The notes: generated by a model not told the origin, from the letters alone. Numbered from the stretch's first letter, positions 1 through 64,000 are shown. The stretch: DNA of 64,000 nt from Eubacteriales bacterium (GCA_045544995.1 JAZQAE010000023.1:43138-107137), one strand, 5' to 3'. A program made the numbers and translations.

Positions 1-413
1 GGTCTTCTGTGGTCGATGAGCGAGGAGAGATCGCAGCATGTTATCAAGGAGTGCCTCAAAAAAATCTCGGAGCGTTGGCAGATGTTTTGGATGGTTATCC
101 CAAACCCTATGGAATGATGGTGGCATTAAGAACGCTATCTCCTCAGGTGTTGGTTTGCGATGAGATCGGGAGCGATGAGGAAACGGAACGAATGTTAGAG
201 GCAATGAATGCCGGGGTTCCGGTTTTGGTGACTGCTCATGCAAAGGATGAAGAGGAGTTGTTTAATCGTCCCCAAATAAAACGGTTGACAGATGCCGGGG
301 CAATTTCAAAAATCGTATTGTTAAAAGGCGCAAAATCGCCCGGCAAGATCAATAAAGTATTAACGGTAAATCACTATGATGATGAAGATTTTTGGAGCAG
401 TTCTGATTATTAG
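1..413 (+). CDS. spoIIIAA: Stage III sporulation protein AA (ATPase), C-terminal part; the 5' end lies outside the window
   Basis: The frame is open from the window edge. The translation ...VLVCDEIGSDEETERMLEAMNAGVPVLVTAHA... fits the SpoIIIAA C-terminus. Seven spoIIIA-like ORFs follow in canonical order. Confidence 0.85.
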   Translation, partial: SSVVDERGEIAACYQGVPQKNLGALADVLDGYPKPYGMMVALRTLSPQVLVCDEIGSDEETERMLEAMNAGVPVLVTAHAKDEEELFNRPQIKRLTDAGAISKIVLLKGAKSPGKINKVLTVNHYDDEDFWSSSDY

Positions 414-813
414 CGGAGGCTTTTTTGCCGGTCATTTGAAAGCGTCAGAGCAAAAAAGACGCAGAATCGCTTTGGCTGAAATATACCGATTAATGGAATG
501 CTATTATTTTGATTTGAAGAAATACAGAAAAACCATGCGAGAGAGTTTGCAAGGGTCTGGAGAGATGGCGCAACTGCTTTTGGAAGATAAGCCGATAAAG
601 GGGCTTTTTGAGACAGACTATGCCGTGTTTCGCCAATTAAATGCACAATTAAAGACTGCCTCATATCAGCAATCCATTGTTTTGTTGGAGAAATTTCTTC
701 ACTCGCTCCAATTGAATATTCAAAAACTGCAGGAGGAATCCGGATCTCAAGAAAAAGCGTTGCCATTAATTACCGGCATGGTTGGTTTTTTGATCACGGT
801 ATTAATATTCTGA
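376..813 (+). CDS. spoIIIAB: Stage III sporulation protein AB
   Basis: 145 aa with an N-terminal TM segment (MKIFGAVLIISGGFFAG) and a C-terminal TM. Second position in the spoIIIA operon; overlaps the spoIIIAA stop. Confidence 0.8.
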   Translation: MMMKIFGAVLIISGGFFAGHLKASEQKRRRIALAEIYRLMECYYFDLKKYRKTMRESLQGSGEMAQLLLEDKPIKGLFETDYAVFRQLNAQLKTASYQQSIVLLEKFLHSLQLNIQKLQEESGSQEKALPLITGMVGFLITVLIF

Positions 814-814
814 T

Positions 815-1012
815 ATGGAAGTGGAATTGGTTTTTAAAATTGCAACAGTTGGTATCGTTGTGGCTGTTGTGAATATGATACTCAGTAAGCTGGGGCGTGA
901 TGAATATGCCACTCTTACTACACTTGCCGGTGTTATCATTGTTTTAGTGGTATTGTTAAGAGAGATCGTTGCGCTTTTTGATACGATCAGTACCGTCTTT
1001 AAACTGCCATGA
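815..1012 (+). CDS. spoIIIAC: Stage III sporulation protein AC (small membrane protein)
   Basis: 65 aa. FKIATVGIVVAVVNMILSKLGRDEYATL resembles B. subtilis SpoIIIAC (FQIAGVGIVVAFLHTIL..GKKEYA). Confidence 0.85.
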   Translation: MEVELVFKIATVGIVVAVVNMILSKLGRDEYATLTTLAGVIIVLVVLLREIVALFDTISTVFKLP

Positions 1013-1395
1013 ATATTGTGCAATTATTGGCGTCTGTCATCGCTTGCTTATTGATTTTTCTGCTCTTGAAGGCGTTTAACGAGCGTTTTGCCGTTTTCGC
1101 CTCTATAGGCGGAGCGATTTTGGTCCTGTTTTATGTTTGCACAAAGCTGTCGTCTGTATTCACGTTTATTCATCATCTTGCCGATAGTGCCGGCATTAAT
1201 AATACTTATTTTCAGGCAGTGCTGAAAGGACTAACGGTTTGTTATTTGGGGGAGTTTACTGTCAGTACCTGTAAAGATTGCGGTCAAAGCGGATGGGGAG
1301 ATAAAGTAGAATTGGCTTGTCGATGTACGTTGCTGGTATTGGCAATTCCACTTTTTGAAGATTTTCTGGAAATGTTAATGGGATTGTTAAAATGA
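1009..1395 (+). CDS. spoIIIAD: Stage III sporulation protein AD
   Basis: 128-aa polytopic membrane protein. Fourth operon position, with overlapping stop/start (ATGA). Confidence 0.8.
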   Translation: MNIVQLLASVIACLLIFLLLKAFNERFAVFASIGGAILVLFYVCTKLSSVFTFIHHLADSAGINNTYFQAVLKGLTVCYLGEFTVSTCKDCGQSGWGDKVELACRCTLLVLAIPLFEDFLEMLMGLLK

Positions 1396-2483
1396 AAAGG
1401 TTCTGCACGTGTATAGTCTTAATTGTTTTGATGTTTTTTCCGTTTGTGATCTCGGCAGAGGAAGGATATTCCGATGATTTTCGTGATTCAGTTCAAACGG
1501 ACGATTCGTTGTTATCGGATGATACAGACTTAAATAATCCTGGAGATGTGATGGAGGATTTGAGTTTTGAACGATTTTGGACATATTTATTGAGACAATT
1601 TAAAAGTTCCTTTGGTGAAACGATAGAGACGTTAGTCAAAGGAATAGCGTTGGTTCTCTTGTCGGTATTGGTCAGCCGGTGCTGCGGAAATATTCAAAAT
1701 CAAAATCTTCAAATGTTGTTTTCTTTTATGGTTTCCTTGTCAATTGTTTTGATGTGTCAAGGGAACTTACATAACGCAGCGGAATCCTTGAAGAAGAGTA
1801 TCGAAGATATGCGTGTTTTTACATCCGCCTGTATTCCTTCGTTCACGGTGGTAATGATTGCTGCTGGAGAAGCAGGGAGTGCTACGGTATTTTCGGCAGC
1901 AATGGTACTGCTTGGGGAGATCGGCACACTGATTTCTGAGAATTTACTATTGCCTTTAACCGATGTGTATTTGGCGGTAGGGATCTGCTCAGTGGTGAGT
2001 GATGAATATAACTTCATGGTTATAGGAAAAAATATACGACGTTTTTTGATTTGGTGTACCGGTCTTTTAGTGGTAGGATTTAAAACGGTTTTAAAACTAC
2101 AATCCGGAGCCACAGCCGCTACCGATCAATTGACGAAAAAATATATTAAAACTGCAGTGGGTAGTTTGATTCCGATGGTTGGGAACACACTGTCGCAAGG
2201 GGTCGATGGTTTATTTTCAGTAGCATCCGGTGTTAAGACCTCGTTTGCCATCGGCGGCGTTTTGATTACCCTTTCGATTCTCTTGCCGTCATTGATCAAT
2301 ATCGGCGTTCATGGACTGATTTGGGGCTTTTGCCGGTGGATCGCAGAGTTTATGAATGATTCTACGGTTCGTTCAATTGCCGATGTATTGGCAAACAGCT
2401 TTTATTTGATGTTGGCTCTTGGCGGCTGTGTTGCGCTACTAGGTTTATTTTCTTTTTTTGGATTGATCACACAGGTTGGTTAA
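1392..2483 (+). CDS. spoIIIAE: Stage III sporulation protein AE
   Basis: 363 aa with a signal peptide and multiple TM segments. Size and position are typical of SpoIIIAE. Confidence 0.85.
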   Translation: MKRFCTCIVLIVLMFFPFVISAEEGYSDDFRDSVQTDDSLLSDDTDLNNPGDVMEDLSFERFWTYLLRQFKSSFGETIETLVKGIALVLLSVLVSRCCGNIQNQNLQMLFSFMVSLSIVLMCQGNLHNAAESLKKSIEDMRVFTSACIPSFTVVMIAAGEAGSATVFSAAMVLLGEIGTLISENLLLPLTDVYLAVGICSVVSDEYNFMVIGKNIRRFLIWCTGLLVVGFKTVLKLQSGATAATDQLTKKYIKTAVGSLIPMVGNTLSQGVDGLFSVASGVKTSFAIGGVLITLSILLPSLINIGVHGLIWGFCRWIAEFMNDSTVRSIADVLANSFYLMLALGGCVALLGLFSFFGLITQVG

Positions 2484-2484
2484 A

Positions 2485-2931
2485 ATGAATGAAATTAAAA
2501 GCATTGGAATGACGATCTGCATCATGATGGTCTTGATGGCTTATCTGAAGCAGGCAATTCCTAAGGGAAAAACGACCTATCTGATGAAAGCGATCATTTC
2601 CGTATTTATCTTGCTTTCCGTCGTTAACGGAATACGAACATTTGATTTTCATTCTGTAAAAGAGTTTCTCAATCGTCCGTATACAAATAACGAGGAAGTA
2701 TGGAAGAATGCGGCCGAAATGGTTGCAGACGGTCTGATGTCCGAGTTTCAAAATTATTTATCAAAAGAGAATATTAGCGCGGAGGTGCAAGGGGTGACGG
2801 TTGAAGTAAACGAAGATCGGTTTGTAATTAAAAAAGTGATTGTTTCCGGTACCGATGCAGAGAATGCCAGAAATCTTTTGGCTGGTCGCTATCAAATTGG
2901 AATTGCATATATTGAGGTGAAAAATGAATGA
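2485..2931 (+). CDS. spoIIIAF: Stage III sporulation protein AF
   Basis: ATG at 2485 lies just after the spoIIIAE stop (2481-2483); the ORF-track TTG at 2476 is less likely. Two N-terminal TM segments plus a soluble domain. Confidence 0.75.
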   Translation: MNEIKSIGMTICIMMVLMAYLKQAIPKGKTTYLMKAIISVFILLSVVNGIRTFDFHSVKEFLNRPYTNNEEVWKNAAEMVADGLMSEFQNYLSKENISAEVQGVTVEVNEDRFVIKKVIVSGTDAENARNLLAGRYQIGIAYIEVKNE

Positions 2932-3391
2932 ATTGATAAAAAAATTAATTCCGGATCTGAAAAAGTATTGGTTTATACCGGTGATGATCTTAGCTGGGAT
3001 ATTTTTGATGATTCGTCAGGCGGATCAACCCAAGGTAATTGAGGTCTCTGCGATAAGCGAAGATGATCGGTTTATTGATGAGACTGAAAAACAGATCAAA
3101 GAAATGCTGAAAGGAATCGACGGTGCCGGTGAGTGTTTGGTAACGATCACACTATCATCCGGCGGTAGAAAAGAGTATGTTCGGGAAGATGGAAGCGTTT
3201 TGATAATCACAGACAAAGAAGGAAATCAGTCTGCAGTTATCGCAAGGGAAAAAGCACCGGAGATTGCGGGGGTAACGATCGCAAGTAAAGGAGCGGGAAG
3301 TTTGCGTGTCCGAAATGATATTATAGAATCGGTCAGTACGGTTCTTGGAATCGGAACGAATAAAATTTGCGTGGTTACGATAAGTGGGTGA
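2924..3391 (+). CDS. spoIIIAG: Stage III sporulation protein AG
   Basis: 155 aa with an N-terminal TM and a C-terminal ring-building-like domain (..VTITLSSGGRKEYV...IAGVTIASKGAG..). Seventh operon position. Confidence 0.8.
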   Translation: MNELIKKLIPDLKKYWFIPVMILAGIFLMIRQADQPKVIEVSAISEDDRFIDETEKQIKEMLKGIDGAGECLVTITLSSGGRKEYVREDGSVLIITDKEGNQSAVIAREKAPEIAGVTIASKGAGSLRVRNDIIESVSTVLGIGTNKICVVTISG

Positions 3392-3395
3392 TACT

Positions 3396-3953
3396 ATGAA
3401 AATTAATAAAAGACAAATCGTATTTTTAACGTTGGCGTTTGTGGTTTGTATCGCAGTTTATCTAAACTGGCGATTTTTGGATAATGTAGATTTGGATAAC
3501 ACTTTAGTTTCGGTCGATGGGACCAATACATCCGAGGAAAAGGAAGAGGGGAAAACGTTGGGCCAGGCGCAGTTGGTAGAGACTGTGGCAAAAGACGTAA
3601 ACGCTTACTTCACCGAATGTCGTCTTAATAAACAGCAGAATCGTGATGAGGCGTTGGAATTATTAAAAACTGTAGCCGACAGTGAAGATTCAACGGCTGA
3701 AACCAAAGAAAAAGCAAGTACAGATATGATCGAGATGGCAAAGGTTACCGACGTGGAAGGAACGATTGAAAGCTTGATAAAGGCAAAGGGCTTTTCAGAT
3801 TGTATGGTATATATCAGTGATGATGCTGTGAACGTGGTGGTGGCTTCTGCCGGTCTTTCCTCGGAGCAAGCGGCACAGATCAATGAAATTGTGATTTCCG
3901 AGTCCGGAAAAGAAGCATCCTCGGTGAAAATTGTTGAAATCAAAACGGAATAA
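3396..3953 (+). CDS. spoIIIAH: Stage III sporulation protein AH
   Basis: ATG at 3396 (MKINKRQIVFLTLAFVV). TM anchor plus a C-terminal YscJ/FliF-like region. Last gene of the operon. Confidence 0.75.
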   Translation: MKINKRQIVFLTLAFVVCIAVYLNWRFLDNVDLDNTLVSVDGTNTSEEKEEGKTLGQAQLVETVAKDVNAYFTECRLNKQQNRDEALELLKTVADSEDSTAETKEKASTDMIEMAKVTDVEGTIESLIKAKGFSDCMVYISDDAVNVVVASAGLSSEQAAQINEIVISESGKEASSVKIVEIKTE

Positions 3954-3984
3954 AGTATCGCTCCTTTGAGATAAAATAAAAAAC

Positions 3985-4014
3985 TTGCAATTATAGTATT
4001 CTATGTGTTATAAT
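3985..4014 (+). promoter_or_regulatory. Sigma-A-type promoter for the asp23-like gene
   Basis: TTGCAA (3985-3990), 18-nt spacer, extended -10 TGtTATAAT (4006-4014). Confidence 0.5.
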
Positions 4015-4048
4015 AATCACATAAAGTTATTTCAAAGGAGAGATGATC

Positions 4049-4402
4049 ATGGACATTTCCAATGAATTGGGTACTGTTGAAATATCCGAAGAGGTACTTT
4101 GTACGATCGCCAGCGTTGCCGCTAACGAAGTGGAAGGAGTTGCAGGACTTGCAGCATCTTTGGGTGGCAATTTGAAGGATTTGCTCACAAAGAAATATGC
4201 CGGAAAAGGCATCAACGTTGAGATGACGGAAGAGGGACTTGTCATTACGGCAAGTATCGTAGTGAAGTATAAATGTAATGTGCAGGACGTGGCCGTTAAA
4301 GTTCAAGATGCCATTTTGTCTGCCGTTCAGGATATGACCAACTATGAAGTCTCCGCTGTAAACGTGAACGTTGTAAATGTTCAGATCACAGAAGAGGCAT
4401 AA
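4049..4402 (+). CDS. Asp23/Gls24 family envelope-stress (alkaline shock) protein
   Basis: MDISNELGTVEISEEVLCTIASVAANEVEGVAG... is a typical Asp23 N-terminus. AGGAG lies 8 nt upstream of ATG 4049. Confidence 0.85.
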   Translation: MDISNELGTVEISEEVLCTIASVAANEVEGVAGLAASLGGNLKDLLTKKYAGKGINVEMTEEGLVITASIVVKYKCNVQDVAVKVQDAILSAVQDMTNYEVSAVNVNVVNVQITEEA

Positions 4403-4412
4403 TAAAACGTGA

Positions 4413-4445
4413 ACCCCCGAAGCATTCGCTTCGGGGGTGTTTTTT
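4413..4445 (+). terminator. Intrinsic terminator of the asp23-like gene
   Basis: ACCCCCGAAGC-ATTC-GCTTCGGGGGT followed by a T run. Confidence 0.8.
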
Positions 4446-4479
4446 AAAAAAAGAAGAGGCTCCGATTGGAGCCTCTTTT
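4446..4479 (-). terminator. Intrinsic terminator of secDF (minus strand)
   Basis: AGAGGCTCC-GATT-GGAGCCTCT, with an A run on the + strand that becomes the U run on the minus strand. Confidence 0.75.
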
Positions 4480-4482
4480 AAA

Positions 4483-5388
4483 TTACTTGGATTTCTTAAA
4501 CGTGCACCAAAGAGTGGGCGCAAGCAGGGAAGAAGAATAACATCCGGAGATGATACCGACCAGCATGGGAAACGCAAAGTTGACAATAGAATCCAATCCC
4601 TTGATCGCACCGAAGATCAAAACCAAGACCAACGCTGCAGAAGACATCAAGGAAGTATTGAGGGTTCTGGTAAGAGATTGAGTGATACTCTTGTTCACCA
4701 GGTCGACAATAGGAAGCTTATTGCCGCTGAGACGTTTGTTCTCACGGATCCGGTCGAAGATAACCAAGGTATCGTTGATGGAGTAACCCAAAATCGTCAA
4801 TACAACAGCGATAAATCCGTCGTTGATGGGGATACCAAAAAGAACGAATACAAAGAATACCAGTGCAATATCATGAACCAGGGCAATCAATGCGGTCAGT
4901 GCAGCGGTAAACCCGGATACAACAGAGAAACGCAACGTTACATAAATGATGATGAACAATGCGGCAAGGCCGATGGCGATCAAGCCACGTGTAAAGAAGC
5001 GACGGCCAATGGAAGCTTCCACGTTGGTGGTAGAGCCTTGCTCCATTTTGTTTTCGGCATATTTCTTGTTCAGGGCATCAAAGAGTTTGTCTTGCTCCTC
5101 GGTGGTCAGACTTTTAGTGCCGGCCATGCTGATGACCAGGGACTGATCATCGCTTTGATAACCGGTTGCGTTTTGAGCCGTAGAATCACGGCCTAAAGTT
5201 TCTTTGACTAATTTTTCAACGTCGGCAGTGTTGATTTCATTTCCGGTGTAGCTATAAGTAATCTTAGCACCGCCACTAAAGGTGATGTCGAGTTTCACAC
5301 CACGGACGAAAATGCCGACGATACCGGCGACGATCAAAGCCAGGGAGATAATGTAATAAATCTTTCTTTTAGCGTAGAAGTTCATCAT
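4483..5388 (-). CDS. secF: Protein translocase subunit SecF
   Basis: Start MMNFYAKRKIYYII at 5388, with GGAGG upstream. The ORF-track extension to 5442 overlaps secD. Polytopic, SecF-like. Confidence 0.9.
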   Translation of the reverse strand: MMNFYAKRKIYYIISLALIVAGIVGIFVRGVKLDITFSGGAKITYSYTGNEINTADVEKLVKETLGRDSTAQNATGYQSDDQSLVISMAGTKSLTTEEQDKLFDALNKKYAENKMEQGSTTNVEASIGRRFFTRGLIAIGLAALFIIIYVTLRFSVVSGFTAALTALIALVHDIALVFFVFVLFGIPINDGFIAVVLTILGYSINDTLVIFDRIRENKRLSGNKLPIVDLVNKSITQSLTRTLNTSLMSSAALVLVLIFGAIKGLDSIVNFAFPMLVGIISGCYSSSLLAPTLWCTFKKSK

Positions 5389-5390
5389 GA

Positions 5391-6725
5391 TTACTTTACC
5401 TCCTTTGCTTTTTTGTAGCCGTAAAACTTGGGGTTGCTGCAAGCTTTATAGCATGCGAGAGACTGAATCATCAGTTTGCTGGAGATGATAGAAAGACCGA
5501 AGTTCAGGAAAATACCGATCAGAAGGGTGTATGCAAAGGACAGCATTGCACCGGTTCCGAAGAACATCAGCAACAAGCCGATGGCGGCAGTGGTGACGTT
5601 ACAGTCGAGAACGGCGGAGAAAGCACGGTTATAACCGGCGGAAATAGCGCCTTTGAGAGTTTTGCCAGCGTTGATCTCTTCTTTAATACGTTCAGCGATG
5701 ATGATGTTAGAGTCCACACCCATGCCGATGGAAAGGATGATACCTGCAATACCGGGGAGGGTCAGCGTGAGACCCATCATGTGGAAGATTAATAACTGAC
5801 CGGCGGTCTGCAGAAGCAGAGTGATGGAAGCCACCAGACCAGGCAAACGATAATAGATGCACAGGAAGAGAATGATGATGCACAAAGCAATCAAACCAGC
5901 CAGTAACATTACGCTTAAAGCGTGAGCACCCATGGTGGCGCTGACGGCGGAGTAGTTGCTGGATTCCATGGCAAAGGGAAGAGAACCGGAATTGATCTTA
6001 GCAGCAAGATCTCTGGTTTCTGCGGCGGTGAAGTTACCGCTGATGTAACCGGAGCCTTCGGTAATGGCGGATTCAATGGTTGCGACGCTGATCAAAGTGT
6101 CATCCATCATGATACCGATTAAATCGCCAACGTGCTTGGAAGTGGTATCACCAAAGGTTTTGGTACCATCTTTGTCAAATTCCAGATTGACGATGTATTC
6201 ACCCTGCATATAGCCGGCTTCTGCTTTTGCAACCTTGGAGCCGTCCATGAATTTCTCTTTGATCAAGTAGTCTGCATGGCCGCCTTCATATTCAAATTCG
6301 ACTGCACCTTCAGCGCCGTGCTCAGCTTCTTCAACGATGGCAAAGGTGAGCTGAGCGGTTTCACCTAATTCTTCAATAGCAGCAACGGGGTCGAAGTTCT
6401 TTTCATTGGCCTGCCAGGGGAATTCCACCATAATAGAATGGTTTTCCTTATCGATGGTTACGGTGCGGTCCAAGATGTTGTTACCATCCAAACGCAGTTC
6501 AATAATGGATTTTGCCGATTCCAATTGATCGTCGGTAGGAATAATATTTTCATCCGAAGATTGGAAAGTGGCGCTGACACCACCTTTAATGTCGATGCCA
6601 AAACGCATGTAGCTGCTACGCTCGGTATAAATACCAAAGGCGGTATAGGCTACGATTGCGAGGATGACAAGAACGACAATAAAAAAGGATACTTTTTGCC
6701 ATACACTGGCTTTTCTCTGTCTCAT
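5391..6725 (-). CDS. secD: Protein translocase subunit SecD
   Basis: 444 aa with an N-terminal TM, a periplasmic-type domain and a C-terminal 5-TM bundle (..LPGIAGIILSIGMGVDSNIIIAERIKEE..). Confidence 0.9.
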   Translation of the reverse strand: MRQRKASVWQKVSFFIVVLVILAIVAYTAFGIYTERSSYMRFGIDIKGGVSATFQSSDENIIPTDDQLESAKSIIELRLDGNNILDRTVTIDKENHSIMVEFPWQANEKNFDPVAAIEELGETAQLTFAIVEEAEHGAEGAVEFEYEGGHADYLIKEKFMDGSKVAKAEAGYMQGEYIVNLEFDKDGTKTFGDTTSKHVGDLIGIMMDDTLISVATIESAITEGSGYISGNFTAAETRDLAAKINSGSLPFAMESSNYSAVSATMGAHALSVMLLAGLIALCIIILFLCIYYRLPGLVASITLLLQTAGQLLIFHMMGLTLTLPGIAGIILSIGMGVDSNIIIAERIKEEINAGKTLKGAISAGYNRAFSAVLDCNVTTAAIGLLLMFFGTGAMLSFAYTLLIGIFLNFGLSIISSKLMIQSLACYKACSNPKFYGYKKAKEVK

Positions 6726-6779
6726 TGTTTACCTCCTTGCCGGCAAAAATAATTTGCCGAACTAAAATATCACTAAATA

Positions 6780-6808
6780 ATTATATATATTAATATAATA
6801 ATTGTCAA
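6780..6808 (-). promoter_or_regulatory. Consensus sigma-A promoter for secDF
   Basis: The minus strand reads TTGACA-17 nt-TATAAT. The -35 hexamer overlaps the nth stop codon. Confidence 0.6.
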
Positions 6809-7446
6809 TTCTTTTTTAACTTCTTGTAATAAGTACAGACCTCGGTTAAAGGGCATTTTATGCAGTCCGGTTTTCGGGCATCACATACGGCTCGTCCGTG
6901 GTGTACTAAGTTATGGCAGAATTTTGTCTGTCGTTCCGGAGGGATGGTTGCTTTTAATTGACGCTCAACGATTTCCGGGTTTGTACTGGTTACCAGTCCG
7001 AGGCGATTTGAAAGACGGATGCAGTGGGTATCTGCAATAATAGCCGGTTTTCCGTAAATATCACCGCAGATCAAGTTGGCGGTTTTTCGGCCAATTCCGG
7101 AAAGGGAGGTTAAATCTTCAATTGTATCTGGCACCTCGCCGTTAAAACGAGTAAGAATTGCTTGGCTCATTTCTATAATACTTTTCGCTTTTCCTCTGAA
7201 AAAACCGCAGGAATGTACCATTTCGCACAGTTCATCAAAATCTGCTTCGGCAAAAGCTTCGAGCGTAGGATAACGCTTGAAAAGCGCCGGTGTCACCTTA
7301 TTGACACGCTCGTCGGTACATTGGGCTGATAATCGGGTGGCGATCAGCAGTTCGTAGGGCTTTGTATAGTTTAACGCACACTCGGCATGGGGGTAAAGCG
7401 TTTCTAATTGTTCGATGATGAATTGGATTTTCTCTGTTTTTTTCAT
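6805..7446 (-). CDS. nth: Endonuclease III
   Basis: HhH-GPD motif (LTSLSGIGRKTANL) and a C-terminal 4Fe-4S Cys cluster (CDARKPDCIKCPLTEVC). Confidence 0.9.
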   Translation of the reverse strand: MKKTEKIQFIIEQLETLYPHAECALNYTKPYELLIATRLSAQCTDERVNKVTPALFKRYPTLEAFAEADFDELCEMVHSCGFFRGKAKSIIEMSQAILTRFNGEVPDTIEDLTSLSGIGRKTANLICGDIYGKPAIIADTHCIRLSNRLGLVTSTNPEIVERQLKATIPPERQTKFCHNLVHHGRAVCDARKPDCIKCPLTEVCTYYKKLKKN

Positions 7447-8702
7447 CAGTTCTCCTTGATTTTTTTCCAGTATTCCCGTGAGGCGCTTTCTAATTTGTTG
7501 TCGCCGAATTGATAATACTGTTTATTTTTCAGATCCTCCGGCATATAATTTTGTTTTACGTAGTGATTGGGGAAGGCGTGGGGATAGATATATCCTTTAC
7601 CGTGCCCCATTTTTTCTGCTCCGCCGTAATGAGAATCCTGAATGTTGGCCGGAATGATCTGTCCTTTTCCGTTGCGCACGTCAGATAGTGCTTCATCAAT
7701 TGCCGTAATGGCGGAATTGGATTTTGGCGCAGTGGCTAAGAGTATGACTGCTTCAGCAAGGGGAATCCGTGCTTCCGGCAATCCAAGAGCCTGAGCGCAA
7801 TCCACGCAGGATTTTACAATTGAGATGGCCTGAGGATAGGCGAGGCCGATGTCTTCTGCTGCGATCACCATCAGCCGTCTGCAAGGGGCGATCAAATTGC
7901 CTGCTTCCAGCAACCGTGCTAAATAGAGAAGCGCCGCATCAGGATCTGAGCCGCGAATGGATTTTTGGAAGGCAGAGAGGATGTCATAGTGATAATCTCC
8001 ATCTTTATCATAATGGTTTCCGCTGCGCTGGGAGGCCTCACTGATCATTTCGTCGGTGATCGTGGGAGCTTCCCGTGTCAAAGCGAGGGAAATAACCTCA
8101 ATACAATTACAGCATTTTCGGACGTCGCCGCCGCACCCGTATGCAATTCGTCTGATACCGTCCTCCGTATATTGGATTTTGAATCCACGATGCTCTTCTA
8201 AATGAGAAATGGCCCTTTTAATAAATGGAATCATGTCATCGGCAGCCACCGGCTTGAATTCAAACACCGTACAGCGACTCAGGATTGCGTTATAAACATA
8301 GAAATAAGGATTTTCTGTCGTGGAGGCGATCAAGGTGATACTGCCGTTTTCGATGAATTCCAAGAGAGACTGTTGTTGTTTTTTATTGAAATACTGAATC
8401 TCATCTAAATATAGAAGAATTCCGTTGGGTGCCGTAAAGGGATTAATGTCGTTAATAATCTCTTTAATATCGCTGATCGAAGCTGTGGTAGCATTGAGTT
8501 TGTATAATTTACGGTCGGATTTTTCAGAGATGATCCGCGCCAGCGTGGTTTTTCCGACACCGCTGGGGCCATAAAAGATCATGTTTGGGATCTCTTGGCT
8601 GTCTGCGATGGAACGCAGCAGTTTTCCTTCAGCCAGCAGGTGGCGTTGGCCGACCATTTCTTCAATAGATGTGGGTCTCAATATATCAGATAACGGGCGC
8701 AT
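7446..8702 (-). CDS. rarA: Replication-associated recombination protein A (AAA ATPase)
   Basis: Walker A FYGPSGVGKTTLA and a MgsA C-terminal domain (..YDILSAFQKSIRGSDPDAALLYLARLL..). Confidence 0.9.
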   Translation of the reverse strand: MRPLSDILRPTSIEEMVGQRHLLAEGKLLRSIADSQEIPNMIFYGPSGVGKTTLARIISEKSDRKLYKLNATTASISDIKEIINDINPFTAPNGILLYLDEIQYFNKKQQQSLLEFIENGSITLIASTTENPYFYVYNAILSRCTVFEFKPVAADDMIPFIKRAISHLEEHRGFKIQYTEDGIRRIAYGCGGDVRKCCNCIEVISLALTREAPTITDEMISEASQRSGNHYDKDGDYHYDILSAFQKSIRGSDPDAALLYLARLLEAGNLIAPCRRLMVIAAEDIGLAYPQAISIVKSCVDCAQALGLPEARIPLAEAVILLATAPKSNSAITAIDEALSDVRNGKGQIIPANIQDSHYGGAEKMGHGKGYIYPHAFPNHYVKQNYMPEDLKNKQYYQFGDNKLESASREYWKKIKEN

Positions 8703-8732
8703 GAATACCGCCTCCTTTTCAACGTTGAGTCT

Positions 8733-8761
8733 ATTATATCAAAACTGAAAAGGTGATTCAA
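8733..8761 (-). promoter_or_regulatory. Sigma-A-type promoter for rarA-nth
   Basis: The minus strand reads TTGAAT-17 nt-TATAAT. Confidence 0.5.
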
Positions 8762-8782
8762 CAGTTTTTTAGGTGTTTTCCA

Positions 8783-8811
8783 TTGACTTTATTTCAAATA
8801 AAGTATAAAAT
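8783..8811 (+). promoter_or_regulatory. Sigma-A-type promoter for the transketolase genes
   Basis: TTGACT-17 nt-TAAAAT. Confidence 0.5.
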
Positions 8812-8842
8812 AGATACAAATAAAAATAAGGAGGCTCTCCAA

Positions 8843-9679
8843 ATGATTGAAGAGGTCAATTTGCAGTTGAAAAAGAATGCAAACACCATCCGTATGGACA
8901 TCATCGAGCAGGTACATAGTGCTAAGTCCGGCCATCCCGGCGGCTCTTTGTCTATTGCTGATCTGGTTGCATATCTTTATCTTGTGGAAATGAACATTGA
9001 TCCCAAGAACCCTGACTGGGCAGATCGGGATCGGTTTGTTTTGTCGAAAGGACATACCTGCCCTGCGCTGTATTCCGCTCTGGCACGGCGTGGCTATTTC
9101 GATCCTGAAATCCTGCCCACTTTCCGTCATATCGGCAGTATCCTGCAGGGTCATCCCGATATGAAGCATATTCCCGGTGTGGATATGTCCAGTGGTTCCT
9201 TGGGTCAGGGCATTTCTGCCGCTTGCGGTATGGCTCTGTCCGCAAAGAAATCCAATAAGGATTATCGTGTTTATACCATTCTGGGTGACGGCGAGATCGA
9301 AGAAGGTCAGGTCTGGGAAGCCTTGATGTTTGCTGCTCATTATAAATTGGACAATCTCTGCGTGATCGTAGACGATAACGGCCTTCAGATCGACGGCCCT
9401 GTTGCCGAGGTTATGAACAGCGCTTCTATCGTAGAAAAGGGCAAAGCCTTTGGCTTGGAAGTGATTGAGGCAGACGGCCATGATTTCGAATCCATTGAAA
9501 AGGCCTTTGAGTCTGCTAAGAAAGTGGAAGGAAAGCCTGCTCTGATCGTTGCTAAGACGGTGAAGGGTAAGGGTGTGTCCTTTATGGAGAACCAGGTCGG
9601 CTGGCATGGTACTGCTCCTAATGATGAGGACTATGAGAAGGCGATGAATGAGTTGAAGGAGGCTGCAAAATGTCTTTAA
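8843..9679 (+). CDS. tkt: Transketolase, N-terminal (TPP-binding) subunit
   Basis: ATG 8843 follows AAGGAGG. Contains SGHPGGSLS and GDGEIEEGQVWEA motifs. The ORF-track start at 8753 is an upstream extension. Confidence 0.9.
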   Translation: MIEEVNLQLKKNANTIRMDIIEQVHSAKSGHPGGSLSIADLVAYLYLVEMNIDPKNPDWADRDRFVLSKGHTCPALYSALARRGYFDPEILPTFRHIGSILQGHPDMKHIPGVDMSSGSLGQGISAACGMALSAKKSNKDYRVYTILGDGEIEEGQVWEALMFAAHYKLDNLCVIVDDNGLQIDGPVAEVMNSASIVEKGKAFGLEVIEADGHDFESIEKAFESAKKVEGKPALIVAKTVKGKGVSFMENQVGWHGTAPNDEDYEKAMNELKEAAKCL

Positions 9680-10608
9680 AAGAAGCAACGAGAGAAAGCT
9701 ACGGTAAAGCTCTTGTGGAGTTTGCCGAAGAGTATGATCTTTATGTATTGGATGCCGACTTGGCTGCGGCTACCAAAACCTCTATTTTCAAGAAAGCTTA
9801 TCCTGAGCGGTTCATTGAATGTGGTATTGCTGAAGGTAATATGATGGGCGTGGCTGCCGGCCTGGCAACCACCGGCAAGACTGTTTTTGCCAGTAGTTTT
9901 GCAATGTTTGCGGCTGGTCGTGCTTATGAGCAGGTCCGCAACTCCATCGGTTATCCCCATCTGAATGTGAAGATTGGTGCAACCCATGCCGGTATCTCTG
10001 TCGGTGAAGACGGCGCTACTCATCAGTGCAATGAAGATTTGGCGCTGATGCGCACCATCCCCGGTATGGTTGTTTTAAATCCCGCAGATCCCGTTGAAGC
10101 CCGTCTCTGCGTAAAGGCTGCGATCGAGCATGAGGGTCCCGTTTATCTTCGTTTTGGCAGAATGCCCGTTGAGTCTATCTTTGATGAAAATTATAAGTTT
10201 GAAATCGGGAAGGGCGTTGTTCTGCAGGAAGGCAAGGATGTGGCGATCGTTGCTACCGGTTTGATGGTGGCACGTGCTGTTGAAGCTGCCGAGCTTCTGA
10301 AGAAGGACGGCATTGAGGCAACTGTAATCAATATGGCTTCCATTAAGCCTATTGATAAAGAGTTGGTTCAGCAGTATGCTGCAAAGTGCGGTGCTATCGT
10401 TACCACCGAGGAACACTCCGTTATCGGCGGTTTGGGTAGTGCAGTTTGCGAAGCTGTCAGCGAAACGGGCGGATGCCCGGTTATTCGCCACGGCGTTGAA
10501 GACTGCTTCGGTAAGAGCGGTCCTGCTGCCGATCTGTTGAACGTTTTTGGCTTGAATGCCGAGGGTATCGCAGAAAAGGCGAAACTTGCTATTTCTTTGA
10601 AGAAATAA
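9670..10608 (+). CDS. tkt: Transketolase, C-terminal (pyrimidine-binding) subunit
   Basis: FIECGIAEGNMMGVAAGLA... is typical of a split transketolase. Overlaps the N-subunit stop. Confidence 0.9.
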   Translation: MSLKEATRESYGKALVEFAEEYDLYVLDADLAAATKTSIFKKAYPERFIECGIAEGNMMGVAAGLATTGKTVFASSFAMFAAGRAYEQVRNSIGYPHLNVKIGATHAGISVGEDGATHQCNEDLALMRTIPGMVVLNPADPVEARLCVKAAIEHEGPVYLRFGRMPVESIFDENYKFEIGKGVVLQEGKDVAIVATGLMVARAVEAAELLKKDGIEATVINMASIKPIDKELVQQYAAKCGAIVTTEEHSVIGGLGSAVCEAVSETGGCPVIRHGVEDCFGKSGPAADLLNVFGLNAEGIAEKAKLAISLKK

Positions 10609-10614
10609 TTTATA

Positions 10615-10648
10615 ATCGGCGCCGATCCAAGGTCGGCGCCGATTTTTT
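10615..10648 (+). terminator. Intrinsic terminator after tkt
   Basis: ATCGGCGCCGA...TCGGCGCCGAT followed by T6. Confidence 0.8.
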
Positions 10649-10659
10649 CTAAAATCCTC

Positions 10660-10688
10660 TTGACGAACTGAACAAAAAAGTATATACT
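10660..10688 (+). promoter_or_regulatory. Sigma-A-type promoter for tRNA-Gly
   Basis: TTGACG-17 nt-TATACT, 16 nt upstream of the tRNA 5' end. Confidence 0.55.
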
Positions 10689-10704
10689 TTATGGAGTAAG
10701 AAAT

Positions 10705-10778
10705 GCGGGTATAGTTCATCGGTAGAATGCGACCTTCCCAAGGTTGATAGGTGGGTTCGACTCCCATTACCCGCTCCA
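10705..10778 (+). tRNA. tRNA-Gly (anticodon CCC), CCA encoded
   Basis: Hand-folded cloverleaf. Acceptor GCGGGTA/TACCCGC, anticodon arm CGACC-TTCCCAA-GGTTG, T arm GTGGG-TTCGACT-CCCAT. Confidence 0.9.
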
Positions 10779-10811
10779 AAAGGGACCTCAAAAATTAGAG
10801 GTCCCTTTTTT
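10779..10811 (+). terminator. Intrinsic terminator after tRNA-Gly
   Basis: AAAGGGACCTC...GAGGTCCCTTT followed by a T run. Confidence 0.8.
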
Positions 10812-10828
10812 AAAAATGAGGTGTAAAA

Positions 10829-11314
10829 ATGAGAAAAGACAAAGTGAATTATTATCTGGATATGGCAGATGCCGCTACCGGTCGGGCAACCTGTTTGCGC
10901 AGAGCGTTTGGCGCTATTATTGTAAAAAACGATGAGATCGTATCTACCGGCTATAACGGTGCTCCCCGTGGACGGGAAAATTGCAATGATTGCGGTAAAT
11001 GCATCCGTCAGGAACTTGGCGTTAATCGTGGCGAGCGGTATGAACTTTGTCGGTCTGTTCACGCTGAAGCAAACTGTATTATCTCTGCTGCACGCCGTGA
11101 TATGATTGATTCCACCTTGTTTTTGGTGGGACACGAAGTGGATACCGGAGAGTATGTAAAGAATACTGCTCCGTGTGCGATGTGTAAACGTTTGATCATC
11201 AACGCCGGTATTAAAGACGTTGTGGTAAGAGACAGCAAGGATGAATTCCATTCCTTCTTGGTAGAAGATTGGATCAAAAATGATGAGTCCTTGGATGGGA
11301 CGTTAGGATATTAA
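10829..11314 (+). CDS. comEB: Deoxycytidylate (dCMP) deaminase, ComEB-like
   Basis: Zinc-deaminase motifs VHAEANCI and PCAMCKRLI; 161 aa. Confidence 0.85.
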   Translation: MRKDKVNYYLDMADAATGRATCLRRAFGAIIVKNDEIVSTGYNGAPRGRENCNDCGKCIRQELGVNRGERYELCRSVHAEANCIISAARRDMIDSTLFLVGHEVDTGEYVKNTAPCAMCKRLIINAGIKDVVVRDSKDEFHSFLVEDWIKNDESLDGTLGY

Positions 11315-11316
11315 TA

Positions 11317-11350
11317 AAAAGCCCGGAAATGCAAGGCGTTTCCGGGCTTT
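11317..11350. terminator. Bidirectional terminator hairpin, copy A of a duplicated hairpin
   Basis: AAAAA-GCCCGGAAA-TGCAAGGCG-TTTCCGGGC-TTTT. Near-identical to 11641-11676. Confidence 0.75.
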
Positions 11351-11470
11351 TACAGACTGTCAAAAAAGTCCCCGACCGCAGAAAATGTAAAGAGCCAATA
11401 AGTTCATACCGGTTTTGCAATATAACGACGAGAAAGAGAAGCTGTTCTTTCCCGTTGTGCCTTTATAAGG

Positions 11471-11498
11471 AAAAAATCTGCATAGCGATGCAGATTTT
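11471..11498. terminator. Terminator-like hairpin inside the intergenic gap (better U-run on the minus strand)
   Basis: A6-ATCTGCAT-AGCG-ATGCAGAT-T4. Read on the minus strand, T6 follows it. Confidence 0.5.
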
Positions 11499-11598
11499 GA
11501 TTGGAATTTTCTGCTATCCGCCAAATCGCTCTCTACCGTACCCATGTACGCCGACGAGACCGCTTTGACGAATTCGGAAACATTTTTGAGAGTCTTCC

Positions 11599-11639
11599 CA
11601 ACGTGTCAAAGATAAAAAATAAGGTTCTTTGACACGTTG
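11599..11639. repeat. Perfect 14-bp inverted repeat (stem-loop, 13-nt loop)
   Basis: CAACGTGTCAAAGA...TCTTTGACACGTTG. No flanking U-run on either strand. Confidence 0.8.
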
Positions 11640-11640
11640 A

Positions 11641-11676
11641 AAAAATCCCGGAAATGCAAGGCATTCCCGGGATTTT
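11641..11676 (-). terminator. Terminator of the Cys-rich protein gene, copy B of the duplicated hairpin
   Basis: AAAAA-TCCCGGAAA-TGCAAGGCA-TTCCCGGGA-TTTT. The G..C to T..A difference from copy A is compensatory. Confidence 0.75.
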
Positions 11677-11677
11677 C

Positions 11678-12460
11678 TTAGCAATTGCCGTTCTCAGGCG
11701 GGAAGAATTCATTGGTGGGGAAGTTGAGTTTTTCAAAGAAACTGCAGGGCTCTTCCTCGCAAGGACCGGCACATTCTTTTTCGGGCAGACAGAATTTTGC
11801 CGCCGGGATCTTGACTTGTACGTCCCGCACGATGCGAACTACGCTGAATAGGCCTAAGGAGACTACCAACTTACGGTTGGCGGTATCGGTAAGTCCGTCG
11901 GGAAAACGTGCGGCAACGCAATCAGGAATATTTAAGGTATCGTAGTCCGAGCAACAGCAATTGCAAGAAGGATTTACAATGCGGGTGTTCAAGACGATGG
12001 GATCCACCACTTCAACCTCTGCTACCGGCAGATTGCCGATCTGGGTGCAGGCGGGATCGCAAGCGTTGTTGCAGGCGGAAGAAAAGGTGGTAGTACTTCC
12101 TTCGCTTCCGTAAAGAATGACCTTTTTATTGAAGTAGGAAAGACCTTCAATGATGGTGGGACGTGTATTTCCGGTATAAACCTCAAAATCGGTTTTGAAG
12201 TAAAACATCATATCAACGCCGTAAAATCCCTTGTTAAAGGGAACATCTTCCAGATTTACGTCAGTCCAGATCAATTCGGAGCGGCGGGCACGGACGTTGA
12301 CCGCATTATCGATCAGCGTTTGGTCCCCGGCACTTAAGTACACACGCATATCAGAAAGACAGTCCTTATCTTTACAGGTGTCGTAGATCTTTTGTACGTT
12401 TACGCAAATTTCCTCATCATAGTTTTGAACACAGCAGTTTTCGTTGTTGTTAATATCCAT
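11678..12460 (-). CDS. Cysteine-rich hypothetical protein (260 aa, 18 Cys); possible spore coat/crust component
   Basis: Long ORF with GGAGG 5 nt upstream of the ATG. Cys clusters at the N-terminus (NCC, ICVNVQKIYDTCKDKDC), the middle (CNNACDPAC, SCNCCC) and the C-terminus (CLPEKECAGPCEEEPC...NC). I recognise no family. Confidence 0.7.
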   Translation of the reverse strand: MDINNNENCCVQNYDEEICVNVQKIYDTCKDKDCLSDMRVYLSAGDQTLIDNAVNVRARRSELIWTDVNLEDVPFNKGFYGVDMMFYFKTDFEVYTGNTRPTIIEGLSYFNKKVILYGSEGSTTTFSSACNNACDPACTQIGNLPVAEVEVVDPIVLNTRIVNPSCNCCCSDYDTLNIPDCVAARFPDGLTDTANRKLVVSLGLFSVVRIVRDVQVKIPAAKFCLPEKECAGPCEEEPCSFFEKLNFPTNEFFPPENGNC

Positions 12461-12488
12461 AGTTGCCTCCTTATGGTTTAATCTATTT

Positions 12489-12515
12489 TATTTTATGAAA
12501 GAAACGCTAAATCGT
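12489..12515 (-). promoter_or_regulatory. Sigma-K-like promoter upstream of the Cys-rich protein gene
   Basis: The minus strand reads AC-16 nt-CATAAAATA, matching the B. subtilis sigma-K consensus AC-N16/17-CATANNNTA. The motif is short and of low specificity. Confidence 0.3.
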
Positions 12516-12524
12516 GAAAATTTA

Positions 12525-12553
12525 TTGAAAAACCACACATTCTGTGATATACT
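12525..12553 (+). promoter_or_regulatory. Sigma-A-type promoter for the lipoprotein/ClpP-like pair
   Basis: TTGAAA-17 nt-TATACT. Confidence 0.5.
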
Positions 12554-12582
12554 TTCTTCATAATCATTAAAGGATGTTTAAT

Positions 12583-13170
12583 ATGAAACGCTTAATAGTT
12601 TTGCTGATTGCAATCACAATGCTTTTGGTGTCCTGCGGCCCTGCATTCAACGAGGAAGAGCAGACTCTAAAACAGTTTGTAGATGCAATGAAGGTTTATG
12701 ACACCACAGAGATGTCGGAATTTTTGACGGAATTTCCGGATAATACGCCGTATGTCTATTTGGACGATATTTTTAATGACGCTAAATATCAAGAGTTGTA
12801 TCGCTTGTTGTATACTGACATAGAGTATGCGGTCACATCGTCGGAAAATAACCGGTTAACGGTGGATTTTACGATGCCGAACGTGCAAAAACTCTATACT
12901 GATACGGCAGCAATGGTGATGAACTTGGCTCTCAGCGATGAAACCTTGGTGAATAAACTCAATGAAAACGAAGAAAACGGCATTGTTTTAATTCAGGAGA
13001 TGATGCTGGCTCTTGCAAAACAAGAGGGAAGCGTCGAGAGGATGACAAGGACGTTTACCTTGACCTTTGAGCGAAAAGGGACGAAAAAAGTAATTGTTTG
13101 CGACGATGAATTACGTGCACTTTTGACAGGGAACTTTTTTCTGTCTAAGAATACAAAACTACCTGAATGA
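12583..13170 (+). CDS. Putative lipoprotein of unknown function
   Basis: Signal peptide with lipobox MKRLIVLLIAITMLLVS-C-GPAF. ATG 12583 has better SD spacing than 12574. Confidence 0.75.
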   Translation: MKRLIVLLIAITMLLVSCGPAFNEEEQTLKQFVDAMKVYDTTEMSEFLTEFPDNTPYVYLDDIFNDAKYQELYRLLYTDIEYAVTSSENNRLTVDFTMPNVQKLYTDTAAMVMNLALSDETLVNKLNENEENGIVLIQEMMLALAKQEGSVERMTRTFTLTFERKGTKKVIVCDDELRALLTGNFFLSKNTKLPE

Positions 13171-13222
13171 GCGATTAGAATGTATGAACTGTGACGATGA
13201 TAGTATTGAAGGAGAATAAAGA

Positions 13223-13786
13223 ATGAACGAACCTATTTTTAACCTTGGATCCGGAATTGAAAACTTAGATGCAAAGATGATGGAAAGCCGTAAGATCCTT
13301 GCTTTTGGAGCTTTGGACGAGAAATTGGCATGTCAGATTATTGCTAAAATGCTTTATTTGGCAGAAGAAGATGCGAAGGCTCCTATTACGCTTTATATCA
13401 ATTCTATCGGCGGCGCTGAGACAGAGATTTTGGGAATTTACGATGTGATGAAGAATCTTTCTTGTCCCGTGGAAACCGTATGCGTCGGAAAGGCGCACGG
13501 TCTTTCTGCTTTATTACTTGCCGGCGGTGCGAAGGGGAAGCGTCAAGCTTATGCGAATAGTGAGATCATGCTGATGCAAGTGGGCCGTGATCGTACCTTT
13601 GGTCAGGCATCTGATATTGAATTGGAGACGGAGCATCTTCTTCGTATGAAAAAGCGGGTAAACCACCTCTTGGCCTCATTATGCGGCAAATCTGAGGAGG
13701 ACTTGGCCGCCGATCTGGAACGGAAACATTGGCTTTTTGCGGATGAAGCAAAGGAATACGGTTTGATTGATACGGTAATTGACTAG
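13223..13786 (+). CDS. ClpP-family protein lacking the Ser-His-Asp triad (ClpR-like pseudo-protease)
   Basis: Collinear with ClpP (LYINSIGG..., ...KGKR..., ...EAKEYGLID). The catalytic positions read G (AHG-LS vs AAS-MG), M (MLM-QV vs MIH-QP) and K (ERK-HW vs DRD-NF). Confidence 0.75.
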   Translation: MNEPIFNLGSGIENLDAKMMESRKILAFGALDEKLACQIIAKMLYLAEEDAKAPITLYINSIGGAETEILGIYDVMKNLSCPVETVCVGKAHGLSALLLAGGAKGKRQAYANSEIMLMQVGRDRTFGQASDIELETEHLLRMKKRVNHLLASLCGKSEEDLAADLERKHWLFADEAKEYGLIDTVID

Positions 13787-14057
13787 GGTGGAGCAAATAA
13801 TCCAAACCCGCCTCAAAGCGGCATATTTCGGTGCTTTTTACCCAATTTATTCTTGCAAGGCGACAGCCTTGCTTCGCCTAAATTGAGCAAAAATCTCTCG
13901 AAATCGTCTTGCTTTTAGGTCAAAGATTTCAAAAAGTGCGGATTTTCGTTCAATCAAAGCAAAAACGCAGTTAATCCTGTCGGATTAACGAGGCTTTTAA
14001 TGAAGAGTGAGCGGAAATCCGCCTTTTTGAAACGAGTTCGGATTATTCGTTCCACCC
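13786..14057. repeat. 272-bp non-coding element bounded by 22-bp imperfect inverted repeats (19/22), TA-flanked, with nested internal hairpins
   Basis: GGGTGGAGCAAATAATCCAAAC (13786-13807) pairs with GTTCGGATTATTCGTTCCACCC (14036-14057). Internal helices lie at 13855-13872, 13938-13949:14011-14022 and 13970-13989. Confidence 0.7.
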
Positions 14058-14065
14058 TATGGATG

Positions 14066-14105
14066 GCCCACAGATTGAATTTTCTGTGGGCTGTTTTACT
14101 ATTTT
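14066..14105 (+). terminator. Terminator/attenuator-like hairpin in the leader of the MBL gene
   Basis: GCCCACAG-10 nt-CTGTGGGC followed by TGTTTTACTATTTT, 14 nt upstream of the MBL start codon. Confidence 0.55.
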
Positions 14106-14118
14106 GGGGGGTGATGGG

Positions 14119-15012
14119 TTGAAAAAACGCCAAAAAAAGGATCTTATAAAACTTATTGGAATTGCAGTATTTATTGCGGTCGGTATTCTCTCTGCTTTCT
14201 ATGCTAATGAGGAAAGCCTCTCTCCTGCGCCTTCTGATAATATTTCCGAGAATCATTTTGTCGATTTTATTGATTGCGGACAGGGGGACAGTACACTGTT
14301 GGTTTCTGATGGCGTTGCTACTTTGGTTGATGCAACTACTGGTGAAGAGGCGGAAAAGGTACTGGATCACCTGAAAAAGCGTGGAATTCAAAAGATTGAT
14401 CATTTTGTGTTGACACATCCCCATGAAGACCATATCGGCGGTGCGGAAGAAGTTTTGAAAAAGTTCCAGGTTGAAAACATTTATATGAAACGTCCTACTG
14501 TCGGAACAGAACCTACCACTTCGGTCTATTTGAATTTATTGAAGGAAATCAAAAGGCAAGGAAAAAAGGTTCATGCTGTTCAGCCGGATGATCAGTTTCA
14601 ATGTGGAAAATTTGAGATGTGCTTTTTGGGGCCGGTGGAGGAATATAAAGATTTAAACGATCAGTCGTTGGTATTGCAAGCGAGATATGGGGAAGTTTCT
14701 TTTCTCATCACAGGAGATCAGGAAACTCCGGCAGAAAACGATTTAGTTGCTCGTCGTGGATTGGCATTGAAAAGCACTGTTCTAAAGGTTGGACATCATG
14801 GGAGCAGCACCTCGTCCGGCAAAACGTTTTTGAAGGCTGTGGCACCGCAATATGCGGTGATTTCCTGTGGAAAAGGGAATACATACGGTCATCCCCATCG
14901 CAGTTTGATATCTCGTTTGGAAGACCAAAATATCGTTTATTATCGAACTGATACGCAGGGGACGATTACTTTTTATACGGATGGAGTTCATTTGAAGGAG
15001 GAAACGTCATGA
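14119..15012 (+). CDS. Membrane-anchored MBL-fold hydrolase, homolog of the ComEC C-terminal domain
   Basis: TTG start with SD GGGGGTGAT 7 nt upstream; the ATG at 14059 lacks an SD and would include the hairpin. N-terminal TM, then DCGQGDS...LTHPHEDHIGG...KVGHHGS motifs. Confidence 0.8.
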   Translation: MKKRQKKDLIKLIGIAVFIAVGILSAFYANEESLSPAPSDNISENHFVDFIDCGQGDSTLLVSDGVATLVDATTGEEAEKVLDHLKKRGIQKIDHFVLTHPHEDHIGGAEEVLKKFQVENIYMKRPTVGTEPTTSVYLNLLKEIKRQGKKVHAVQPDDQFQCGKFEMCFLGPVEEYKDLNDQSLVLQARYGEVSFLITGDQETPAENDLVARRGLALKSTVLKVGHHGSSTSSGKTFLKAVAPQYAVISCGKGNTYGHPHRSLISRLEDQNIVYYRTDTQGTITFYTDGVHLKEETS

Positions 15013-15224
15013 AGCAATATGGAATAGACCGTTTTGAAGGAGAGATTGCCGTTTTGGTTGACGGGGAAGGTCACTGTGTTAACATCCCTCGTGAAAAATT
15101 ACCTGCCAATGCCATGGAGGGGGATCTTGTTGCTATGCAAGATGGCGAATACCGAGTTTTGAATGAGGCGACAGAAGGGCGTAGAAAAGAAGTTTCAGAT
15201 TTAGTTGACGAGCTTTTTCAGTAA
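15009..15224 (+). CDS. DUF3006-like small protein
   Basis: 71 aa (MKQYGIDRFEGEIAVLV..). ATGA overlap with the MBL gene. This pairing with ComEC-type MBL genes is common. Confidence 0.65.
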   Translation: MKQYGIDRFEGEIAVLVDGEGHCVNIPREKLPANAMEGDLVAMQDGEYRVLNEATEGRRKEVSDLVDELFQ

Positions 15225-15228
15225 AATA

Positions 15229-15257
15229 GAATAAATATGAAAAAACCTTCATATCCA
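15229..15257 (+). promoter_or_regulatory. Sigma-E-like promoter upstream of spoIVA
   Basis: GAATAAA-14 nt-CATATCCA against the consensus kmATAww-14-CATACAhT. spoIVA is sigma-E dependent in B. subtilis. Confidence 0.3.
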
Positions 15258-15294
15258 TATACAAAACGAGTATGGAAGTATGGAGGTTTTTTCA

Positions 15295-16773
15295 ATGACC
15301 AACACAAGTATTTACCAGGATATTGCAACCCGTACCGGTGGTGATATCTATATTGGTGTTGTGGGGCCGGTACGTACCGGAAAATCCACGTTCATTAAAA
15401 AGTTTATGGAAAATTTGGTAATTCCGAATATTGCAAACGACTACAAGCGTGAACGGGCAATTGATGAACTGCCCCAGTCGGCCGGCGGTAAAACCATTAT
15501 GACCACTGAACCGAAGTTTATTCCGGATGAGGCGGCAGAAATTGTGATGGAGGATCATACCAGATTTAACGTTCGTCTGATCGATTGCGTGGGTTATGTG
15601 GTAGACGGAGCCATGGGCCAGACGGAAAACGGGGAAGCCCGAATGGTGGAAACGCCTTGGAGTGAGGAGAAAATGGAGTTCCAGCAGGCGGCCGAGATGG
15701 GGACACGGAAAGTGATCTGTGAACATTCCACCATTGGATTGGTAATCACCACAGACGGAAGCATTGGTGAGATCTCCCGAGACGATTATATCGAGGCGGA
15801 GCAAAGAATTATCCGTGAATTGAAGGCGATTGATAAACCGTTTGCAGTTCTTATAAATTCCATGTTTCCGGAAAGCGATAGTGCACGGGAACTAAAGGAG
15901 CGGCTGACGCAGGAATATGATGTGCCGGTGATGACGGTAAATTGCTTAGAACTGGATCGGGATAAGATTCTTACGATTATTCAGACGGTGTTGATGGAGT
16001 TTCCGCTAAAGGAAATCCAGGTTCAATTGCCGTCTTGGGTGGGGGGACTGGATCAAAATCATTGGCTGAAAAAAGAAGTGTATACCAGTCTTTTAGAAAG
16101 TGCTAAAAATATTGACCGAGTTCGCACCGTTAAGAAGATGGTTTTGGATCTTCGTAACGAGGAACGTCTGTCTCGCTGTGATATTGAGAAGGTGGACCTT
16201 GGTGAGGGAAGCGCCGGTCTAAAGGTGGAATTGAAGCCGGAACTGTATTATCACGTGCTGAGTGAAGCGGCGGGCGTACGCATCGAAAACGATGGGGATC
16301 TGGTGTCTTTGATCAAAGAACTATCGGCATCTACGCGGGAATACGAAAAGATGAAAGACGCATTTGCGGAAGCGCGCTCCAAAGGCTATGGCATCGTTTT
16401 CCCATCTATGGAAGAGATGACGTTAAGCGAACCGCAGGTATTTAAGCAGGGGGGACGATTTGGTGTAAAACTTTCTGCCGAGGCACCGTCTTATCACATT
16501 ATTCAAGCAAATATCTGTACTGAGATTTCCCCCATCGTGGGAAGCGAAAAACAGTCTGAAGAATTGATCGACTATTTGCTCAAGGATTTTGAGGAGGATC
16601 CGTCCAAGATCTGGGAATCGAATATTTTTGGTAAATCTGTTCACGATCTGGTGAATGAAGGTTTACATAATAAATTGTCACGGATGCCGGATGAATCACG
16701 GTTCAAATTGCAGGAGACACTTTCGAGAATCATCAATGAAGGCAGTGCAGGATTGATCTGTATAATCTTGTAA
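15295..16773 (+). CDS. spoIVA: Stage IV sporulation protein A (coat basement-layer ATPase)
   Basis: MTNTSIYQDIATRTGGDIYIGVVGPVRTGKSTFIKKFME closely parallels the B. subtilis SpoIVA N-terminus and Walker A. GGAGG lies 8 nt upstream. Confidence 0.95.
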   Translation: MTNTSIYQDIATRTGGDIYIGVVGPVRTGKSTFIKKFMENLVIPNIANDYKRERAIDELPQSAGGKTIMTTEPKFIPDEAAEIVMEDHTRFNVRLIDCVGYVVDGAMGQTENGEARMVETPWSEEKMEFQQAAEMGTRKVICEHSTIGLVITTDGSIGEISRDDYIEAEQRIIRELKAIDKPFAVLINSMFPESDSARELKERLTQEYDVPVMTVNCLELDRDKILTIIQTVLMEFPLKEIQVQLPSWVGGLDQNHWLKKEVYTSLLESAKNIDRVRTVKKMVLDLRNEERLSRCDIEKVDLGEGSAGLKVELKPELYYHVLSEAAGVRIENDGDLVSLIKELSASTREYEKMKDAFAEARSKGYGIVFPSMEEMTLSEPQVFKQGGRFGVKLSAEAPSYHIIQANICTEISPIVGSEKQSEELIDYLLKDFEEDPSKIWESNIFGKSVHDLVNEGLHNKLSRMPDESRFKLQETLSRIINEGSAGLICIIL

Positions 16774-16806
16774 TTCTGTGGGAAACTTACCGATGAGGTG
16801 AGTGAA

Positions 16807-16962
16807 ATGAATAGCGAAGCACAGGCATTTTTTGACACGCTGCCGAAATGGCTCAGAGAAGATATCCTTCAATCCGGTGTCCAGATCAATACACGGAACG
16901 AACTGGAAGAGATTGCAAGAAACTTTTCGGCAGAACGGGAAGAAAAGCCGGATAATAAGTAA
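16807..16962 (+). CDS. Small hypothetical protein (51 aa)
   Basis: Below the ORF-track size cut-off. GAGGTGA SD 5 nt upstream. MNSEAQAFFDTLPKWLREDILQSGVQINTRNELEEIARNFSAEREEKPDNK. A strong terminator follows. Confidence 0.5.
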   Translation: MNSEAQAFFDTLPKWLREDILQSGVQINTRNELEEIARNFSAEREEKPDNK

Positions 16963-16965
16963 AAA

Positions 16966-17005
16966 AATAATACCGGAGAGATTTCTTCTCCGGTATTATT
17001 TTTTT
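16966..17005 (+). terminator. Intrinsic terminator of the spoIVA/small-ORF unit
   Basis: 14-bp stem AATAATACCGGAGA/TCTCCGGTATTATT followed by T5. Confidence 0.85.
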
Positions 17006-17032
17006 GACATTTTTAGAGAAGTATCGTATAAT
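17004..17032 (+). promoter_or_regulatory. Consensus sigma-A promoter for comEC-holA
   Basis: TTGACA-17 nt-TATAAT. Confidence 0.6.
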
Positions 17033-17053
17033 AAGTGCCGGGAGGGGAGCACA

Positions 17054-19342
17054 TTGTCAAAGCGGTATTTAATGTGGACGTCAACAGTTTTTGTGATGAC
17101 CCTTCTCTTTTGTTCGCTTTTATCGTCAAAAGTTATGGAAATATTGATCTTTCTTGCAGTTTTGGCGTTGATTTTTATTGTTTTTCTCCGTTTTTCACTT
17201 AAAAGATTATTGATTCCATGTCTTGTGGCGTTTGTTTTATCGTCCTGTTATTTCGGTTGGACATCAGAGCGGTTATTCAACATACAAAATATACTGCTCG
17301 GCAAAGAAGTTTTCGTTTCCGGGGAAATCACAGACGTTGGATATAATAGCGCAAAAAATCTGCATCGTTATAAAATTAAATTGGCGGAAATTGATGGCGA
17401 TGAGGTTAAAAAATATGACAATGCCTTCATAAATCTCTATTGCGATGCAACAAAAGAATATTTACCGGGCACATTGGTGCGCGGTGACTTGAAATTCTTT
17501 GAGAGTGCGGTGGAATTCGGAGCCGGCAGGGAAGAGCGGATCATTCTTAATTCCTTTGCTGAGGCTGAATCACTTTCCTTTACCGCATCGGATCAAAAAT
17601 CTTTAGCAAAATGGCTGTATACCTTTCGTACAGGGATTACAGAAAAGATTTCTTTTGGAAATGAAAAAACTCGCGGTTTATTGAAGTCGGTGTGTTTTGG
17701 TGATAAAGAAACCTTGGATTCTGAATTAGAGGTATCTCTCCGGCGCCTTGGGCTTTCTCATGTGACGGCGGTCAGTGGATTGCATCTTTCTTTTACAATT
17801 TTACTATTTGGCTTTATTTTGATTGCATTAGGGCTTCATTATAGAGTTCGTTATCTTATAAACATTTTTATCGCCATCATTTTTACTGCTTTGGTTGGGT
17901 TTCCGCTTTCGTGTGTCCGAGCCTGCGTGATGATCGTACTGATGAGTCTGGGCATGGTGCTGAATTTGGTTGACGATGGATTGACGTCGTTATCCTTTGC
18001 GGCACTTTTGATCGTTTTAGTTAATCCCTTTGCAATTCGAGATATCAGTTTTTTACTCAGCGTCTTTGCAACCGCCGGAATCATTATTGGCAAACCTCCG
18101 ATTGAAAACTTTTTATTTCCGAAGAAATTAGGAAACGACCACCGTGTTAATTGGTTCTATCGTAAGTTGACGGGCGTATTCTCCTGCTCAATGGCTGCCA
18201 CTTTGGGGACACTGCCTATTATTATTCTGGTCTTTCAATCCGTTAGTTTGATCGGTCCGTTTGCCAACGTTTTATTAATTTATCCGTTGCAAGGTTGTTT
18301 TGGCGCCGGAATTCTAATGGTTCTTTTTGGGTGGATTCCCGGTGTTGGTTCTCTGCTGGGCTGGTTCTGTGACGCTCTATATTATTTAATTGACGGGATA
18401 TCATCATTTCTTGGCCGAATTCCTTTTGTCAGCGTTTCTACGTTGAACCGAAATGATTTGATCATACTTGCGCTACTTTTGGTTGTTATCGGTGTCGGAA
18501 TCTATGATTTTGCAGTGAAAAAGCATCGGACAACCATGATTTTGTTTTCATTTTTTCTTTGTTTTTGCTTGCTTTTTCAATTTATATTTATAAAAACACA
18601 TCCGGATGATCGGATAGAAATTGCTTTTGTTGATGTGGGTCAAGGGGACTGTACGGTGATCTCTAAGGACCATTCGGCCGTCATCTTAGATTATGGCGGT
18701 ACATCGCAAAAGAGATATCAATTAATTGATTATTTAAAATCGAGAAATATATATTCTGTAGAATTGCTCTGCTTTACACATCTTCATTCGGATCACACCA
18801 ATGGACTGGGTACCTTATTGAAGAATATATATGTAGATGAAATTCTATATCCGGAGCTTCCGTGTGATAATCCTACCTTATTGCCAATGATCCGCATGGA
18901 GAAGAATGCTGTCATTACTTCAAACCTGCAACGAAATGTTTTGGGAAATGTAACGATTTCGGCGCTCTATAATTTAGACGATACGAAAGTTGCCGGAAAT
19001 GAAAATGGAGTCTGTTACCGCATTGCATACGGAGATACCTCTGTATTAGTGACGGGTGATCTGCCCGGTGAAATGGAATTAAAACTCATGGAATCTTTGG
19101 GCGATACAACAATTTTAAGGGTGTCTCATCATGGGAGTGATACCTCGTCGATGTATCCGTTTCTCAAGGCGATTGCTCCCGAAATCTCGGTGATCTCTGT
19201 TGGTGAAAACGCCTTTGGCTTACCGAATGAGAGTGTTCTTGATCGCTTAAAGACAATAAGTGCAGAAGTGTTGCTGACAAAACAAGAAGGAACTATCTGT
19301 TTCAAGACGGATGGGAAAATGATAGAAAGGGTCTTTGAATGA
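17054..19342 (+). CDS. comEC: DNA internalisation competence protein ComEC/Rec2
   Basis: TTG 17054 follows GGGAGGGGAG (alternative ATG 17072). OB-like N-domain, polytopic competence domain and C-terminal MBL domain (VDVGQGDCTVI...FTHLHSDH...VSHHGS). The track start at 16832 reads through a terminator. Confidence 0.9.
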   Translation: MSKRYLMWTSTVFVMTLLFCSLLSSKVMEILIFLAVLALIFIVFLRFSLKRLLIPCLVAFVLSSCYFGWTSERLFNIQNILLGKEVFVSGEITDVGYNSAKNLHRYKIKLAEIDGDEVKKYDNAFINLYCDATKEYLPGTLVRGDLKFFESAVEFGAGREERIILNSFAEAESLSFTASDQKSLAKWLYTFRTGITEKISFGNEKTRGLLKSVCFGDKETLDSELEVSLRRLGLSHVTAVSGLHLSFTILLFGFILIALGLHYRVRYLINIFIAIIFTALVGFPLSCVRACVMIVLMSLGMVLNLVDDGLTSLSFAALLIVLVNPFAIRDISFLLSVFATAGIIIGKPPIENFLFPKKLGNDHRVNWFYRKLTGVFSCSMAATLGTLPIIILVFQSVSLIGPFANVLLIYPLQGCFGAGILMVLFGWIPGVGSLLGWFCDALYYLIDGISSFLGRIPFVSVSTLNRNDLIILALLLVVIGVGIYDFAVKKHRTTMILFSFFLCFCLLFQFIFIKTHPDDRIEIAFVDVGQGDCTVISKDHSAVILDYGGTSQKRYQLIDYLKSRNIYSVELLCFTHLHSDHTNGLGTLLKNIYVDEILYPELPCDNPTLLPMIRMEKNAVITSNLQRNVLGNVTISALYNLDDTKVAGNENGVCYRIAYGDTSVLVTGDLPGEMELKLMESLGDTTILRVSHHGSDTSSMYPFLKAIAPEISVISVGENAFGLPNESVLDRLKTISAEVLLTKQEGTICFKTDGKMIERVFE

Positions 19343-20370
19343 AGATTGAAGCACTAAAAAAACAGTTGCATGAAGGAACGCTTGCATCTTTATATTATCT
19401 ATCCGGTGACGAACAGTTTTTACTGGATCATTATTATGGGAAATTCAAAGAATGCTGCGCCGGAGTCTTGCCGGAATTAAATCTCATTGAGCTTGATGGA
19501 AAAAAGATAGATTTTGATTATTTGGCAGATGCTTGTACGTCTTATCCGGTAATGGCGGAGCGTAAACTTGTAACTGTTGTTGATCTGGAGCCGTCGGCGA
19601 TCAAAGGATACAATGAAAAGAAATTTTCTGCCGCTCTTTCTGATATTGCACCGGGAGTGACGGTTCTTCTGTGGGAACACGCCAAAGAAAAAACCAAGGC
19701 CAATTCGATCGAAACTGCCGTCAAACATCTGGGCGGGGAGATTGCACGAGCAGACCGACCCAGTCCGGAAGCCCTTATTCCGTGGATACAGGGGATTGCA
19801 AATCGGAGCGGTGTGTCCATTGATCGGAAGGATTGTCTTTATCTGGCCGAATTGACCGGGAACTCCATGCTTCGGATGCATAATGAATTGCAAAAAATGA
19901 TTGCATATCTGCAAACCGGGGAGATAGATCGGGCGTTGATCGATAAGATGGTAGCGCCGGAGGAGAATTCTTCATGGTTCGGGATCTCCAATGCTATTTC
20001 GGAACATGACTTTGATCTATTGATGCGGGCATTGCAATCGTTATATCAACAAAACGTGGATGAAACAGTGATTGCCGGAATGTTTTATCGGGCTTATATT
20101 GATTTATGGCGTGGTGAAACCGCTTTGAAAGAGGGAAAATCTTCTGCCGAACTGGCAACGGTTTGCGGAATCAGCCCTTATGCAGCAGCCAGAATCATGC
20201 GCAGTGCTGCAAAGTTGGAGGAGGGAGAAGCATTAGACGGACTACGTCGGTGCCGTGAATTGGATCGAAATTTAAAAACATCCGGGTTAAATAAAAAGGA
20301 TTTGATCTATAGTTTTGCGGCGGGACTGTTGGCTTTTCAAATGAAGGATCATGAAAAAGATACCTATTAA
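19339..20370 (+). CDS. holA: DNA polymerase III delta subunit
   Basis: 343 aa; LYYLSGDEQFLLDHY... is delta-like. The comEC-holA adjacency matches Bacillus. Confidence 0.85.
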   Translation: MKIEALKKQLHEGTLASLYYLSGDEQFLLDHYYGKFKECCAGVLPELNLIELDGKKIDFDYLADACTSYPVMAERKLVTVVDLEPSAIKGYNEKKFSAALSDIAPGVTVLLWEHAKEKTKANSIETAVKHLGGEIARADRPSPEALIPWIQGIANRSGVSIDRKDCLYLAELTGNSMLRMHNELQKMIAYLQTGEIDRALIDKMVAPEENSSWFGISNAISEHDFDLLMRALQSLYQQNVDETVIAGMFYRAYIDLWRGETALKEGKSSAELATVCGISPYAAARIMRSAAKLEEGEALDGLRRCRELDRNLKTSGLNKKDLIYSFAAGLLAFQMKDHEKDTY

Positions 20371-20923
20371 ACAGATTATTCTGGTAGAAGGAAAATACGA
20401 TAAGATTACATTGGAGAACATCGTTGACGGAATCATTATTCCTTGCGATGGTTTTGGCATTTTTAAAAACGAGGAACAAAAAAAGGCCATTCGAGAGATG
20501 GCCAAGCGATATGGTGCAATTATTTTGACCGATTCCGATCGAGCTGGAAATGTGATACGTTCTTATTTACAGACGATTTTGCAAGGGGCAGAGCTCTATC
20601 CTCTTTATATTCCGGCGGTGCCGGGAAAAGAAAAACGCAAGACATCTTATTCGAAAGAGGGGTATTTAGGGGTAGAAGGAATTGATTCTAAGACGCTGTA
20701 TCGTCTTTTTGAGGAGTTTCGTGCGGAACCGGTTGGCACGGCGATTCAGGCAAGAGATCTTTTTGAATATGGTCTAACGGGATCTTCGGGAGCCTCGGAG
20801 CGAAAGGCGGATTTACTGCGTTCATTAGATTTGCCGCCTCATCTTTCTAATAAGGCGTTGCTAAAGGAATTAAATCGACGATTTGATTCGCAGAGTTTTA
20901 AAGCGTTTATAAATAATAAATAA
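20351..20923 (+). CDS. Toprim-domain protein, RNase M5-like (DUF4093-type)
   Basis: IILVEGKYDKITL and AIILTDSDRAGNVIR are Toprim motifs collinear with RNase M5. Confidence 0.65.
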   Translation: MKKIPIKQIILVEGKYDKITLENIVDGIIIPCDGFGIFKNEEQKKAIREMAKRYGAIILTDSDRAGNVIRSYLQTILQGAELYPLYIPAVPGKEKRKTSYSKEGYLGVEGIDSKTLYRLFEEFRAEPVGTAIQARDLFEYGLTGSSGASERKADLLRSLDLPPHLSNKALLKELNRRFDSQSFKAFINNK

Positions 20924-20952
20924 AAAGGGCACCTTTTAAAAGGTACCCTTTT
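20923..20952. terminator. Bidirectional terminator between the Toprim gene and rpsR
   Basis: AAAAGGGCACCTTTT/AAAAGGTACCCTTTT hairpin with A/T runs on both sides. Confidence 0.7.
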
Positions 20953-20962
20953 ATTTATTGAA

Positions 20963-21205
20963 TTAGTCGCTGACGTAGGGCAGCAGAGCGATAACACGAG
21001 CACGCTTAATGGCGCTGGTCAGCTGACGCTGATGCTTAGCGCAGGTGCCGGTTACACGGCGGGGAAGGATCTTGGCACGTTCAGAAATGAACTTTCTGAG
21101 TTTTGCCACATCCTTGTAGTCAATATCGGTTACTTTATCCACGCAGAAGGCGCAAACTTTACGTCTGGGCTTTCTGTTGGGTCTGTAATTCTTTTCTCTT
21201 TCCAC
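20963..21205 (-). CDS. rpsR: 30S ribosomal protein S18
   Basis: ..[49 protein letters not shown].. Confidence 0.95.
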
Positions 21206-21226
21206 AGCTAAATCCTCCTTTAAAGA

Positions 21227-21649
21227 TTAGAAGGGCAATTCATCATCTTGGACTTCTTCAAATTCAACGGTATTACCACCGGTTACGGGGGGAGCCTTGA
21301 ATTCAGGAGCGACAGGACGAGAAGAGTCCTTTTTGGATTCTACAAAGTGTGCCTCATCGGCGACGACCTCAAAGGCGGTTCTCTTAGCGCCGGTCTTATC
21401 TTCATAGCTACGGGACTGCAGGGAACCGACTAATGCGATCAAATTGCCTTTTTCAAAAAACTTGCAGATGAAATCAGCAGTGTTTCTCCAAGCAACGCAG
21501 TTGATAAAATCCGTAGGATAATTGCCGTCCGGACCTTTATACTGACGCTGAACAGCGACAGAAAAAGAAGTGACGGATACATCGGAAGAGGTTTTTCTCA
21601 GCTCCGGTGTGGCGGTCAGACGACCGGTCAAAATGACTTTGTTTAACAT
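21227..21649 (-). CDS. ssb: Single-stranded DNA-binding protein
   Basis: MLNKVILTGRLTATPELR... OB fold with an acidic tail ending DDELPF. Confidence 0.95.
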   Translation of the reverse strand: MLNKVILTGRLTATPELRKTSSDVSVTSFSVAVQRQYKGPDGNYPTDFINCVAWRNTADFICKFFEKGNLIALVGSLQSRSYEDKTGAKRTAFEVVADEAHFVESKKDSSRPVAPEFKAPPVTGGNTVEFEEVQDDELPF

Positions 21650-21664
21650 AGCAGAATCCCTTTC

Positions 21665-21961
21665 TTACTTTTCTTCTTTGTTCACGACGATGGAACGCAG
21701 AATGCCGTCAGTAATGCCGTAAATTCTTTCGAGTTCGGCGGGGAAGGTAACGGGCGCTTCAAAATTGATCAGCACATAATGACCTTCGTTGACGAAATCG
21801 ATCGCATAGGCAAGTTTCTTGACGCCCCAGTCTTCAACAGATTCAACAGTACCGTGCTTTGCGATCAGTTCTTTGAACTTCTCAACCAGTGCGGTATGCT
21901 CCTCCTCTGTCAAATTAGGCCGGGTGATGAGAATAGTTTCATACTTGCGATTTTCAGCCAT
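21665..21961 (-). CDS. rpsF: 30S ribosomal protein S6
   Basis: RKYETILITRPNLTEEEHTALVEKFKELI... and the rpsF-ssb-rpsR order. Confidence 0.95.
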   Translation of the reverse strand: MAENRKYETILITRPNLTEEEHTALVEKFKELIAKHGTVESVEDWGVKKLAYAIDFVNEGHYVLINFEAPVTFPAELERIYGITDGILRSIVVNKEEK

Positions 21962-22018
21962 GATTTACACCTCCTTATGGACATTTGGCTCATTGATTCA
22001 ATGAGCAAGGACCTTATA

Positions 22019-22046
22019 ATTATACAATAAATATTTAAAATGTCAA
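22019..22046 (-). promoter_or_regulatory. Sigma-A-type promoter for rpsF-ssb-rpsR
   Basis: The minus strand reads TTGACA-16 nt-TATAAT. The leader contains hairpin GCTCATTG-ATT-CAATGAGC (21988-22006). Confidence 0.55.
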
Positions 22047-22185
22047 GTGTTAAATTTTATTTCATTTATAATATTTATGCTTGTTAATAAAATTTGTCGT
22101 TATCTATTGAAATTGCAATACTAATGTGCTATTATTTATGTTAAAGTAATATGTACTTGTATGTCTATTTTATGAGGTTGAATGA

Positions 22186-23391
22186 ATGAACGTATTATTT
22201 TCCCCCCCGGATATATCTGAACTTGAGATTGAAGACGTTGCTGAGGCTTTGAAATCAGGGTGGATTACCACGGGTCCCCGTACAAAAGAACTTGAGAGAC
22301 GGATTGCTGAATATGTCGGTGTTTCTAAGTGTGTTTGTTTGAATTCTCAGACGGCTTGCGCCGAAATGGCATTGAGGGTCCTTGGTATCGGTCCCGGCGA
22401 TGAGGTGATTACCACTCCATACACTTATACCGCTACCGCATCTGTTGTATGCCATGTGGGCGCCAAGTTGGTCTTGGTGGACACGGTGGCGGATACCACA
22501 GAAATGAATTACGACGCCTTGGAAGTTGCTATTACCGCAAATACAAAGGCGATCATCCCCGTGGATTTGGCCGGAATTCCGTGCAATTATGATCGTATCT
22601 TTGAGATTGTGGAAAGTAAAAAAGAGTTGTTCCAGCCTTCCACTCCTATTCAAAAAGCGTTGGGGCGTATTGCCGTTATGGCTGATACGGCGCATGCTTT
22701 CGGGGCGGAGCGAAAGGGGAAAAAAGCGGGATGTATTGCGGATTTCTCTTCCTTCTCCTTTCACGCAGTCAAGAATTTGACTACTGCTGAAGGCGGCGCT
22801 CTTACTTGGAACACCATTCCGGGCGTTGACGATGAAGAGATTTATCATCAGTTGCAACTTTTAAGTTTGCACGGCCAGTCTAAGGACGCATTGAACAAGA
22901 CAATGCTTGGCGCCTGGGAATACGATATCGTCGGTACTTGGTATAAATGTAATATGACTGACGTGGTGGCTGCAATCGGTCTGGCTCAGTTGGTCCGTTA
23001 CCCGGAGATGCTTGCACGGAGAAAAGAAATCATCGAGCGCTATGATGCGGCATTTTTGCCTCTTGGAATTCAGTCATTGCCTCATTACACTGACGAACAT
23101 CATTCCTCCGGACATCTGTATATTTCCAGAATACCCGGCATCACGCTTGAACAACGAAATGAGATCATTATAAAGATGGCGGAAGTTGGAATTGCTTGTA
23201 ATGTGCATTATAAACCGTTGCCAATGATGACGGCTTATAAAAAAATCGGCTTCGATATTGCGGATTATCCGAATGCGTATGCATTTTTTGAAAATGAGAT
23301 TACGTTACCTCTTCATACCTGTCTGACGGACGAAGAGATCGACTACGTTATTGAAAATTACTGCAAAATTGTACAGTCCTATCTTGCTTGA
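22186..23391 (+). CDS. DegT/DnrJ/EryC1/StrS-family PLP-dependent sugar aminotransferase
   Basis: 401 aa with ..SFSFHAVKNLTTAEGGAL.. (PLP-Lys region). Confidence 0.85.
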   Translation: MNVLFSPPDISELEIEDVAEALKSGWITTGPRTKELERRIAEYVGVSKCVCLNSQTACAEMALRVLGIGPGDEVITTPYTYTATASVVCHVGAKLVLVDTVADTTEMNYDALEVAITANTKAIIPVDLAGIPCNYDRIFEIVESKKELFQPSTPIQKALGRIAVMADTAHAFGAERKGKKAGCIADFSSFSFHAVKNLTTAEGGALTWNTIPGVDDEEIYHQLQLLSLHGQSKDALNKTMLGAWEYDIVGTWYKCNMTDVVAAIGLAQLVRYPEMLARRKEIIERYDAAFLPLGIQSLPHYTDEHHSSGHLYISRIPGITLEQRNEIIIKMAEVGIACNVHYKPLPMMTAYKKIGFDIADYPNAYAFFENEITLPLHTCLTDEEIDYVIENYCKIVQSYLA

Positions 23392-23418
23392 CAAATTTTG
23401 TTTTAAGGTTGTGAAAAA

Positions 23419-25296
23419 ATGAAATTGAATTTCTCAAAAGGAAAACGATTACGCATCATGCTCATTCTTGCAATCCTGGATGCGCTGTTTATTGCCGGAT
23501 CGTTTTTTGCGGCCATTTGGCTTCGTTTTGATTTTAAATATTCTGAAATTCCGGAACCTTATATCAGAACGTTTGCTAACACGATCGGAATTTGGATCTT
23601 GATCTCATGGGTTGTTTTTGCCTTTTTTAGGCTTTATAACAACATTTTGAGTTTCGTCGGTCAAGAAGATATGTTTAGAATCGTTCTGGCACATGTCATT
23701 CTGGCTGGAATTGGTCTTGCATTGATTGCGATCTTGAAGCTCGATATGCCGAAATCCTACTATGTTTTAGGTTGGATCTTTAGCTTTATTTCGACGATTG
23801 TTATTCGCTTTGGAAAACGAATTATATTAGTCATCATTAGCTTGTTTTCTAAACGCTCAATTGACAGAAGAGATCAGGAACGGATCATGATCATTGGTGC
23901 CGGCTTTGCCGGTCGTATGATCCTGCGTGAGTATCTGGAAAGTGATAAAACCAATGGTCAAGTGGTTTGCTTTATTGATGATAATCCGCAGAAAAAAGGG
24001 TGTCGTTTGGAAAATGTGCCCATCATCGGTAACCGTGATGATATCGTGGATGCTGCACAAACCTACGATGTTAATAAAATTATTTTTGCAATTCCCAGTT
24101 GTACTGGTGCCGACCGTAAAGAAATTTTGGATATCTGCTGCGAGACCGGCTGTGAAGTGGAGATCGTCCCCGGAATTTATCAGCTTGTGAGCGGTAACGT
24201 AACTGCCAGCAAGCTGCGCAAAGTTCAGATTCAGGATCTTTTGGGGCGCGATCCGGTACAGGTGAATCTGGATGAGATTTACCGGTATATTTCCGGCAAA
24301 GTCGTTATGGTTACCGGCGGTGGCGGTTCTATAGGAAGTGAATTGTGTCGCCAGATCGCACTGAGTTCTCCGAAGAAACTGATCATTTTTGATATCTACG
24401 AAAACAACGCATATGAAATTCAGATGGAGTTGCGGCGCAAATATCCCCATCTGAAGTTGGAAGTTTTGATCGGTTCTGTACGGAATACCTCTCGGCTTGA
24501 TTCGGTGCTGGGTGAACGCAAACCGGATATTGTCTTCCACGCTGCGGCGCATAAACACGTTCCGTTGATGGAAGATAGCCCTAACGAAGCGATTAAAAAC
24601 AATGTTTTTGGCACTTATAAAATGGCGAAAGCAGCTGTGAAGCACGGCGTCAAGAAATTTGTTTTGATCTCTACGGATAAGGCGGTAAACCCGACGAACA
24701 TTATGGGCGCATCAAAACGTCTTTGCGAGATGGTGGTCCAAATGATGAACCGTGAGTCTGAAAAGACAGAGTTCGTTGCGGTTCGTTTCGGTAACGTTTT
24801 AGGAAGTAACGGAAGTGTTATTCCGCTTTTTGAGAAACAAATCGAAGAGGGCGGTCCCGTTACGGTGACACATCCGGATATTACTCGTTTCTTTATGACG
24901 ATTCCTGAGGCAGTTTCGTTGGTATTGCAGGCCGGTTATTATGCCAATGGCGGTGAAATCTATGTTTTGGATATGGGTAAGCCCGTCAAGATTGCCGATA
25001 TGGCGCGCAATATGATTCGTCTTTCCGGATTTGAGCCGGATTACGATATTCAGATCAAATATACCGGTCTTCGTCCCGGCGAGAAGCTTTACGAAGAGCT
25101 CTTGATGGACGAAGAGGGATTGCAGGAAACGGCAAATAAATTAATTCATATCGGTCGTCCTATCGAAATGGACGACGAAGAATTTAAACGTCAGTTGAAT
25201 CGGTTGGAAGAGGCTTATTTAAACGAGGCTGCAGACATTAAAGATATTGTGGCTGAAATTGTTCCCACCTATAAGAGAGATCCTGCAAATTCATAA
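23419..25296 (+). CDS. Membrane-bound nucleotide-sugar 4,6-dehydratase/epimerase (CapD/PglF family)
   Basis: N-terminal TM segments, a VMVTGGGGSIGSEL Rossmann motif, and CapD-like length (625 aa). Confidence 0.85.
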   Translation: MKLNFSKGKRLRIMLILAILDALFIAGSFFAAIWLRFDFKYSEIPEPYIRTFANTIGIWILISWVVFAFFRLYNNILSFVGQEDMFRIVLAHVILAGIGLALIAILKLDMPKSYYVLGWIFSFISTIVIRFGKRIILVIISLFSKRSIDRRDQERIMIIGAGFAGRMILREYLESDKTNGQVVCFIDDNPQKKGCRLENVPIIGNRDDIVDAAQTYDVNKIIFAIPSCTGADRKEILDICCETGCEVEIVPGIYQLVSGNVTASKLRKVQIQDLLGRDPVQVNLDEIYRYISGKVVMVTGGGGSIGSELCRQIALSSPKKLIIFDIYENNAYEIQMELRRKYPHLKLEVLIGSVRNTSRLDSVLGERKPDIVFHAAAHKHVPLMEDSPNEAIKNNVFGTYKMAKAAVKHGVKKFVLISTDKAVNPTNIMGASKRLCEMVVQMMNRESEKTEFVAVRFGNVLGSNGSVIPLFEKQIEEGGPVTVTHPDITRFFMTIPEAVSLVLQAGYYANGGEIYVLDMGKPVKIADMARNMIRLSGFEPDYDIQIKYTGLRPGEKLYEELLMDEEGLQETANKLIHIGRPIEMDDEEFKRQLNRLEEAYLNEAADIKDIVAEIVPTYKRDPANS

Positions 25297-25305
25297 ATTA
25301 TTCAT

Positions 25306-25345
25306 GAAAGACTTGATGTATTTTATATCGAGTCTTTCTTTTTTT
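25306..25345 (+). terminator. Intrinsic terminator after the capD-like gene
   Basis: 11-bp stem GAAAGACTTGA/TCGAGTCTTTC followed by T7. Confidence 0.75.
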
Positions 25346-25395
25346 ATATAACTGTGGTATACTATAACTACTTGTTTTGGAAGGTGGTGCAGAGG

Positions 25396-27360
25396 ATGGA
25401 TCATTTTGAGTTAGTCTCAAAATATAAACCGACCGGTGATCAGCCGGAAGCAATTAAAAAAATTACCGATGGCTTAAAAAACGGAATGAAAGAACAGGTC
25501 CTCTTGGGCGTCACCGGCTCCGGTAAGACCTTCACGATGGCGAATGTCATTGCAAATGTCAATAAACCAACATTGGTATTGGCTCATAATAAAACATTGG
25601 CTGCTCAGTTATGCTCGGAATTTAAAGAGTTTTTTCCTAATAATGCGGTGGAATATTTTGTTTCCTATTATGATTATTATCAGCCGGAGGCTTATATCCC
25701 GTCATCGGACACCTATATTGAAAAAGACAGTTCTGTGAATGATGAGATCGATAAACTGCGCCATAGTGCTACGTTTTCCTTGCTGGAACGAAATGACGTA
25801 ATCGTGGTATCGTCCGTTTCGTGCATTTATGGATTGGGTGAGCCGGATGAGTATAAGAATCTGATGTTATCTTTACGACCCGGGATGATTAAGGATCGGG
25901 ATGAAGTAATAGAACATTTGGTTCGAATTCAATATGAACGCAATGATTTTGATTTTACTCGTGATAAATTTAGAGTTCGTGGAGATGTGGTGGAGATTTT
26001 TCCGGCTGCATCCACAGACACCGTAATTCGTGTCGAATTCTTTGGGGATGAAATTGATCGTATTTCGGAAATTGATCACCTTACCGGCGAATTAAAGCGG
26101 GAATTAAGCCACGTGGCAATCTATCCGGCATCTCACTATGTAATAGGGGATGAAAAGCGTGAAAAAGCCTTGGAGGCCATTAGAAAAGAACTGGAAGAGC
26201 GTGTGAAGTTTTTTACCGAAAACGGAAAGCTGTTGGAAGCACAACGAATTGAGCAACGTACCCGTTATGATCTTGAAATGCTTAAAGAGATCGGTTTTTG
26301 TACAGGAATTGAGAATTATTCCCGTCATTTAAGTGGACGTGCTCCGGGGAGTCCTCCGGCTACGCTGTTGGACTTTTTTAATGATGATTTCTTGCTGATT
26401 ATTGATGAATCGCACGTGACATTGCCTCAAGTGCGCGGAATGTATGGGGGAGATCGTTCACGAAAAGAAATGCTTATTAACTACGGGTTCCGCCTGCCCT
26501 CGGCGTTTGATAATAGACCGCTGAATTTTGAAGAGTTCACACAGCACTTAGATAAAGTCTTATATGTTAGTGCAACACCGGCTGCCTATGAGTTGGAGCG
26601 TAGTGAGCAGGTTGCAGAGCAGATCATTCGACCTACCGGATTGCTGGATCCGGAGATTTCAGTTCGGCCTGTAGAGGGGCAGATGGATGATCTATTGGCC
26701 GAGATTCATCAATGCGTTGAGCAAAAGTCCAGAGTGCTCGTAACCACATTAACAAAGCGAATGGCGGAAGATCTAACTGAATATTTAGAGAAAATGGGTG
26801 TAAAGGTCAAATACTTGCACTATGATGTGAAGACGGTGGAGCGTATGGAGATTGTCCGAGAACTCAGATTGGGCATCTTTGACGTACTGGTCGGCATCAA
26901 TTTGCTTCGGGAAGGCTTGGATATTCCGGAGGTTTCCTTAGTTGCAATTTTAGATGCGGATAAAGAGGGTTTTTTGCGCAGTGAGACCTCATTGATTCAA
27001 ACGATTGGCCGTGCTGCTCGTAATGCTGATGGGCGTGTTATCATGTACGCTGATCAGGTGACCGGTTCGATGGAACGTGCTATTCGAGAAACAGAACGAC
27101 GCCGAGCCATTCAAAAGGAATATAATGAAAAAAATGGGATCGTTCCCACCACCATTAAAAAAGAAATTCATGAAGTTTTAGACATTGGGACGCTTCCTTC
27201 GACGCCGGAACGCAGAAAAATGAAGTTCTCACAGGAGGAAAAACAGTCCATGATCCGTGATCTTGAAAAGCAAATGAAACAAGCGGCAAAGATGTTGGAA
27301 TTTGAGTATGCTGCTATGCTCCGTGATAAGATCGCAACACTGAAGGAGAATGAAAAGTAG
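25396..27360 (+). CDS. uvrB: Excinuclease ABC subunit B
   Basis: [20 protein letters not shown]...[13 protein letters not shown] 25396 follows an AAGGTGG-type SD. Confidence 0.95.
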
Positions 27361-27364
27361 ATTT

Positions 27365-30193
27365 ATGACGAAAGAGTTTATTACCATCAAAGGGGCAAGG
27401 GAGAATAATCTAAAGAATATTGACCTAAAAATACCCCGTGATAAGATGATCGTATTTACCGGTTTGTCCGGTTCCGGTAAAACATCGTTGGCTTTTGATA
27501 CCATTTATGCAGAAGGCAGACGAAGATATGTGGAAAGTCTCTCATCCTATGCCAGAATGTTTTTGGGTCAGATGAATAAGCCGGATGTCGACAATATATC
27601 AGGACTTTCTCCGGCTATTTCTATCGACCAAAAGACCACCTCTAAAAACCCTCGTTCAACTGTTGGAACGGTAACGGAAATCTACGACTACCTTCGGTTG
27701 TTATATGCACGGATCGGTAAACCGCATTGTCCGGTTTGTGGGCGTGAAATTACGCAACAGACAGTCGATCAAATAGTAGATCAAATTTGTCTACTGCCGG
27801 AACGGACGAAGATTTCTGTTTTAGCTCCGGTGGTTCGCGGACGAAAGGGGGAACATCAAAAATTACTGGATGATGCTAAAAAGAGCGGTTTTGTTCGCAT
27901 GCGAGTGGATGGGATTCTCTATGAGTTGAACGAAGAAATTAAACTGGAGAAGAACATCAAGCACACGATTGAAATTATCGTAGATCGATTGATCATTAAA
28001 GAGGGAATTCAGCAACGGTTGACCGATTCTATTGAGACTGCTCTTCATCATGCAGACGGTCTTGTTTTAGTCGTGCCCGAGGGGATGGAGGAGATTTTAT
28101 TCTCTCAAAACTTTACTTGCCCGGAACATGGATTTTCAATGGATGAACTTTCACCGAGAATGTTTTCATTTAATAATCCTTTTGGTGCGTGTCCCGACTG
28201 TGACGGCCTGGGCTTTTTGATGAAAGTTGATCCCGCGTTGGTTGTGCCGAAACCGGAACGATCTGTCAATGAAGGGGCTATTCGCGCAAGTGGATGGTAT
28301 CTCTCTGATAGCGACAATATTGCGAAAATGTATTTCCGTGCATTGAGTGAACGGTATGGTTTTTCCTTGGATACACCGTTTGCTCAATTGACAAAAGAAC
28401 AACAAGACATTTTGTTATATGGCAATAATGGCGAAAAACTCGATATGAAGCGGAATTCGTCCTTCGGTTCAGTTGCGTACAGCACGTCTTTTGAGGGGGT
28501 TATTCCTAATCTGGAACGCCGTTTTAAAGAAACCAATAGTGAATGGGTTCGCCGTGAGATTGAGATGGTGATGAGTGATTGTCCCTGCTTGGCCTGTAAT
28601 GGAAAGCGCTTAAAGAAAGATTCTTTAAGCGTTACGGTGGGGGGTAAAAACATTGCCGAAGTAACGGATCTTTCTATCACAGCCTCTATCGAGTTTTTTA
28701 ATCACCTTCAATTATCCGAAAAGGATCAAATGATCGGGAAACGTGTTCTTAAAGAGGTTCAGGAACGGTTGGCGTTTTTAAAGAGCGTGGGGTTGGAATA
28801 TCTCACCCTGTCCAGGAGCGCAGGCACCTTATCCGGAGGAGAGAGTCAACGTATTCGCCTTGCGACACAGATCGGGTCTTCCTTGATGGGGGTTCTCTAT
28901 ATTTTGGACGAGCCTTCTATCGGTCTTCATCAACGGGATAACGATAAGCTGATTGCTACGTTGCAACGGTTGCGTGATCTCGGAAATACGTTGATCGTTG
29001 TGGAACATGATGAGGATACCATGAGAGCGGCGGATTATATCGTCGATATCGGGCCTGGTGCCGGAATTCACGGCGGCGAAGTGGTTTGCAGTGGTACGCC
29101 GGATGAGATCATGGCTTGCGAAAACTCGATTACCGGTCAATATTTGAGCGGAAAAAAGATAATTGAGATTCCAGAGAATCGCCGAAATGGGAATGGTAAA
29201 TTCCTGGAGGTTATTGGCGCTGAAGAGAATAACCTCAAAAAACTGAACGTAAAAATTCCGTTAGGGACGTTCACCTGTGTGACCGGAGTATCCGGCTCCG
29301 GAAAATCCTCTTTGGTGAACTCGGTTCTTTATAGAACGCTGGCGCATGAATTGAACGGCGCCAAGGCTTTTCCTGGAAAAGTAAAGGAGATCAAGGGCCT
29401 TGAGCATCTGGATAAAGTGATTGACATTGATCAGTCACCGATCGGCAGAACACCGCGTTCCAATCCTGCTACCTACACGTCATTGTTTACTGATATTCGT
29501 GATCTTTTTGCAACAACGAATGGAGCCAAGGCGCGGGGATATACCTCCAGTCGTTTTTCATTCAATGTCAGAGGCGGTCGGTGCGAAGCGTGTCAGGGCG
29601 ATGGTATTATCAAAATTGAAATGCACTTCTTGCCGGACGTTTATATCCCGTGCGAGGTTTGTAAAGGGAAGCGGTATAACCGGGAAACCTTGGAAGTGAA
29701 GTATAAGGACAAGACCATTTCTGATGTACTGGATATGACGGTAGAAGAAGGATTATATTTCTTTGAAAATCATCCTAAAATCCGCCGAAAGCTGCAAACG
29801 CTTTATGATGTGGGGCTTTCCTATGTGAAGATTGGTCAGCCTTCGACGACACTATCCGGTGGTGAAGCGCAACGGGTGAAGTTGGCGACTGAGCTATCGA
29901 AAAGACCGACGGGGCAGACGATTTATATTCTTGATGAACCGACAACGGGACTTCATACGGCGGACGTTCAAATGCTGATTACTGTTTTACAACGCTTGGT
30001 GGACACCGGAAATACCGTAGTGGTCATTGAACATAATCTTGACGTGATTAAAACGGCGGATTATATCATTGATCTTGGACCGGAAGGCGGAGACCGGGGC
30101 GGAAATTTAGTTGTTTGCGGTACTCCGGAGGACGTTGCGAAGTGTCCGGAAAGTTATACTGGCGTTTATCTTAATAAAATAGGTGTAAAGTAA
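27365..30193 (+). CDS. uvrA: Excinuclease ABC subunit A
   Basis: [19 protein letters not shown]...[19 protein letters not shown]. The alternative in-frame ATG at 27350 overlaps the uvrB stop. Confidence 0.95.
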
Positions 30194-30206
30194 AAATGCT
30201 TTTCAT

Positions 30207-30236
30207 AAAAAGACGCTGTTTCAGCGTCTTTTTTTC
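30207..30236 (+). terminator. Intrinsic terminator after uvrA
   Basis: AGACGCTG-TTT-CAGCGTCT followed by T7. Confidence 0.8.
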
Positions 30237-30261
30237 ATATTTACGCCGATTGATACATAGA
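30233..30261 (+). promoter_or_regulatory. Sigma-E-like promoter upstream of cwlJ-gerQ
   Basis: TCATATT-14 nt-CATAGAGT against the consensus kmATAww-14-CATACAhT. cwlJ and gerQ are sigma-E genes in Bacillus. Confidence 0.35.
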
Positions 30262-30284
30262 GTTTACCATGTGAGGTGATGAAT

Positions 30285-30725
30285 ATGCCTTTTTCGGATC
30301 GTGAGTTATTTGCCCGGTTAATTGAATGCGAAGCTGGCGGGGAAGGCGACGTGGGCATGGCAGCTGTGGCCAGTGTTGTGATGAACCGAGTGCGAGCGCC
30401 GGCAGGCGAATATGCACGGACGGGACAGGGAAATTTAAGAAATATCATTTTACAATCGGGACAGTTTGAATGTGCACGTACAGAGTCGAACGGACGGTAT
30501 AATCCGCAAAACATTTATAACATGAACCCTACCGGAATTCACTATGCGATTGCCGATTGGGCGATCGCCGGAAATCGTTTGCCCGGATTGGGGGATGCTC
30601 TTTGGTTTTATAATCCTTTCAATGCGAATTGTCGTAATACGTTTCCGTCGGATGTAGGTTATTATATCGGCAAGTATCGAGAACATTGCTTTTATGATCC
30701 GACGGATTTGTATGAGTTTACATAA
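30285..30725 (+). CDS. cwlJ: Spore cortex-lytic enzyme, CwlJ/SleB catalytic-domain family
   Basis: DRELFARLIECEAGGEG...VMNRV...HCFYDPT parallels B. subtilis CwlJ. ATG 30285 has the best SD spacing. Confidence 0.8.
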   Translation: MPFSDRELFARLIECEAGGEGDVGMAAVASVVMNRVRAPAGEYARTGQGNLRNIILQSGQFECARTESNGRYNPQNIYNMNPTGIHYAIADWAIAGNRLPGLGDALWFYNPFNANCRNTFPSDVGYYIGKYREHCFYDPTDLYEFT

Positions 30726-30742
30726 TTTTGTGAGGTGTTAGT

Positions 30743-31069
30743 ATGGGTGAATTAAATGGAAACGGCAGTTATTTTCGTTCGTCTGAAACAGGTGGTTCTG
30801 AGTTTGTGCAGTCGCCGGCTTATCCCGGTTCGTGGCAACAGGCATTAAGAAATAACGAGGGGCAATATTGCATTATTGATTTTTTGATCGGTACGGACAA
30901 TATTGTACAAAAAGAAGGGATCTTATATGACGTCGGCGTGAGCTTTATCGTCTTGTTTGAACCGCGATCCGGCAATTATGTTGTGTGCGATCTTTATGCC
31001 ATAAAGTTTGTTACTTTTCCGGGGAGCGGTGTATTACCGGCGGGTAAAGTTCCCAAAAGAAGAGTTTGA
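30743..31069 (+). CDS. gerQ: GerQ-family spore coat protein
   Basis: The C-terminal domain ALRNNEGQYCIIDFLIG...GILYDVGVSFIVLFEPRSGNYVVCDLYAIKFVTF is collinear with GerQ (ILRLNRGKTATIYMTF...ISDPKSGTRYLLLTIYLDYITF). Confidence 0.65.
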   Translation: MGELNGNGSYFRSSETGGSEFVQSPAYPGSWQQALRNNEGQYCIIDFLIGTDNIVQKEGILYDVGVSFIVLFEPRSGNYVVCDLYAIKFVTFPGSGVLPAGKVPKRRV

Positions 31070-31073
31070 GATT

Positions 31074-31100
31074 AAAAGCCCAAGAAATTGGGCTTTTTTT
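31074..31100 (+). terminator. Intrinsic terminator after gerQ
   Basis: AAAAGCCCAA-GAAA-TTGGGCTTTT followed by a T run. Confidence 0.8.
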
Positions 31101-31134
31101 CATGCATAAATTCTGCATAAAATCCGCTATTATA

Positions 31135-31162
31135 TTGACAAATATTATTTTTGTGTTATTAT
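31135..31162 (+). promoter_or_regulatory. Sigma-A-type promoter for the yicC-remA-gmk-rpoZ... block
   Basis: TTGACA-16 nt-extended -10 TGtTATTAT. Confidence 0.5.
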
Positions 31163-31192
31163 ATTATAATAAAAAATAGTGAGGTAAATATT

Positions 31193-32077
31193 ATGACGGT
31201 TAAAAGTATGACCGGTTTTGGTCGTGGGACCGGCACCTTTGGCGGTGTGGATTTTACAATTGATATCAAATCGGTCAATCATCGTTTTTTTGATTTTTCT
31301 GCTCGGATTTATAAGGATTACGCTTATCTGGAAGAGCCGATCAAAAAGCGGATTGCAGAATCGGTCTCCCGTGGCAAAATTGACGTTTACTTTCATACGG
31401 AGAAAACAACTGCGGAAGCAGAGCTTTGTGCATCTGTCGATATGAATCTGGTGCGTGTCTATCTTGACGCTGCTCAAAAATTAGCCCTGGAGTGTGGGGT
31501 TGAAAATGATTTTCGCGCCTCTCGGTTGTTGACCCTTCCGGATGTGATGACCATTACTCAACCCGAGGTTGCAGAAGAGGATGTGAAAAAGGTTGTTCTT
31601 GATGCTTTGGATCAGGCTTTAGAATCATTCATCGCCATGAGAGAGGTGGAAGGGCAGAAACTGAAGAATGACCTTCTCGGCAATCTTGCTTTTATCGCTT
31701 CTGCAGTGGATAAAGTGGAGAGATTGGCTCCGGAATCGGTTTCTGCATACCGTCAGCGCCTGGAAGACAAGATCCGTGAAACGCTGGAGGATCGGAATTT
31801 TGATGAGAATCGTTTAATGACAGAAGTGGCGATCTTTGCTGATAAAGTGGCTGTTGATGAAGAAACCGTTCGTTTGAGAAGCCACTTGAATCAATTTGAG
31901 AGCCTTTTGGCGCAAGGCGGTCCCATTGGTAAAAAGCTGGACTTTCTTGTTCAGGAAATGAACCGTGAGATCAACACGATTGGTTCTAAGTGTAATTCGA
32001 TTGAAATTACCCGGATCGTCGTTGATGTTAAAGCTTGCATCGAAAAAATTCGCGAACAAATTCAGAATGTGGAATGA
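31193..32077 (+). CDS. yicC: YicC-family stress-induced protein (RNase-like)
   Basis: MTVKSMTGFGRG...IDIKSVNHRFFD..., C-terminal ...EMNREINTIGSK. Confidence 0.9.
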   Translation: MTVKSMTGFGRGTGTFGGVDFTIDIKSVNHRFFDFSARIYKDYAYLEEPIKKRIAESVSRGKIDVYFHTEKTTAEAELCASVDMNLVRVYLDAAQKLALECGVENDFRASRLLTLPDVMTITQPEVAEEDVKKVVLDALDQALESFIAMREVEGQKLKNDLLGNLAFIASAVDKVERLAPESVSAYRQRLEDKIRETLEDRNFDENRLMTEVAIFADKVAVDEETVRLRSHLNQFESLLAQGGPIGKKLDFLVQEMNREINTIGSKCNSIEITRIVVDVKACIEKIREQIQNVE

Positions 32078-32086
32078 GGTGGCACA

Positions 32087-32353
32087 ATGAAACTAATTAA
32101 CATTGGGTTTGGTAATATGATCAATTCCAGTCGAATCATTGCGATCGTCAGTCCGGACAGTGCGCCGATCAAGCGAATCATTGTGGAAGCCAAAGAGAGC
32201 AGTGTCCTGGTGGATGCGACTTATGGCCGCCGTACCCGTGCGGTGATCATTACAGACAGCGACCATGTGATTCTTTCCCCGCTTCAGCCGGAGACAGTGG
32301 CCAACCGATTGACGGACAGTTATGATGAAGAGGATGATGAAGATGGGGAATAA
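32087..32353 (+). CDS. remA: RemA/DUF370 family regulator
   Basis: [32 protein letters not shown]... Confidence 0.9.
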
Positions 32354-32894
32354 AGGTCGGTTGATTATCATTTCCGGTCCCAGCGGAACCGGAAAGGGAA
32401 CGGTTTTGGCAGAGGTCTTTCGTCAGAATCCTCAAATGAAATACTCGGTATCGGCAACGACCCGTTTGCCCCGTCCCGGTGAAGAAGACGGCGTTCAGTA
32501 TTTTTTTATTACCAAAGATGAATTTGAAAAGAAAATCCAAAACGGCGAGATGCTGGAATATGCTACATACTGTGAGAATTACTATGGTACGCCGGCGGAT
32601 TTTGTGGAAGAGCAACGTTGCTTGGGATTTGATATCGTTCTTGAGATCGAACCTTGCGGCGCTCAACAGGTGATGAAGAAATGTCCCGACGCAATTTCAA
32701 TCTTTATTTTGCCGCCAAGCATTGAAGAATTGGAGCGACGATTAATCGGTCGTGGGACGGAAAAACCGGAAGTGGTTGCTGCAAGAATTGCTCAGGCTAA
32801 ATTGGAACTGAACGATGCGCATCTATATATGCATCAAATCGTGAACGATGACCTATCAAGAGCGGTCAGCGAAATTGTAGAAATATTAAAATAA
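32343..32894 (+). CDS. gmk: Guanylate kinase
   Basis: [20 protein letters not shown]. The start overlaps the remA end. Confidence 0.95.
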
Positions 32895-32916
32895 ATTTTA
32901 AGGAGTTTTTGAAAAA

Positions 32917-33138
32917 ATGTTGTATCCTGCTGTATCTGAATTAGAAAAAGTGACCAGAAGCCGTTATGCCCTTGTTATTATGACAGCAAAGCGTGCCCGT
33001 CAGATCTCTGCTGAAGCAGAAGCAAATGAGACGGAACTCGCTGATAAGCCTGTAAAACTGGCAATCAATGATATTGCTGCCGGCAAGGTTTCGATTAAGG
33101 TGGAAGAATTTCCCACCGTTGAGAGCGACGCTGAATAA
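32917..33138 (+). CDS. rpoZ: DNA-directed RNA polymerase omega subunit
   Basis: 73 aa, ..SRYALVIMTAKRARQI.. Confidence 0.9.
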   Translation: MLYPAVSELEKVTRSRYALVIMTAKRARQISAEAEANETELADKPVKLAINDIAAGKVSIKVEEFPTVESDAE

Positions 33139-33140
33139 CG

Positions 33141-35564
33141 ATGGCTTTGGTCTGCCGGGTTGCAATTGATCAGATCGTCCAAAAGATCGATCGGGATTAT
33201 GATTATTTAATTCCCGATTCTTTTGGCGCATCCGTTATGCCCGGAGTGCGGGTCTTAGTACCCTTTGGGAACGGGAACGTACTGAAAAAGGCCATGGTGT
33301 TTTCGATATTTTCAACGAATGAAGTACATGAACTAAAAAGCGTTGTTCGTGTGTTAGATCAGGCACCGATGCTGGATTCCGTCCATCTGAAACTATCCGA
33401 GTGGATGGCAGACCAGTATTTTGTGACCCGTTATCAGGCAATCCGCTGTATGATTCCGAGAGGATTGGATTATAAGATCAATGAGGTTTATGCCCTCAAT
33501 CCCGATCGCTCTGAATTCCCTGAAAAGTATAGCGAGTTGGTTGCTTTTATGCGTCAAAGCGGAAAAGCGGTTCGTCGCTCTGACTTTCCGACGAAGCTGA
33601 AACGTTTGTGCGTACCGGCGTATCGTGACGGGGTTTTGATTGAAGAAATTCGATCGATCCGTAACATTGGAGATCTTAAAGAAAAAAAGATCCGGTTGGC
33701 AATCACGCCGGAACAAGTAGAGCTTTATTTATCCTCTCTGGATCGACGATTTGAAAAGCAACGGGATCTGCTCTCCTTGTTTTTGGATGAACCGGTTCTT
33801 TCTGCCAAAGATGCGTTATACTATTCCGGATGCGGGCCTTCAACGGTGAAGACTCTTTCTCAAAAGGGGTTCATCGAAGTCTATGATGAGGCGAGGGAAC
33901 GGACTCCGTACCGTTTGATGGAACGGGGGAATGAGCGCCAGTCGGTTCATCTGGAAGAGGAGCAAGAACAGGCTTACCGTGAAATTGCAGAGCATTTCGG
34001 AAAAGAAGGCACGCATCTGCTTTATGGGGTGACCGGAAGCGGAAAGACACACGTCTTTATGAAACTAATAGACGATCTGACGGCTGCCGGAAAATCGGTA
34101 CTGATGCTTGTGCCTGAAATTGCGCTAACCCCGCAAATGCTTAGCCGGTTTTATCTGCGGTACGGTGATTGCGTTTCGGTTCTGCATAGCGGACTTTCTC
34201 TTGGAGAAAAAGCGGATGAATGGAAAAAGATCCATGGCGGCGGTGCCAAGGTCGTGGTAGGAACAAGAAGCGCTATTTTCGCCCCGTTGGACAATCTTGG
34301 CTTGATTATCATGGATGAAGAGCATGAAAGCACCTATAAGTCCGAGAGCAGTCCGCGGTTTCATGCTCGAGATATTGCTCGGTTTCTTTCGCATCATAAG
34401 CAAATTCCGCTTCTCTTGGCATCTGCCACTCCGGCGATGGAAAGTTATTATCGGGCAGAAAGAGAAATTTACCATCTTCATACTCTGACAAAACGGTATA
34501 ATAACGCCACATTGCCGGAAGTTCAATTGGTGGATATGCGCCAGGAAAGTTTGGTAGAGGGAAGTAAACTTTTCAGCGAAGCGTTGCTTTCTGCTCTTGA
34601 ACAAACCTTTACAGCGAAAGAGCAAGCAATTTTATTTTTAAATCGGCGCGGTATGCATTCCGTGGTAGGCTGTTCCTCTTGCGGTGCCGTTGCAAAATGC
34701 CCGTCTTGCGGAATTGCATTGACTTATCATAAACCCAATCAACGGTTGATGTGTCATTATTGCGGTTATAATATAAAACGGTTTTCACAATGTCCGGATT
34801 GCGGAAGCGATCATATCAAAATGCTGGGGCTTGGAACCCAGTACGTAGAAGAAGAGCTACAGACGCTCTTTCCGTCTGCTCGTATTTTGCGCATGGATAT
34901 GGACACGGTGGACTCCTATTTGTCGTATGGAGAGCAGTTGACTGCTTTTCGTGAGGGAGAATATGACGTGTTGCTTGGTACACAAATGGTGGCCAAGGGT
35001 CTCGATTTTCCATCGGTAACGTTAGTCGGGGTATTGCAGGCAGACATGTCTCTCTATACCGATGATTTTCGTGCAAACGAACGAACATTTAATCTTTTGA
35101 CCCAAGTTTGCGGCCGCTCAGGACGGAGCGGAAAAGCCGGACGGGCGATTATTCAGACCTATTGTCCGGAACATCAGGTGATCTCGTTATCGAAGGAACA
35201 AGATTATCTTCGGTTTTACCGTCAGGAACTGGCTTTTAGAAATTTAATGGCATATCCGCCCTTTTGCGATATTCTTTTGATCGTGGCGGAGGGGTTTTCT
35301 AAAGAAGATGTCGTTGATGGAATGACAAAGATCTATCGTCATCTGCAAACGGCCAGTATTCAGGAGTATCAGGATATTCCGTTGCGTCTGTTATCGCCGG
35401 TAGTTCCCCGTGTGGGGATGCTCCGCGGAAAACATCGGATGCAGATGCTGGTGAAGTGTAAGAATTCTGTTCGTCTGCGTCAATTAGTGAACGAATGTCG
35501 TGAATTGGAATTGCCGTCCGGTTTGCAAATTGTATATAACATTAATCCTATACAGTATTTTTGA
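33141..35564 (+). CDS. priA: Primosomal protein N' (replication restart helicase PriA)
   Basis: [15 protein letters not shown], and the Cys4 zinc region CSSCGAVAKCPSCGIALTYH...CHYCG. Confidence 0.95.
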   Translation: MALVCRVAIDQIVQKIDRDYDYLIPDSFGASVMPGVRVLVPFGNGNVLKKAMVFSIFSTNEVHELKSVVRVLDQAPMLDSVHLKLSEWMADQYFVTRYQAIRCMIPRGLDYKINEVYALNPDRSEFPEKYSELVAFMRQSGKAVRRSDFPTKLKRLCVPAYRDGVLIEEIRSIRNIGDLKEKKIRLAITPEQVELYLSSLDRRFEKQRDLLSLFLDEPVLSAKDALYYSGCGPSTVKTLSQKGFIEVYDEARERTPYRLMERGNERQSVHLEEEQEQAYREIAEHFGKEGTHLLYGVTGSGKTHVFMKLIDDLTAAGKSVLMLVPEIALTPQMLSRFYLRYGDCVSVLHSGLSLGEKADEWKKIHGGGAKVVVGTRSAIFAPLDNLGLIIMDEEHESTYKSESSPRFHARDIARFLSHHKQIPLLLASATPAMESYYRAEREIYHLHTLTKRYNNATLPEVQLVDMRQESLVEGSKLFSEALLSALEQTFTAKEQAILFLNRRGMHSVVGCSSCGAVAKCPSCGIALTYHKPNQRLMCHYCGYNIKRFSQCPDCGSDHIKMLGLGTQYVEEELQTLFPSARILRMDMDTVDSYLSYGEQLTAFREGEYDVLLGTQMVAKGLDFPSVTLVGVLQADMSLYTDDFRANERTFNLLTQVCGRSGRSGKAGRAIIQTYCPEHQVISLSKEQDYLRFYRQELAFRNLMAYPPFCDILLIVAEGFSKEDVVDGMTKIYRHLQTASIQEYQDIPLRLLSPVVPRVGMLRGKHRMQMLVKCKNSVRLRQLVNECRELELPSGLQIVYNINPIQYF

Positions 35565-35573
35565 GGTGTATTC

Positions 35574-36041
35574 ATGGCTTTGAGAAATTTGGTTAAAAAT
35601 GATATGACTTTTTTGGGGAAGAAATCCCGTCCGGTCGAAGTCTTTGACGAGAAGTTGGCCACTTTAGTGGAAGATATGAAAGAAACTCTGCGCAAAGAAC
35701 AGGGGGCAGGACTTGCCGCACCCCAGGTCGGTATTTTGCGACGTCTTTTTGTCGTTGACATTCATTGTGACGGAACAGAGTATAAAGAGTTTATTAACCC
35801 CGAGATCATTTCTGCTACCGGCAAAAATGACAAATACTACGAGGGATGCCTTTCTTTCCCCGGACGCAGTTTCCGTATTGTGCGTGCAAACAAAGTGAAG
35901 GTGCGTGCACAAAATGTAAAGGGAGAGTGGTTTGAGTTCTCCGGCGATGACTTTTTGGCTCGATGCTTACTTCATGAATACGACCATCTGGAAGGAATCA
36001 CCATTCCGATGATTGGAGAAGAGGTTTTTGAGAATGAATAA
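35574..36041 (+). CDS. def: Peptide deformylase
   Basis: GAGLAAPQVG, EGCLSFPG and HEYDHLEG motifs. Confidence 0.95.
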   Translation: MALRNLVKNDMTFLGKKSRPVEVFDEKLATLVEDMKETLRKEQGAGLAAPQVGILRRLFVVDIHCDGTEYKEFINPEIISATGKNDKYYEGCLSFPGRSFRIVRANKVKVRAQNVKGEWFEFSGDDFLARCLLHEYDHLEGITIPMIGEEVFENE

Positions 36042-36969
36042 ACTCCGCATCTTGTTTATGGGGACACCGGACTTTGCATTGGTTTCCTGTAAGGCTGTTT
36101 TTGAAACTCACGAGCTGGTTGGCGTGGTGACACAGCCTGATCGTCCTAAGGGCCGCGGCGGAAAAGTGTCGGCTCCTCCAGTAAAAGAATTTGCGCTTTC
36201 CAAAGGATTGCCGGTATGGCAACCGACCGTTTTAAAAGATGGTTCCTTTCTTCCGGTTTTGGAAGAGACGAAACCGGATTTGATCGTGGTGGCGGCGTAT
36301 GGACGGATCTTGCCGGAATATATTCTGAATTATCCAAAGTTTGGATGTATCAACGTGCATGGTTCCTTGCTTCCTCGCTATCGAGGCGCAGCCCCCATTC
36401 AACGTGCTGTAATTAATGGGGAAAAAGAAACCGGTGTTACCATCATGAAAATGGCGAAAGGAATGGATACCGGTGACATGTATCTTAGGCGTTCCACGCC
36501 GATCAAGCCCGAAGATACTGCCGGCAGTGTTTTTGACCGCTTGGCAACAATTGGTGCTGAGGCCTTGCTGGAAACCATCACGATGCTTCAAAACGGTACT
36601 GCGGTAGCAGTTCCGCAAAAGGAAGAAGAGGCGACTTATGCTCCGATGATCGAAAAGGCAGAAGCAGAGGTCGATTTCAACCGTCCTGCAAAAGAGGTGC
36701 GTGATTTGATCATGGGGATGAATCCTGCTCCCGGCGCATTTGTGGATCTCGGCGAATACCGGTTAAAGCTTCATGAAGCCTATGAAGCAGGCGCAGTTGC
36801 CGGACTGGCCGGAATGGTTGCCGACATTTCTACTAAAGGAATTTTGGTTGTGTGTGGTGACGGGAATGGTATATGGATCAAAACCATTCAAAAACAAGGA
36901 AAAAATAGGACAGATGCATATTCCTATGCTTGCGGCGCTAAACTTGCCGTAGGGGAATATTTAAAATAA
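36034..36969 (+). CDS. fmt: Methionyl-tRNA formyltransferase
   Basis: MNKLRILFMGTPDFA...HGSLLPRYRGAAPIQ. ATG 36034 overlaps the def stop. Confidence 0.95.
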   Translation: MNKLRILFMGTPDFALVSCKAVFETHELVGVVTQPDRPKGRGGKVSAPPVKEFALSKGLPVWQPTVLKDGSFLPVLEETKPDLIVVAAYGRILPEYILNYPKFGCINVHGSLLPRYRGAAPIQRAVINGEKETGVTIMKMAKGMDTGDMYLRRSTPIKPEDTAGSVFDRLATIGAEALLETITMLQNGTAVAVPQKEEEATYAPMIEKAEAEVDFNRPAKEVRDLIMGMNPAPGAFVDLGEYRLKLHEAYEAGAVAGLAGMVADISTKGILVVCGDGNGIWIKTIQKQGKNRTDAYSYACGAKLAVGEYLK

Positions 36970-36984
36970 AGGAGAAGAGAACAG

Positions 36985-37683
36985 ATGCTGTTCCAAACCT
37001 ACTATTTCGGGATTTTTACCATGCTTCCGGTTCTTATACTGAGCCTTATTGTACAGTCCCGAATGCAATCGGCTTATTCAAAATACTCAAAGCTTTCTAA
37101 CGGCCGGGGAATGACCGGTGCACAGATGGCTGAGCACATTTTACACGGCGCCGGAATTTATGATGTTAATATCACCTGTGTATCCGGACATTTGTCGGAC
37201 CATTTTGATCCAACGAAAAAAGTGGTTCGTCTATCTGAGCAGGTCTATAACGGAACCAGTGTTGCATCCATTGGTATTGCCGCACACGAGTGCGGTCATG
37301 CCATTCAGCATCACGTGGGTTATTTTCCTATTCGCCTTCGTTCTGCAGTGGTTGGGATCACCAATTTTAGCTCGAAATTACTCTATTTCTTGATGATTGC
37401 CAGTTTTTTTGTTTCCGGATATACGAACGGTACGGTGATTTTTAATTTGGCGATTCTTTGCTATGCAGTATTGTTTTTCTTTCAACTTGTTACTTTGCCG
37501 GTGGAGTTTAATGCGTCTGCCCGGGCAATGGAACAGGTACAGAAGGCAGGATTCGGCGAACAAGATACAAGTGGTGTAAAAAAGGTTCTCACCGCTGCAG
37601 CAATGACCTACGTTGCTTCAGCAATTACAGTTTTATGGCAACTGTTGATTTTGATCAGCCGTGCCAATAATCGGCGAAGATGA
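36985..37683 (+). CDS. Membrane zinc metallopeptidase (YugP-like)
   Basis: HExxH in IAAHECGHAIQH, plus TM segments at both ends. Confidence 0.8.
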   Translation: MLFQTYYFGIFTMLPVLILSLIVQSRMQSAYSKYSKLSNGRGMTGAQMAEHILHGAGIYDVNITCVSGHLSDHFDPTKKVVRLSEQVYNGTSVASIGIAAHECGHAIQHHVGYFPIRLRSAVVGITNFSSKLLYFLMIASFFVSGYTNGTVIFNLAILCYAVLFFFQLVTLPVEFNASARAMEQVQKAGFGEQDTSGVKKVLTAAAMTYVASAITVLWQLLILISRANNRRR

Positions 37684-38951
37684 TGGTTCCTCGTCTGATT
37701 GCTTACAATTTAATAGAGGAGTGGGAAACGGAGCAGACTTTCCCAAATCTCACTCTAAAAAATGCATTACGTGAAGTTTGTGATCTGCGTGATCGCAGAT
37801 TTATAACGGCATTAGTCTATGGCGTAGTGGAACGGAAGATCACGTTGGACCATTTTCTTGCTCAATGCTCACAGAGAAAGCTGGGGCAACTTTCTCCGGC
37901 GGTTCTTTCGGTTTTACGTATGGGCTTATATCAGATGTTTTATATGAAGATTCCGGCTTCCGCCGCCTGTAATACATCGGTGGAATTGATTAAAAAGCGT
38001 GGAATGGCGCATAGTGCCGGATTTGTTAATGCCGTGCTTCGTCGGTGCGATCGGGAGCGAGAACAATTACTTGCCTTGAAGAAAGCGGATTTTTCGGTTC
38101 GTTATTCGATTGCTCCGGAATTGGTGGATCTTCTGCTGGAGCAGTATGATAAGAAAACATTTGTTTTGATGATGGAGAGCTTTGCGCATCCTGATACATC
38201 GATCTATCTTTTTCATAATATCAAGCGGGGAAGTGCGTCTGAGTTTTTGACTCGAATGAGACAAGAGGGGATCGCACCGGAGGAAACGGAGCATGAAAAT
38301 CTTTTTCGTGTGGATGGTGGTTTCTCTGTTGAACAATCTCCGGCATTTCAGGATGGCTGGTTCCACGTGGTGGGCAGACATTCTGCTGAAACGGCATTGT
38401 TAATGCCTTCTGATACAGGGATTGCAATAGATCTCTGTGCAGCCCCCGGCGGAAAGACCTTTATTATGGCCGCTCTGACCGAAGGGGAAATAAGGGCATC
38501 AGACGTTCATCCTCATAAGGTGCGCTTACTGAAGCAAACCGCTCAACGTTTGGGCCATAAAAATGTCAATGTAGTTTTAGCGGATGCTTCAGTTTTGGAT
38601 GAGTCTTGCTTGGAAACTGCGGATTTCGTCTTGTGCGACGTTCCGTGCAGCGGCCTTGGCATTATGGGCAAGAAGCCGGACATTAAATATAAAAGATACA
38701 ACAGTGAGGAATTTACGTCGTTACAGGCGGACATCTTGCAAAATGGTGCGGATTATTTAAAAAACGGCGGCAGGCTTGTTTATTCGACTTGCACCGTTGA
38801 TCGCCGTGAAAACGAGCGGTTGGTGGACCGATTCCTTGCGAATAATCCATCGTTTTCTTATGATAAAGATGTATTTTCAGATGGCTATAAAACATATCTT
38901 CCGGAACCGGGTTCCGAGGGATTCTTTATTGCCGTGTTAAAGAAAGGCTAA
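37680..38951 (+). CDS. rsmB: 16S rRNA (cytosine967-C5)-methyltransferase
   Basis: NusB-like N-domain plus a MTase domain (DLCAAPGGKT...DVPCSGLG...YSTCT). Confidence 0.9.
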   Translation: MMVPRLIAYNLIEEWETEQTFPNLTLKNALREVCDLRDRRFITALVYGVVERKITLDHFLAQCSQRKLGQLSPAVLSVLRMGLYQMFYMKIPASAACNTSVELIKKRGMAHSAGFVNAVLRRCDREREQLLALKKADFSVRYSIAPELVDLLLEQYDKKTFVLMMESFAHPDTSIYLFHNIKRGSASEFLTRMRQEGIAPEETEHENLFRVDGGFSVEQSPAFQDGWFHVVGRHSAETALLMPSDTGIAIDLCAAPGGKTFIMAALTEGEIRASDVHPHKVRLLKQTAQRLGHKNVNVVLADASVLDESCLETADFVLCDVPCSGLGIMGKKPDIKYKRYNSEEFTSLQADILQNGADYLKNGGRLVYSTCTVDRRENERLVDRFLANNPSFSYDKDVFSDGYKTYLPEPGSEGFFIAVLKKG

Positions 38952-38954
38952 GGT

Positions 38955-39998
38955 TTGAAAGCAGATTTAAAATCTATGACAAGGGAAGAACTCTCTTCCT
39001 ACATAAAAGATTTAGGGGAACCCGCTTTTCGAAGTAAGCAAGTTTTTCATTGGCTTCATCGAGGGGTTCGTAGTTTCGATGAAATGACAGATCTGCCTCG
39101 TTCGTTGAAAGAACGATTGATGGAAGAGGCTTTTATTACTGATTTGAAAGTATTTAAGCGATTTCGATCCCGGTTGGATGATACGGTGAAGTATCTTTTT
39201 CAATTGGCAGATGGTAATATCATTGAAACGGTGGCTATGAAATACCATCACGGGTATTCCCTGTGTATTTCGTGTCAGGTTGGGTGCCGGATGGGGTGCT
39301 CCTTTTGTCAGTCTACTAAAAATGGATTGATTCGTTCCCTGACCGCAGGCGAAATTTTGGATCAGATTCTACAGGTTCAGAAAGACTTGAATATTCGAAT
39401 TTCCAATATTGTAATGATGGGAATTGGGGAACCTTTGGATAATTATGATGAAGTGATCCGATTTCTTAAAAATGTCAATGATCCGGAGGGAATCAATATT
39501 GGGTATCGTCACATTTCCCTTTCAACTTGCGGGTTAGTGCCCGGGATCTTACGATTGGCGGAAGAAAACTTGCCAATTACATTATCTATTTCACTGCACG
39601 GTACCAGCGATGAAATTCGCTCTGAGATTATGCCGATTAATCGTAAGTATCATTTGAATGATTTAATTGACGCTTGTAAGAAGTATCAAGCTGTAACAGG
39701 GAGAAGAATTTCATTTGAATATGCAGTAATCGCCGGAGTGAACGATAAAGACGATGATGCAAAACGCTTAAACGCTCTTTTGAAAGGAATCCTTTGTCAC
39801 GTAAACTTGATTCCTGTAAATCCTATTGAGAAGGGGACTTACCATCCGCCTTCCAGAAAGAGTATATTGAATTTTCAAGCAACCTTGACGAAACTTGGTT
39901 TGAACGCAACTATTCGCAGAACTTTAGGAAGTGATATTTCTGCGTCATGCGGTCAACTTCGTCATCAAAACGCAGTAGAAGGAGGTGCAGACGCTTGA
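38955..39998 (+). CDS. rlmN: 23S rRNA/tRNA A2503 C2-methyltransferase (radical SAM)
   Basis: CxxxCxxC (CRMGCSFC), ...NIVMMGIGEPLDNY..., C-terminal ...SASCGQL. TTG start. Confidence 0.9.
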   Translation: MKADLKSMTREELSSYIKDLGEPAFRSKQVFHWLHRGVRSFDEMTDLPRSLKERLMEEAFITDLKVFKRFRSRLDDTVKYLFQLADGNIIETVAMKYHHGYSLCISCQVGCRMGCSFCQSTKNGLIRSLTAGEILDQILQVQKDLNIRISNIVMMGIGEPLDNYDEVIRFLKNVNDPEGINIGYRHISLSTCGLVPGILRLAEENLPITLSISLHGTSDEIRSEIMPINRKYHLNDLIDACKKYQAVTGRRISFEYAVIAGVNDKDDDAKRLNALLKGILCHVNLIPVNPIEKGTYHPPSRKSILNFQATLTKLGLNATIRRTLGSDISASCGQLRHQNAVEGGADA

Positions 39999-40711
39999 AT
40001 ATCATAGCACACAGCGATATTGGTCGAGTGCGAATCGAAAACCAAGATGCATTCTGGATCAAACAGTTTGATGAAAAAACTTGCGTAGCGGTCGTTTGTG
40101 ACGGCATGGGCGGAGCCCGGGGTGGTCAGCAGGCAAGCCAACTGGCGATTGAAGCGGTGGAAAAATGTTTTGATGCATTATTACCGTCTACACAGGTTGA
40201 AGATGTATTTCATCAAGCTGTAGAGTTGAGTAATCAATATGTTTATAAAAAAGCATACGATGATCCCACCTTGAGCGGTATGGGGACCACGATGGTTTTA
40301 GTTCTGGTGAAAGGGTGTACGGCATATTTCGCCAATGTGGGCGATAGTCGTGGCTATCACATTAAAAACGGCAGTATCAGCCAGGTGACCAAAGATCATT
40401 CTGCGGTACAAGAGTTGGTGGATAGCGGACATATTACGGAACGTCAGGCAAAAATGCACCCTAATAAAAATATCATCACACGAGCGATCGGCATCGAAGA
40501 GGAAATTACCTTTGATTTCTTTCAAGTAGAAGTGGAACCTGGGGACGTTTTGGTTCTTTGCTCGGACGGGTTGTCTAATCATGTAGACGAGAATGAAATT
40601 CAGTTCGAGACTGCCGGCGGGGAATTCAGTAATCTTCCAAAACGGTTGATTGATCTTGCTAACAGTAGAGGCGGCGACGACAATATTACGGTTGCTGCAA
40701 TTCAAATATAG
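39995..40711 (+). CDS. stp: PP2C-family Ser/Thr phosphatase
   Basis: TTG 39995 lies 7 nt after GAAGGAGGTG and overlaps the rlmN stop. Contains VCDGMGG..., ...LLCSDGLS..., ...GGDDNITV. Confidence 0.9.
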   Translation: MNIIAHSDIGRVRIENQDAFWIKQFDEKTCVAVVCDGMGGARGGQQASQLAIEAVEKCFDALLPSTQVEDVFHQAVELSNQYVYKKAYDDPTLSGMGTTMVLVLVKGCTAYFANVGDSRGYHIKNGSISQVTKDHSAVQELVDSGHITERQAKMHPNKNIITRAIGIEEEITFDFFQVEVEPGDVLVLCSDGLSNHVDENEIQFETAGGEFSNLPKRLIDLANSRGGDDNITVAAIQI

Positions 40712-40731
40712 TGTGAGAAGGAGTTTAAATC

Positions 40732-42699
40732 ATGGAAAAATACATTGGAAAAGTTTTAAATGACCGCTACATGATTACAGAAGTTATTGGCGTGGGCGGC
40801 ATGGCTTATGTATACAAGGCGTTTGATAAAGTCTGCAACCGTGTAGTTGCGGTGAAAATTTTAAAGGACGAGTTTATGTCGGATGCACAATTCCGTCGCC
40901 GCTTCACCAACGAATCAAAAGCAATCACCATGCTTTCCCATGGGAATATCGTTGATGTTTATGACGTTTCCTTGGAAGGGGATGCTCTTTATATTGTAAT
41001 GGAGTATATTGATGGCATTACTTTAAAAGAGTACATGGAGAAAAAAGGAACGCTGAATTCTACAGAAGCGTTGCATTTTATCAAGCAGATCTTGAAAGGA
41101 CTTTCGCACGCACATGAACGTGGTATCGTTCACCGTGACGTGAAGCCACATAACATTCTCCTTCTGAAAGACGGCACAATTAAAATCACGGACTTTGGTA
41201 TTGCCCGTCTGACTAAATTTGATACTCAGACCATTAGTGATATGACGATTGGTTCGGTTCATTACATTAGCCCTGAGCAGGCTAGTGGTGATCGTACCGA
41301 TGAGCGTAGTGATATTTATTCGGTAGGTATCATTCTTTATGAAATGCTGACCGGAAAACTGCCTTTTGAGGCGGATACTGCGGTTGCAGTTGCATTGATG
41401 CAGGTGCAGGCACAGCCGGATCTTCCTAGCGAACTGATCGAGGATATTCCGCAGGGACTGGAAGAGATCATCTTAAAGGCAATTATGAAGGATCCTGCAT
41501 TGCGTTATCAGTCTGCCGGCTCTATTTTGGCGGATATTACGTTATTTGAGTCAGATCCCACGATTATCTTTAACTATTCTGCGGAGGCCGTGGAAGAGGA
41601 ACCAGTGGTAGATAATTCGCCCACAATTTTTGCTGAGGATCTCGTGAGCGAGGAGAATGAAGCGATTGAGGACGAGGGAGAAGAGGAATATATTGAAGAG
41701 CCCTCCACCTTTAAATCTACCTGGCTTCCCATCTTGGCCGGCGTTGGTACGGCATTTGTGGTTCTGATTTTAGTTGCTCTTGGAATTGTCTTCCAGAAAG
41801 AACTGTTTGGCCCAAAGACGGTAACTTGTCCGAACGTCGTTGGTATGAAGCTGGAGGAGGCAAAGGCGGGTTATACCTTTGAGTTTGTGGTTGGCTCCAC
41901 TGCCTCCAGCGATAAATATACGGATGGTCAAATCATCTCTCAGAATCCCGAAGCAAATAGTCAGGTGAAAAAGAAGGGCACCATTACGGTCGTCCTCAGT
42001 ACCGGGCCTGCCAGCGTGAATCAAAATGATGCTCCTACCATGGAAGATACGAATTACGTTCCCAGTGTGGTTGGGTGGGAAAAATCAGAGGCAATTGCTG
42101 AATTTAAACGTCAGAAGATCACTTATCGTATTGAGCGTGACTTCGATGATGATGTCGAAGAGGGATGTGTTATTTCTACCACTCCGTCTGCTGGTGAGGA
42201 AATCACAAACTCTGATACCGTCATTATCTATATCAGTAGAGGCCCAAAGGAAGAAAAGGAACCGGAGGTAAAAACGGTTACTATGCCGAAACTGGTTGGT
42301 CAACATCAGGACGTTCTTGAGACTACCTTGGAAAACAATTTGCTGAAACTCGGCACCATTACCGAAGAGTACAGCGATACTGTGGAAAAGGGATACGTTA
42401 TTTCTCAGAGCGTGCTTGCCGACTCGAAGGTGGAAGAGGGGACAGCGGTTAATTTTGTGGTTAGCGCAGGGCCCAAGGAAACAACTCCCCCTGAAAATGA
42501 TAAACCGGATGGTGGTTCCGATGGAACTGAAACGGATCAGCCTGACGGTGGAAATGAGACACCGGGCTCTGGTACTACGACTCCGGATTCCGGCAACGAT
42601 ACAAACACCGGAACTACGCCGGAAAACGGAACGGAAAATGAAGGAAATACAGAAAATCAAACCCCTTCTGAGGGCGGAGATACCGCAACTTCCAACTGA
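40732..42699 (+). CDS. prkC: Ser/Thr kinase with three PASTA repeats and an acidic low-complexity tail
   Basis: Hanks kinase motifs (HRDVKPHNILL, DFGIA), a TM near residue 335, three PASTA units, and a C-terminal T/G/N/E/D/P-rich tail of about 75 aa. Confidence 0.95.
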   Translation: MEKYIGKVLNDRYMITEVIGVGGMAYVYKAFDKVCNRVVAVKILKDEFMSDAQFRRRFTNESKAITMLSHGNIVDVYDVSLEGDALYIVMEYIDGITLKEYMEKKGTLNSTEALHFIKQILKGLSHAHERGIVHRDVKPHNILLLKDGTIKITDFGIARLTKFDTQTISDMTIGSVHYISPEQASGDRTDERSDIYSVGIILYEMLTGKLPFEADTAVAVALMQVQAQPDLPSELIEDIPQGLEEIILKAIMKDPALRYQSAGSILADITLFESDPTIIFNYSAEAVEEEPVVDNSPTIFAEDLVSEENEAIEDEGEEEYIEEPSTFKSTWLPILAGVGTAFVVLILVALGIVFQKELFGPKTVTCPNVVGMKLEEAKAGYTFEFVVGSTASSDKYTDGQIISQNPEANSQVKKKGTITVVLSTGPASVNQNDAPTMEDTNYVPSVVGWEKSEAIAEFKRQKITYRIERDFDDDVEEGCVISTTPSAGEEITNSDTVIIYISRGPKEEKEPEVKTVTMPKLVGQHQDVLETTLENNLLKLGTITEEYSDTVEKGYVISQSVLADSKVEEGTAVNFVVSAGPKETTPPENDKPDGGSDGTETDQPDGGNETPGSGTTTPDSGNDTNTGTTPENGTENEGNTENQTPSEGGDTATSN

Positions 42700-43595
42700 T
42701 GATGAACGGAAAAATTATAAAACTGTTGTCCGGCGTTTATACGGTTGAGACAACGGATGGGCTATACGAGTGTCGGGCAAAGGGGAGTTTTAGAAAACAA
42801 GGAATTTCACCTGTTCCCGGCGATGACGTTGAAATATTGGCTATGGCGGATCATACTGGTCGTATTGAACGGATTTTACCGCGAAAAAACTATATGATTC
42901 GTCCCAACGTCGCCAATGTTGATGCTCTGTGTTATGTATCTTCATACTCACAGCCAACTCCTTTTCCGTTCACGATCGATAAGATGTTGATCATCGCTCA
43001 AAACCAAAAGATTGATCCGATATTAGTTTTTAATAAGATCGATCTTCCCGATGATGATGGCGTAGGAAACTTAGCCGAGCATTATAAAAGCTTGGGATAT
43101 GATGTCTTTTGTGTTTCCGCCTCAACGGGCGAAGGAATGGATGCTTTGAGAACCGCACTTCAAGATCGTACGGTGATCTTTGCGGGGAATACCGGTGTGG
43201 GAAAAAGCAGTATTTTGAATTTGCTTTATCCGGAGCTGGAGTTGCCAACCGGTGAAGTTTCTGAAAAATTAGGACGCGGTAGACATACCACCCGCCACAT
43301 CGAACTATATCCGGCTAACGGAGGCTTAATTGGAGATACTCCCGGATTTGGCGCCTTGGAATTAGAAGGCTATGAGATTGAGCGTAGCGAATTGGCAACT
43401 TATTTCCCGGAGTTTTCACCCTTTATAGAAGAGTGTGAGTTTTTGAACTGTATGCACGATAAAGAACGAAATTGCGGTGTTCGCAACGCAGTTGAACAAG
43501 GACTCATTCGTGAGGGCCGTTACGAAAGTTACCGACAGGTCTATCAACTTTTAAAGGAGGGAGAAACTCCTTGGAACAAAAAGACAAACAATTAA
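42699..43595 (+). CDS. rsgA: Ribosome small-subunit-dependent GTPase A
   Basis: OB domain, GNTGVGKSSILN, and a zinc knuckle (CxFxNCxHxxExxC). Confidence 0.9.
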   Translation: MMNGKIIKLLSGVYTVETTDGLYECRAKGSFRKQGISPVPGDDVEILAMADHTGRIERILPRKNYMIRPNVANVDALCYVSSYSQPTPFPFTIDKMLIIAQNQKIDPILVFNKIDLPDDDGVGNLAEHYKSLGYDVFCVSASTGEGMDALRTALQDRTVIFAGNTGVGKSSILNLLYPELELPTGEVSEKLGRGRHTTRHIELYPANGGLIGDTPGFGALELEGYEIERSELATYFPEFSPFIEECEFLNCMHDKERNCGVRNAVEQGLIREGRYESYRQVYQLLKEGETPWNKKTNN

Positions 43596-44203
43596 TGATC
43601 TTCTTAGCCGGTGAGCTGAGAAATGAGAAGAACGTCCGTGCATTAATGGAAAATGATTCCTTTTCCTACTATGCAGCAGATGCCGGTTATATATTAGCGG
43701 ATGCATTTGGTGTATCGTTGGAACGCCTTTTGGGTGATTTTGATTCGGCGCCTAAACCGACGGATAGGGAATTGCTGTTGTTTCCGTCGGAAAAAGATCA
43801 GACGGACAGTGAACTGGCCTTGGATCTTGCAATCCGTGACGGTTATCGGAATATTTGGATGATCGCACCTTTTGGAGGACGTTTTGATCATACGATCGCA
43901 AATCTCTCTTTGCTGGAACAGGCAAAAATGAGAGACGTGAATCTAAAACTCTATGATGGAGAAAATTTGGTCTTTATCATATCCGAAGGAAGATACACGT
44001 TTTCGGACCGGTACCGTTATATCTCATTTTTTCCTTGGACGGGTGATGCGGTGATATCTTTAAATGGATTTAAATATCCTTTGGATCGCTATGAGTTGAA
44101 AATGGAAAAACCGATTGGGATCAGTAATGAGCCATCCAAGGCTGTGACGCCGGAAATACAAATTCACAAAGGATCGGTGTTGTGTATTTGCATCGATGAT
44201 TAA
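43571..44203 (+). CDS. thiN: Thiamine pyrophosphokinase
   Basis: ..AADAGY...LLGDFDS... TPK motifs. The start is ambiguous: TTG 43571 with AAGGAGG 11 nt upstream, or ATG 43595 overlapping the rsgA stop. Confidence 0.8.
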   Translation: MEQKDKQLMIFLAGELRNEKNVRALMENDSFSYYAADAGYILADAFGVSLERLLGDFDSAPKPTDRELLLFPSEKDQTDSELALDLAIRDGYRNIWMIAPFGGRFDHTIANLSLLEQAKMRDVNLKLYDGENLVFIISEGRYTFSDRYRYISFFPWTGDAVISLNGFKYPLDRYELKMEKPIGISNEPSKAVTPEIQIHKGSVLCICIDD

Positions 44204-44214
44204 TAGGAGGAAGT

Positions 44215-44607
44215 ATGACAAGACAAAAACAAAGAAAAGTAGTCTTTCAATTGGTGTATGCGCTGAATTATCAGGGATTGGAGTATAAAGAATCTATCCT
44301 GGAAGAGTTTTATCGTCAACAGGAAAACCAGGAGCATCTTGAATACATCGATGAAACCTTCGATGGAATTGCCCTTCATTGGGAAGAAATCAATCAATTG
44401 ATCGAGCCGGCTTTGGCCAATTGGTCCATGAACCGTATCAGTGCAGTCTGTCTTGCTATTTTGAGGGTGGCTGTTTATGAGGTGAAGTTTAATCCTTCCA
44501 TTCCGGATCGTGTTGCTGTCAACGAGGCGATCGAGCTTGCAAAGGAATTCGGTGAGGAAGACTCCGGTAGTTTCGTTCACGGTGTATTAAGCACTATCGC
44601 AAAATAA
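44215..44607 (+). CDS. nusB: Transcription antitermination factor NusB
   Basis: AGGAGG SD. ..ILRVAVYEVKF...VAVNEAIELAKEFG..SGSFVHGVL. Confidence 0.9.
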   Translation: MTRQKQRKVVFQLVYALNYQGLEYKESILEEFYRQQENQEHLEYIDETFDGIALHWEEINQLIEPALANWSMNRISAVCLAILRVAVYEVKFNPSIPDRVAVNEAIELAKEFGEEDSGSFVHGVLSTIAK

Positions 44608-45839
44608 TGGAACGAACAGCGATTACAGTAACCCAATTAAATCAGTACCTCAAAGGTGTTCTTGAATCGGATCTGAATCTGCGAAACATTTGGGTGCAAG
44701 GTGAGATCTCGAATCTGACGATTCATGGAAGCGGTCACATTTATTTGCGGCTGAAGGACGAAGAAGGAATCGTCAGTGCTGTAATGTTCCGCTCCAGTGC
44801 CTCAAAGCTAAAATTTCGCCCGGAAAATGGGATGAAGATTCTGGCCAAAGGCAGTGTTTCCGTCTTTGAAAAAACCGGCGTTTATCAGTTATATATCACT
44901 GAGATGAAACAAGACGGGGTAGGGGATCTCTACGTTGCACTGGAACAATTGAAAAAACAATTGGCTGAGGCTGGGATCTTTGCAGAAAGCCATAAGAAGA
45001 GAATTCCTGCAATCCCGGAACGTATTGGTGTGATAACATCCCCAACCGGAGCGGCTGTGCGTGATATTATCAATATTACCGGACGACGATTTCCATTGGC
45101 AGAAGTAATTGTTTACCCTGCAATTGTACAAGGCGATCAGGCTCCTGCTTCGTTAATTCAAGGCATTGAATATTTTGAACGAAGCGTGCGTGTCGACGTT
45201 ATCATTATAGGCCGCGGTGGCGGATCCATTGAGGATTTATGGGGATTTAACAATCCTGATCTGGCTTTGGCAATTTATAATTGCGAGACGCCGATCGTTT
45301 CTGCCGTCGGCCATGAGACGGATTTTACGATTTGTGATTTTGCGGCAGATCTTCGTGCTCCCACACCTTCCGGCGCTGCAGAATTGGTAGTGCCGGATAT
45401 GCAGGATCTCCTTCGTCGGTTGTCGCAGGACGAAAAACGACTTAGATCTGCATTGCGCGGTACAATACAAAGAAAACGGGATCTTTGGGAGCGATATGCG
45501 AATGCTAAAATTATGACAGATCCCCACGCTTTTACCGACCGGCGTTTTATGATGCTGGATCATTTATCGGATCGGTTGAGCAGTAATATTCACCGCTTAA
45601 CTACCGATCAGCGCAGTACTGTTGCGACGCTGATGGCGAAGTTGGACGCTCTGAGTCCTTTGAAGGTGCTTCAGCGTGGTTACGCTATGGCGCAGGACTC
45701 GGAAGGAAACGTAATTAAACAAATACAACAGTTGAAAATTAATGATAGAGTTTCTCTTTGCTTGGATGGCGGACAGGCCGTCTGTGCTGTAGAGGATTTG
45801 ATAAGGAATGATGATGATGGAGAACAACCTGAAATTTGA
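44607..45839 (+). CDS. xseA: Exodeoxyribonuclease VII large subunit
   Basis: ..VTQLNQYLKGVLESD..IWVQGEISN.. and RGGGSIEDLW. Confidence 0.95.
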   Translation: MERTAITVTQLNQYLKGVLESDLNLRNIWVQGEISNLTIHGSGHIYLRLKDEEGIVSAVMFRSSASKLKFRPENGMKILAKGSVSVFEKTGVYQLYITEMKQDGVGDLYVALEQLKKQLAEAGIFAESHKKRIPAIPERIGVITSPTGAAVRDIINITGRRFPLAEVIVYPAIVQGDQAPASLIQGIEYFERSVRVDVIIIGRGGGSIEDLWGFNNPDLALAIYNCETPIVSAVGHETDFTICDFAADLRAPTPSGAAELVVPDMQDLLRRLSQDEKRLRSALRGTIQRKRDLWERYANAKIMTDPHAFTDRRFMMLDHLSDRLSSNIHRLTTDQRSTVATLMAKLDALSPLKVLQRGYAMAQDSEGNVIKQIQQLKINDRVSLCLDGGQAVCAVEDLIRNDDDGEQPEI

Positions 45840-46023
45840 AGAAGCAATCAATCAATTGGCGGAGATCGTAAAGAGCCTTGAAAGTGGGGAAGTTCCTTTG
45901 GATGAGTCGATTGCCCTTTATGAAACCGGAATGAAATTGAGCAAACGTTGCACGGAATTGCTGGAAAAAGCCGAACAGAAAGTGAAGTTTCTTCAGCAAG
46001 GCGAGGTTGAAGACCATGAATAA
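45817..46023 (+). CDS. xseB: Exodeoxyribonuclease VII small subunit
   Basis: MENNLKFEEAINQLAEIVKSLESGEVPLDESIALYETG. The start is ambiguous among four tandem ATGs at 45808-45817. Confidence 0.9.
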   Translation: MENNLKFEEAINQLAEIVKSLESGEVPLDESIALYETGMKLSKRCTELLEKAEQKVKFLQQGEVEDHE

Positions 46024-46873
46024 AGAATACCTTGCTTATAAGAGTAAACTGGATGATTTGCTAAGCACACTAATTCAAAGAGAGTTAGGGGAAGAACATC
46101 CTCTGTGCGAATCGATGGCCTATGGCGTGATGTCACCCGGTAAGCGAATTCGTGGCGCCTTAACAATGGCGTTTTGCACCCGTCTTGGTGTTACTGAGGA
46201 ACAGGCTCTGCCGTTTGCGGCGGCTTTAGAGTTGATTCATGCCTATTCGCTGGTTCATGATGATATGCCGGAAATGGATAATGATGATTATCGTCGTGGT
46301 CTTTTGACTTGTCATAAAAAATATGGTGCTGATATGGCACTTCTGGCCGGCGATGGGATTTTGAATTTTTCCATGGAGTATCTTCTTTCAAAGAGGGATT
46401 TATATCAACCCGAAGCGTTTTTGGCTGCTTTGAATGTTCTCTATGAAGCATCCGGCGCCAGAGGGATGCTCTGTGGACAAGTTCTTGATAAACAAGGGGA
46501 AAATAAAGTTTTATCTTTAGATGAACTCTTAGAACTTCATCGTCATAAAACAGGGGCATTATTGGCTGCCCCCATTCGAATCGCCGAAACATTATCCGGA
46601 ACAAAAAAAGAAAATTATGTAAACTATTGTGAGTGCATTGGTCTTGCGTTTCAAATCAAAGATGATATTTTAGATGTGGAAGGCTCGGCGGAAGTTTTAG
46701 GAAAAGAAACAGGCAAAGATCAAGAAGAGAATAAGTCTACCTTTGTCTCGCTTCTGGGTCTTTCAGAATCTAAAAAATACCTTGAAAAAGAACTGGATGA
46801 GGCTGTCAAAGCAAGTGAAGAAGATGAGTTTTTGCTTTGGCTTGCTCGTTATATTGGATCCAGAGAGAAATAA
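46016..46873 (+). CDS. ispA: Farnesyl/geranyl diphosphate synthase
   Basis: LVHDDMPEMDNDDYRRG and FQIKDDILD aspartate-rich motifs. ATG 46016 lies 9 nt after GAGG. Confidence 0.9.
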   Translation: MNKEYLAYKSKLDDLLSTLIQRELGEEHPLCESMAYGVMSPGKRIRGALTMAFCTRLGVTEEQALPFAAALELIHAYSLVHDDMPEMDNDDYRRGLLTCHKKYGADMALLAGDGILNFSMEYLLSKRDLYQPEAFLAALNVLYEASGARGMLCGQVLDKQGENKVLSLDELLELHRHKTGALLAAPIRIAETLSGTKKENYVNYCECIGLAFQIKDDILDVEGSAEVLGKETGKDQEENKSTFVSLLGLSESKKYLEKELDEAVKASEEDEFLLWLARYIGSREK

Positions 46874-46897
46874 TAATTGTAAAGGAGGGCGTACGGA

Positions 46898-48754
46898 ATG
46901 GACAATATTTTAAAACGGATACAATCTCCCCGTGATATTCAAAATTTAGATTACTCGGAATTATCGGTTTTGGCAGATGAGATCCGCACTTGTCTTATTG
47001 AGAATGTTTCACACACCGGTGGTCATTTGGCGAGTAACTTGGGTGTTGTGGAATTAACCATGGCCCTTCATCGTACCTTTGATTCACCCAAAGATCAGAT
47101 CATATTTGATGTGGGACATCAGTGCTATGTTCACAAATTAATTACCGGTCGTTACGAGCAATTTCAGTCTCTGCGTCAAGAAGGCGGTCTCTCCGGTTTT
47201 CCAAGCCCTTCGGAGAGCGAGCACGATATTCTTAAGACCGGTCACAGTTCCACGGCAATTTCTTCCGCCGTTGGGCTTTTGAAAGCCTTTGAATTAAAAG
47301 GCGAAACAGACCGTCACGTGATTGCTGTTGTGGGCGACGGTGCTATGACCGGCGGATTGTCTTATGAGGGGCTGAATAACGGTGGCAGAATGAGTGGAAA
47401 TTTAATCGTTGTTTTGAACGATAACGACATGAGCATCTCTGCAAACGTGGGATCTTTGGCTACCTATCTTTCTAAAATTAGAACCAGACAAGGGTATTTT
47501 CGTTTTAAAGATTGGTTGAGCAGTGTGACGATGGGCACCCCGCTTATTGGGAAATCATTTTATCGTTTTTTTCAAAAATGTAAAAATGCCCTGAAATCCG
47601 TGTTTTATCAAGGAAATATATTTGAACATATGGGGTTTGCTTACCTTGGCCCGGTCGACGGGCATAATCAACGGGCGTTAGAACGGGTCTTAGCGCGTGC
47701 AAAAGATCTTCAAAAACCATGTTTGGTTCATGTGAAAACCATCAAAGGGAAGGGTTATTCCTATGCAGAAAATCAACCAACTGATTTTCACGGTCTGAGT
47801 TCCTTTGTGGTGGAAACGGGGGAACACGGCAAAAAAGTCAAACCCGATTTTTCGGACATTTTCGGACAAGAGCTCTGCGCCTTAGCTGCGGAGGATCAAA
47901 CGATTTGTGCCATTACGGCAGCAATGGCTCCCGGTTGTGGGTTGACGGAGTTTTCAAAGTGTTATCCGGAACGCTTTTTTGATGTTGGAATTGCAGAGCA
48001 ACATGCGTTGACTTTTGCAGGCGGTTTGGCTAAAAATGGAATGAAACCTGTTTTTGCTGTTTATTCTTCTTTCTTGCAACGTGGGTTTGACCAAGTTGTG
48101 CATGATCTTGCGCTACAAGATGTTCATGCGACGATCTGTATTGACCGTGCCGGAATCGTGGGAGAGGACGGTGAAACACATCAAGGTTTATTTGATATTC
48201 CTATGCTGATGCCGGTTCCTGGAATTTCTATTTATTCACCGTCTTGTTATGATGATTTGAAGGCGATTTTACGCTGTAGCATCAATGAGAAAGGCGGACT
48301 TAATGCAATTCGGTATCCTCGTGGATATGAACCGGATATGGTGTTGCCGTTCAAGCATCCGGAATTTGATGTAGAGTGGATGGGAACATCGGAGGAACTT
48401 TGCGTAGTTTCTTATGGTCGCCAAGTGGTGTCTTGCCTGAAAGGAATTCGCAAAGCCAATCAACAGGTTTCCTTTTTGAAGTTGAACCGTATCTATCCGA
48501 TTTCTGAGGATACGATACGTAAGCTTTTAAAATTCCAAAAAATCTTATTGATTGAAGAATGTTATCAAACAGGTGGTGTTGGCAGCTATTTGGGAAATCT
48601 TCTCCTGAATAATGGCTATAAAGGTCAATATCGTGCTGTGGGGATCGAAAATCAATTTATGAAATCCGGCAAGGTGGACGATTTATTAAAAGAGGCGCAC
48701 CTGGATGGTGACAGTATTGGACGGATGATTTTGAGATTTGGTGCCAAAATATGA
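46898..48754 (+). CDS. dxs: 1-deoxy-D-xylulose-5-phosphate synthase
   Basis: ..GGHLASNLGVVELT..GHSSTAISSAVG..GDGAMTGG.. Confidence 0.95.
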   Translation: MDNILKRIQSPRDIQNLDYSELSVLADEIRTCLIENVSHTGGHLASNLGVVELTMALHRTFDSPKDQIIFDVGHQCYVHKLITGRYEQFQSLRQEGGLSGFPSPSESEHDILKTGHSSTAISSAVGLLKAFELKGETDRHVIAVVGDGAMTGGLSYEGLNNGGRMSGNLIVVLNDNDMSISANVGSLATYLSKIRTRQGYFRFKDWLSSVTMGTPLIGKSFYRFFQKCKNALKSVFYQGNIFEHMGFAYLGPVDGHNQRALERVLARAKDLQKPCLVHVKTIKGKGYSYAENQPTDFHGLSSFVVETGEHGKKVKPDFSDIFGQELCALAAEDQTICAITAAMAPGCGLTEFSKCYPERFFDVGIAEQHALTFAGGLAKNGMKPVFAVYSSFLQRGFDQVVHDLALQDVHATICIDRAGIVGEDGETHQGLFDIPMLMPVPGISIYSPSCYDDLKAILRCSINEKGGLNAIRYPRGYEPDMVLPFKHPEFDVEWMGTSEELCVVSYGRQVVSCLKGIRKANQQVSFLKLNRIYPISEDTIRKLLKFQKILLIEECYQTGGVGSYLGNLLLNNGYKGQYRAVGIENQFMKSGKVDDLLKEAHLDGDSIGRMILRFGAKI

Positions 48755-49542
48755 GGTTGGATCAATATTTAGTTGTCAATCACTATTATGACAGTCGTAA
48801 CAAAGCGGCAAACGCCGTGAAGTGCGGATACTTTACAGTAAACGGAAGAAAAGTTTCAAAGCCATCTTATGAAATTACCGAGGGTGCCATTGTTGAGAAG
48901 CTGGTGGATGAGAAGGTTTACGTTGCTCGCTCTGCATATAAATTGGTTAATGCGTGTCGTGTTTTTAATTTAAATTGGCACGGATATTGTATTGCGGATC
49001 TGGGGGCCTCTACCGGCGGTTTTTGCCAGGTTCTCTTGGAAAATGATGTTCGTCGCATCTATGCGGTGGATATTGGGACTGCTCAGTTACACTCCTTGCT
49101 TCGAGACGATTCTCGTATTGTTAATATGGAACATACGAATGCACGGTATTTGAACGCTGAATCCTTCCCGGAGAAGATTGATGCAGTAACCGCTGATCTT
49201 TCTTTTATTTCTATCAAGGCGATTTTGCCGGCTATTTATCAGGTGCTAAACGTCGGTGGGGAAGCCGTGGTGCTTGTGAAACCGCAATTTGAAGCCGGAC
49301 CGCATTTCTTGAATAAGAATGGGGTTGTCAGTGATCGAAAAGTACATCGAAGAGTGTTGGAAGAAGTGGGTTCCTTTGCGGAAAGTCTTGGCTTTGGTGT
49401 ATTTGGAGTTGCTTTTAGCGGGTTGTCCGGTGAAAGCGGTAATCGAGAATATTTGCTTTATTTGAAAAAAGACATGAAGACTGCTGTAATAATTTCTGAG
49501 TCCATTCAAAAAGCAGTGATGATGGAGGAAAACTATGGATAA
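48751..49542 (+). CDS. tlyA: TlyA-family rRNA 2'-O-methyltransferase
   Basis: S4-like N-terminus (MRLDQYLV...) and an FtsJ domain (DLGASTGGF). Confidence 0.85.
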   Translation: MRLDQYLVVNHYYDSRNKAANAVKCGYFTVNGRKVSKPSYEITEGAIVEKLVDEKVYVARSAYKLVNACRVFNLNWHGYCIADLGASTGGFCQVLLENDVRRIYAVDIGTAQLHSLLRDDSRIVNMEHTNARYLNAESFPEKIDAVTADLSFISIKAILPAIYQVLNVGGEAVVLVKPQFEAGPHFLNKNGVVSDRKVHRRVLEEVGSFAESLGFGVFGVAFSGLSGESGNREYLLYLKKDMKTAVIISESIQKAVMMEENYG

Positions 49543-50389
49543 AATTGGAATTGTCGTACATCCGGCCAAGGACTGCGGCTTTGTTTATCTGAAACGTGTG
49601 ATCCAATTAATTGGTGAAGCGGGGTTTACATACGCTGTTGCTTGCATTGGTGATGAAAAAAGTGAAGAATTTGTTTTTTGCTCGATGGAGGAGTGCTTCA
49701 ATAATGCGAAATTGGTTCTGACCTTGGGCGGTGACGGTACATTGTTGAAAGCGGCGCATTACGCCAATCGTTCCGGAGTTCCGTTGTTGGGTATTAATTT
49801 GGGTCACCTGGGCTTTTTGGCTGAGATGGAGCCGAATGAGATCGACCAGCTTCCTCAAATTTTAAAGAGCACCTATGAGTGCGGCGCTCGGATGATGTTA
49901 TCTGTCAGCGTTTTGCGTGATTCCAAATGTATCATGGAGAATACTGCCCTTAATGATGCCGTCATTCGCGGGGGCAGAGGAAAGCCTGCACACATTGTGC
50001 TTGGAGATGCCAACGGTGATTTGTTGGAGTATTTTTGCGATGGGTTCATTATTGCGACGCCTACGGGCTCTACCGCTTATTCTATGAGTGCCGGTGGTCC
50101 GATATTGGAGCCGAATTCTAATTCTATCGTTGTGACACCGATCTGTCCCCATACGTTAGCGGCACGACCGGTGGTTTTTGGTGCGGCACAGCAATTGATT
50201 TATGTTCAAGTCAAGAATGCAGACTGTATCAATGCGATTCTTGAGTGTGATGGACGAAAATTCGTTGAATTACGTGATGGTGATGTGGTGTGTATCAGCC
50301 GTCATGAAACGCCGCTGCAGTTAGTGAAGTTGAAAAATAAAAGTTTCTATAAAGTATTAAATGAAAAGATCAGCCGGAGGATGTTATGA
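49535..50389 (+). CDS. nadK: NAD kinase
   Basis: TLGGDGTLL, NLGHLGFL and ATPTGSTAYS motifs. Confidence 0.95.
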   Translation: MDKIGIVVHPAKDCGFVYLKRVIQLIGEAGFTYAVACIGDEKSEEFVFCSMEECFNNAKLVLTLGGDGTLLKAAHYANRSGVPLLGINLGHLGFLAEMEPNEIDQLPQILKSTYECGARMMLSVSVLRDSKCIMENTALNDAVIRGGRGKPAHIVLGDANGDLLEYFCDGFIIATPTGSTAYSMSAGGPILEPNSNSIVVTPICPHTLAARPVVFGAAQQLIYVQVKNADCINAILECDGRKFVELRDGDVVCISRHETPLQLVKLKNKSFYKVLNEKISRRML

Positions 50390-50838
50390 AAAATTTACGC
50401 CGTGACGCCATCTTAAAAATCATTGAGGAACAGCCTGTTTTTACCCAGGAGATGTTAGTGTCTATTCTGCAGGAACAAGGGTGGAATGTGACGCAGGCAA
50501 CGGTCTCCCGGGACATTAAGGCGCTTGGTCTTCGTAAAACCTCCGACCGAAATGGTACTCGCTACGTGCGAGGTACTGCCGTAGCAGCACCTCAGCCTGC
50601 GCCCGGCCGCGCTAATTCTATTTTAAATAACGGAATCGTTGAAGTGGTGGAAGCTCAAAATTTTGTTATTGTTAAGTGTTATGCCGGCATGGCCGGTGCA
50701 GTTTGCGCTATGCTGGATAATATGCATCTGCAAGGGGTTGCCGGTTCAATTGCTGGTGACGATACGATCTTTATTTGTACACTGAATAACGAATATGCCG
50801 AGAGGGTAAAAGAAATACTTATGGGAATCAAGGGGTAA
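50386..50838 (+). CDS. argR: Arginine repressor
   Basis: ..QATVSRDIKALGL.. winged helix plus a C-terminal oligomerisation domain (GSIAGDDTIFI). Confidence 0.9.
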   Translation: MKNLRRDAILKIIEEQPVFTQEMLVSILQEQGWNVTQATVSRDIKALGLRKTSDRNGTRYVRGTAVAAPQPAPGRANSILNNGIVEVVEAQNFVIVKCYAGMAGAVCAMLDNMHLQGVAGSIAGDDTIFICTLNNEYAERVKEILMGIKG

Positions 50839-50844
50839 TTTAAG

Positions 50845-52524
50845 ATGTTGACTGCCCTTCATATTGAAAATATCGCAATCATTGATTCGCTGGATTTAGA
50901 ATTCAAATCCGGCTTTTCGGTGTTGACGGGCGAAACCGGTGCGGGCAAAAGCATCATCATTGATTCTATCCTTTTGCTGCTGGGAAACAAAGCGTCCAAA
51001 GAATTAATTCGCTCCGGCGCAGATGCCGGCATTGTTAGCGCTTGTTTTTGTAATCTGAATGCAGAGGCGCTTTCTATCCTTGATGAGAATGATTTAAAGC
51101 CGGACGAGGACGGAAATGTAACTGTATATCGTAAAATCGGTGCAGATGGCAGAAATTCGGCCAAAATCAATGGAATCAACGTTACGGTTTCGTTACTTAA
51201 GGCGTTAGGTGCGCAGATGGTCAATATACACGGTCAGCATGACGGTGTATTATTGTTGGATAGTCAGCGCCACATTGGGTATTTGGATTCCTTTGGTCTC
51301 GTTGATAAATCAAATTATGAAAAAGCCTATACAAAAGTAAAAGACCTTCGCCAACAGTTAAACGACGTACAAATGAAAGCGGCGCAAAAAGAAAAACGCC
51401 GCAGTGAACTTATGGAATGGCTTGCTTGCTTAAATGAGTGTGCATTGCGTGAGGGTGAGCATGAAGAGTTATTACTTCGGCGTAAGAATTTGATGCAGAC
51501 CAGTGAAATTGTAGAAGGGCTTCATACCGCAGTTACTGCGATCTACGATGGCGAATTACCTGCGGCGCAATTGGCTAAGGAAGCGCTGGATGCGTTAAAA
51601 CCATTAGAAAAATTACTTCCTAATGGCGAAGATCTTTTGCGTCGGGCTACAGAGATTTCTGCTGAACTGGACGATTTGGGGGCAGATCTTGGCAAGATGT
51701 TTGATGATTATTCCGGAGATCAGATGGATCCGGATGAGATCGAACAACGACTGGACCAATTGGAGAAAATTAAGAAGAAATTTGGTCCTACGGATCAAGA
51801 TGTTCTGCAAAATCAAGCAAACTATCAAAACGAATTGGATCTGCTGGATCATAGCAATGATCATATTAAGACGTTAGAGGCGGCGTATTTTGATGCTTAC
51901 AATGAGCTGGTTCATCATGCAGAGAAATTAACCAAGCTGCGCCAAAATACTGCTAAAACAATGGAAAAACAGTTACAGGACGAATTGGCCTATTTAGATA
52001 TGCCGAAGGTTCGTTTTCAGGTTGAGATCCAAGAACGCCGTAATGATCGTGGTGGAATTCGGTATCGGCCGGACGGAAAAGACTCTGTAGAGTTTTTCCT
52101 TTCCGCTAATGCCGGGGAAGAGCCTCGTCCTTTGGCTAAAATCGCTTCCGGTGGTGAATTATCCAGAATTATGCTTTCCATGAAAGCAGTCCTGAACCAG
52201 GAATTTGATACGGTAATCTATGATGAAGTGGATACCGGTGTCTCCGGGGCGACAGCGGACAAGATCGGGAAAAAACTACAGTCCGGTTCTGATGAACGGC
52301 AGGTCTTTTGTATTACCCACTTGGCTCAAATCGCAGCTCGTGCCGATCATCATTTTAAAGTTTCCAAAACGGAAAAGGATGGAAGAGTTTGTTCTGCTGT
52401 TTATGAATTGGATCATGAACAACGGGTACATGAAATTGCCCGAATTATGGGCGGGGAAGAGCTGAGCGACACCCTTCTCCGGAGTGCGGAAGAAATCCTT
52501 ATAAATAGTAAAAATAATGATTGA
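50845..52524 (+). CDS. recN: DNA repair protein RecN
   Basis: MLTALHIENIAIID...LTGETGAGKSIIID...ASGGELSRIML. Confidence 0.95.
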   Translation: MLTALHIENIAIIDSLDLEFKSGFSVLTGETGAGKSIIIDSILLLLGNKASKELIRSGADAGIVSACFCNLNAEALSILDENDLKPDEDGNVTVYRKIGADGRNSAKINGINVTVSLLKALGAQMVNIHGQHDGVLLLDSQRHIGYLDSFGLVDKSNYEKAYTKVKDLRQQLNDVQMKAAQKEKRRSELMEWLACLNECALREGEHEELLLRRKNLMQTSEIVEGLHTAVTAIYDGELPAAQLAKEALDALKPLEKLLPNGEDLLRRATEISAELDDLGADLGKMFDDYSGDQMDPDEIEQRLDQLEKIKKKFGPTDQDVLQNQANYQNELDLLDHSNDHIKTLEAAYFDAYNELVHHAEKLTKLRQNTAKTMEKQLQDELAYLDMPKVRFQVEIQERRNDRGGIRYRPDGKDSVEFFLSANAGEEPRPLAKIASGGELSRIMLSMKAVLNQEFDTVIYDEVDTGVSGATADKIGKKLQSGSDERQVFCITHLAQIAARADHHFKVSKTEKDGRVCSAVYELDHEQRVHEIARIMGGEELSDTLLRSAEEILINSKNND

Positions 52525-52549
52525 CATTCTATTTTTGATGTGTTATAAT
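52521..52549 (+). promoter_or_regulatory. Consensus sigma-A promoter for rplU-prp-rpmA
   Basis: TTGACA-17 nt-TATAAT. The -35 hexamer overlaps the recN stop codon. Confidence 0.65.
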
Positions 52550-52555
52550 CATCGT

Positions 52556-52631
52556 TAGCCGCATATGCCAGGTCGAAAGGGAAACCTACCTGTCATAGCG
52601 AGTTTTCTATAAGAAAGTGAGGTGCTTTGTA
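52556..52631 (+). promoter_or_regulatory. Probable ribosomal protein L21 leader (autoregulatory 5' UTR)
   Basis: A structured leader of about 80 nt lies between the promoter and rplU, where Firmicutes carry the L21 leader RNA. I did not verify it against the covariance model. Confidence 0.4.
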
Positions 52632-52964
52632 ATGTACGCAATTATCGAAACTGGCGGTAAGCAATACAAAGTGCAGGAAGGCGACACTCTTTTCATCGAG
52701 AAGTTGGACGCCGAAAACGACAGTGTTGTTACCTTTGACAAGGTTGTAAGCGTTGGCGAAGGCAAGAAGCTGAAGGTGGGCAAGCCCTACGTTAAGGGCG
52801 CTACCGTTGAAGCTACCGTGCTGAAGAGCGGTAAGGAAAAGAAGATCATCGTTTATAAGATGAAACCCAAGAAGAATTACCGTAGAAAGCAGGGCCACAG
52901 ACAGCCTTATACCAAGATCCAGATCTCTGCGATCAACCCCACCGCTCCTAAGGCAGAAGCGTAA
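52632..52964 (+). CDS. rplU: 50S ribosomal protein L21
   Basis: [18 protein letters not shown]... Confidence 0.95.
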
Positions 52965-52969
52965 CTTTT

Positions 52970-53290
52970 ATGACGGTCCTTCGGATCTATCGTAAAGGCA
53001 AGCTTTATACCGGCTTTGAATGCAGTGGCCATAGTGGATATGCTGAAGCGGGTCATGATATTGTCTGCGCAGCGATTTCTACCGGTGTTGAATTCTGCAT
53101 CAATTGCGGTGAAAGAATTGATCAGGTGCCTCTTCAACTTACAGTTGACCAAGAGAATGCTTTGATCAAATGTGTATGCCCGAAACCTAATGCATCATTT
53201 TCGAAACATATCGAAATCTTGATTGAGTTGGGGCAAAGCATTGCACAAGAGTATGCAATGTATTTTAACCTTGAAATAATGGAGGTGTAA
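52970..53290 (+). CDS. prp: Ribosomal-processing cysteine protease Prp
   Basis: GHSGYAEAGHDIVCAAIS catalytic His/Cys region. Located between rplU and rpmA. Confidence 0.9.
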   Translation: MTVLRIYRKGKLYTGFECSGHSGYAEAGHDIVCAAISTGVEFCINCGERIDQVPLQLTVDQENALIKCVCPKPNASFSKHIEILIELGQSIAQEYAMYFNLEIMEV

Positions 53291-53293
53291 CAA

Positions 53294-53572
53294 ATGTTGT
53301 TTAATATTCAGTTTTTTGCGCATAAAAAAGGTATGGGCTCTACCAAGAACGGCAGAGACTCCGAATCCAAGCGTCTGGGCGTAAAAAGAGCTGACGGTCA
53401 GTTCGTTCTGGCCGGTAACGTTCTGGTTACCCAGAGAGGGACTAAGATCCATCCCGGTAACAATGTCGGCCGTGGTTCTAACGATACCCTGTTCGCTCTG
53501 ATTGACGGCAAGGTGAAGTTTGAGCGTGTCGGTCGTGACAGAAAAAAGGTTTCTGTTTACGCTGAAGAGTAA
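53294..53572 (+). CDS. rpmA: 50S ribosomal protein L27 (with the Prp-cleaved N-terminal extension)
   Basis: MLFNIQFFA|[14 protein letters not shown]... Confidence 0.95.
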
Positions 53573-53580
53573 AAACCTTA

Positions 53581-53610
53581 AAAATCCCGGATCCTATCCG
53601 GGATTTTTTT
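53581..53610 (+). terminator. Intrinsic terminator after rpmA
   Basis: ATCCCGGAT-CCT-ATCCGGGAT followed by T7. Confidence 0.8.
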
Positions 53611-53640
53611 GTGTATCGAATTTGAAAGGAGGACAAGCCC

Positions 53641-54909
53641 ATGTTTGTTGATGTGGCGAAAATTTGGATTAAAGCCGGTAAAGGCGGGGACGGTGCCGTT
53701 GCTTTTCACCGGGAAAAGTATGTCAATGCGGGCGGTCCCGATGGCGGTGACGGCGGTAAAGGTGGAGATATTATCTTTAAAGCCGACCGCAATTTAAATA
53801 CGTTGATGGATTTTCGCTATAAGCGAAAATATGTGGCGGAGAATGGCAAAAACGGCGGCACAAATCAATGTACCGGTGCCGGTGCTCCTCCGCTGATTAT
53901 TAAAGTTCCGGTTGGTACTCTGATTAAGGACGCTGAAACCGGTCTGTTGATGAAGGACCTTTCTGATGAGGAGTGTTTTGTCGCAGCCAAGGGCGGCAGA
54001 GGGGGATGGGGCAATCAGCATTTTGCCACCTCTACTCGCCAGATTCCTCGTTTTGCAAAGCCTGGGCAACCCGGTGAAGAGTTTCATATCCAATTGGAAC
54101 TGAAATTAATTGCCGACGTAGGTTTGGTTGGATTTCCAAACGTGGGAAAATCCACCTTTTTATCTGTTGTTTCCTCTGCAAGACCCAAGATTGCGAACTA
54201 TCATTTTACCACGATGACCCCGAATCTCGGTGTGGTCGACCGTTTTGGAAATGGTTTTGTTATCGCCGATATTCCCGGTATTATTGAAGGGGCTGCTGGA
54301 GGCGCTGGTCTTGGTACGGCCTTTCTTCGTCACGTAGAACGCTGCAGAATGCTCTTGCATTTAGTAGACGTGGCGGGAAGTGAGGGGCGTGATCCTATTG
54401 AGGACTTTGAAATCATAAACAAGGAACTTCAGGAGTATTCCCCTACGCTTGCCGCGCTTCCTCAGATTGTAGTTGCAAATAAATGCGATGCGGTTTATGA
54501 CGAGGAATTGAAAGATCGCTTTATTAAACATGTGGAAAAACAAGGTTATCCGGTGTTTTGTATTTCGGCGGCAACGAAAGAAGGCTTGGATCCTTTGTTG
54601 GCTAAGACTGGCGAACTGCTTGAAACCCTGCCTAAGGTGAAGGTATTTGAAAGCGAATTCGTACGCACTCCCGTTCAAACCGAAAAGGATAAATCCTTTA
54701 CAGTTCGAAAAGAAAATCAGACCTATGTTGTTGAAGGTGAGTGGCTATATAAGATCATTGATACCATTCATTTTGATGATTATGAGTCGCTCAACTTTTT
54801 CCAGCGTGTCTTGCAAAGCAATGGCATTATTGAAAGGTTGGAAGAAATGGGAATTCAAGAGGGCGAACCGGTTCGCATTGGGGATCTGGAGTTCGATTAT
54901 ATTAGATAA
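53641..54909 (+). CDS. obg: GTPase Obg
   Basis: MFVDVAKIWIKAGKGGDGAVAFHREKY..., GFPNVGKST, and a C-terminal OCT domain. Confidence 0.95.
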   Translation: MFVDVAKIWIKAGKGGDGAVAFHREKYVNAGGPDGGDGGKGGDIIFKADRNLNTLMDFRYKRKYVAENGKNGGTNQCTGAGAPPLIIKVPVGTLIKDAETGLLMKDLSDEECFVAAKGGRGGWGNQHFATSTRQIPRFAKPGQPGEEFHIQLELKLIADVGLVGFPNVGKSTFLSVVSSARPKIANYHFTTMTPNLGVVDRFGNGFVIADIPGIIEGAAGGAGLGTAFLRHVERCRMLLHLVDVAGSEGRDPIEDFEIINKELQEYSPTLAALPQIVVANKCDAVYDEELKDRFIKHVEKQGYPVFCISAATKEGLDPLLAKTGELLETLPKVKVFESEFVRTPVQTEKDKSFTVRKENQTYVVEGEWLYKIIDTIHFDDYESLNFFQRVLQSNGIIERLEEMGIQEGEPVRIGDLEFDYIR

Positions 54910-54911
54910 TC

Positions 54912-54945
54912 AAAAGCAGGCATTAATTTAATGCCTGCTTTTTTG
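54912..54945 (+). terminator. Intrinsic terminator after obg
   Basis: AAAAGCAGGCATT...AATGCCTGCTTTT followed by a T run. Confidence 0.8.
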
Positions 54946-54974
54946 TTGACTTTTATCCTTTAATATGTTAAAAT
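54946..54974 (+). promoter_or_regulatory. Sigma-A-type promoter for the yerC-like gene
   Basis: TTGACT-17 nt-TAAAAT. Confidence 0.5.
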
Positions 54975-55006
54975 GTGATAAATGTCAAACAAAGGAGTTC
55001 GGTACG

Positions 55007-55291
55007 ATGAATTTAAAATTGAAAGATCCCAATAGTGATCATCTTTTTGAGGCGATTTTAAAACTCAAGAACGTAGAAGAGTGTTATGATTTTTTTGAAG
55101 ATCTTTGCACCGTTTCTGAGTTTAAGGCAATGGCGCAGCGTTTTGAGGTCGCTTTTCTTTTGGCGCAAGGCGAGTCCTATCAGGATATTGTAGAAAAAAC
55201 CGGCGCATCTACAGCAACGATCAGCCGTGTTAAGCGTAGCTTGAACTATGGATCGGATGGCTATACCCGTGTTTTTGAACGGATGAAGTGA
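55007..55291 (+). CDS. yerC: YerC/YecD (TrpR-like) family protein
   Basis: ATG 55007 follows AAGGAG. ..LFEAILKLKNVEECYDFFEDLCT..E..AMAQRF......G.SY..I...TGASTATISRV. Confidence 0.85.
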   Translation: MNLKLKDPNSDHLFEAILKLKNVEECYDFFEDLCTVSEFKAMAQRFEVAFLLAQGESYQDIVEKTGASTATISRVKRSLNYGSDGYTRVFERMK

Positions 55292-55295
55292 TCCT

Positions 55296-56048
55296 ATGAA
55301 TGAATTTAATGCACTTGCGCAGTATTACGACCGTTTTGTTGGCGCAAATTATAGTAAGATCATTTCGTTCATTCATAATAAACTAAATCAATATAATATG
55401 AATGCGTCCTTAGTTTGTGATATTGGGTGTGGAAGCGGTACTGTCACTTTAGGACTCTTGTCATACGGTTATGATATGATCGGTATTGATGGCAGTACTG
55501 ATATGCTGATGGAGGCGATGGACAAAAAGGCAGAAGTTGACGGTGGAGAAAAAGCCCTTTTCCTTTGCCAACAATTGCCTGAGTTTGAGCTTTATGGCAC
55601 GGTTGATTGTATTGTTTCTACATTAGACACAGTGAATTATTTGACAAATCCGGAAGATCTTGATCGATTGTTTTACTGGTTTAGGAACTATTTAAATCCG
55701 GGCGGTGTCTTGATCTTCGATGTTAATACTTTGTATAAGTATCGATCTCTCTTGGACCAACACTGTGAGTTTTATGAAGATGATGGGGTTTTTATGGCCT
55801 GGCGCAGTCAATTTGACGGTACACTTTGTACTCATCAATTGACAGTTTTTGAAGAGACCGGCGAATTCTATGAGCGTTTGGACGAGGATCAGATACAGCG
55901 ATATTATTCTTCGGATGAACTTTGTGCATTGCTGGAAAAATATGAGTTTGAGCTTTTAGGAATAACAGATGATTATTCGGAATGTAAACCCGGCGAGAAT
56001 ACAGAACGTTTAACTTTCGTGGCAAAAAAGAAAGAGGATAAGGAATGA
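55296..56048 (+). CDS. Class I SAM-dependent methyltransferase
   Basis: VCDIGCGSGTVT motif I; 250 aa. Confidence 0.8.
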   Translation: MNEFNALAQYYDRFVGANYSKIISFIHNKLNQYNMNASLVCDIGCGSGTVTLGLLSYGYDMIGIDGSTDMLMEAMDKKAEVDGGEKALFLCQQLPEFELYGTVDCIVSTLDTVNYLTNPEDLDRLFYWFRNYLNPGGVLIFDVNTLYKYRSLLDQHCEFYEDDGVFMAWRSQFDGTLCTHQLTVFEETGEFYERLDEDQIQRYYSSDELCALLEKYEFELLGITDDYSECKPGENTERLTFVAKKKEDKE

Positions 56049-56926
56049 TAAATAAGGGAACTACCATTCTTTCAGATAACGGAATGGTTCGTGGCTATTT
56101 TTTAAATTCAAAGGAATTGGTTCAACGTGCTTTCGAATTTCATAAGACAGCTCCCGTTGTGACTGCGGCGTTGGGACGTTTGCTGACAGCATCTGTAATG
56201 ATGGGAAAGACGCTAAAAAACGCCTCTGATCTGCTTACATTGCAGATCGAGGGCGAAGGCCCGGTCAAAACACTTCTGGCTACTGCAGATCAAAATGGCA
56301 GGGTAAAAGGGTATCCCGGTGTTTCTATCATTGATATTCCATTAAAGGCAAACGGAAAATTAGATGTTAGCGGGTGCATCGGTCCCGGCTATCTCACGGT
56401 GCTGCGCGATAATGGGGAAGGAGAACCCTACGTTAGCCGTATTGAATTGGTGAGCGGCGAGATTGCCGAAGATATTACCAATTATTATGCAATCAGCGAA
56501 CAAACGCCTACAGTTTGTGCACTTGGTGTTTTAGTGGATCGTGATTATTCCGTGAAATCCTCCGGTGGCTTTATTATTCAATTATTGCCCGGCGCAGATG
56601 AAGAGACGATCTCTTCTTTGGAAAAAAATTTGAGTAACGTCTCTAATGTTTCTTCAATCTTTGAACACACTTCTAATGAACGAATTGCTGACATGATTAT
56701 GGAAAATATTCCATATCATGTAACGGAAGAATGGAATGCGGAATATTACTGTAATTGTTCAAAGGAACGTACAGAAAAGGTTCTTTTAAGTCTTAGTAAA
56801 AAGGATTTGGCTGAATTAATTCAAGAGGGCGAGCCGGTTGAATTATGCTGTAATTTCTGCGATAGTAAGTATCAATTTACTCCAAAAGATTTGGAAAAAC
56901 TGTTGTTGGAAGGAACTGAAAAATAA
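56045..56926 (+). CDS. hslO: Redox-regulated chaperone Hsp33
   Basis: C-terminal zinc switch CNCS...CCNFCDSKYQF. Confidence 0.9.
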   Translation: MINKGTTILSDNGMVRGYFLNSKELVQRAFEFHKTAPVVTAALGRLLTASVMMGKTLKNASDLLTLQIEGEGPVKTLLATADQNGRVKGYPGVSIIDIPLKANGKLDVSGCIGPGYLTVLRDNGEGEPYVSRIELVSGEIAEDITNYYAISEQTPTVCALGVLVDRDYSVKSSGGFIIQLLPGADEETISSLEKNLSNVSNVSSIFEHTSNERIADMIMENIPYHVTEEWNAEYYCNCSKERTEKVLLSLSKKDLAELIQEGEPVELCCNFCDSKYQFTPKDLEKLLLEGTEK

Positions 56927-56949
56927 ATTATATTTTTCTTGAAAAACAC

Positions 56950-56978
56950 TTGACTTTTTAATATAGATGTTGTAAAAT
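56950..56978 (+). promoter_or_regulatory. Sigma-A-type promoter for the tRNA-Asp/Phe/Cys cluster
   Basis: TTGACT-17 nt-TAAAAT. Confidence 0.55.
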
Positions 56979-57022
56979 ATCTATCGTTGCAGCGAGGAGC
57001 AGTATTGTGAGTCGCCGCACAT

Positions 57023-57099
57023 GGCCTGGTAGTTCAGTTGGTTAGAACGCTAGCCTGTCACGCTAGAGGTCGTGGGTTCGAGCCCCATCCAGGTCGCCA
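57023..57099 (+). tRNA. tRNA-Asp (anticodon GTC), CCA encoded
   Basis: GGCCTGGTAGTTCAGTTGGTTAGAACGCTAGCCTGTCACGCTAGAGGTCGTGGGTTCGAGCCCCATCCAGGTCGCCA. Confidence 0.9.
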
Positions 57100-57103
57100 A
57101 TTT

Positions 57104-57179
57104 GCCTCTGTAGCTCAGTAGGTAGAGCAGGGGACTGAAAATCCCCGTGTCGGTGGTTCGATTCCGCCCGGAGGCACCA
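57104..57179 (+). tRNA. tRNA-Phe (anticodon GAA), CCA encoded
   Basis: GCCTCTGTAGCTCAGTAGGTAGAGCAGGGGACTGAAAATCCCC...GGTTCGATTCCGCCCGGAGGCACCA. Confidence 0.9.
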
Positions 57180-57221
57180 TTTTCTCAGAAAAGGCGTATG
57201 TAAATATGCCTTTTCTTATAT

Positions 57222-57296
57222 GGTGCCATAGCCAAGTGGTAAGGCCAAGGTCTGCAAAACCTTTATTCATCAGTTCAAATCTGATTGGCACCTCCA
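57222..57296 (+). tRNA. tRNA-Cys (anticodon GCA), CCA encoded
   Basis: GGTGCCATAGCCAAGTGGTAAGGCCAAGGTCTGCAAAACCTT...AGTTCAAATCTGATTGGCACCTCCA. Confidence 0.9.
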
Positions 57297-57329
57297 AAAA
57301 GTCCTGTTCGTAAGAACAGGACTTTTTTT
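57296..57329 (+). terminator. Intrinsic terminator after the tRNA cluster
   Basis: GTCCTGTTC-GTAA-GAACAGGAC followed by T7. Confidence 0.85.
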
Positions 57330-57347
57330 CAAGGAAAGGAAGCTGTT

Positions 57348-58415
57348 ATGTTAGAACGGATCGAATTGCTCCAAGAGAAATTGGAACACAATGAGGCAGT
57401 AATTGTAATGGGGGATGCAAATCGCCTTTATTTTACCGGTTTTCATTCTTCGGCAGGTGCCTTGCTCATTACCAAAACGTCGGCGTATTTTTTCATTGAT
57501 TTTCGTTATTATGAGAATGCCGTTAAAAGCATTAACCAATGCAACGTTATTTTAGCGGAACGATTGTATGATCAGCTCCGTGAATACCTTACTGCAGATA
57601 ACATTCGTCTCGTTTATACCGAAACATCCTATTTACATTTGGCGCAATTCGACGTATTAAGACGCAATCTTCCTGAGTTTGAGGTAACCTTTGATTCTAA
57701 AATGGATGCACATATCCTTGAATTGCGTAGCGTTAAAAGTTCATCTGAAATAGAAAACATAAAACTGGCTCAAAAGATTACTGACGACACGTTTTCATAT
57801 ATTCTGGAAAGAATTGCTGCCGGCCGCACAGAACGTGATATTATGCTGGATATGGAGTTCTATCTGAGAAAGCAGGGAAGTGAGGGAGTTTCGTTTGATT
57901 TTATCGTTGTTTCCGGGAAGAATTCTTCGGTTCCTCATGGGGTTCCTACAGATAAGAGGATAGAGAAAGGCGATTTTATCACCATGGACTTCGGTGCTGT
58001 CATCAACGGCTATCGGTCTGATATGACACGCACAGTTGCTTTGGGTTGTGTGAATGATGAACAGCGCCACGTCTATAATACCGTTTTGGAGGCACAAGAA
58101 CAGGCCTTTGATATCATTAAACCGGGAATTCCTTGCATCGATGTAGATCGTGTGGCCAGAGCGTACATTGCAAATGCCGGATATGATGGATGTTTTGGCC
58201 ATGGCTTGGGACATAGCATAGGGATCGAAGTGCATGAATCTCCGTCATTCAATACAAGAGACCACACAATTTTGAGGCCAGGAATGGTGCTCTCAGTAGA
58301 ACCCGGGATCTATCTTCCGGAGAAGTTTGGTGTTCGTATTGAAGATCTCGTGGTCATTACTGACGAGGGCTTTCTGAATTTAACAAATTCGCCTAAAAAT
58401 TTATTCGAACTATAA
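57348..58415 (+). CDS. M24-family Xaa-Pro aminopeptidase/dipeptidase
   Basis: MLERIELLQEK... with M24 metal ligands (..DFGAVINGYRSDMTRT.., HGLGHSIGIEVHE, ..VEPGIY..IRIEDLV). The track start at 57285 lies inside tRNA-Cys. Confidence 0.85.
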   Translation: MLERIELLQEKLEHNEAVIVMGDANRLYFTGFHSSAGALLITKTSAYFFIDFRYYENAVKSINQCNVILAERLYDQLREYLTADNIRLVYTETSYLHLAQFDVLRRNLPEFEVTFDSKMDAHILELRSVKSSSEIENIKLAQKITDDTFSYILERIAAGRTERDIMLDMEFYLRKQGSEGVSFDFIVVSGKNSSVPHGVPTDKRIEKGDFITMDFGAVINGYRSDMTRTVALGCVNDEQRHVYNTVLEAQEQAFDIIKPGIPCIDVDRVARAYIANAGYDGCFGHGLGHSIGIEVHESPSFNTRDHTILRPGMVLSVEPGIYLPEKFGVRIEDLVVITDEGFLNLTNSPKNLFEL

Positions 58416-58449
58416 AAAAGAACGACGGTTTAACCGTCGTTCTTTTTTT
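58414..58449. terminator. Bidirectional terminator shared by the peptidase and recombinase genes
   Basis: A6-GAACGACGG-TTTAA-CCGTCGTTC-T7. The recombinase stop codon sits in the loop. Confidence 0.75.
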
Positions 58450-59404
58450 GCTTAATATTAGATAGGGGGTTACTCATGGATGCCTCCTTAATAGCCTCGT
58501 TATCTACGTGGGTATAAATCTGCGTTGTACCGAGGTTTTCGTGGCCTAAAATCTCTTGCAATATACGGATATCAACGTGACCATGACGATGCATCAGCGT
58601 GGCTGCAGTATGACGTAACTTATGTGTGGACAGGTGTTTTGCATCTAATCCTGCGAGTTTTAGGTATTTTTCTACTAAATTTTGTACGGCACGACGGGAT
58701 ATTCTGCCTTTATTCCTACTAATAAACAGCGCCTCCGGGTCTTTTAATCCCTCAGTTGGACGTTCATAACTGATATAATCATCCACTGCAATTCTACAGG
58801 CTTGATTCAGGTGAATGGTGCGTTGTTTGTTGCCTTTACCGGTGATGACGACATATTCGTTTTTGATGTCCCGTACATTTAATGAAACGAGTTCTGCGAG
58901 GCGCATTCCGCAGTTTAAGAAAAGCGTTAAAATCGCATAATCTCTGCGACTATTTTTCACAACGTGCAGTAATTCGGTACTTTCTTCCAAGGTCAAATAC
59001 TTAGGGAGCGTTTTTGGCAGGGAAGGGGTTTCCACATTTTCCATCGGATTTACGGTCAAATGGTGCATTTTTTGCGTCATATATTTAAAATATGTGCGTA
59101 GCGATGACATTTTACGTGCAATCGTCCGTGAGTTGTTTTTTCGAGTTTCACGGCAATAATAGAGATAATCGTAAATATCCTTGATAGAAATTGATGAGAT
59201 GAAAGGAATATCAATATCTTGGATTGTCACGTCATGTAATTTTGTATCTCTTGAAAAATTATTTTTTATAAGTTTCATGTAACGAAAAAAGTTTTCAAGA
59301 TCCAGAATATATTCATATGTAGTTGATTTTGATTTTCCTAAAACAGTTTCCAGATAAAAGATAAAATCTTTTAACGTCTGAGGAAGGCGATCATAGTCAA
59401 TCAT
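58430..59404 (-). CDS. Tyrosine site-specific recombinase (XerC/XerD-integrase family), apparently intact
   Basis: Catalytic signature GMRLAEL (R), HKLRHTAAT (H-x-x-R), LGHENLGTTQIYTHV (H...Y); SAM-like N-domain. Confidence 0.85.
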   Translation of the reverse strand: MIDYDRLPQTLKDFIFYLETVLGKSKSTTYEYILDLENFFRYMKLIKNNFSRDTKLHDVTIQDIDIPFISSISIKDIYDYLYYCRETRKNNSRTIARKMSSLRTYFKYMTQKMHHLTVNPMENVETPSLPKTLPKYLTLEESTELLHVVKNSRRDYAILTLFLNCGMRLAELVSLNVRDIKNEYVVITGKGNKQRTIHLNQACRIAVDDYISYERPTEGLKDPEALFISRNKGRISRRAVQNLVEKYLKLAGLDAKHLSTHKLRHTAATLMHRHGHVDIRILQEILGHENLGTTQIYTHVDNEAIKEASMSNPLSNIKQKKNDG

Positions 59405-59443
59405 GATTAAAACTCCTTATAAAAATCATGGGGAAGTAACTTT

Positions 59444-59472
59444 ATTATACACCAATTATTTTATATTGTCAA
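59444..59472 (-). promoter_or_regulatory. Consensus sigma-A promoter for the recombinase gene
   Basis: The minus strand reads TTGACA-17 nt-TATAAT. The -35 hexamer overlaps the edge of the 14-bp palindrome. Confidence 0.6.
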
Positions 59473-59501
59473 CTGCACAAAATGAATATTTTGTGCAGTT
59501 G
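59470..59501. repeat. Perfect 14-bp inverted repeat with a 4-nt spacer (candidate operator/recombination site)
   Basis: CAACTGCACAAAAT-GAAT-ATTTTGTGCAGTTG. Confidence 0.8.
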
Positions 59502-59581
59502 AGGGGAGAGGAAACAGAGCCGGAGTGGGTTCCGGCTCTAAAATCGCTGTTTTTTATGCTTATTGAGTTCAATTTTTTTAT

Positions 59582-60373
59582 TTACTGCATTTCATTCAAA
59601 AAGGCTCTGATATTCTCGAAAATGTACGTGGGTGCTGCACCATCGAAGTTTTTGACGTCTTCCATTGTAGATTCACCGCTCAGCATTAATGCTGTATCGA
59701 TTCCTGCGTTACTGCCGCTTGCAATATCTGTGTACAAACGATCTCCTAATATGATAGTTTGTTCTTTAGTGAATTCTGTTTGTGCAATTGCTATGTCTAT
59801 CATCGTGGGCTCCGGTTTTCCAATAAACTTGGGACGACGCTTTGTGGCGTTATAAAGCATCTCTGCTACAGATCCACAGTCAGGAACTGATCCATACCAA
59901 GTCGGACAAACCCAGTCCGGATTGGTTGCAATATAATCAACGCCTCTGTTTAATAAGATACAGGCATCCTCCAACTTCTGAAACGCTAATTCTGTATCGA
60001 ATCCCATTACAAGACATGAAATCTCATCACTGAGCTTATCGGTGATATTCAGCCCATATAACCCAAATTCATCCTTTAAAGCCTGTGTGCCGAACACATA
60101 GATCAAGTCTTTTTTATGAGTTTCCAAGAGATATAATGCGGTGGCTTGCGCAGACGTAGTGAAATCCTTTTTCTCTGCTTTAATTCCCATGGAATCAAGC
60201 TTTTCAATGTATTTATTTACACTTTTGGAGCTGTTATTGGTTAAATACATGGTGCGTCCGCCGATTTTTTTGACATGCTCTAAAAAATCAAGTGTACCAT
60301 CAAATAATTCTTGGTCCAAATAAATTGTTCCATCCATATCTAATAAAAAAAGTCTTTTGTCTTTTAATGCCAT
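59582..60373 (-). CDS. HAD-IIA (NagD-like) sugar-phosphate/nucleotide phosphatase
   Basis: MALKDKRLFLLDMDGTIY...YLTNNSS...GDRLYTDI. The start at 60373 avoids overlap with the upstream gene. Confidence 0.8.
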   Translation of the reverse strand: MALKDKRLFLLDMDGTIYLDQELFDGTLDFLEHVKKIGGRTMYLTNNSSKSVNKYIEKLDSMGIKAEKKDFTTSAQATALYLLETHKKDLIYVFGTQALKDEFGLYGLNITDKLSDEISCLVMGFDTELAFQKLEDACILLNRGVDYIATNPDWVCPTWYGSVPDCGSVAEMLYNATKRRPKFIGKPEPTMIDIAIAQTEFTKEQTIILGDRLYTDIASGSNAGIDTALMLSGESTMEDVKNFDGAAPTYIFENIRAFLNEMQ

Positions 60374-60374
60374 T

Positions 60375-60761
60375 TTACATCGCTCCTTTGTTGTTTTTAC
60401 AGCATTCACACTGAAAAAATCCTTCTAATGTAAGATGATACCTCTCTTCGTCTGGTTTAAATCCGACGTGTGTGGCGATTTCTTGATGCTTCTTTGACAA
60501 GTAAACATCCTTTACACCGTTGATATCCATAATATTCAAGATTGCACGGCATAATCCGTCTAAAAAATCAATGTTATCATCAAACCCGTGAATTGCATGG
60601 ATCTCCCCTACTTCTTCTTTGTATGAAAAAGCGGCACATTGCAGGTTTTCATCGCCATCAATCGTAGCAATTACATGATAATCCGGCTTCCAGTCTACCC
60701 CATGAGATGTGCAGACCTTTTTAGCAAGCTCTACGTCTGTTATTTTCTTAATTTCGATCAT
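60375..60761 (-). CDS. Hypothetical protein (128 aa) with a C-terminal CECC motif
   Basis: ORF abuts the HAD gene. I recognise no family. Confidence 0.55.
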   Translation of the reverse strand: MIEIKKITDVELAKKVCTSHGVDWKPDYHVIATIDGDENLQCAAFSYKEEVGEIHAIHGFDDNIDFLDGLCRAILNIMDINGVKDVYLSKKHQEIATHVGFKPDEERYHLTLEGFFQCECCKNNKGAM

Positions 60762-60875
60762 ATGTGAACCTCTTTTTTATTATTACTGAAATCATACCAT
60801 ATTTTTTGCTTGTTTTCAAGGAAATTTGCAAGTGACAAGCGTAATTCTGCATAGAATTCAGCGAGGAGTGATTTG

Positions 60876-61553
60876 ATGCTGATACCATTGCAGAGTTTTT
60901 TGGATCGGACCGTCTTTTTAATGCTGTATTTGTCCGGTGGGGCCACTTTTCCAAAGCCACTGACTCTTGCAGAGGAACGTTATTACTTGGAGCAATATAA
61001 GGCGGGTGATTTAGAAGCCAGAAATATATTAATTGAAAGAAATCTTCGCTTGGTGGCTCATATTATTAAAAAATATTATGCGACCAGTAAGGATCAGGAT
61101 GATTTAATTTCCATCGGTACCATTGGGTTGATCAAAGGGGTGTCTACTTTTGACCACACCAAGGGTGCCCGATTGGCGACCTACGCAGCTCGTTGTATTG
61201 AAAATGAAATTTTAATGTATTTTAGAAATCAGAAAAAGCGTCAAAACGATGTAAATATCAGTGATCCAATTGAAACAGATAGTGATGGAAACGCCTTGAC
61301 TTTTATGGATGTAATCTATGAAGAGGAGCGTTTTGCCGAAGAATTGGATTTAAAGATCAACTGTAAGAAATTATATCAATATATCGAGAAAATTCCGGAA
61401 AGAGAAAAGAAAATATTGATTATGCGATACGGATTATATAATTCAACACCCATGACGCAAAAACAGGTTGCAGAAAAACTCGGTATTTCCCGTAGTTATG
61501 TATCCAGAATTGAAACGAAGGCGTTAAAGCGTCTCAGAGAATTTTATCATTAA
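60876..61553 (+). CDS. sigK: Sporulation sigma factor K (pro-sigma-K), uninterrupted
   Basis: GAGGAG lies 7 nt upstream. Pro-sequence plus FPKPLT..., NILIERNLRLVAHIIKKY, DQDDLISIGTIGLIKG, ATYAARCIENEILMYFR. Closest to clostridial SigK rather than SigE (RLVAHI vs RLVVYI). Confidence 0.85.
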   Translation: MLIPLQSFLDRTVFLMLYLSGGATFPKPLTLAEERYYLEQYKAGDLEARNILIERNLRLVAHIIKKYYATSKDQDDLISIGTIGLIKGVSTFDHTKGARLATYAARCIENEILMYFRNQKKRQNDVNISDPIETDSDGNALTFMDVIYEEERFAEELDLKINCKKLYQYIEKIPEREKKILIMRYGLYNSTPMTQKQVAEKLGISRSYVSRIETKALKRLREFYH

Positions 61554-61580
61554 AAAAGCGGTCTTTTTAAGACCGCTTTT
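61553..61580. terminator. Bidirectional terminator between sigK and the aspartokinase gene
   Basis: AAAAAGCGGTC-TTTTTA-AGACCGCTTTT. Confidence 0.8.
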
Positions 61581-61588
61581 GACTTGTC

Positions 61589-62320
61589 CTATTTCCCGGT
61601 GATGACGGTTCCGCTTAATAATTGAAAGCTCGATAAGATCTGGAGTTCAAGGTGATATTTCTTGGCCAGTTCAACGCTTCTTTTTTGCAGCACTTGAGCT
61701 CCGGAATCGCATAACTTTAACATTTGGTCATAATTGATTCGTTCTAATTTTTTTGCAGTTGGATCTTTTCTTGGATCCGAAGTGTATATTCCGTCTACGT
61801 CTTTATAAATTCTACAGCTGTCTGCATTTAATGCAGCTGCTAAAGCGACAGCGGAGGTGTCCGAGCCTCCTCTTCCCAATGTTGTTATATTTCCGTCAGT
61901 ATCTATCCCTTGAAACCCGGTCACAATGACTGCTTTTCCTGCGTTTAAATGCTTTCTTATGAATTCCGGATCGATATTTACAATGGTTGCATCTCCATAG
62001 TTTTTGTCTGTTGAAATACCGGCTTGAGCAGCATTTAATGAAATGGACGGCACTCCGATTTCATGAAGAGCAAGCGAAAGCAGTGCGGCAGAGGCCTGTT
62101 CGCCGGTGGACAATAATGCGTCCAATTCTCGCAGATCAGGTTTTACGCTGATCTCAAGTGCTTTGGCTAATAGGTGATCTGTTGTATCTCCTTGTGCAGA
62201 GACGACGGTTACGATTTGATTCCCTTCCGCCGTCCGTCGAGCGATAATATTTGCAACATTATATATACAAATTCGGTCGGCAATAGAGGTTCCTCCGAAT
62301 TTTTGGACGATCAGTCCCAT
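61589..62320 (-). CDS. Aspartate kinase catalytic (amino-acid-kinase) domain only; no ACT domains
   Basis: MGLIVQKFGGTSIAD..., ..GRGGSDTSAVALAAAL.., ..IYKDVDGIYTSDPR... Ends at ..LSSFQLLSGTVITGK, where full-length enzymes continue into the ACT repeats. Confidence 0.8.
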   Translation of the reverse strand: MGLIVQKFGGTSIADRICIYNVANIIARRTAEGNQIVTVVSAQGDTTDHLLAKALEISVKPDLRELDALLSTGEQASAALLSLALHEIGVPSISLNAAQAGISTDKNYGDATIVNIDPEFIRKHLNAGKAVIVTGFQGIDTDGNITTLGRGGSDTSAVALAAALNADSCRIYKDVDGIYTSDPRKDPTAKKLERINYDQMLKLCDSGAQVLQKRSVELAKKYHLELQILSSFQLLSGTVITGK

Positions 62321-62371
62321 GGTAACCTCCTAAAAGTTAGTATGTTTTAGACGACCTAATGTATTTTATTA

Positions 62372-62815
62372 TTAACCGCTCTCTTTTGCTACCGGTTTAA
62401 CGCTGATCACGCCATTTAACTGCTCCATTTGATGAAATAATTGCTCTAATTCAATGGTTGCATTCAACATATTAAATGAGATAGAAACGGGAGCAATTCC
62501 ATTCATAGGGACACTTTGATTAATGGTTAAGATACTGGCCCCTACATTGGAAATAAGTGTCAGTACTCGTGATAATGCGCCGATTTCGTCGGAAAGATAA
62601 AGAATTACGGTAATAATATTCTGTTTATCCTTTTCAACGAAGACGTGAACACTATCTTTGTATTTATAGAAAACACTGCGGGATATATTCACCTGCCTTG
62701 TGGCGTCGTTGATCGTCCGGCATTGACCGGTTTGCAGTAGTTTTTTTGCTTCAATTACTTTTGAAAATATTTCGGGTAGTACGGTTTTGTCAATCAAATA
62801 ATATTCTTGACTCAT
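62372..62815 (-). CDS. UPF0735/PheB-type ACT-domain protein
   Basis: Collinear with B. subtilis PheB (..YLIDKTVLPEIFSKVIEAKKLL....SRSVFYKYKDSV..., then an ACT fold). Located 51 nt upstream of the aspartokinase gene. Confidence 0.8.
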   Translation of the reverse strand: MSQEYYLIDKTVLPEIFSKVIEAKKLLQTGQCRTINDATRQVNISRSVFYKYKDSVHVFVEKDKQNIITVILYLSDEIGALSRVLTLISNVGASILTINQSVPMNGIAPVSISFNMLNATIELEQLFHQMEQLNGVISVKPVAKESG

Positions 62816-62985
62816 TCTTATGAAACTCCTTTACTGGCGGTCATTTGTCTTTCGTCAGAAAACAATATAGCATATTAACCCATAGATTGCAAGATTAATT
62901 ATTAATTTTTAAAATCATCTTTATTTTTAAGGCCACTCTATGTTATAATAATAATTACTATAATTTTACAGCATGGAGAAACAAG

Positions 62986-64000
62986 ATGTTATCAAAACGT
63001 GATTACATTAAATTGCATTTTTTGATCCAGGTTGCCTTTATTGCCGTTTTTGTTTTTTTGGCATATTTGGCTTTTCGGTATGTTTTTGGTGCCATTGCGC
63101 CGTTTATCATTGCCTTTATTGCGGCATCACTTGCAGAGCCATTCGTACGGCTATTGGTTAAGAAATTAAAGTTCCCAAGGGCTCTCGCCAGTTCGATCAG
63201 CATTGTACTTTTGCTGATTACTGTTTTAGTCGTTGGTGGTTTTCTTTCCGGAACAATTTTATCGGAAGCAAAAAGCTTGATCTCTGAGATCCCGGTGCAT
63301 ATTCGTTCGTTGATTCAATATTTTAAAGGAACACTAAAAGAAGGAACCGGAATTTTTGCTATGATTCCTGACGGGGTCTTAGAGAAGACTTTGGACTATA
63401 TTTCTAATTACGACTACACCTCGCTCTTTACCGGTTCTTTGGGAAGTCTGGTTCTCGGTTATGCCGGAAACGTCGTGACCTATATTCCTAATATTTTGAT
63501 TTTTTTCATCGTAACCGTGGTCTCCAGTGTTTTCATGTCCATCTCCTTCCCTGTTGTTAAGCGTTTTTGCCTTGCGCAGTTCCGTCGGGAACAGCAGGAA
63601 TTGTTGATTGAGATTAAGCGTAGTCTCTTCACTACAGTCGGTAAATATCTTCGCTCTTATCTATTGCTGATGCTGATTACCTTTGTGGAGTTATTCGTCT
63701 TCTTCCTGATCTTCAAATTTAAGCCTGCTCTCCCCCTTGCCTTCTTGATCGCAATCGTGGATATCTTGCCGGTTCTGGGTGTTGGAACAGTTTTGATCCC
63801 CTGGGCAGCATTCTGTTTGCTGAGCGGTGACCCTTTAAAGGCTTTGATTTTGGCTTGTATTTATATTGTAATTACCATTATACGTCAGATTTTGGAACCC
63901 AAAGTAATCGGAGATCATGTGGGAATGATGCCGATTTTAACGCTCTTTTGCATCTGGGTCGGACTTAAATTATTTGGCTTTGGCGGTATGTTTTTAATCC
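62986..64000 (+). CDS. ytvI: Sporulation integral membrane protein YtvI (AI-2E/PerM family); 3' end outside the window
   Basis: My own translation from ATG 62986 stays open to the window end. MLSKRDYIKLHFLIQVAFIAVFVFLAYLAFRYVFGAIAPFIIAFIAASLAEPFVRLLVKKLKFPRALAS... Absent from the ORF track because no stop is reached. Confidence 0.75.
   Translation, partial: MLSKRDYIKLHFLIQVAFIAVFVFLAYLAFRYVFGAIAPFIIAFIAASLAEPFVRLLVKKLKFPRALASSISIVLLLITVLVVGGFLSGTILSEAKSLISEIPVHIRSLIQYFKGTLKEGTGIFAMIPDGVLEKTLDYISNYDYTSLFTGSLGSLVLGYAGNVVTYIPNILIFFIVTVVSSVFMSISFPVVKRFCLAQFRREQQELLIEIKRSLFTTVGKYLRSYLLLMLITFVELFVFFLIFKFKPALPLAFLIAIVDILPVLGVGTVLIPWAAFCLLSGDPLKALILACIYIVITIIRQILEPKVIGDHVGMMPILTLFCIWVGLKLFGFGGMFLI

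Follow-up and report, generated by a model that had tools for sequence, protein, structure and literature searches.

The spacer behind a ClpP-like protease gene in the 64-kb window analyzed here (the whole stretch of DNA, 64,000 nucleotides, with a G+C content of 43%) raises the question of what a hairpin-dense segment closed by inverted repeats is doing in front of an MBL-fold gene. The preliminary description had considered three readings, namely a riboswitch-like or attenuator-like leader of the MBL gene, a MITE, and an invertible segment. The features of the locus are the following.

13223 to 13786, plus strand: ClpP-like gene, 187 aa (Pfam CLP_protease, E = 7e-51)
13784 to 13785, no strand assigned: left TA of the target-site duplication (TA at both ends in seven of eight full copies)
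13786 to 14057, plus strand: very probable MITE body, 272 bp, non-coding, absent from the corresponding spacers of three relatives (L018, L019, and L020) and with homologous full copies elsewhere
13786 to 13806, plus strand: left terminal inverted repeat, 5′ strand of the closing stem P1 (repeat scan and fold)
14037 to 14057, plus strand: right terminal inverted repeat, 3′ strand of P1 (repeat scan and fold)
14058 to 14059, no strand assigned: right TA of the target-site duplication (TA at both ends in seven of eight full copies)
14061 to 14096, plus strand: intrinsic terminator of the ClpP-like gene (terminator scan), outside the element and ancestral
14119 to 15012, plus strand: MBL-fold gene (Pfam Lactamase_B), with its TTG start set by orthologue alignment

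A Pfam scan gave the gene order MBL-fold, DUF3006, SpoIVA, and ComEC downstream of the ClpP-like gene, while the upstream ORFs at 12574-13170 and 11678-12460 had no Pfam match. These neighbors mark the host as a spore-forming Firmicute. Exact-protein look-up in contig records returned no entry for the window ClpP-like protein, the window MBL protein, or P0001.

The coordinates and sequences first given for 13786-14105 were found as described when checked in the sequence. GGGTGGAGCAAATAATCCAAAC (13786-13807) and the reverse strand of 14036-14057 agree at 19 of 22 positions, with three mismatches, and two matches to this pattern occurred in 0/100 shuffles, which bears out the 22-nt closing repeats. 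Inverted complementarity reaches 46-nt arms (13784-13829 and 14014-14059) at 78%, and the left repeat is laid out as a conserved GGGTG end, a variable co-varying block, and then TAATCCGAAC. TA was indeed present on both flanks, at 13784-13785 and 14058-14059. The ClpP-like gene ends in a TAG stop (13784-13786) that consists of the target TA and the first base of the element (G), in agreement with the junction-made stop codon that had been predicted for the case of a MITE.

A cis-regulatory leader controlling the MBL gene through read-through of the hairpin at 14066-14091 would fit the order of parts, with a multi-helix structure first, then a terminator-like hairpin, and finally the Shine-Dalgarno sequence and the start codon. 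These parts hold up individually: the terminator scan recovered the downstream hairpin at 14061-14096, and orthologue N-termini support the TTG start at 14119, which follows the Shine-Dalgarno sequence GGGGGTGAT (14107-14115). A promoter-like TTGATT-16-TAAAAT precedes the MBL gene in L018 and L020 and is missing from the window and L019, and MBL expression at the window locus probably depends on read-through.

Syntenic relatives place these parts in a different order of events. We compared three contigs, picked as homologues of the ClpP-like protein (identity to the window protein of 84% in L018, 80% in L019, and 77% in L020). All share the order ClpP-MBL-DUF3006-SpoIVA with the window, followed by ComEC in L019 and L020, the two contigs that extend that far. 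The spacer between the ClpP-like and MBL genes has no element in any of them (93 nt in L018, 55 nt in L019, and 89 nt in L020), so the empty orthologous site by which a MITE could be recognized is present in 3/3 relatives, and the window without 13786-14059 aligns base for base to these spacers, terminator included. In the three relatives, a TAA stop is followed immediately by a terminator hairpin (GACCCGCAG...CTGCGGGT or GCTCACAG...CTGTGAGC), with which the window hairpin at 14066-14091 (GCCCACAG...CTGTGGGC) aligns. Because the orthologous hairpins lie directly after the ClpP-like stop, the window terminator is the ancestral terminator of the ClpP-like gene rather than part of an attenuator, as had been proposed. 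The element landed between the ClpP-like stop codon and its terminator, displacing the terminator 274 nt downstream.

One detail of the ancestral site does not fall into place by itself. In the ClpP-like orthologues, the protein stops at the same residue (...VIE or ...VI, then TAA), and the closest relative, P0133 (92% identical, on a 9.7-kb Logan contig), stops at the same codon. Removing the element and one TA from the window leaves GAC TAT, which has no stop, exactly where all orthologues stop. Either the base after the right TA mutated after the insertion, or the ancestral end or its reconstruction is slightly off.

The element also occurs at other loci, as multiple copies had been expected to if it were a MITE. 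There are eight distinct full-length copies, including the one in the window, that are 63-94% identical, together with two fragments, and all contexts are unrelated. The full-length set comprises the window copy, L001, L021, L022, L023, L024, L025/L026, and L027, where L025 and L026 are the same locus from two samples and were counted once. A repeat-pattern scan of 185,579 species genomes matched only two MAGs. L001 is a full copy in a goat-rectum Clostridia MAG, 80% identical and with unrelated flanks, and L002 and L003 are the two fragments, located on two contigs of one Eubacteriales MAG and 95.6% identical to the window copy. Six-frame peptides of the element, used as a protein query, led to two gene-caller ORFs running through copies (L021 and L022), and a search of a representative library with the spurious ORF P0122 led to ten more ORFs of this kind. 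The DNA of four of these ten yielded four further distinct full-length copies (L023, L024, L025, and L027), while six more copies are known from spurious ORF peptides alone, each with different flanks.

The copies lie upstream of the gene for a ParA/NUBPL-type ATPase, between the genes for a pyrophosphatase and an acetyl-xylan-esterase, behind a sugar-transferase gene, and adjoining a tRNA and a fucosidase gene, and two are within genes, one in pnuC (L021) and one in the DUF4368 domain of a recombinase gene. TA is found on both sides of seven of the eight full copies, and the bases beyond it vary (GAC, TAC, CTA, GCT, CCA, GGG, and GTA). The terminal repeats match at 22-25 of 26 positions in seven of the eight, which thereby passed the 18-of-26 cut-off of the scan. 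In L021, deleting the element with one TA restores an intact pnuC frame (...AANDIVLIALWIMATL...), and the Pfam NMN_transporter match, which had covered profile positions 2-144, then covers 2-175 of 175. As the frame is restored by removing the element together with one TA, the 2-bp TA is a genuine duplication of the target.

Given the spacers that are empty in the orthologues and the other copies in unrelated contexts, two of them within ORFs, a leader of the MBL gene is so improbable that we treat it as excluded. The MBL gene is a mere downstream neighbor of the element, without regulation by a conserved leader. The element is mobile, was inserted at this locus, and carries a duplicated TA, as seen in the empty sites, the copies in unrelated contexts, and the restored pnuC gene, which vindicates the MITE reading of the preliminary description. 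We are confident that it represents a previously undescribed family of MITEs in uncultured Clostridia, with a 2-bp TA duplication of the kind that transposases of the IS630/Tc1-mariner type make, and the TA duplication is the one feature that points to a transposase of this type.

The family appears sparse in the DNA that was searched. We found no second copy in the 64-kb window by pattern, blastn, or nhmmer searches, no further copies in ~40 kb of close relatives, and no blastn match of the element among PLSDB plasmids and INPHARED phages. The right-repeat pattern gave only chance matches in viral and JGI metagenome contigs, apparently unrelated and probably in coding DNA; L004-L017 and L030 were dropped as chance pattern matches. 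A search of all contigs examined for an autonomous parent, as pairs of TA-RGGYG...CRCCY-TA up to 4 kb apart, returned only MITE copies.

An inverton, in which the segment would be flipped by a site-specific recombinase that uses the inverted repeats, is the least probable of the readings that we considered. With repeats of 22-46 nt that are separated by ~230 nt, the segment has the layout of gut-bacterial invertons, and inversion has been reported for Correia MITEs (PMC10969869), but there is no internal promoter on either strand, and no recombinase is encoded among the four downstream genes (through ComEC) or the two upstream ORFs. Moreover, L025 and L026, one locus in two independent assemblies, are identical in sequence and have the same orientation, and transposition, not inversion, accounts for the empty sites as well as the TA duplication.

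The structure that had suggested a regulatory RNA is nevertheless unusual. Folded as RNA, the 276-nt stretch of the window element reaches -111.3 kcal/mol versus -63.8 ± 5 for shuffles (z = -9.5, 0/200), and folded as DNA it gives z = -8.4 versus shuffles. The closing stem of 23 bp pairs 13784-13806 with 14037-14059, that is, the two terminal repeats, and it encloses two arms between which no homology was detected.

13810 to 13920, plus strand: left hairpin arm, with helices 13810-13838/13890-13920 and 13844-13884 and a tip hairpin at 13855-13872
13927 to 14032, plus strand: right hairpin arm, with helices 13927-13955/14005-14032 and 13962-13998 and a tip hairpin at 13970-13989

Most of the helices first described belong to the fold conserved in eight copies. 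The hairpins at 13855-13872 and 13970-13989 and the 12-bp helix 13938-13949/14011-14022 are all part of it, the last as a segment of the longer helix 13927-13955/14005-14032. The helix at 13808-13821 and the alternative pairing at 13858-13879 do occur in the window but fall outside the conserved fold, which pairs 13810-13838 with 13890-13920 instead of forming the local helix at 13808-13821.

RNAalifold on the eight copies gave 101 pairs, made up of the 23-bp closing stem and two hairpin arms of ~110 nt, with 94.5% of cells paired. At 41 pairs, both partners have changed with the pairing preserved, compared with 21.4 ± 2.6 in shuffled alignments (0/500) and 5-9 in slid-partner controls. Compensatory changes are spread over all six helices, terminal repeats included: by RNAalifold and pair counts on the eight copies, the left-arm helices 2-4 hold 17 pairs with such changes, and the right-arm helices 5-6 hold 14, with 97-98% of cells paired. 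Within the terminal repeats, GGGTG and TAATCCGAAC are conserved, while the block between them varies among copies and the two arms stay alike (GAGCAAA/GAACGAA in the window, ACAAGAG/ACAAGAG in L021, and AGCATTC/AGCATCC in L022). The whole fold is maintained by compensatory changes across the family, and this is the one unusual trait of the element. Even without selection, template-switch correction in DNA quasi-palindromes could produce what looks like compensation.

What this conservation serves can be approached by comparing copies at different distances. Between L022 and L023, which are 94% identical, there was one compensatory change and five one-sided changes that break a pair, whereas subfamilies that are 63-70% identical differ by 17-23 compensatory changes versus 5-10 one-sided breaking changes. 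Since near-identical copies differ mostly by pair-breaking changes and distant subfamilies mostly by pair-preserving ones, pairing would serve the propagation of the element and not a host function at each site. Selection may act on pairing in the lineage that propagates, with decay in copies that stay resident, a view that rests on small numbers. Mean identity is 0.74 in paired and 0.62 in unpaired columns, and the faster change of unpaired columns is unlike that of ligand-binding or catalytic RNAs.

Neither strand is favored as the RNA. The consensus fold energy is -126.8 kcal/mol for the minus strand versus -118.6 kcal/mol for the plus strand, and in 7/8 copies the minus strand equals or exceeds the plus strand in stability. 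In the union of both folds, there are 38 G.T versus 42 A.C cells, with conserved G.T positions offset by conserved C.A positions. The T.G pairs in the 12-bp helix had been taken to require that the plus strand is the RNA, a conclusion that this balance contradicts. All six frames of the element contain stops, and the longest shared frame is ~65% identical as protein versus 80% as DNA. No conserved sigma-70-type promoter was found within the element on either strand and no conserved terminator. Rfam 15 returned nothing above noise for the window copy (at gathering and permissive E-value thresholds) or for the seven other copies (at gathering thresholds), so no Rfam family answers to the leader that had been suggested, and the missing strand preference counts against such a leader as well. 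The permissive noise consisted of microRNA-like long hairpins with E near 1.

Equal folding of both strands, and conservation of hairpins rather than sequence, would be accounted for by a palindrome-associated element (PATE) of the IS200/IS605 type, which a Y1 HUH transposase mobilizes in single-stranded form by recognizing sub-terminal hairpins. IS200/IS605 PATEs are not known to have terminal inverted repeats or to produce a target duplication, and they insert 3′ of a fixed tetra- or pentanucleotide. The ends of the window element are complementary over ~23 bp, with TA on both sides and flanks that are not conserved beyond TA, which makes such an origin very improbable.

A hairpin module of the element is common to a second MITE family. 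The inner right-arm module, AAAACGCAG-stem-loop-stem-CGAGyATTTT, is present with its enclosing helix in L028 and L029, which represent a second TA-flanked MITE on the viral contig IMGVR_UViG_3300038805_000571, with copies that are 95% identical. This second MITE differs from the window element in its length (~176 bp), in its terminal repeat (GGGCAACACCGC...), and in having no left arm. Its ends, scanned in the DNA examined, were found only at its own termini.

With this module in mind, the MITE reading can be extended to one in which the three-way fold, as RNA or single-stranded DNA, is the functional unit, either as a single-stranded intermediate of mobilization or as an RNA module (a transcript stabilizer, an RNase III substrate, or a small RNA) carried on TA-targeting ends. 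We consider this extension unlikely, but it would explain why compensatory changes reach all six helices and why terminal repeats that have diverged are still complementary. The higher conservation of paired columns, the inner right-arm hairpin in a TA-flanked MITE with unrelated ends, and the orientation of the copies found by DNA pattern, 4/4 of which are co-oriented with flanking genes, point the same way. Against it stand the balance of strands, the lack of a conserved internal promoter or terminator, loops that evolve faster than stems, the apparently neutral decay of resident copies, and the template-switch process mentioned above. In its strongest form, which we hold only tentatively and think improbable, the fold and not the sequence would be needed for spread; the element would be mobilized or act as a folded single strand. 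At least two MITE families that target TA but differ in their ends, one of which resides in a phage-like contig, would then have captured its inner right-arm hairpin as a functional module.

For the MITE that we favor, insertion could be pictured as follows. A transposase supplied in trans would bind the terminal inverted repeats and insert the element at a TA, duplicating it. In the window, the target TA would have been at the ClpP-like stop codon, upstream of the terminator of that gene, and the gene would then end in the TAG made at the junction. The ClpP-like transcript would gain a 274-nt, nearly fully paired 3′ extension before reaching its old terminator, and we infer that the ClpP-like mRNA at this locus likely carries such a long structured extension. 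The co-variation of sub-terminal repeat positions and of internal helices goes beyond what classical double-stranded cut-and-paste transposition needs.

Several known systems resemble the window element in part. Stowaway-type MITEs, which are eukaryotic, and IS630/Tc1-mariner transposons such as ISY100 are like the window element in their TA duplication, their terminal inverted repeats, and a marked potential for DNA secondary structure. The transposase of ISY100 binds its terminal repeats (PMC2170065); for the window element, the link to IS630 is the TA duplication alone. Correia elements of Neisseria, in turn, show TA-flanked insertion. These elements (CREE) are bounded by terminal inverted repeats and lie beside and inside genes, and their transcribed repeat stem is cleaved by RNase III; transcripts with a stable structure, cut by RNase III where repeats pair, are known from MITEs other than the window element (PMC10969869). 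Correia elements are shorter (~100-160 bp), belong to Proteobacteria, and carry promoters and an IHF site, whereas the window element has no conserved promoter and two long internal hairpin arms.

The closest parallels are in Firmicutes. RUP of Streptococcus pneumoniae inserts at TA and has been attributed to IS630-Spn1 (PMC2229807). It is likewise a Firmicute MITE with terminal inverted repeats and TA insertion, on which an IS630-family transposase is thought to act in trans, but it is 107 bp long, is present in ~108 copies in one genome, and has ends like those of a known IS, whereas the window element has 276 bp, an apparently low copy number, and a three-way fold, and is set apart from RUP by this description. 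The MITE-like repeat bcr1 of the Bacillus cereus group, another Firmicute, is transcribed, and compensatory changes maintain its cruciform-like structure (PMC3184786), which makes it the best precedent for the co-variation in the window element family. Membership in bcr1 was rejected, as bcr1 is ~155 bp long with 5-bp direct-repeat flanks, and the window element measures 276 bp with a 2-bp TA duplication (PMC3184786).

The window element is thus a known kind of element and a new family, and its main points are the strength of fold conservation and the hairpin module common to a second MITE. The catalogue of mobile elements gains an undescribed MITE family from uncultured Clostridia; neither "Clostridi" nor "Firmicutes" occurs in the text of a 2024 review of prokaryotic MITEs. 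If the conservation of the fold reflects a requirement of mobility, it bears on how small non-autonomous elements are recognized. For annotation, the apparent leader with its riboswitch-like structure and terminator is a transposon scar followed by the terminator of the upstream gene. The right junction of the element also makes an ATG at 14059, which leads to a spurious 317-aa reading of the MBL gene.

The closest available relative of the locus is a 9.7-kb Logan contig, whose ClpP-like protein (P0133) is 92% identical and ends in ...VIE, as in other ClpP-like orthologues. Downstream of the element in the window, the A of the right-hand TA and the flanking TG form an ATG (14059-14061) in frame with the MBL (metallo-beta-lactamase-fold) gene, and the resulting ORF of 317 aa reads across the terminator into that gene. 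Because the orthologue starts coincide with the TTG at 14119, a gene caller could mis-place the MBL start at this ATG. Among the syntenic relatives without the element, L018 (~700-750) and L020 (~10600-10650) carry a promoter-like TTGATT-16-TAAAAT after the terminator of the ClpP-like gene and ahead of the MBL gene. This motif is absent before the MBL gene in the window (14092-14118) and in a third such relative, L019, so MBL expression in these two probably depends on read-through of the ClpP-like terminator.

Copies of the element elsewhere lie in other gene contexts. In a goat-rectum MAG (L001 4080-4420), the element lies upstream of a gene for a ParA/NUBPL-type ATPase, after a promoter-like TTGACT-17-TATACT and ahead of the ribosome-binding site, an order in which it would be transcribed as a 5′ leader. 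A recombinase-like gene on contig L024 has its 3′-terminal DUF4368 domain (profile positions 2-44 of 67) broken by a copy at 144-487, the second insertion within a gene, the other being in pnuC in contig L021. Two fragments were found on separate contigs of one Eubacteriales MAG:

L002 139-345: element fragment, equivalent to window 13854-14059
L003 331-398: element fragment, equivalent to window 13784-13851

As these fragments are complementary parts of the element and their breakpoints are 2 nt apart, a rearrangement through one former copy is suggested.

The window holds another insert between a convergent gene pair:

11317-11351 and 11642-11676: two 35-nt copies of a palindromic terminator, 80% alike
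11352-11641: insert of ~290 nt, bracketed by the two terminator copies

In L019, the same gene pair is separated by one terminator and ~40 nt of intergenic sequence. Rfam matched no family at this locus (11317-11676). Between 11467 and 11610 the insert shares 81% identity with L002 1195-1338, where the gene context differs, and the insert looks like a second mobile repeat or a small-RNA locus unrelated to the element.

A different TA-flanked MITE of ~176 bp, with ends GGGCAACACCGC..., occurs twice in viral contig IMGVR_UViG_3300038805_000571:

L028 3103-3278: MITE copy
L029 6421-6597: MITE copy

These copies are 95% identical to each other and have only the inner right-arm hairpin module in common with the window element.
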